NCBI RefSeq assembly: GCF_006345805.1
Contig: NW_021824684.1
Coordinates: 1-45,728 of the forward strand
Direction: 5' to 3'
Length of the DNA: 45,728 nucleotides
Source: Octopus sinensis
Taxonomy: Eukaryota
Under the pieces are notes generated by a model, which was not told the origin of the DNA, did no database searches, and saw nothing but the letters and a program-made list of their open reading frames with translations. Each line of letters opens with the position of its first letter. Position 1 is the stretch's first letter. This document shows, piece by piece, positions 1 to 45,728 of the stretch. The translations under genes and the position numbers were made by a program.

Positions 1-11677: not shown

Positions 11678-11977
11678 TGTGGCTGTGTGGTAAGAAGCTT
11701 GCTTCCCAACCACATGGTTCTGGGTTCAGTCCCATTACATGTCACCTTGGGCAAGTGTCATATACTGTAGCCTCAGGCAGACCAAAGCCTTATGAAAACT
11801 GAAAGAAGCCCGTTGTGTATATATATATATATATATATATATTTAAAAATTAGGATAAAATCTTAATAAGAAATCTTAATAAGAAATTATCAGGTAGTTA
11901 GTGTGAAAAACCTCATAAGAGAAAAAATCTGTAAATTTTTCACTTGAAAATATTTATTTAATATTATATATTATATC

Positions 11978-12027
<50 letters not shown>

Positions 12028-12365
12028 GAATATGAGGGGTTCAGTTCCCTGATGATCTAAACCAGTAGGTACACTGAGTAAGAGCTATAACTGGTCATCC
12101 GTTAGGTTCCAAGATCACAGCTGAGGCTGGAGCTAGGGATCTGTAGTAGGCTTCCGGGTCACATATGTGTGTATGTGTATGTGCGTGTGTGTGTCTTTGT
12201 GCCTGCATTTGTCTACCACACCACTTGACAACCAATATTGGTGTGTTTATGTCGCAAAAGAGAATTTATAAATTAGTCCTGAGAACACTTTCTTTGACTA
12301 AAACCCTTCATGGTGGTGCCCCAGCATGGCCAAAGTGTAATGACAGAAACAAGTAAAAGACAAAA
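11678..12365 (+). mobile_element. SINE family A interrupted in its internal microsatellite by other sequence (approx. 11843-12163)
   Basis: 5' part at 11678-11820 and 3' part at approx. 12165-12365. Confidence 0.7.
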
Positions 12366-12616
12366 AAAAGATAAGCAGAATTTTTTTTACCGAAAGTCCT
12401 AGAGAAGAGGAATAAGGGTATGTCTTTGTTTTTTGTTTTTTATTTGTTTCAGTCATTAAACTGTAGCCATGCTGGGTCACTGTCTTAGATGTAAATTCAT
12501 GCTTCCAAACCATGTGGTTTCAAGTTCAGTCCCACTGTATGGCATCTGGGCAATAGTCCTAGACCAACCAGTCTTGTGAGTGGATTTAGTAGATGGAAAC
12601 TGAAAGAAGCCCATCA

Positions 12617-12678
12617 TATGCATGTATGTATGTATGTATCTATCTGTCTGTCTGTCTGTCTATCTGTCTGTCTATCTA

Positions 12679-12720
<42 letters not shown>

Positions 12721-12743
12721 CTCTATCTGTCTATCTATCTATC

Positions 12744-12776
<33 letters not shown>

Positions 12777-12795
12777 CTTTATATCCAGCTAACTA

Positions 12796-12850
<55 letters not shown>

Positions 12851-12852
12851 AT
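12617..12852. repeat. (TCTA)n/(TG)n compound microsatellite following a SINE A head (approx. 12495-12615)
   Basis: Direct reading of the sequence. Confidence 0.9.
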
Positions 12853-12959
12853 GTGTTTCTGTGAGTGAATTTGTATTTGACTCATATTTGCATTGACTTG
12901 CTGGCTTCCCTAACAATTGCAAACCTTGTGCCAAAATTTGAAACCAACAATAATATATG

Positions 12960-13790
12960 AGCATGAGACAACCAGTTGCTGACAACAAGTTCTCATTGAG
13001 AATGGTGTCCCAAGGTTTTGGTAATGACTTAGCCCATAGTAGACACTCCTATTTTGCAACTGAGTATCATGAAAATCAATGATGTTATTCTCTGTTTGAC
13101 AACATGTGCTCCGCTGAGAAAGATCTTGGTTTTGTAGAATTTGATTCTATGTGCCTACTTTGGTCCTTATTTTATTTAAGCATGTTATACTATGATCTGG
13201 TTTTCCATCTTTGTTCCAGAACATAAGATATTTAACTTTCTATTGCATTCTTTCTTTCATAGATGGACTGCAGAAATCCATGTTCTCACAGGATTAGAAA
13301 TTAAATAATTAAATAATTGTCTTTATAGTAATAGCGTAGATTGTTTAAAGCAGCACTCAAGGTTGTTTTGTTGTTACTGAAACACCCATTCTTTGGTTTA
13401 CTATACATTAATCATCATCATGAATAAAGTGCTTGTTATTAGCATCTTCGGTTGATCATTTGTGTAGATGTTGAACAACAATGAAGCCAGTAAATTACCC
13501 TGAGGTAAATCGCTTCGTAATTTTCTTATGCAGATCTTATTATTCAGCATGACAAAGAAGCATTTATTTCCTCTCACAACACCAATAAACCACATGAGAT
13601 CTATATCATTTCTTCAATAAATTTTATCTCTTTCTTTACGATAAGTGGTGATTAGCTGTATGGTAAGCCATAGTGAGATCAACGAAAACAGCTCCTGTAA
13701 TTTTCCTTTGTTCAAAGCCATCCTTTATATACTGAGTGAGATTAAACAGTTGGTGCATGGTTGACTTTCCAGAATAGAATCCAGCTTGGG
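12960..13790 (-). mobile_element. Decayed non-LTR retrotransposon RT fragment (possibly Ingi/Vingi-like)
   Basis: Minus strand gives QLFNLTQYIKDGFEQRKITGAVFVDLTMAY and LPQGNLLASLLFNIYTNDQP, typical non-LTR RT motifs. Confidence 0.8.
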
Positions 13791-14168
13791 ATTCACTTAT
13801 TTATTTATTTATTTATTCCTTTATTTATCAATTTATTCTTCTTTTTTTAATAAGGTGTTATTCAATAACGACTGAGATTCTTTTTACAATTAATCACTCA
13901 AAAAGCTGACAAAACAGGAATGCCAGTCAGAAACTCTTTGCTTGAGATGAATCTTTCTGATTTAAGAAGCATTATTACTGTGCCTTTTCTGTGGCCCTTT
14001 GGTTTGAAGTTGAGCAGTTATATTTATGCTTCATATCAAAAGTATTCTAACTTCTCCATAAAGTTGACAAGACCGTATAAAAAGATCCTTGTAAAACTGC
14101 AATTTGATTTGTGATAAGGACAGTTTGCAGTAATGTGATATTCTCTTTCTATTCTCATTTTATCACAG

Positions 14169-14567
14169 ACTAGCAGTATCGCCCGGCGTTGCTCGGGATT
14201 GTAAGGGAAATAACTATATAAGCATTTTTAGAGAGTTACTTCCCTTATATAATAGCAAGAAAATGCATTAAAAATGGGAAAAAATTATGGTAAATTTTTT
14301 TTGAGAGTTAAAAAGGTCGAGTTGCATCCCCTAGACAGTCTGTGGTTTGTGTTTCTGATTCTCGACCCCATGTCGAATTTATCGATTTTTTTCAGAACTG
14401 GGGGAACTTTTCAAAATTATCGCTGCGTTAGTTTTGAATTATGACATTGGGCTATGTGTGTGTCAAGTTTCATCAGAATCGGTTGAAAGCCGTGGTCAGG
14501 GTGAGGGTACAACCTAACAGACACACAGACACGCAGACAGACAAACTGCCGTTTATATATAGAGAGA
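14169..14567 (+). mobile_element. Non-autonomous Helitron/Helentron-like element
   Basis: Starts ACTAGCAGTATCGCCCGGCGTTGCTCGGG (subterminal hairpin) and ends (CAGA)n...TTTATATATAGAG. Related copy at 23124-23529. Confidence 0.65.
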
Positions 14568-14674
14568 TTTTGAATGAGATGCAACATGTTTTGACTGCTT
14601 TTACCCACAGTTATGGATTTCTAAGCTTGTCACTGAACTAAGAGAAAACATAAAAAAAGAAACCGGTTTTAAGA

Positions 14675-14890
14675 AGCCTTTCTACTACAGGCACAAGGCC
14701 TGAAATTTTATTTTTGTGGGGATGCTAATTGATTATATCAATCTCAGTGCACAACTGGTACTTATTTCATTGACCCTGAAAGGATGAAAGGCAAAGTCGA
14801 CCTTGGTGGAATTTGAACTTGGAACATAAGGGCAAATAAATGCCACCAAGCGTTTTGCCTGGCATGTAAATAATTCTGCCAGCTTACCAC
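14675..14890 (-). mobile_element. SINE family B-related, diverged
   Basis: GACCCTGAAAGGATGAAAGGCAAAGTCGACC core in reverse orientation. Confidence 0.75.
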
Positions 14891-15049
14891 TTTAAAAACC
14901 AGCAGTAATAATATTCTCTGAAAATCGATCAATTTCAAATATTAGTTATTTTCTCTATATAACATGAAGTTTTCCTTTGTAGGTCCATGTATTCATTTTC
15001 ACAAATGTGGAGTATGTTTTTTTTTTCTTTATTTTCCTTTCATCTTTTA

Positions 15050-15239
15050 CTTGTGGTCATGTTGGGGCAATGCCTTGAAGAATTTTTGTGGAATGAATCA
15101 ACTACAGTACATTTCTTTTTTAAACCTGGTACTTATTGCATCATTCTCTTTTGCCAAACTGCTAAGTTATGAGGATGTAAACGCACCAGCACCAGTTGTC
15201 AAGCAATGGTGGGGGAACAACACATATACATATGTGTGT

Positions 15240-15274
<35 letters not shown>

Positions 15275-15445
15275 TGTATATATACGCATGATGAACTTTC
15301 AGTTTCATCAACCAAATTCACTCACAAAGTTTTGGTCGACCTGAGGCAATAGAAGACACTTGCCCAAGGTGCCACACAGAGGGACTGAACATCGAACTAT
15401 GGGGTTGGAAAGCAAGCTTCTTACCACCCAGCAATGTCTGCACCT
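15050..15445 (-). mobile_element. SINE family A, diverged
   Basis: Reverse-complement similarity to 1191-1600. Confidence 0.8.
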
Positions 15446-15449
15446 ATAT

Positions 15450-15992
15450 TTTGGAGGCAGTGTGGCATTGGGCCAATAACAAATGACTGAGAACTTTGAC
15501 AATATGTTATGCTTGAGTAGAAGACCCATCCAACCAAGTGAAATCGTAGTTGTGGCAGATACTGGAGTCATGCAACTGACACCTGTGCTGGTGGCACATA
15601 AAAGCACCCATTACACTCACTGAGGAAGGTCGTCCAGCCATAGAAATCATGCCAAACCAGTCTGGAGTCCGGTGCAGTCCTTCAGCTTACCAGTCCTGGT
15701 CAAACCTCTTTCTTTACTACCCACAAGGGGTTACACACAGAGGGAACAAACAAGGACAAACAAACGGATTAAGTCGATTACATCGACCCCAGTGCATAAC
15801 TGGGACTTATTTAATCGACCCCAAAAGGATGAAAGGCAAAGTCAACCTCGGCTGAATTTGAACTCAGAACGTAGTGGCAGACGAAATACCGCTTAGCATC
15901 TCGCCCGGCGTGATAATGTTTTTGCCAGTTCGCTGCCTTGGTCAAACCGTCCAATCTATGCTGGCATAGACAACGGACAGTAAATGATGATG
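15450..15992 (+). mobile_element. RTE LINE 3' end fragment interrupted by a SINE B
   Basis: GGTGGCACATAAAAGCACCC...GTCCAATCTATGCTGGCATAG...TAAATGATGATG. Confidence 0.7.
15707..15938 (-). mobile_element. SINE family B monomer, 10-bp TSD
   Basis: TSD TGGTCAAACC at 15697-15706 and 15939-15948. Confidence 0.88.
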
Positions 15993-16369
15993 TATTCCAA
16001 GATTTGGACTGAATTTTTACAATAGCAGGAGTTATGGATTTTAGTTTTTGTCACAGGGAGTTTCATGTCATGGTAGTACTTCATAAAACCTCATTCTTCT
16101 CTCTTGGGTACTGGTATTATACAACCCTCTCTCCCCAAATATCTATTGCCTTTTGTTGGAATAGAACATTGTAGGCCTACAGGAGCACATTGTCGAAATT
16201 CTTCTAGTTTGTAGATCTGTCAGGGACGCTATGCAGACCACAAGCTCTACAATTCTGGATTGAACTGAGGGTATTTGTAGTTCATCATGGAGGAGGAAAC
16301 CATCTTTATTGTTAAAGGTAGTATTGATCTAGTTTTCCATGAAGAAATCAACGTTCACTTATATATATA

Positions 16370-16444
<75 letters not shown>

Positions 16445-16464
16445 GTATATATATATATATACCT

Positions 16465-16600
16465 AAAAATTAGAAATAGCAGTCAAGACTGTTTATTTCT
16501 ATTTTCTACAAGTGGGACTCCACACACGACATATCCCTGTAATTCACATTTCTAATTTTTCGGTATGCGGCCAAGCAACCTGTTGCCTGCCCCATTTCTT
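16465..16600. mobile_element. Partial copy of the 3679-3860 foldback element
   Basis: Near-identical in reverse orientation and embedded in (TA)n. Confidence 0.85.
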
Positions 16601-16632
16601 ATATATATATATAGATATATATATATATATAT

Positions 16633-19028
16633 CTCGCTCAGAGTAAAAGGCAGGACAGACTGTATGATGCCTGTGTACGTACAGCCATGCTACATGGTAG
16701 TGAAACATGGGCCGTGACTGCTGAGGATAGCGTAAGCTCGCAAAGAAATGAAGCCAGTATGCTCCGATGGATGTGTAATGTCAGTGTTTATAATCGTCGA
16801 GTGTAAGTTCCTTGAGAGAAAAGTTTGAACCTAAGAAGCATCAGTTGTGGTGTGCAAGAGAGACGGCTGCGCTGGTGGTCATGTGACGAGAAAGGATGAA
16901 GATAGTTGTGGCAAAAGTGCTACACCTAGCAGTGAGGGAACATGTGAAGAGGGACCAGGAAACCCTGGGACGAGGTGGTGAAGCACGACCTTCGAACTTT
17001 AGAAATGTCTAGAGACCGAGACCTATGGAAGTATGCTGTGCGTGAGAAGGACCGGCAAGACTAGTCAGGTCATAACCGTGGCCCCTACCTGGGACGTAGT
17101 CAGTCCACTGTGCAACCTTCCTTCTTGTGACACTTGTGAAGACCTGTTGAGGCAAGTGAAAATCAAATCAAAACAAATAAAATAGATGAACATCAATGGA
17201 ATTTGTATCTTTGTGGTACCAGTGCCGGTGGCACACAGAGGAAAACCATCCGAAAGTGGCCGTAGCCAGTACCGCATCGACTGGCCTCCGTTCTGTGGGC
17301 ACATGACAAACACCATCCGATCGTGGCGTTCGCCAGCCTCATCTAGCACCGGTGCTGGTGGCACATAAAACACCATCGAAGACCCGGCAAGACTAGTCAG
17401 GCCATAACCCATGGCCCTACCTGGGACGTAGTCAGTCCACCTGTGCATGACCTTCCTTCTTGTGACACTTGTGAAGACCTGTTGAGGCAAGTGAAAATCA
17501 ACAAAATCAAAAATCAAAACAAATCAAAATAGATGTGAAGACCGCTGAGGCAAGTGAAAATCAAAATCGCAAAACAAATCAAAATAGAGGACATCAATGG
17601 AATTGTATCTTTGTGGTACCAGTGCCCGGTGGCACACAAGAAAAACCACCCGAACGTGGCCGTAGCCAGTTCCGCATCGATGGCCTCTGTGCTGTGGGGG
17701 GCACAACAAAACACCATCCGATCGTGGCCGTTCGCCAGTCCTCATCTGGCACCTGTATCGGTGGCACATAAAAACACCATCGAAGACCGGAGACGTAGTC
17801 AGTCCACCTGTGCATACCTTCCCTCTTATGACACTTGTGAAGACCTGTTGAGGCAAGTGTGTGACACTTGTGAAGACTGTTGAGGCAAGGCAAGGCAAGT
17901 GTGTGACAGTTGTGAAGACTGTTGAGGAGAGGCAAGTATGTGACACTTTGTAAGACTGTTGAGGCAAGTGAAAAATCAAAATCAAACCAAATCAAAATAG
18001 ATGAACATCAATGGATTTGTATCTTTGTGGTACCAGTAACGGTGGCAACAAAGAAAACCATCCGAACGTGGCCGTAGCCAGTACGCATCGACTGGCCTCC
18101 GTGCTGTGGGCACAACAAACACCATCCGATAGTGGCCGTTCGCCAGCCTCATCTGGCACCTGTGTCGGTGGCACTAAAAACACCATACGAAGACCCGACG
18201 GACGTAGTCAGTCCCCTGTGCATACCTTCCTTCTTATGACACTTGTGAAGACCTGTTGAGGCAGCGTGTGACACTTGTGAAAGACTGTTGAGGCAGAGGC
18301 AAGTGAGTGACACTTGTGAAGACCTGTTGAGGCAGAGGCAAGTGTGTGACACTTGTGAAGACCTGCTGAGGCAAGTGAAAATCAAAACCAAATCAAAATA
18401 GATGAACATCAATGGAATTGTATCTTTGTGGTACCAGTACCGGTGGCACACAAACCATCCGAACGTAGTCGTAGCCAGTACCGCATCGACTGGCCTCTGT
18501 GCTGTGGGCACATAACAAACACCATCCGTCGTGTGGCCCCTACCTGGGACGTAGTCAGTCCACCTGTGCATACCTTCCTTCTTGTGACACTTGTGAAGAC
18601 CTGTTGAGGCAAGTGAAAATCAACAAATCAAAAAATCAAAACAAATCAAAATAGATGTGAAGACCTGCTGAGGCAAGTGAAAAATCAAACCAAATCAAAA
18701 TAGATGAACATCAATGGAATTTGTATCTTTGTGTACCAGTGCCGGTGCACACAAGAAAACCATCGAACATGGCTGTAGCCAGTACCGCATCGACTGGCCT
18801 CTGTGCTGGGGGCAAATAACAAACGCCATCGATCGTGGCCGTTCGCCAGCCTCATCTGGCACCTGTCCGAAGACCCGGCAAGATATAGTCAGGCCATAGC
18901 CCGTGGCCCCTTCCTGGGACGTAGTCAGTCCACCTGGGCATACCTCTTTCTTATGACACTTGTGAAGACCTGTTGAGGCAAGTGCTAATCAAATCAAATG
19001 ACACTTGTGAAGGCCTGTGAGGCAAGTG

Positions 19029-19067
<39 letters not shown>

Positions 19068-19925
19068 TAAATCATAATCAAATCAAATCAAAACAAATCA
19101 AAATAGATGAACATCAATGGAATTGTATCTTTGTGGTACCAATGCCGGTGGCACACAAGAAAACCATCCGAACGTGGCGTTAGACAGTACCACATCGACT
19201 AGCCTCCGTGCTGTGGGCACGTAACAAACACATCTGATCGTGGCCGTTCGCCAGCCTCATCTGGCACCTGTGTTGGTGGCACAACACCATCCAAAAGACC
19301 GCAAGACTAGTCAGGCCATAACCGTGGCCCCTACCTGGGACGTAGTCAGTCCACCTGTGCATACCTTCCTTCTTATGACACTTGTGAAGACCTGTTGAGG
19401 CAAGTATGTGACACTTGTGAAGACCTGTTGAGGCAAGTGAAAATCAAAAAAAATCAAACCAAATCAAAATAGATGAACATCAATGGAATTTGTATCTTTG
19501 TAACGTGGCCGTAGCCAGTACCGCATCAACTGGCCTCCATGCTGTGGGCACGTAACAAGCACCATCCGATCGTGGCCGTTCGCCAGCCTCATCTGGCACT
19601 GTGTCGGTGTGGCACATTAAAAACACCATCCGAGCGTGGCCGTCTGCCAGCCTCGTCTGACACCTGTGCGGTGGCACATAAAAAACACCATCCGAGTGGC
19701 CGTTCGCCAGCCTCGTCTGGCCCACCTGTGCGGTGGCACATAAAATCACCCACTACACTCGGAGGAGTGGTTGGGGTTGGCGTTAGGAAGGGCATCCAGC
19801 TGTAGAAACACTGCCAGATCTGACTGGCCTGGTGCAGCCTTCGGCTCCGGACTCCAGTTGAACCGTCCAACCATGCTAGCATGGAAAGCGGACGTTAAAT
19901 GAGGATGATGATGATGATGATGATA
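16633..19925 (+). mobile_element. 5'-truncated RTE-clade LINE: ORF C-terminus (approx. 16633-17064) plus tandemly expanded 3' UTR and (GAT)n tail
   Basis: Frameshifted translation SLRVKG..RLYDACVRTAMLHGSETWAVTAED..RNEASMLRWMCNVSV..VQERRLRW.GHV..KPWDEVVKHDLRTL. The UTR consists of about 7 imperfect units and ends CCATGCTAGCATGGAAAGCGGACGTTAAA..(GAT)n. Confidence 0.88.
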
Positions 19926-19968
19926 TATATATATATGTATGTATATGTATATATATGTATATGTGTGG

Positions 19969-20007
<39 letters not shown>

Positions 20008-20177
20008 ATGTATATGTATATATATATATATACTTACCTGCAAACATACATACATACATTCATACATACAAAAATATATACATTCATACACATATGTTAC
20101 ATATGTATATATGCTTGTGTATATATATTTGAATATGTATAAGAATATCCATACATACACACACATATAAATACACA

Positions 20178-20238
<61 letters not shown>

Positions 20239-21240
20239 CACACACACACACATGCATACATACACATATATAGCCAATTACACACATTTAATAGTTAAAT
20301 ATTATAGTCAATGATTTTTACATTGGTTTCTCAAATATGTTATCATTGCTGGAAAACCATTAATTGTTGGGTACTGGGGAAGAATATGCTGTGTAAAAAT
20401 TACATTCTTCAATGAATATGGCAGTGGAGTGAGTAGAGATTGTATTGTTTAAATTCTAGGAAATTAATGTAAGTTATATAGCTGACAGATGTAATTCATT
20501 GTTATATTGGAATAATAGTTGTAAAAGGGAAAAACAGAATGGTTTGTTTTCTTCCTCTTCTTTTTACCCAATCATTTCCATGTTTAGTGTATTTATCTAC
20601 ATTTATTTAATGTTATATACATTGATTCATATACATATATATATGTATATATATATATATATTATATATGAATCAATGTATATATAATTATATATAATAT
20701 ATATATATTATTATATATATATATATATATATATTATATAGCTGTATGGTGTATTTGTATGGGTTTTATATATATATATTTGAATCAATGTATTTATCTA
20801 TAGCTGTATGGTGTATTTGTTGTGAGTGTAATTATATGTATATTTATAGCTGTATGTGTGTATTTGTATGTGTTTATATATATATGAATCAATGTATATA
20901 TATATCTATAGCTGTATGTGTGTATTTATATGTGTGTATATATATGTATGTATGTATGTGTGTATGTGTGTATGTATGTATGTATGTATGTATTTATGTA
21001 TGTATGTATGTATGTATGTATGTATGTATGTATGTATGTATGTATGTATATGTATATTTATTAATTTTGTATTTATTTATCTATTTATTTTGTCAGTTAT
21101 TATTTATAATTTATATTTTTCCAAAGGTTGTTTTAATTACTTGGATGCTTGTATGCGTTTATGTTTACATATATATGAGAGTATGTGTGTGTGTGTGTGT
21201 GCTCATTAGTGTGTGCTTTTATGTGTGTGTGTGTGTGCCT
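19922..21240. repeat. Compound (TA)/(CA)/(TATG)/(TG) microsatellite fields separated by short unique DNA
   Basis: Direct reading of the sequence. Confidence 0.9.
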
Positions 21241-21496
21241 GTCCATGTGTTAATTAATTATATTAGTTTATCCAACTGAATGAATGACAACGTTTCTTGA
21301 TTGTTATTGCAAGTGTTGTAACACATGTGATAGGAGGTAAGAGAATCCTCCTTGTGACTAAAACCCATGATTCTGGTTTCAATTCTCTTCTATGCATATA
21401 TGTTGTTTCTTTTATGTTATTAATGCCATTAAGGAAAACATGATGACTGCAGATACATGCCAATACAATTTCCTTTATTTACACCGTATTCTTTCA

Positions 21497-21925
21497 TTTT
21501 TACTCTTTTACTCTTTTACTCTTTTACCTGTTTCAGTCATTTGACTGCGGCCATGCTGGAGCACCGCCTTTAGTCGAGAAATTCGACCCCGGGACTTATT
21601 CTTTTGTAAGCCCAGTACTTATTCTATCGGTCTCTTTTGCCGAACCGCTAAGTGACGGGGACATAAGCACACCAGCATCGGTTGTCAAGGAATGCTAGGG
21701 GGACAAACACAAACACACAAACATACATGCACACACACATATATATATAATATACATGTATACGACGGGCTTCTTTCAGTTTCTGTCTACCAAATCCACT
21801 CACAAGGCTTTGGTCGGCCCGAGGCTATAGTAGAAGACACCTGCCCAAGATGCCACGCAGTGGGACTGAACCCGGAACCATGTGGTTGGTAAGCAAGCTA
21901 CTTACCACACAGCCACTCCTGTGCC
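21497..21925 (-). mobile_element. SINE family A, full length
   Basis: Reverse complement of the family consensus, with (TTTTACTC)n tail repeats. Confidence 0.9.
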
Positions 21926-21959
21926 TTTATTCTTTTATTAATTTCAGGCATTGAACTGC

Positions 21960-22285
21960 AGCTATCATGGTGAAGCATGATCTTTGAATGTGGGATCTCA
22001 AGGAGATGATGACAAGTGATTGAGACCTTTGGCAATTTGCTGGGCTTGGGAAGATTCGTCAAACCAAGTAAGATTCTTGTTGTGGCTGAGGCCTGTGACA
22101 TGTAACAGCATCCATTCCAGTAACATGGATAAGTTCTCTAGAAGTGGTTGGCATTAGGAAGGGCATCCAGCCATAGAAATCAAGAGAAAGTCAGACTGGA
22201 TCCTGGTGCAGCTCTTCAGCTTGCCAGTTCCAGTTTAATTGTCTAACCCATGCTAGCATGGATAGTGGATGTTAAATGACGATGG
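21960..22285 (+). mobile_element. RTE LINE 3' end fragment
   Basis: GTGGTTGGCATTAGGAAGGGCATCCAGCC...CCCATGCTAGCATGG...GTTAAATGACGATG. Confidence 0.7.
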
Positions 22286-22292
22286 CACTGAT

Positions 22293-22516
22293 AGCTGGCA
22301 GAAACGTTAGCATGCCAGGCGAAATGCGTAGCCGTATTTCGTCTGTCGTTACGTTCCGAGTTCAAATTCCGCCGAGGTCGACTTTGCCTTTCATTCTTTC
22401 GGGGTCGATAAATTAAGTAGCAGTTATGCACTGGGGTCGATGTAATCGACTTAATCCGTTTGTCTGTTGTTGTTTGTCTCCTCTGTGTTTAGCTCCTTGT
22501 GGGCAGTAAAGAAATG
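22293..22516 (+). mobile_element. SINE family B monomer
   Basis: Matches the family B sequence. Confidence 0.88.
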
Positions 22517-23123
22517 TATATTTTAGTAAAGAAATAGATATATATATCATCATCGTCATATATATATATATAGAGAGAGAGAGGGGGGAGAAAGAGAGAG
22601 AGAAAAAGAAAGAGTGACAGAGAAAGCAATAGGTAACTATGATCTGGGGATTCAAGTGTAGGAGGCTAGTAAGATTCAAGCATTTATGCAGCTAGTACAG
22701 ACAACAAATGGTGGACAATTTATGATAAAACATGTTTATTAGCATTATAAGTTGTACATTTCTTCTCATTTCAAAATTAAAAGGAATTTTGATAATCTGA
22801 CAGTCACCATACAGATCATAATTTAGCAACTAAAGCTCCTAAGAATGCAAATGAAAATCCAAATTGTAAGGAATGGGACCTGCAGCACATAGACTACAAT
22901 TGTTTCATAGCAAAGTGAACCATATTTACATAAGTTGAACAAACCAAAAAATCAGTTTAGCTAATCTTCAGGTCTTTGTTACCCTGACATTATCTACATT
23001 GCCACTTAGTGATGAAAAAACATGTTTGTTACAACTTATGTAACAAGCTTCACTTTGCTATGAAACAATTGTAATCTGTGCATTACCTGTTCCACTCCTT
23101 GCCTCTTCAATATATATATATAT

Positions 23124-23529
23124 ACTAGCAGTATCGCCTGGCGTTGCTTGGGTTTGTAAGGGAAATAACTATATAACCATTTTTAGAGAGTTATAGCCCA
23201 AAAATAGCAAAAAAATGCATTAAAAATGGAAAAAAAAAAAAAAATGATGGTAAAATTCTTTTTAAATTGTTGACTCATCGTAGACATTTTTAGAGAGTTA
23301 CTTCCCTTATATAATAGCGAAAAAAATGCATTAAAATGGAAAAAATGATGATAAATTTTTTTTTAAATCATAGACTCATCGTAGACACGCGCTAATACCC
23401 AGAAGGGCTCAATATGAATCACGACTATAAGATACCCGGTTTTGGTTAAACTGCACTGCAAAATGTGGGAGTAGTTAGGAACTAAATCGTAGGAGACAGA
23501 CAAACAACTTCACTTTTATATATAAAGAT
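23124..23529 (+). mobile_element. Non-autonomous Helitron/Helentron-like element
   Basis: Shares its 5' ~150 bp with 14169-14567 and ends CACTTTTATATATAAAGAT. Confidence 0.65.
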
Positions 23530-23574
23530 ATATATATATATATATATATCATATTGAACCGTTAAACCCTACAC

Positions 23575-23712
23575 TTTTTTCTCATTTTTCTCTTCATTTT
23601 TTTCCTCTCAGTCCTTTCCGTCAAAAGGCATAGGCTTGAAATGTCAAAGACTTTTACATTCTTCCAAAAGTGTTAAACTAATATACCTGCTTGTTGTTCC
23701 CTCACCTGTCTT
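23575..23712 (+). mobile_element. Diverged copy of the 3452-3650 repeat with a decayed hammerhead motif (23610-23652)
   Basis: AGTCCTTT CCGTCAA AAGGCATAGGCTT GAAA TG TC AAAGACT. Confidence 0.55.
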
Positions 23713-24519
23713 GCTGTTCCCTCCCTCTGCCCCAAGAAAAACATCATCTCGGACAGTGGAATGTCTATCATTGATGGAGGCACTGATAGTTGAAGAACAC
23801 ATTGAAGGTATTGATAATCCTCCTACATACAAAGCACTGGGATTGGATGGCATTCCACTGGATAGCCATCAAGTGTGCAAAAAGCATCTTATTGCATCAC
23901 CTATACAAACTGTTGTGACAGTGCTGAAAGAAGGAGCAGTGCCATAGGATATATCAGGCTGCAATATTTTTACACCACAAGGCCTAAGGGGATAGAAGCA
24001 ACTGTTGCAATGACAGAGAAATCTCCTGGCTGAGCATCTTTGGGAAGATCTTCCTCTGTGTGGTCCTAAACTGACTGCTAAAAATCTCTGTAAATTAAGA
24101 ATCAAAGTAGCTTCAGGTCAATATGTTTCACAGTTGATATAATCGTCTCCCTACAGCAATTACAAAAGAAATGCAGAGACCAAAAAACATCCACTCTACA
24201 TCACATTCATTGACCTCGCAAAGACCTTTGAACTTGTGAGCAGAGATGGTCTGAATAAAATTCATGTCAAGATTGGCTGCTCTGTACTATTGCATAGGAT
24301 TTTTCAGCCAGACATGAAAGGTGACATCCAGTTTGATGGTGCTTTCTCAGAATCTTTCAGTGGACTGAAACAGGGCTGTGCACTCATACTCACCATGTTT
24401 AACACCTTCTTTGTTATCATGCTGAAACACGTTTTTCATGTATCTGTAGAATGACTGAAAACTTCTGGGTAGCAGTGAAGGGCACACAAGCTTGGTAAGT
24501 ATTTTGATGGTATTTATCT

Positions 24520-24890
24520 CTCGAGCACCATCCGAGTGTGATCATTGCCAGAGCGGCTATCTGGCCTCTGTGCTGGTGGCACATAAAAGACACCATTCGA
24601 GTGTGATCGTTACCAGCATCGCTTTACTGGCACCTGTGCCAGTGGGATCTGTAAAGGGTTCGAGCAAGGTCGTTGCCAATACCGCCTGACTGGCCCCGTG
24701 CCGGTGGCATGTAAAAGCACCCACTACACTCTCGGAGTGGTTGATGTTAGGAAGGGCATCCAGCTGTAGAAACTCTGCCAGATCAAGATTGAGGCCTGGT
24801 GCAGCCATCTGGTTCACCAGCCCTCAATCAATCGTCCAACCCATGCTAGCATGGAAAGCGGATGTTAAACGATGACGTTGATGATGATGA
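24520..24890 (+). mobile_element. RTE LINE 3' end fragment
   Basis: Same terminus as 19740-19925. Confidence 0.85.
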
Positions 24891-25245
24891 GAAGGTCGAA
24901 TAATGATATTTCCCTCTATGCATGATCAAACAGTAAACTGTTGAGTTTGTTTCAATTCAGGGTGGAAACCAAAGTACACAAGGTACTCGTCAGAAACATG
25001 CTAATGCTATTTGCAGATGATATGGCTCTAGCAACACTTGGAAGAGCAATTCAATGCTTCATGAATCGTCTCACAAGTGCCCGTAGAATTTTGGCTTGAA
25101 AATCAGTCCGAAGAAAACAAAAGTGTGGGGAGAAAGCTCTTGAGCAGTCCCCTATCATCACCATTAACATCTGTGAGCAAGAGGCAGCTCATGATTTTAC
25201 ATAACTCAGCTCCATTATCGCAGACAACTTTCTCAAGAGTCTGAG

Positions 25246-25602
25246 ATCATCATCATCATCGTTTAACGTCCGCTTTCCATGCTAGCATGGGTTGGACGGT
25301 TCAACTGGGGTCTGGGAAGCCCGAAGGCTGCACCAGGCCAGTCAGATATGGCGGTGTTTCTACAGCTGGATGCCCTTCCTAACGCCAACCACTCCGTGAG
25401 TGTAGTGGGTGCTTTTTATGTGCCACCGACACAGGTGCCAGTAGAGGCTGGCAAACGGCCATGCTCGGATGGTGTTTTTTACGTGCCACCGACACAGAGG
25501 CAGGCGAGGCTGGCACGGCCATGATCGGATGGTGTTTGTTACATGCCACCAGCACGGAGGCCAGTCGATGCGGTGCTGGCTACGGCCACGTTTGGATGGT
25601 TC
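25246..25602 (-). mobile_element. RTE LINE 3' end fragment
   Basis: (CAT)n CGTTTAACGTCCGCTTTCCATGCTAGCATGGG, the reverse complement of the RTE tail. Confidence 0.88.
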
Positions 25603-25944
25603 GGATAAACAGACATATTAGACATAAATAGACATATCTCACCTGAGATAAATAGACATATTAGAAGATCTGACTTAACATTAGTTATATTGACAATGAG
25701 AATTTGTAAGACATTAAGCTAATGTCAGCACACACTGAGGTTACACTCTACTGAGGTTGCAACCTAAGCTCACTGCTTTATGGCAGTGAAACCAAGAGCA
25801 TATTCTCTAGACATGAGAGGTGATTTGATGCCTTCTTCCAATACAGCCTAAGATGAATTCTGAACACCAAATTGATTGATCTAGCTACCAGCAATGAGAT
25901 TCTGGCTCACACACAAGATACTCAACCCCACTGTACATTGTATG

Positions 25945-26185
25945 ACATTATATATTGTATTACATTGAAGAAAACTGGCTGACAACTTGCTGATCACTTT
26001 CAAGGGCATATTCAAAGCATACTCCTATGTATGCTAGAGCAAGCTGACACCATCCACTTCAACACTACCAGCCATTAAATCATTCGCATATAAGTGTGTG
26101 GCATTACTGCTCACCATGGACCCACATAGTCAAGGAAAGAGAAGGATCAAAATTTCATATTCAAACTTAGCTCCCGGTCACCATG
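25945..26185 (+). mobile_element. Decayed Penelope-like GIY-YIG endonuclease fragment
   Basis: Broken frames give LYYIE..TG*QLADHFQGHIQSI..IHFNTTSH..KDQNFIFKLSSRSP, resembling YIGxTGRxLxxRFxEH...HFN...EQxFIFxLG. Confidence 0.55.
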
Positions 26186-26201
26186 TCACTGATAGGTTTA
26201 A

Positions 26202-26422
26202 CCCTTTAGTGTTCACATTATTCTGCCAAAATTAATCCTTTTTCATCCACATTGTTTTGAACTAATCATGTATTATCTTGTAGTTATGAGATTTTGATGA
26301 GGTAGCTATTAATTTTTAAGATGATATTGTAGGGTTGGTGTGAGAGACCAGATCTGGCCAGTTTGAACATAAAACAAGCAGAATACTTTTGGCCGGATAC
26401 AGCTGGTTTAAATGCTAAAGGG
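26202..26422. mobile_element. piggyBac-type MITE (TTAA TSD)
   Basis: TTAA|CCCTTTAG ... CTAAAGGG|TTAA. Same family as 40358-40579. Confidence 0.85.
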
Positions 26423-26674
26423 TTAAATGAAGATTTTTTTTCCTCCTCTGCAAATGGGGAAACCTGTAAAGGACATGCATTCTGTTCAGGAAAAAATGTT
26501 GGTCTGCCTGCCTGCTTGCCTGCCTGCCTGCTTGTCTGCCTGCCTGCTTGCCTGCCTGCCTGCCTGATTGGCTGCCAAGCCAGTACAGTGGCATCATTCA
26601 AAAGCTAAGACAATGTGAGATAGCACATAGTGACCAGCAATATTTAATAACATATAAAATCCTTAAATCCTTAA

Positions 26675-26975
26675 AAATATTTTAGCCCGAAGGACGCAGC
26701 CATGCTGGGGCACCACCGCTGAATGAGCTACACTAATATGTGAATCCACCTCTGATATGTGACACTTGACCAACAAGGGAGTTCGATGCCGCTGCCCGCA
26801 TCTGTGTCTCCTGTCGTGAGGTAGGTTCATCTGGGACACCCGACAAGAAGAGATCCAGTTTAGTTTTAAAGAAACTCACATCCACACCATGCAAGTCTCT
26901 CAGGTATTTAGGGAGGATGTTAAAGAGCTGTGGTCCTCTGAAACCCAAGCTTATAATAGTCTTCCCTATTTGCAG
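26675..26975 (-). mobile_element. CR1/L2-like LINE 3' end (ORF2 C-terminus plus short UTR)
   Basis: SLGFRGPQLFNILPKYLRDLHGVDVSFFKTKLDLFLSGVPDEP...ASNSL, followed by GGTGGTGCCCCAGCATGGCTGCGTCCTTCGGGCTAAAA. Confidence 0.8.
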
Positions 26976-27165
26976 TTGAGGAGATTGGAACAATGTGAAT
27001 CAAAGCATTTTGTGCAAAAACAGAACACACCACAACTGGTCTTGAGAATTGAAACCACAACCTTGCAATCATAAGTACGACATTTAAACCACTGGGTCAT
27101 GGCTAATACAGTGATATGAGTATTTATGTTGTCCAAATCATATCAACATAGAGCATGGACATTAA

Positions 27166-27216
<51 letters not shown>

Positions 27217-27517
27217 ATGTATGTAGACATTTATGTATGTATGTATGTATGTATGTATGTATGTATGTATTTATGTATGAACACATATTGTAAACTGAAA
27301 AAAATCAATAAGTTAGAGACAAATGCTTCAGACAAAAACAAAATAAAATAAAATTTCAGTTTCTAATATAAATTTATTTAAAGAAATTTCTTTGCTTTCT
27401 TAGGAAAGTCTTAGTTTTCTTGATATACTTTTATATTTTATCCTTGTGTATACTTTGTATTCTTCCACAAACATAAGTATACACAAACACACACGCATAC
27501 ATATATATATATATAAT

Positions 27518-27564
<47 letters not shown>

Positions 27565-28336
27565 ATATTTATAATATATATATTTATACGTATATATCTA
27601 GTGTATGTACATCTATACATACACAAATATGTATGTATATATATATATATGTATATATATGTATATATGTATATTTGTGTGTGTGTATATATATATTGCT
27701 GTATAATATAAAAATATATATATATATATCTATATATATATATATACAATATATATATGGAAACATGTATGTATACACATACATATGCAAATGTAATATA
27801 TATATATATATATATATATGTGGATATGTGTATGCGTGTTTATGTGTATATGAATGTGTACGTATGTGTATGCACTCATTATTTCTAGATATTAAGTTAA
27901 ATTTATTTTTTTGTGCTGATATTTAATTCAACAAAATCAAGAATGGAGACAAAAAAAAACATGTACTTTTTTCAAAAATTAAACAATAATAACGAAGAAG
28001 CTAACGATAATAATGTGCAAAAGAAGAAGAAAAAGCAAGCAGAAAGAAAGGAAGAAATAATAGCAGTTTCATTTTACATATATATTTCTGTGATTTTCTT
28101 TTTCTTTTAAAGAATCTGTTGTCTCATGTATATATTCATTTAGAGTTTTGTCTCAACAGATTACAAATTATATTTACTGCAATGCTGCAATGAATATTTC
28201 GCACATAGTGCACAAATATGCATATACACAGTTTTATATATATATATATATATATATTTATACACACCCCCGTGTGTATATGTATATATATCTTTCTACA
28301 TGCATGCACATGCACACTTTGTACATATGCGTATAT

Positions 28337-28398
<62 letters not shown>

Positions 28399-28598
28399 CA
28401 TACATATATATATATATATATATAGTATAATACATATATATATATAAGCATACATATGTATATGTTTTTTTGTATAGTATACACATGCACTCACATATAT
28501 ATATATATATATAATATATATATATCATATATCTATAATCCGTGTGTGTGTGTGTATATATATATTATATTTATATCTATATATATATACATACATAC

Positions 28599-28630
<32 letters not shown>

Positions 28631-30032
28631 ATATACACACACACCTATATAGATCACATGCATATATATATGTTATATATATATATATATATAATATATT
28701 ATATTATATATATATATTCCTATATGTATATACCATGTATACATATGTATGTATACACTACACAAACGCCCACAACTCACAGCCAAATGTTTATGTGTAT
28801 GTATAAATACTACTGGGATTTAATGAAACGATATTTAGAAAACTATGTAACTTAATGTAATTAATCCTTCAATAAATTTATGACCTTGGTGTTTCAGCGA
28901 AAGGAGCCAGTATGAATTTCTATTAAGTTAAAGCTTAGCAAAGAGAATTGGCAGGATAAGCAAACATGTATATCTGTCAGATTCCTGACGCTACATACCA
29001 AACAATTATTAACTCATGATGGAACCATTGCAGGATATCAGTGTTCGTGTATATTAAGCAAAATAATAAATATCAACAGCAATAAGAACAGCAATAAGAA
29101 CAACAATAAGAATAGCGGTAAAAATAGAATGAAATTAAAGTAAAATAATAATCTTAATAAGCAGCATACTAAGAGGTGTAACAACACAGAAACATGAACT
29201 TACAGAGATACACACAAACACATGAAAACGTACATTAGTATATACATATATATATGTATACGTATATATATAATTATATACATACACATACATATACACA
29301 TATATTTATACATATGTATACTTATATATGTGCATATATATGTACATATATATACATGTATATACAAACATATATATACATATATATACATATATATACA
29401 CACACATATGTCTACATACATATATGTATACATAGATATATACATATTTATGTATATATATATGCATATATATATATATATATTATATATATATATATTA
29501 TACACGCATATATATGTACATATATATACATATATAAACATATACATGCACACATATATTTATACAGATATATATACATATATATATACACATATTTATA
29601 CACACACATATATTTACATACGTATATATATATATATATATACATGTATATGTATATATACATATATATACACATATATATGCATATATATAATATATAT
29701 ATATCTATATATATATAATACATGTATATATATGCACATATATATATATGCATATATAGTAGGTACTGCAAATTAAGAGTGAATACTTGATAAGTGTACC
29801 GCGATATCCTTTGTGTTCTGTTTTTGATTTTATTTGATATATGCATACATATATATATATATATATACATATATGTACATGCATATATAATATATATCAT
29901 ATATATGTATATATAGATAGATTGATATATATATATACACACTCATATGTATATATATATTATATATATATATATCATATATGCATATATATATTTATAT
30001 ATATCACATATATTTGCAGCTATAATCTACAC

Positions 30033-30073
<41 letters not shown>

Positions 30074-31031
30074 ATATATAATATATATTTATAAATATAA
30101 ACACATATATGTTTATGTATATATATATATATATATATTATATAATATATATATATATATATTATATTATATGTGTATGTGTGTGTATATGTGTGTCTGT
30201 GTGTCTGTGTGTTGTTATAACTTCATACATACATGAACAGTTATAAATATATTCATGCTGACATAACTATGTCAACTTCGTGCAGTCTAGATAATGTCAT
30301 CAACCAAATTTTCACGTACATACATGCATATACACACATACATACACACATACACACACAAACACACACACACACATATACACACAGACATACACATATA
30401 TGTGGTAGATTTAGATTACATTATGTATATCCAATTTATATCCTGATATATAATTGTGAAAAACAAATTTCTTTTTCTCCTTCTAATATTTGTTATGCTG
30501 TATATCACATCTAATATTACACGAGGCTTTAGCCATGGTGTTGTGCAGTAGGTGATAGGAGGTGTGAAATATATCGTAGATATTTGCTTTGTTTAGGGAA
30601 TCAAGAGTAACCCTTATTACACACACCAACGAAACTATAAACAACAACAACAGCAATGATGAAAACAGAAGCAACAGTACAAAATGCTATAAAACACTCA
30701 TCAAAACGGAAAAATAGGGATCACCAAGAAAACACTTTGTATAAGAAAATAAATTAAAATAAAGCAGAAGAAATGTATGAAATGAACTATTCATTCATGA
30801 GTAAAGTGTGTCTACATTTTGACATCTTTATGTATTTTATAGAAGCTTGAGGTCTCAATTCTTTTCATATATGTCTCTATCTATTATCAATTTATATATT
30901 TCTTTCTGTTTCTCTGTATGTATGTATGTATGTATATACATATTCATATAAACATACATACACACAAAAACACACATTCAGACACATACATATATATACG
31001 TGTGTGTGGGTATATATGTATGCATGTGTAT

Positions 31032-31065
<34 letters not shown>

Positions 31066-31340
31066 ATTATATATATATATGTAAATATCAATCTGTTCAT
31101 TTGATATGTATATATATAATATATATTTATAAATATATATATATTGTGAAGTATAGTGGCACCTAAATGTCGCCGACCCATATGGGATGATGCTACTGTA
31201 GTTTATAGCCCCAGGAAGACATCTCTGATACCTATATATATATATCATATTAATATATATAAATATAATGCAGATATATATATCACATTATATTCATATG
31301 TATAAATATAATGTATATATATATATATATATATATATAA
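27166..31340. repeat. Extended microsatellite-rich tract: (ATG)n, (TATG)n and degenerate (TA)/(CA) blocks with short unique spacers
   Basis: Major blocks at approx. 27166-27280, 27480-27870, 28235-28760, 29240-30210 and 30915-31340. Confidence 0.9.
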
Positions 31341-31508
31341 GGTTAGTTGAGTTAGGGATTAAAATAATCATCTAAAGAATAGAAGTATCCATTACTCTAC
31401 GTGTGTATTACCTATGTTTAACCATGGGCATACATATGCAAACATATTATGCTCATAAGTTATAGGTAAAGACAAGGATAAACATGGGTTTATCAAGAAT
31501 CAAAATTT

Positions 31509-32866
31509 AAAGAAAACAGAAAATGGAAAAGTACCGAGGAACCACAATTGACTTACATCAATTATTATTTATTTATTCAATGCAAACAGACTGCTTCCAA
31601 TGTTGTATGGTATTGCCATTGATATGTAAAGTATGTAAAAACATTAACCCCTTACCCAACAATTATTTTGAAAATAAATGTATTTTTTCAGACATATTTT
31701 TTATTGTTTTATTTTACTATGTTTTGAATGGTGATTTCGAGGTATATTTCAAACCTTATTTATTATGAATTTAATTCAATAATATTGATTTTAAATTACC
31801 GCATTTGGGGCAGAAACGAGTTAACCCGTTTTTAGACGAAGGAACTCGTTTGCTGTCGATTTTGGCGAGTCTATCTTTTGACGAGTTAACTCGCCAGAGA
31901 TAGAAAAAAACGATTTCGGTCAAAACGCATATATTCGTTTCTGCCGGGTAAGGGGTTAATCATATTTGGTAATAAAACCGATCTGAAACAAGGAGCTCCT
32001 TCAGAGTGAAGAATAAGTTTTTTTAAAGAAAGAGAAAAGTTCAGCTTTTCTGTTTTTACTTCTCTATGCTCTTCCTCTTGTTTGAGATCGGTTTTATTAC
32101 CAAATATGATTAATATTTTTACATACATCGAAATTAAAATTGAATGGATATTGTAGTTGTGATACTGTGCCGGTGGCATGTAGGGCCTCACAGAGGAATG
32201 ACGATGACCGAGACCTCTGAGATATGCTGTGACTGTGAAGACCCGACAAATGAAGTGAGTTCATGGCTCGCAGGATGGCCTGCTGTGCTAACCTTGGATC
32301 GTAGAGTGACCCGCTGTTTTTGAGGAGACCTATTGAGTCAAGTACATCAACACCAATATCAAAATAAAAATCAAATGGAAATTGTAGTAAAGATACCCGT
32401 GCTGGTGACACATAAAAAGCACTGTCCAAATGTGACTGATGCCAGTGCCGCCTGACTGGCGTCCATGTCGGTGACACTTGAAAGCACCAACCAATCGTAG
32501 CAGTTTGCCAGTCCCCTCTGGACCCTGTGCCAGTGGCACATAAAAAGCACCCACTACACTCATGGAGTGGTTGGCGTTAGGAAGGGCATTCGGCTGTAAA
32601 AACACTGCCAGATCAGACTGGAGCCTGGTGCAGCCTTCTGGCTTCCCAGACCCCGGTCGAACCGTCCATCCCATGCTAGCATGGAAAACGGATGTTAAAC
32701 GATGATGATGATGATGATGACTTTGCATATCAATGGCAATGCCATACAACATTGAAAGCAGAAACAGCTGTTAGATGGGATGCAGTCTATTTGCATTGAA
32801 TTAATAAATAATATTGATGTAAGTCAATTGTTGTTCAACACTACTTCTCTATTTTCTGTTTTCTTT
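31509..32866. repeat. Interrupted long inverted repeat (arms ~175-200 bp, spacer ~80 bp)
   Basis: Left arm 31509-31647 plus 31956-31995; right arm 32075-32126 plus 32720-32866. The arms are reverse complements once the insertions are removed. Confidence 0.85.
31648..31955. mobile_element. piggyBac-type MITE (TTAA TSD, TIR CCCCTTACCC)
   Basis: TTAA at 31644-31647 and 31956-31959; CCCCTTACCC / GGGTAAGGGG. Confidence 0.85.
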
Positions 32867-33603
32867 ATATATATATATTCATATTTATGCCTTGGCTGGC
32901 TTCCGTGCCGGTGGCACGTTAAAAGCACCAACTGACCGTGGCCGATGCCAGACCCCCCTGGCACCTGTGCAGGTGGCACGTAAAAAGCACCCACTACACT
33001 CACGGAGTGGTTGGCGTTAGGAAGGGCATTCGGCTGTAAAAACAACTGCCAGATCAGACTGGAGCCTGGTGCAGCCTTCTGGCTTCCCAGACCCCGGTCG
33101 AACCTTCCATCCCATGCTAGCATGGAAAACGGATGTTAAACGATGATGATGATGATGATGACTTTGCATATCAATGGCAATGCCATACAACATTGAAAGC
33201 AGAAACAGCTGTTAGATGGGATGCAGTCTATTTGCATTGAATTAATAAATAATAATTGATGTAAGTCAATTGTTGTTCAACAATACTTCTCTATTTTCTG
33301 TTTTCTTTATATATATATATATCATATTATATGCCTTGGCTGGCTTCCGTGCCGGTGGCACGTTAAAAGCACCAACTGACCGTGGCCGATGCCAGACCCC
33401 CCTGGCACCTGTGCAGGTGGCACGTAAAAAGCCACCCACTACACTCACGGAGTGTTTGGCGTTAGGAAGGGCATCCAGCTGTAGAAACACTGCCAGATCA
33501 GACTGGAGCCTGGTGCAGCCCCGCTTCCCAGACTCCGGTCGAACCGTCCAACCCGTGCTGGCATGGAAAACGGACGTTAAACAATGATGATGATGATGAT
33601 GAT
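32127..33603 (+). mobile_element. Three RTE LINE 3' end fragments (32127-32719, approx. 32888-33160, approx. 33332-33603) with a ~440-bp tandem duplication
   Basis: Each fragment ends ...ATGGAAAACGGA(T/C)GTTAAAC..(GAT)n. The unique spacer 32720-32866 is repeated at 33161-33307. Confidence 0.88.
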
Positions 33604-33604
33604 A

Positions 33605-33640
<36 letters not shown>

Positions 33641-33890
33641 CATATATATACATATATATATGTATGTGTATGTGTGTGTGTGTGTGTGTGTTTGTATATC
33701 TATGCATGTATTCGTGTGCATTATGTATATACAAGTCATTAAAAGATATTCTATATTCCTTCCTTCCTTCAATATTTCTAACCATATTCCTCTATGAATT
33801 TAAAGAACTTTCCATTTAATGCGACCCTTATACGATATTTTACTTTATTCAACATGACCTACAATTATAAAAAAGACCCTCTACAACGAC

Positions 33891-33978
33891 CCACCACCAC
33901 CACCACCACCACCACCACCACCACCACCAAACCACATCCCACCCATTCTACCCACCACCACCACCACCACCACCACCA
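33891..33978. repeat. (CCA)n microsatellite
   Basis: Direct reading of the sequence. Confidence 0.9.
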
Positions 33979-34351
33979 TTACACACTGGTTTAATCCTTC
34001 GATGATCTGTAATGCTAGATACCGCAATGTATCACATGGAAATGATGAAATGATGAATGCAAGAAAAACATAACTTCCTGTGTGAATTTTGTGGGTGAAC
34101 ACGATTTCCTGCTGTCAAAGAGAAATGTGTCATCAAAGATGGGTGTGGCAGATATGTCTATTAAAAGGGTTAAAAGAGAAAGATAGGATCTATATATGCA
34201 ATGTATGCTGATCATTGATTATATACAACATCGAATTTAAAATCAGGACTTGTTCACTGACATCATATTCATAATTAAACACAAAACCCCGGTAAGTGAG
34301 TGCTTACATGGTAGCTTGAAGTACTAGAAATAGCAACCAAATAGCAACCAA

Positions 34352-34779
34352 AGGCGCAGGAGTGGCTGTGTGGTAAGTAGCTTGCTTACCAACCACATGG
34401 TTCCGGGTTCAGTCTCACTGCGTGGCATCTTGGGCAAATGTCTTCTGCTATAGCCCCGGGCCGACCAAAGCCTTGTGAGTGGATTTGGTAGACGGAAACT
34501 GAAAGAAGCCTGTCGTATATATGTATATATATATATGTATGTATGTGTGTGTATGTGTTTGTGTGTCTGTGTTTGTCCCCCTAGCATTGCTTGACAACCA
34601 ATGCTGGTGTGTTTATGTCCCCGTCACTTAGCGGTTCAGCAAAAGAGACCGATAGAATAAGTACTAGGCTTACAAAGAATAAGTCCTGGGGTCGATTTGC
34701 TCGACTAAAAGGCGGTGCTCCAGCATGGCCGCAGTCAACTGACTGAAACAAGTAAAAGAGTAAAAGAGTAAAAGAGTAA
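34352..34779 (+). mobile_element. SINE family A, full length
   Basis: Matches the family; (GTAAAAGA)n tail. Confidence 0.92.
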
Positions 34780-34967
34780 ATCTACATCAACTCAGACTAT
34801 GTTGTCTTATGAAAAAAAAAAATAAAAAGGGAAGGACAGATATTAGATAATGTAGTTCCAAGTAAACTACCACCTTCCAATCATGCCTTGAATTAGAAGA
34901 TTGGTTGGTTATGACTGGAATGTATTTGATATGTCTGCTCAGTCAGTATTGACCTAGGACTGAACAG

Positions 34968-35293
34968 TGAAGGCGCGTGGCTTAGTGGTTAGGGCATTCG
35001 GCTCGCGATTGTAAGGTCGTGAGTTCGATTCCCGGCGACGCGTTGAGTCCTTGAGCAGACCCTTTATTTCACGTTGCTCCAGTCCACTCAGCTGGCAAAA
35101 ATGAGTTGTACCTGTATTTCAAAGGGCCGGCCTTGTACCTTGCACACTTTGTGTCACGCTGAATCTCCCTGAGAACTATGTTAGGGGATGTGTGTCTGTG
35201 GATTGCTCAGTCACTTGCACGTTAATTTCATAAGCAGGCTGTTCCGTTGATCGTATCAACTGGGACCCTCGTTGTCGTAACCGACGGAGTGCT
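34968..35293 (+). mobile_element. tRNA-derived SINE family E (own head, family D tail), 15-bp TSD
   Basis: Head GGCGCGTGGCTTAGTGGTTAGG...GAGTTCGATTCCC. TSD CCTAGGACTGAACAG at 34953-34967 and 35294-35308. Confidence 0.88.
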
Positions 35294-35343
35294 CCTAGGA
35301 CTGAACAGCAACAGCATTAACAAACGGTATAATAATTAAGTAA

Positions 35344-35758
35344 GGCGGCGAGCTGGCAGAAACGTTAGCACGCCGGGCGAAATGCTTAGCGGTATTTCGT
35401 CTGCCATTACGTTCTGAGTTCAAATTCCGCCGAGATCGACTTTGCCTTTCATCCTTTCGGGGTCGATAAATTAAGTACCAATAAAGCACTGGGGTCGATA
35501 TAATCGACTTAATACCTATGTCTGTCCATGTTTGTCCCCTCTATGTTTAGCCCCTTGTGGCTAATAAAGAAATAGGTATTTCGTCTGTCGTTACGTTGTG
35601 AGTTCAAATTCTGCCGAGGTCAACTTTGCCTTTCATCCTTTCGTGGTCGATAAATTAAGTACCAGTTACGCACTGGGGTCGATATAATCGACTTAATACC
35701 TATGTCTGTCCTTGTTTGTCCCCTCTATGTTTAGCCCCTTGTGGGTAATAAAGAAATG
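35344..35758 (+). mobile_element. SINE family B dimer, 18-bp TSD
   Basis: TSD GGTATAATAATTAAGTAA at 35326-35343 and 35759-35776. Internal junction AAAGAAATA|GGTATTTCG at approx. 35575. Confidence 0.9.
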
Positions 35759-36009
35759 GGTATAATAATTAAGTAAATAATGTGAAGTGTCAGCATTGGT
35801 TAAAACTTGAACATGTAATAGTTGTTTTTGTTGTCGTTAATAGCCCAGATTAATGTGACAAGTTGATAGAAGCATCAGCATACCAGGCAAAAAGGTTAGT
35901 AGCATTCCATCCATCATTATGTTCTGAGTTCAAATTTCACAAAAGTTGAATTTGCCTTTCATCCTTTTGGTGTCCATAAATCAAGTATCAGTGAAACATT
36001 GGGATCAAT

Positions 36010-36269
36010 TACGGAGATATACTCGCATAGCAAGTGATTTGATCTGAGATCGTGTGCTGGAACGAAAACAATTGCAGCATGGAAGGTGTTTGTAAGCCAT
36101 TTAAGAAACACACAAAGCCGTGAAATGCAGCACGGAATTTTGTCAGTGAACAGGTCGCAGATGTAAGCGAGGAAAATATTTTGACAAATTAAACTTAAAT
36201 GTTGAAGTGAATCGAATGGCTTTTGTGTGTTTCTTAAATGGCTTACAAACACCTTCCACGCTGCAATTG
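36010..36269. mobile_element. Hammerhead-bearing insert with ~50-bp internal inverted repeat and 12-bp TSD, inside a diverged SINE B
   Basis: TSD ATTGGGATCAAT at 35998-36009 and 36270-36281. Inverted repeat at approx. 36069-36120 and 36217-36269. Confidence 0.75.
36139..36188 (+). ncRNA. Minimal type-I hammerhead fold, G3:C8 core variant
   Basis: TTTGTCA | GTGAACA | G GTCGC-AGATGTAA-GCGAG | GAAA | ATAT | TT | TGACAAA. 7-bp helix I and palindromic helix III. The helix II closing pair is G.G in this copy. Confidence 0.6.
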
Positions 36270-36384
36270 ATTGGGATCAATGTAATCGATTAGTCTCCTC
36301 CCCCCAAATTTCAGGCCTTGAGCCTTCAATAGAAAGGATTATTAGCTCAGGTCAACTTGAATTCAAGAGACCTATAATTGATTT

Positions 36385-36592
36385 CACATTTTGACACAAG
36401 GCCAGCAATTTTGGTGGAAGGCGTAAACAGATTACAACGACCCCAGTGCTCGACTGGTACTTATTTTATCAACCCTTAATGGATGAAAGCAAAGTTGATC
36501 TCAGCAGAATTTCTACTCAGAGTGTATAGACAGATGAAATGCATCTAAGCATTTTTACCAGTATGTTAACGTTTCTTTTAGCTCACCACCTC
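36385..36592 (-). mobile_element. SINE family B-related, diverged
   Basis: Reverse-orientation core ACTGGTACTTATTTTATCAACCC...GGATGAAAG. Confidence 0.7.
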
Positions 36593-37119
36593 ACAAAAGA
36601 CCTATAAGTAATCAAACTCATTCTAAACAAAACCAGCCATGATTACATTGTGTAGGCACATAGCCTTAGGGTTACAGTATTGCATTATAGATCATAAGAT
36701 TTCTGTTTCAATTCCTGGACCAGGGGGTGTTTTGTGCTCTTGAGCAAAACTTTTCATTTCATGTTGCTCCAGTTCATTCACCGGTCAATGCGTTAACCCT
36801 GTGATGATCCAGCATCCTGTTGTAACCACAGCCACTTATCCTCATTGGAAACCAGATCAAGCTCTAACTCGATGAGTCCAACAGCTCATGCAAAAAAACA
36901 AAATAAAATGTTGTATGCCCTTTTTTTTTGTTTAAGATAATTATAGTCCAATTTGAGAATGATTTGCTTGTTATTTCTAATAGATGAAACGATTACATAT
37001 AGTTTTCCATGTTGGTTCATAATTTCCCACATCAGGTGTATTACTAATCTCAGATTTGAGTTATGAGTCATATGAACGAAACCATGAGTAAGACTAAATA
37101 TTTATATATCCATAAGCCT

Positions 37120-37700
37120 GTGAGCTGGCAGAATCATTAGCACACCTGGAGAAATGCTTAACGATATTTCATCTGCTGCTACATTCTGAGTTCAAATGCC
37201 ACCGAAGTCGATTTTGCCTTTCATTCTTTCGAGGTCGATTAAATAAGTACCAGTTACGCACTGGGGTCGATGTAATCGACTTAATCCGTGTGTCTGTCCT
37301 TGTTTGTCCTCTCTTTGTTTAGCCCCTTGCGGGTAGTAAAGAAATAGGTATTTCATCTGCCATTATGTTCTGAGTTCAAATTCTGCCGAGATCCACTTTG
37401 CCTTTCATCCTTTCAGGGTCAATAAATTAAGTACCAGTTATACACTGGGGTCGATGTAATCGACTTAATCCCTTTGTATGTCCTTGTTTGTCCCCTCTAT
37501 GTTTAGTCCCTTGTGGGCAATAAAGAAATAAGAATCGTTAGCAGCTTTTTGTCTGTCTTTACATTCTGACTGCAAATGTTGCTGGGGTCAACTTTTACTT
37601 TCATTCTTTTGGGGTTGATAAAATAAGTAACAGCTGAACACTGAGGTTGTTGTAATTCTGCCTCCTAAGCTTGCAGGCCTTGTACCAAAAGAAGAAACCA
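37120..37700 (+). mobile_element. SINE family B dimer (approx. 37120-37530) followed by an older B-related body
   Basis: Junction AAAGAAATA|GGTATTTCATCTG at approx. 37347. Confidence 0.82.

Positions 37701-45728: not shown

What the first reader, a model, noticed from the sequence alone, without database searches (positions are those of the whole stretch)
36010..36269. Second core-swapped hammerhead (G3:C8) inside a small TSD-flanked element with an inverted repeat
Seen: TTTGTCA-GTGAACA-G-GTCGC(8 nt)GCGAG-GAAA-ATAT-TT-TGACAAA at 36139-36188, enclosed by a ~50-bp inverted repeat, with the 260-bp insert bounded by a perfect 12-bp TSD. The core is an exact C3:G8 to G3:C8 flip. Inference: together with the A:U and U.G versions elsewhere in the window, unrelated repeat families here appear to use different 3:8 pairs. 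This suggests an under-recognised set of variant hammerheads on small non-autonomous PLE-like retroelements. This copy has a G.G mismatch closing helix II and may be inactive.
Basis: partly seen in the sequence, partly recalled or inferred. Interest (0 to 1): 0.8.

Follow-up and report, generated by a model that had tools for sequence, protein, structure and literature searches.

The report
Flipped-core hammerhead in octopus Penelope transposon
A jumping-gene family with thousands of copies in this genome (likely an octopus) carries a hammerhead-shaped RNA motif in which two paired core letters are swapped (G-C instead of C-G), while its sister families use C-G and U-A at the same spot, so the pair is likely kept by selection and the RNA likely still cuts itself slowly, although cutting is untested and standard searches miss it.

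Summary
In detail: 12-bp TSD, about 52-bp inverted arms and a type I hammerhead layout with G3:C8. The swap is family-wide: 4,644 genomic matches to a core-blind pattern, 80 of the first 100 read GTGAACA and none C3:G8. G36171 is decay (C in 63 of 69 arms). The 260-bp insert is not an element of its own. It is two inverted, truncated pieces of the leader and first codons of an autonomous RT + C-terminal GIY-YIG Penelope-like element. Homologous hammerheads of related elements read C3:G8 or U3:A8, and helices I and II covary, so the 3:8 pair is probably selected. A separate repeat family has A3:U8; the 'U.G' version is a mis-registered C3:G8/A6U core. 72 of 77 arms keep sequence 5' of the cut site, so integration uses mostly uncut RNA. 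Rfam misses the motif. I found engineered but no natural G3:C8 in print; the closest paper (Lunse 2017) was not available. Cleavage is untested. Verdict: new variant of a known kind.

The parts
35998..36009 (.). Left target-site duplication (12 bp), part of the host SINE-like repeat
   Evidence: uninterrupted host copy
36010..36068 (-). 59-nt PLE 'tail' = codons about 12-31 of the element's ORF, present on one arm only
   Evidence: 3' ends bimodal, 28 of 77 at the tail start and 42 of 77 at the tail end; tail runs in frame into the ORF in L187, L188, L193
36069..36121 (-). Inverted arm: 5'-truncated copy of the leader and ORF start (ATG at 36100-36098 on the minus strand)
36122..36138 (+). Start of the plus-strand piece (GAA then ATGCAGCAC at 36125), at the common 5' wall of short copies; inferred transcription start
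   Evidence: 25 of 77 arms start within 8 nt here and none in the 66 nt upstream; 23 of 33 AG-starts are preceded by a non-templated G
36139..36188 (+). Minimal type I hammerhead with G3:C8 (G36146, C36151), helix I 7 bp, helix II 5 bp (G.G at 36154/36171 in this copy), palindromic AAUAUU helix III, predicted cut after 36181
36189..36269 (+). Rest of the leader and first 11 codons (ATG at 36238); ends at the first of the two 3' end sites; 36217-36269 forms the second inverted arm
36270..36281 (.). Right target-site duplication (12 bp)

Best explanation
The 260-bp insert is made of two truncated pieces, joined in inverted orientation, of the leader of an autonomous Penelope-like retrotransposon (RT plus C-terminal GIY-YIG), and this leader carries a minimal type I hammerhead with a family-wide G3:C8 pair that likely still folds into the active shape and likely cleaves slowly as a dimer or with protein help. 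Shown: the anatomy, the link to the ORF, the family-wide swap, and covariation with related elements. Inferred: transcription starts at the A of TCAG just upstream of the hammerhead, giving a capped RNA. The RT starts internally at two sites in the first 31 codons, as in the anole PAc element, and runs to the 5' end, giving 145-205-nt cDNAs with a cap-copied G. Two such pieces are joined head to head and inserted at a staggered nick in AT-rich DNA, which gives the TSD. Most inserts come from uncut RNA, so cleavage is likely slow or late and not needed for integration; it would trim the leader or cut tandem transcripts. The window copy has lost the G10.1-C11.1 pair and is likely a weakened fossil.
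For: Family: 2,931 first-look candidates, 40 scored; 1,144, 4,644 and 6,766 exact pattern matches, reversed controls 0. Core-blind sample: 80 of 100 GTGAACA, 0 of 100 C3:G8. ORF link: of 8 family loci, 5 have the G3:C8 motif 0.9-1.1 kb after the RT-EN stop, 1 only an inverted copy, 1 G3.G8, 1 none; a 1,042-aa open frame without stops exists; PF01541 at the C-terminus; pLTR-hammerhead-ATG-ORF is continuous in L187. Covariation: sister family 2 has C3:G8 (21 of 21 arms); sister family 3 has U3:A8 (10 of 20 loci); the three form one clade, 100/100. Metagenome relatives have U3:A8 (L237) and C3:G8 (L236, L239). On a 7-row sequence-only alignment the 3:8 pair is 7 of 7 paired in 3 types, 10 of 11 pairs change on both sides, and 0 of 500 shuffles reach this. 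Sites with a second allele of at least 12%: core 0 of 13, helices 2 of 24 (both keep pairing as U.G), loop II 5 of 8. The MFE fold contains helices I and II, and the helix III palindrome is self-complementary. Engineered C3G/G8C partly rescues a PLE hammerhead, which is protein-assisted and dispensable for insertion in vitro (PMC11167929).
Against: No cleavage data. Only 3 of 77 arms start exactly at the cut site, and all three are helix-I microhomology junctions, so they are ambiguous. Sister family 2 and L237 carry A9C and a 15,488-match family carries A6U, so core constraint in these elements may be relaxed. 207 otherwise perfect copies lack C8; 44 of the first 100 are G3.G8, more than the background C>G rate suggests (20 C>G/G>C versus 43 C>A/G>T), which could mean unpaired variants still transposed. 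The covariation set is small (7 rows, two from one family, hand-picked). Low within-family variation partly reflects recent amplification. The 5' wall also looks like a 3' splice site (CTAAC..TTTCTCAG), so the transcription-start reading is not proven.
Confidence: 0.62

Rival explanations
1. The motif is a hammerhead descendant that no longer cleaves; its helices and the 3:8 pair are kept as a structural, protein-binding or promoter/leader element of the PLE.
For: 72 of 77 arms come from uncut RNA; relatives carry A9C or A6U; G3.G8 copies recur across subfamilies; PAc insertion does not need cleavage and no reads end at its cut site (PMC11167929).
Against: Three Watson-Crick states at 3:8 among homologues and a fourth in another family; this tertiary pair belongs to the active fold (recalled from crystal-structure work). 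U4, G5, A6 and GAA are invariant in all 7 rows. Engineered G3:C8 keeps partial activity.
Confidence: 0.28
2. The 260-bp unit is an independent non-autonomous retrozyme-like element that spreads through unit-length or circular RNA cut by its hammerhead.
For: Outer ends are fixed and TSDs of 8-13 bp are seen in 7 of 10 copies with unique flanks; one short rearranged form recurs in 6 of 77 arms.
Against: Internal junctions differ between copies, ends do not sit at the cut site, the two pieces are inverted rather than tandem, and all sequence maps to the autonomous element's leader and ORF start.
Confidence: 0.06
3. The hammerhead look is chance, or the insert is a MITE/DNA transposon with terminal inverted repeats.
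For: About 52-bp inverted arms; no Rfam hammerhead hit at E<=10.
Against: Arms are asymmetric (59-nt tail on one side), TSD length varies, the sequence is the leader of an RT-EN element, and homologous motifs covary; 4 of 200 shuffles give such a motif.
Confidence: 0.02

Closest known systems
Minimal type I hammerheads (min-HHRs) of Penelope-like elements (Cervera and de la Pena 2014, PMC4209133; read parts 1-2 of 4 and supplement passages)
   Same: Type I layout in the pLTR, extra nucleotide between 9 and 10.1, G10.1-C11.1, palindromic helix III for dimer cleavage, copies in opposite orientation 100-700 bp apart, mostly truncated single copies; natural U3-A8 covariation reported in Schistosoma.
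   Different: Core pair is G3:C8, which their CUGANGA consensus and U3-A8 descriptor would miss; helix I is longer (7 bp).
PAc (Poseidon of Anolis carolinensis) and its hammerhead (Frangieh et al. 2024, PMC11167929; read parts 1-2 of 4)
   Same: Hammerhead at the pLTR-ORF junction, two internal RT start sites that define a tail, AT-rich targets, insertion from uncut RNA; C3G/G8C partly restores cleavage.
   Different: There G3:C8 is engineered, here natural and fixed; the tail is 59 nt rather than 30-40; the ORF starts about 50 nt after the hammerhead, not in stem II; the protein has a CxxxCxxC linker absent from Penelope/Poseidon.
Nematis/Neptune C-terminal EN+ PLE clades (Craig et al. 2021, PMC8557442; passages and supplement passages)
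   Same: C-terminal GIY-YIG, CX2-5CxxC linker laid out like the Nematis rows of their Fig. S2, CCHH-type EN, inverted 5'-truncated copy, tail, (TA)n bias.
   Different: No tree with named references was built; the RT has a TDKSG motif and a long stretch between RT motifs 3 and 4 that the paper associates with Naiad/Chlamys.
Natural hammerhead core variants (Perreault et al. 2011, PMC3088659; passages)
   Same: Natural covariation at 3:8 (U3-A8); U15.1-A16.1 as seen here in L236.
   Different: No G3-C8 in the passages found (0 occurrences of 'G3-C8').
Non-LTR retrozymes (Cervera and de la Pena 2020, PMC7229834, passages; bioRxiv 10.64898/2026.07.22.740005, part 1 of 5)
   Same: Short hammerhead-bearing repeats related to PLE pLTRs, larger TSDs.
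   Different: Retrozymes are head-to-tail tandem units with canonical cores and circular RNAs; this insert is an inverted pair of truncated pieces.

Membership tests
Type I (minimal, PLE-type) hammerhead ribozyme | Literal core consensus C3-U-G-A-N-G8-A9 | tested here: not met
   Core is GUGAACA in 80 of 100 core-blind matches, 0 of 100 C3:G8; filed as a variant, not a consensus member
Type I (minimal, PLE-type) hammerhead ribozyme | Watson-Crick pair between positions 3 and 8 | tested here: met
   G:C here; 7 of 7 rows paired in three types across related elements
Type I (minimal, PLE-type) hammerhead ribozyme | U4 G5 A6 and A9; G12 A13 A14; A15.1-U16.1; NUH cut site | tested here: met
   Majority state in 57-71 arms per column, none with a second allele of 12% or more; H17 = U
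Type I (minimal, PLE-type) hammerhead ribozyme | Helices I and II around the core, with G10.1-C11.1 and an extra nucleotide after A9 | tested here: met
   Family: C11.1 in 63 of 69 arms, MFE and covariation. The window copy has G.G at 10.1:11.1
Type I (minimal, PLE-type) hammerhead ribozyme | Short palindromic helix III allowing a dimer | tested here: met
   AAAAUAUUUU is self-complementary, duplex -3.8 kcal/mol; dimer formation itself not shown
Type I (minimal, PLE-type) hammerhead ribozyme | Rfam hammerhead model match | tested here: not met
   No hammerhead family at E<=10 on L049:1460-1700; none among the 150 of 189 rows listed for the window
Type I (minimal, PLE-type) hammerhead ribozyme | Site-specific self-cleavage | not testable with these tools
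   Only contigs were available
EN+ Penelope-like element | Single ORF with RT and GIY-YIG endonuclease | tested here: met
   YVDD RT motif and C-terminal PF01541; 1,042-aa frame without stops, 5' end missing in that copy
EN+ Penelope-like element | pLTR in partial tandem with hammerhead, before and after the ORF | tested here: met
   After the ORF in 5 of 8 loci; before the ATG in L187, L193, L205
EN+ Penelope-like element | Inverted 5'-truncated copy and one-sided tail | tested here: met
   tail 59 nt
EN+ Penelope-like element | AT-rich or (TA)n targets | tested here: met
   20 of 30 copies have microsatellite left flanks
EN+ Penelope-like element | Intron in the 5' UTR ending near the hammerhead | tested here: inconclusive
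   Branch-point/polypyrimidine/AG-like text precedes the motif, but no spliced junction among 51 short copies
Nematis / Neptune clades | CX2-5CxxC linker before a C-terminal EN | tested here: met
   CQSNCAVC..C..KGIVY, layout like Nematis rows
Nematis / Neptune clades | Placement in an RT tree with named references | not tested
   The tree holds only unnamed relatives
Naiad clade | N-terminal GIY-YIG, DKA motif | tested here: not met
   EN is C-terminal, motif is DKS
Non-LTR retrozyme | Head-to-tail tandem units each with a hammerhead | tested here: not met
   Inverted pair of truncated pieces with variable junctions
Non-LTR retrozyme | Unit-length circular RNA | not testable with these tools
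   No raw reads listed

The most novel reading that the evidence does not exclude
This is the first natural, high-copy animal hammerhead with G3:C8, and it is active. One octopus genome holds PLE-type hammerheads with all four Watson-Crick pairs at 3:8 plus A9C and A6U cores, tens of thousands of motifs invisible to CUGANGA descriptors and Rfam. Penelope-like elements would then be selected for hammerheads that reach the active fold but are tuned slow, and the 'missing' hammerheads of other PLE clades may be such variants.
Probability: 0.35. Interest if true: 0.75.

Novelty: new variant of a known kind. Interest (0 to 1): 0.58.

Why it matters
The C3:G8 pair is treated as fixed in search descriptors, with U3:A8 the only natural exception I found in print. 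Here sister retroelements carry G:C, C:G and U:A at homologous positions, and another family carries A:U. This is natural covariation evidence for the catalytic tertiary pair, and it shows that thousands of motifs per genome escape current searches (Rfam gave nothing). It gives a natural series to test the open question of what PLE hammerheads do: matched families with different, probably slower cores, linked to near-intact RT-endonuclease ORFs. The end distributions also support, in a second PLE lineage, the internal RT initiation model shown in vitro for PAc.

Tried and rejected
Rfam scans gave no hammerhead hit. Naiad hypothesis, prompted by (TA)n targets and their reported lack of canonical hammerheads: rejected, EN is C-terminal. 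G3.G8 as an ancestral intermediate subfamily: rejected as such; 17 G8 rows need 8 changes on a rough tree of 182 rows and occur in old and young subfamilies. The excess of G8 over A8 (44 to 16 of 100) stays unexplained. MITE reading: rejected. U.G version: rejected. Spliced exon upstream of the 5' wall: not found among 51 short copies; one 9-mer match was a TA repeat. Copies starting at the cut site: 3 of 77, ambiguous. RNA: no RNA holder on record was listed, only Logan contigs guessed as RNA. Contigs of 4 runs cover the stretch but cannot show ends, strand or level, so nothing is concluded about expression. Earlier-finding look-ups by place and by sequence were empty. Literature searches for a natural G3:C8 found only engineered cases (PMC11167929, PMC8495972, PMC3884650). 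Lunse et al. 2017 (PMC5785218) and Przybilski and Hammann 2007 (PMC1986816) were not held, and one supplement file of PMC4209133 could not be searched; these may bear on novelty.

Full report
Observation. The window shows what was described. A 260-bp insert (36010-36269) is bounded by an exact 12-bp duplication (35998-36009, 36270-36281) and splits a SINE-like repeat whose uninterrupted relative has that stretch once. Two inverted arms of about 52 bp enclose a type I hammerhead layout at 36139-36188 with G3:C8, an extra G after A9, a 5-bp helix II closed by G.G, GAAA, a one-pair helix III inside a palindrome, and U17. A scan for this layout with any Watson-Crick 3:8 pair finds it once in the window and in 4 of 200 block shuffles. 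Rfam has no hammerhead hit among the 150 of 189 rows listed for the window and none at E<=10 on a cleaner copy.

Host. The genome is 2.72 Gb in 13,516 contigs. The best-scoring homologue of the element's protein is named from Octopus vulgaris (58% identity), so the host is likely an octopus; this is inference. Runs of four organism labels hold the stretch, so it is not an artefact of one assembly.

The swap is the family state. The insert gives 2,931 first-look candidates, of which 40 were scored; the 30 best align end to end. Exact patterns give 1,144, 4,644 and 6,766 matches, with 0 for reversed controls. With the seven core letters left free, 80 of the first 100 matches read GTGAACA and none has C3:G8. 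Sites with a second allele of at least 12% number 0 of 13 in the core, 2 of 24 in helices I and II (both keep pairing as U.G), 5 of 8 in loop II and 5 of 40 in the rest of the leader. Part of this conservation reflects recent amplification.

What the element is. [quoted passage not shown] One copy has a 1,042-aa frame without stops. Of 8 family loci fetched, 5 have the G3:C8 motif 0.9-1.1 kb after the stop, 1 has only an inverted copy, 1 has G3.G8 and 1 has none; inverted copies sit on the 5' side in 4. In L187 the UTR, hammerhead, ATG and ORF are continuous, and the insert's 59-nt extension is codons about 12-31. The linker CxxxCxxC resembles the Nematis rows of Craig et al. 2021 (PMC8557442; passages and supplement passages); clade placement was not tested with named references. 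The insert is therefore an inverted pair of truncated pieces with a one-sided tail, the arrangement that paper describes for PLE insertions. 20 of 30 copies have microsatellite left flanks, and 7 of the 10 with unique flanks show TSDs of 8-13 bp.

How the short copies likely arise. 3' ends are bimodal: 28 of 77 at the tail start, 42 of 77 at the tail end, 7 elsewhere. This matches the two internal RT start sites shown in vitro for the anole PAc element (PMC11167929, parts 1-2 of 4 read). 5' ends pile up at a wall: 25 of 77 start within 8 nt just upstream of the hammerhead, none in the next 66 nt, and 7 run far upstream. Of 33 short copies that start with AG at this wall, 23 have a G before it where the template has C or T (binomial p about 1e-7 against 0.25). 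I read this as a capped transcription start copied by the RT; the cap-copying mechanism is recalled from other retroelements. The same text also looks like a 3' splice site, but no spliced junction was seen among 51 short copies. 72 of 77 arms keep sequence 5' of the cut site, so they come from uncut RNA. Three start exactly at it, but at a helix-I microhomology, so they are ambiguous. Six arms share one junction and may be a re-amplified short form.

Evidence that the 3:8 pair is selected. A sister family (53-55% protein identity) has at the same place C3:G8 with A9C and helix II GTCAC/GTGAC, in 21 of 21 arms. A third family (about 50%) has U3:A8 with GTTGC/GCAAC in 10 of 20 loci, 7 of them 0.5-0.8 kb after the ORF. 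The three form one clade, 100/100. Among 20 metagenome loci, L237 has U3:A8 with C9, and L236 and L239 have C3:G8 (L236 read by eye). On a sequence-only alignment of 7 hand-picked motifs (two from family 1) the 3:8 pair is formed in 7 of 7 rows in three types, 10 of 11 pairs change on both sides, 93% of cells pair, and 0 of 500 shuffles reach these values; slid controls fall to 20-52%. Outgroups suggest G3:C8 is derived. The 3:8 pair belongs to the active hammerhead fold (recalled). The engineered double swap partly restores cleavage (PMC11167929; PMC8495972, one passage; PMC3884650, passages).

Results against activity. There are no cleavage data. A9C and A6U cores in other families point to loose constraint. 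207 otherwise perfect copies lack C8; the first 100 are 44 G, 40 T and 16 A, more G than the background (20 C>G/G>C versus 43 C>A/G>T). G8 copies are scattered on a rough tree (8 changes for 17 rows of 182), so they are not one ancestral intermediate, and the excess is unexplained. In PAc, cleavage needs the protein and is not needed for insertion. Sequencing runs were contigs only and say nothing about ends or expression.

The motif at window 273 has A3:U8 and is family-wide (86 of the first 100 of 428 matches), with only a 2-bp helix II; its link to a PLE was not established. The motif at 3582 (minus strand) belongs to a 15,488-match family with core CTGTNGA, that is C3:G8 with A6U; the U.G reading is out of register. 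So four Watson-Crick states at 3:8 occur in this genome, three of them among proven homologues.

Comparison with what is known. It works like the minimal dimer-type hammerheads of PLE pLTRs (PMC4209133, parts 1-2 of 4 and supplement passages; review PMC6765202, passages and part of section 11). It fails their literal CUGANGA consensus, so I file it as a variant. Natural U3-A8 is in print (PMC4209133; PMC3088659, passages). Nine searches and passages of PMC6155905, PMC7151607 and PMC7229834 gave no natural G3:C8. Lunse et al. 2017, on PLE hammerhead variants, and Przybilski and Hammann 2007 could not be read, so the claim of novelty is provisional. Unchecked notes from this scan report G3:C8 motifs in phages and, with an extra nucleotide, in protist PLEs; they are leads only and suggest the swap is not unique to this genome.

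Verdict. A real, family-wide G3:C8 hammerhead variant in the leader of an autonomous Penelope-like element; the window copy is a decayed by-product. My odds: hammerhead homologue about 0.95; family RNA cleaves at some rate about 0.62; this copy active about 0.25. New variant of a known kind, interest 0.58.

Noticed in passing
window 266-305 (+), core at 273: Hammerhead-like motif with A3:U8 (ATGAATA), 2-bp helix II and palindromic ACCGGT; 428 genomic matches, 86 of the first 100 with this core. PLE link not shown.
   Followed up: partly
window about 3545-3590 (-), core at 3582: Hammerhead-like motif CTGTNGA (C3:G8, A6U, free N7) of a family with 15,488 matches; a very abundant A6U core variant.
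   Followed up: partly
L101:7371 and 11 other loci (family 2): Sister PLE family whose hammerhead has A9C in 21 of 21 arms; C9 recurs in metagenome locus L237. Its ORF has a long Asn-rich insertion.
   Followed up: partly
window 4374-4645 (-): Fragment of the RT of PLE family 3 (55% identity to family 1), whose hammerhead has U3:A8.
   Followed up: yes
L096 protein, between RT motifs 3 and 4: About 125 residues separate the YPS and QTKG motifs, an IFD-like length in a C-terminal EN element, which Craig et al. describe for N-terminal EN elements; the usual spacing is recalled, not measured here.
   Followed up: no
L236:4973: Metagenome PLE hammerhead with C3:G8 and a flipped U15.1-A16.1 pair, followed by a tandem ORF start.
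   Followed up: no
L127, L132, L139, L159, L175, L180: Six arms share one identical internal junction, suggesting a short rearranged copy that was itself amplified.
   Followed up: no
G000, 207 matches: G3.G8 copies are more common than G3.A8 (44 versus 16 of 100) and spread over subfamilies; unexplained.
   Followed up: partly
window 35341-36009, 37113-37656, 6751-7895 and others: Abundant SINE-like repeat of about 184-186 bp, often tandem, which hosts the insert.
   Followed up: partly
L099:-, L103, L105, L107, L113, L283, L287: Several canonical CTGANGA hammerheads of other repeat families lie in the fetched loci.
   Followed up: no
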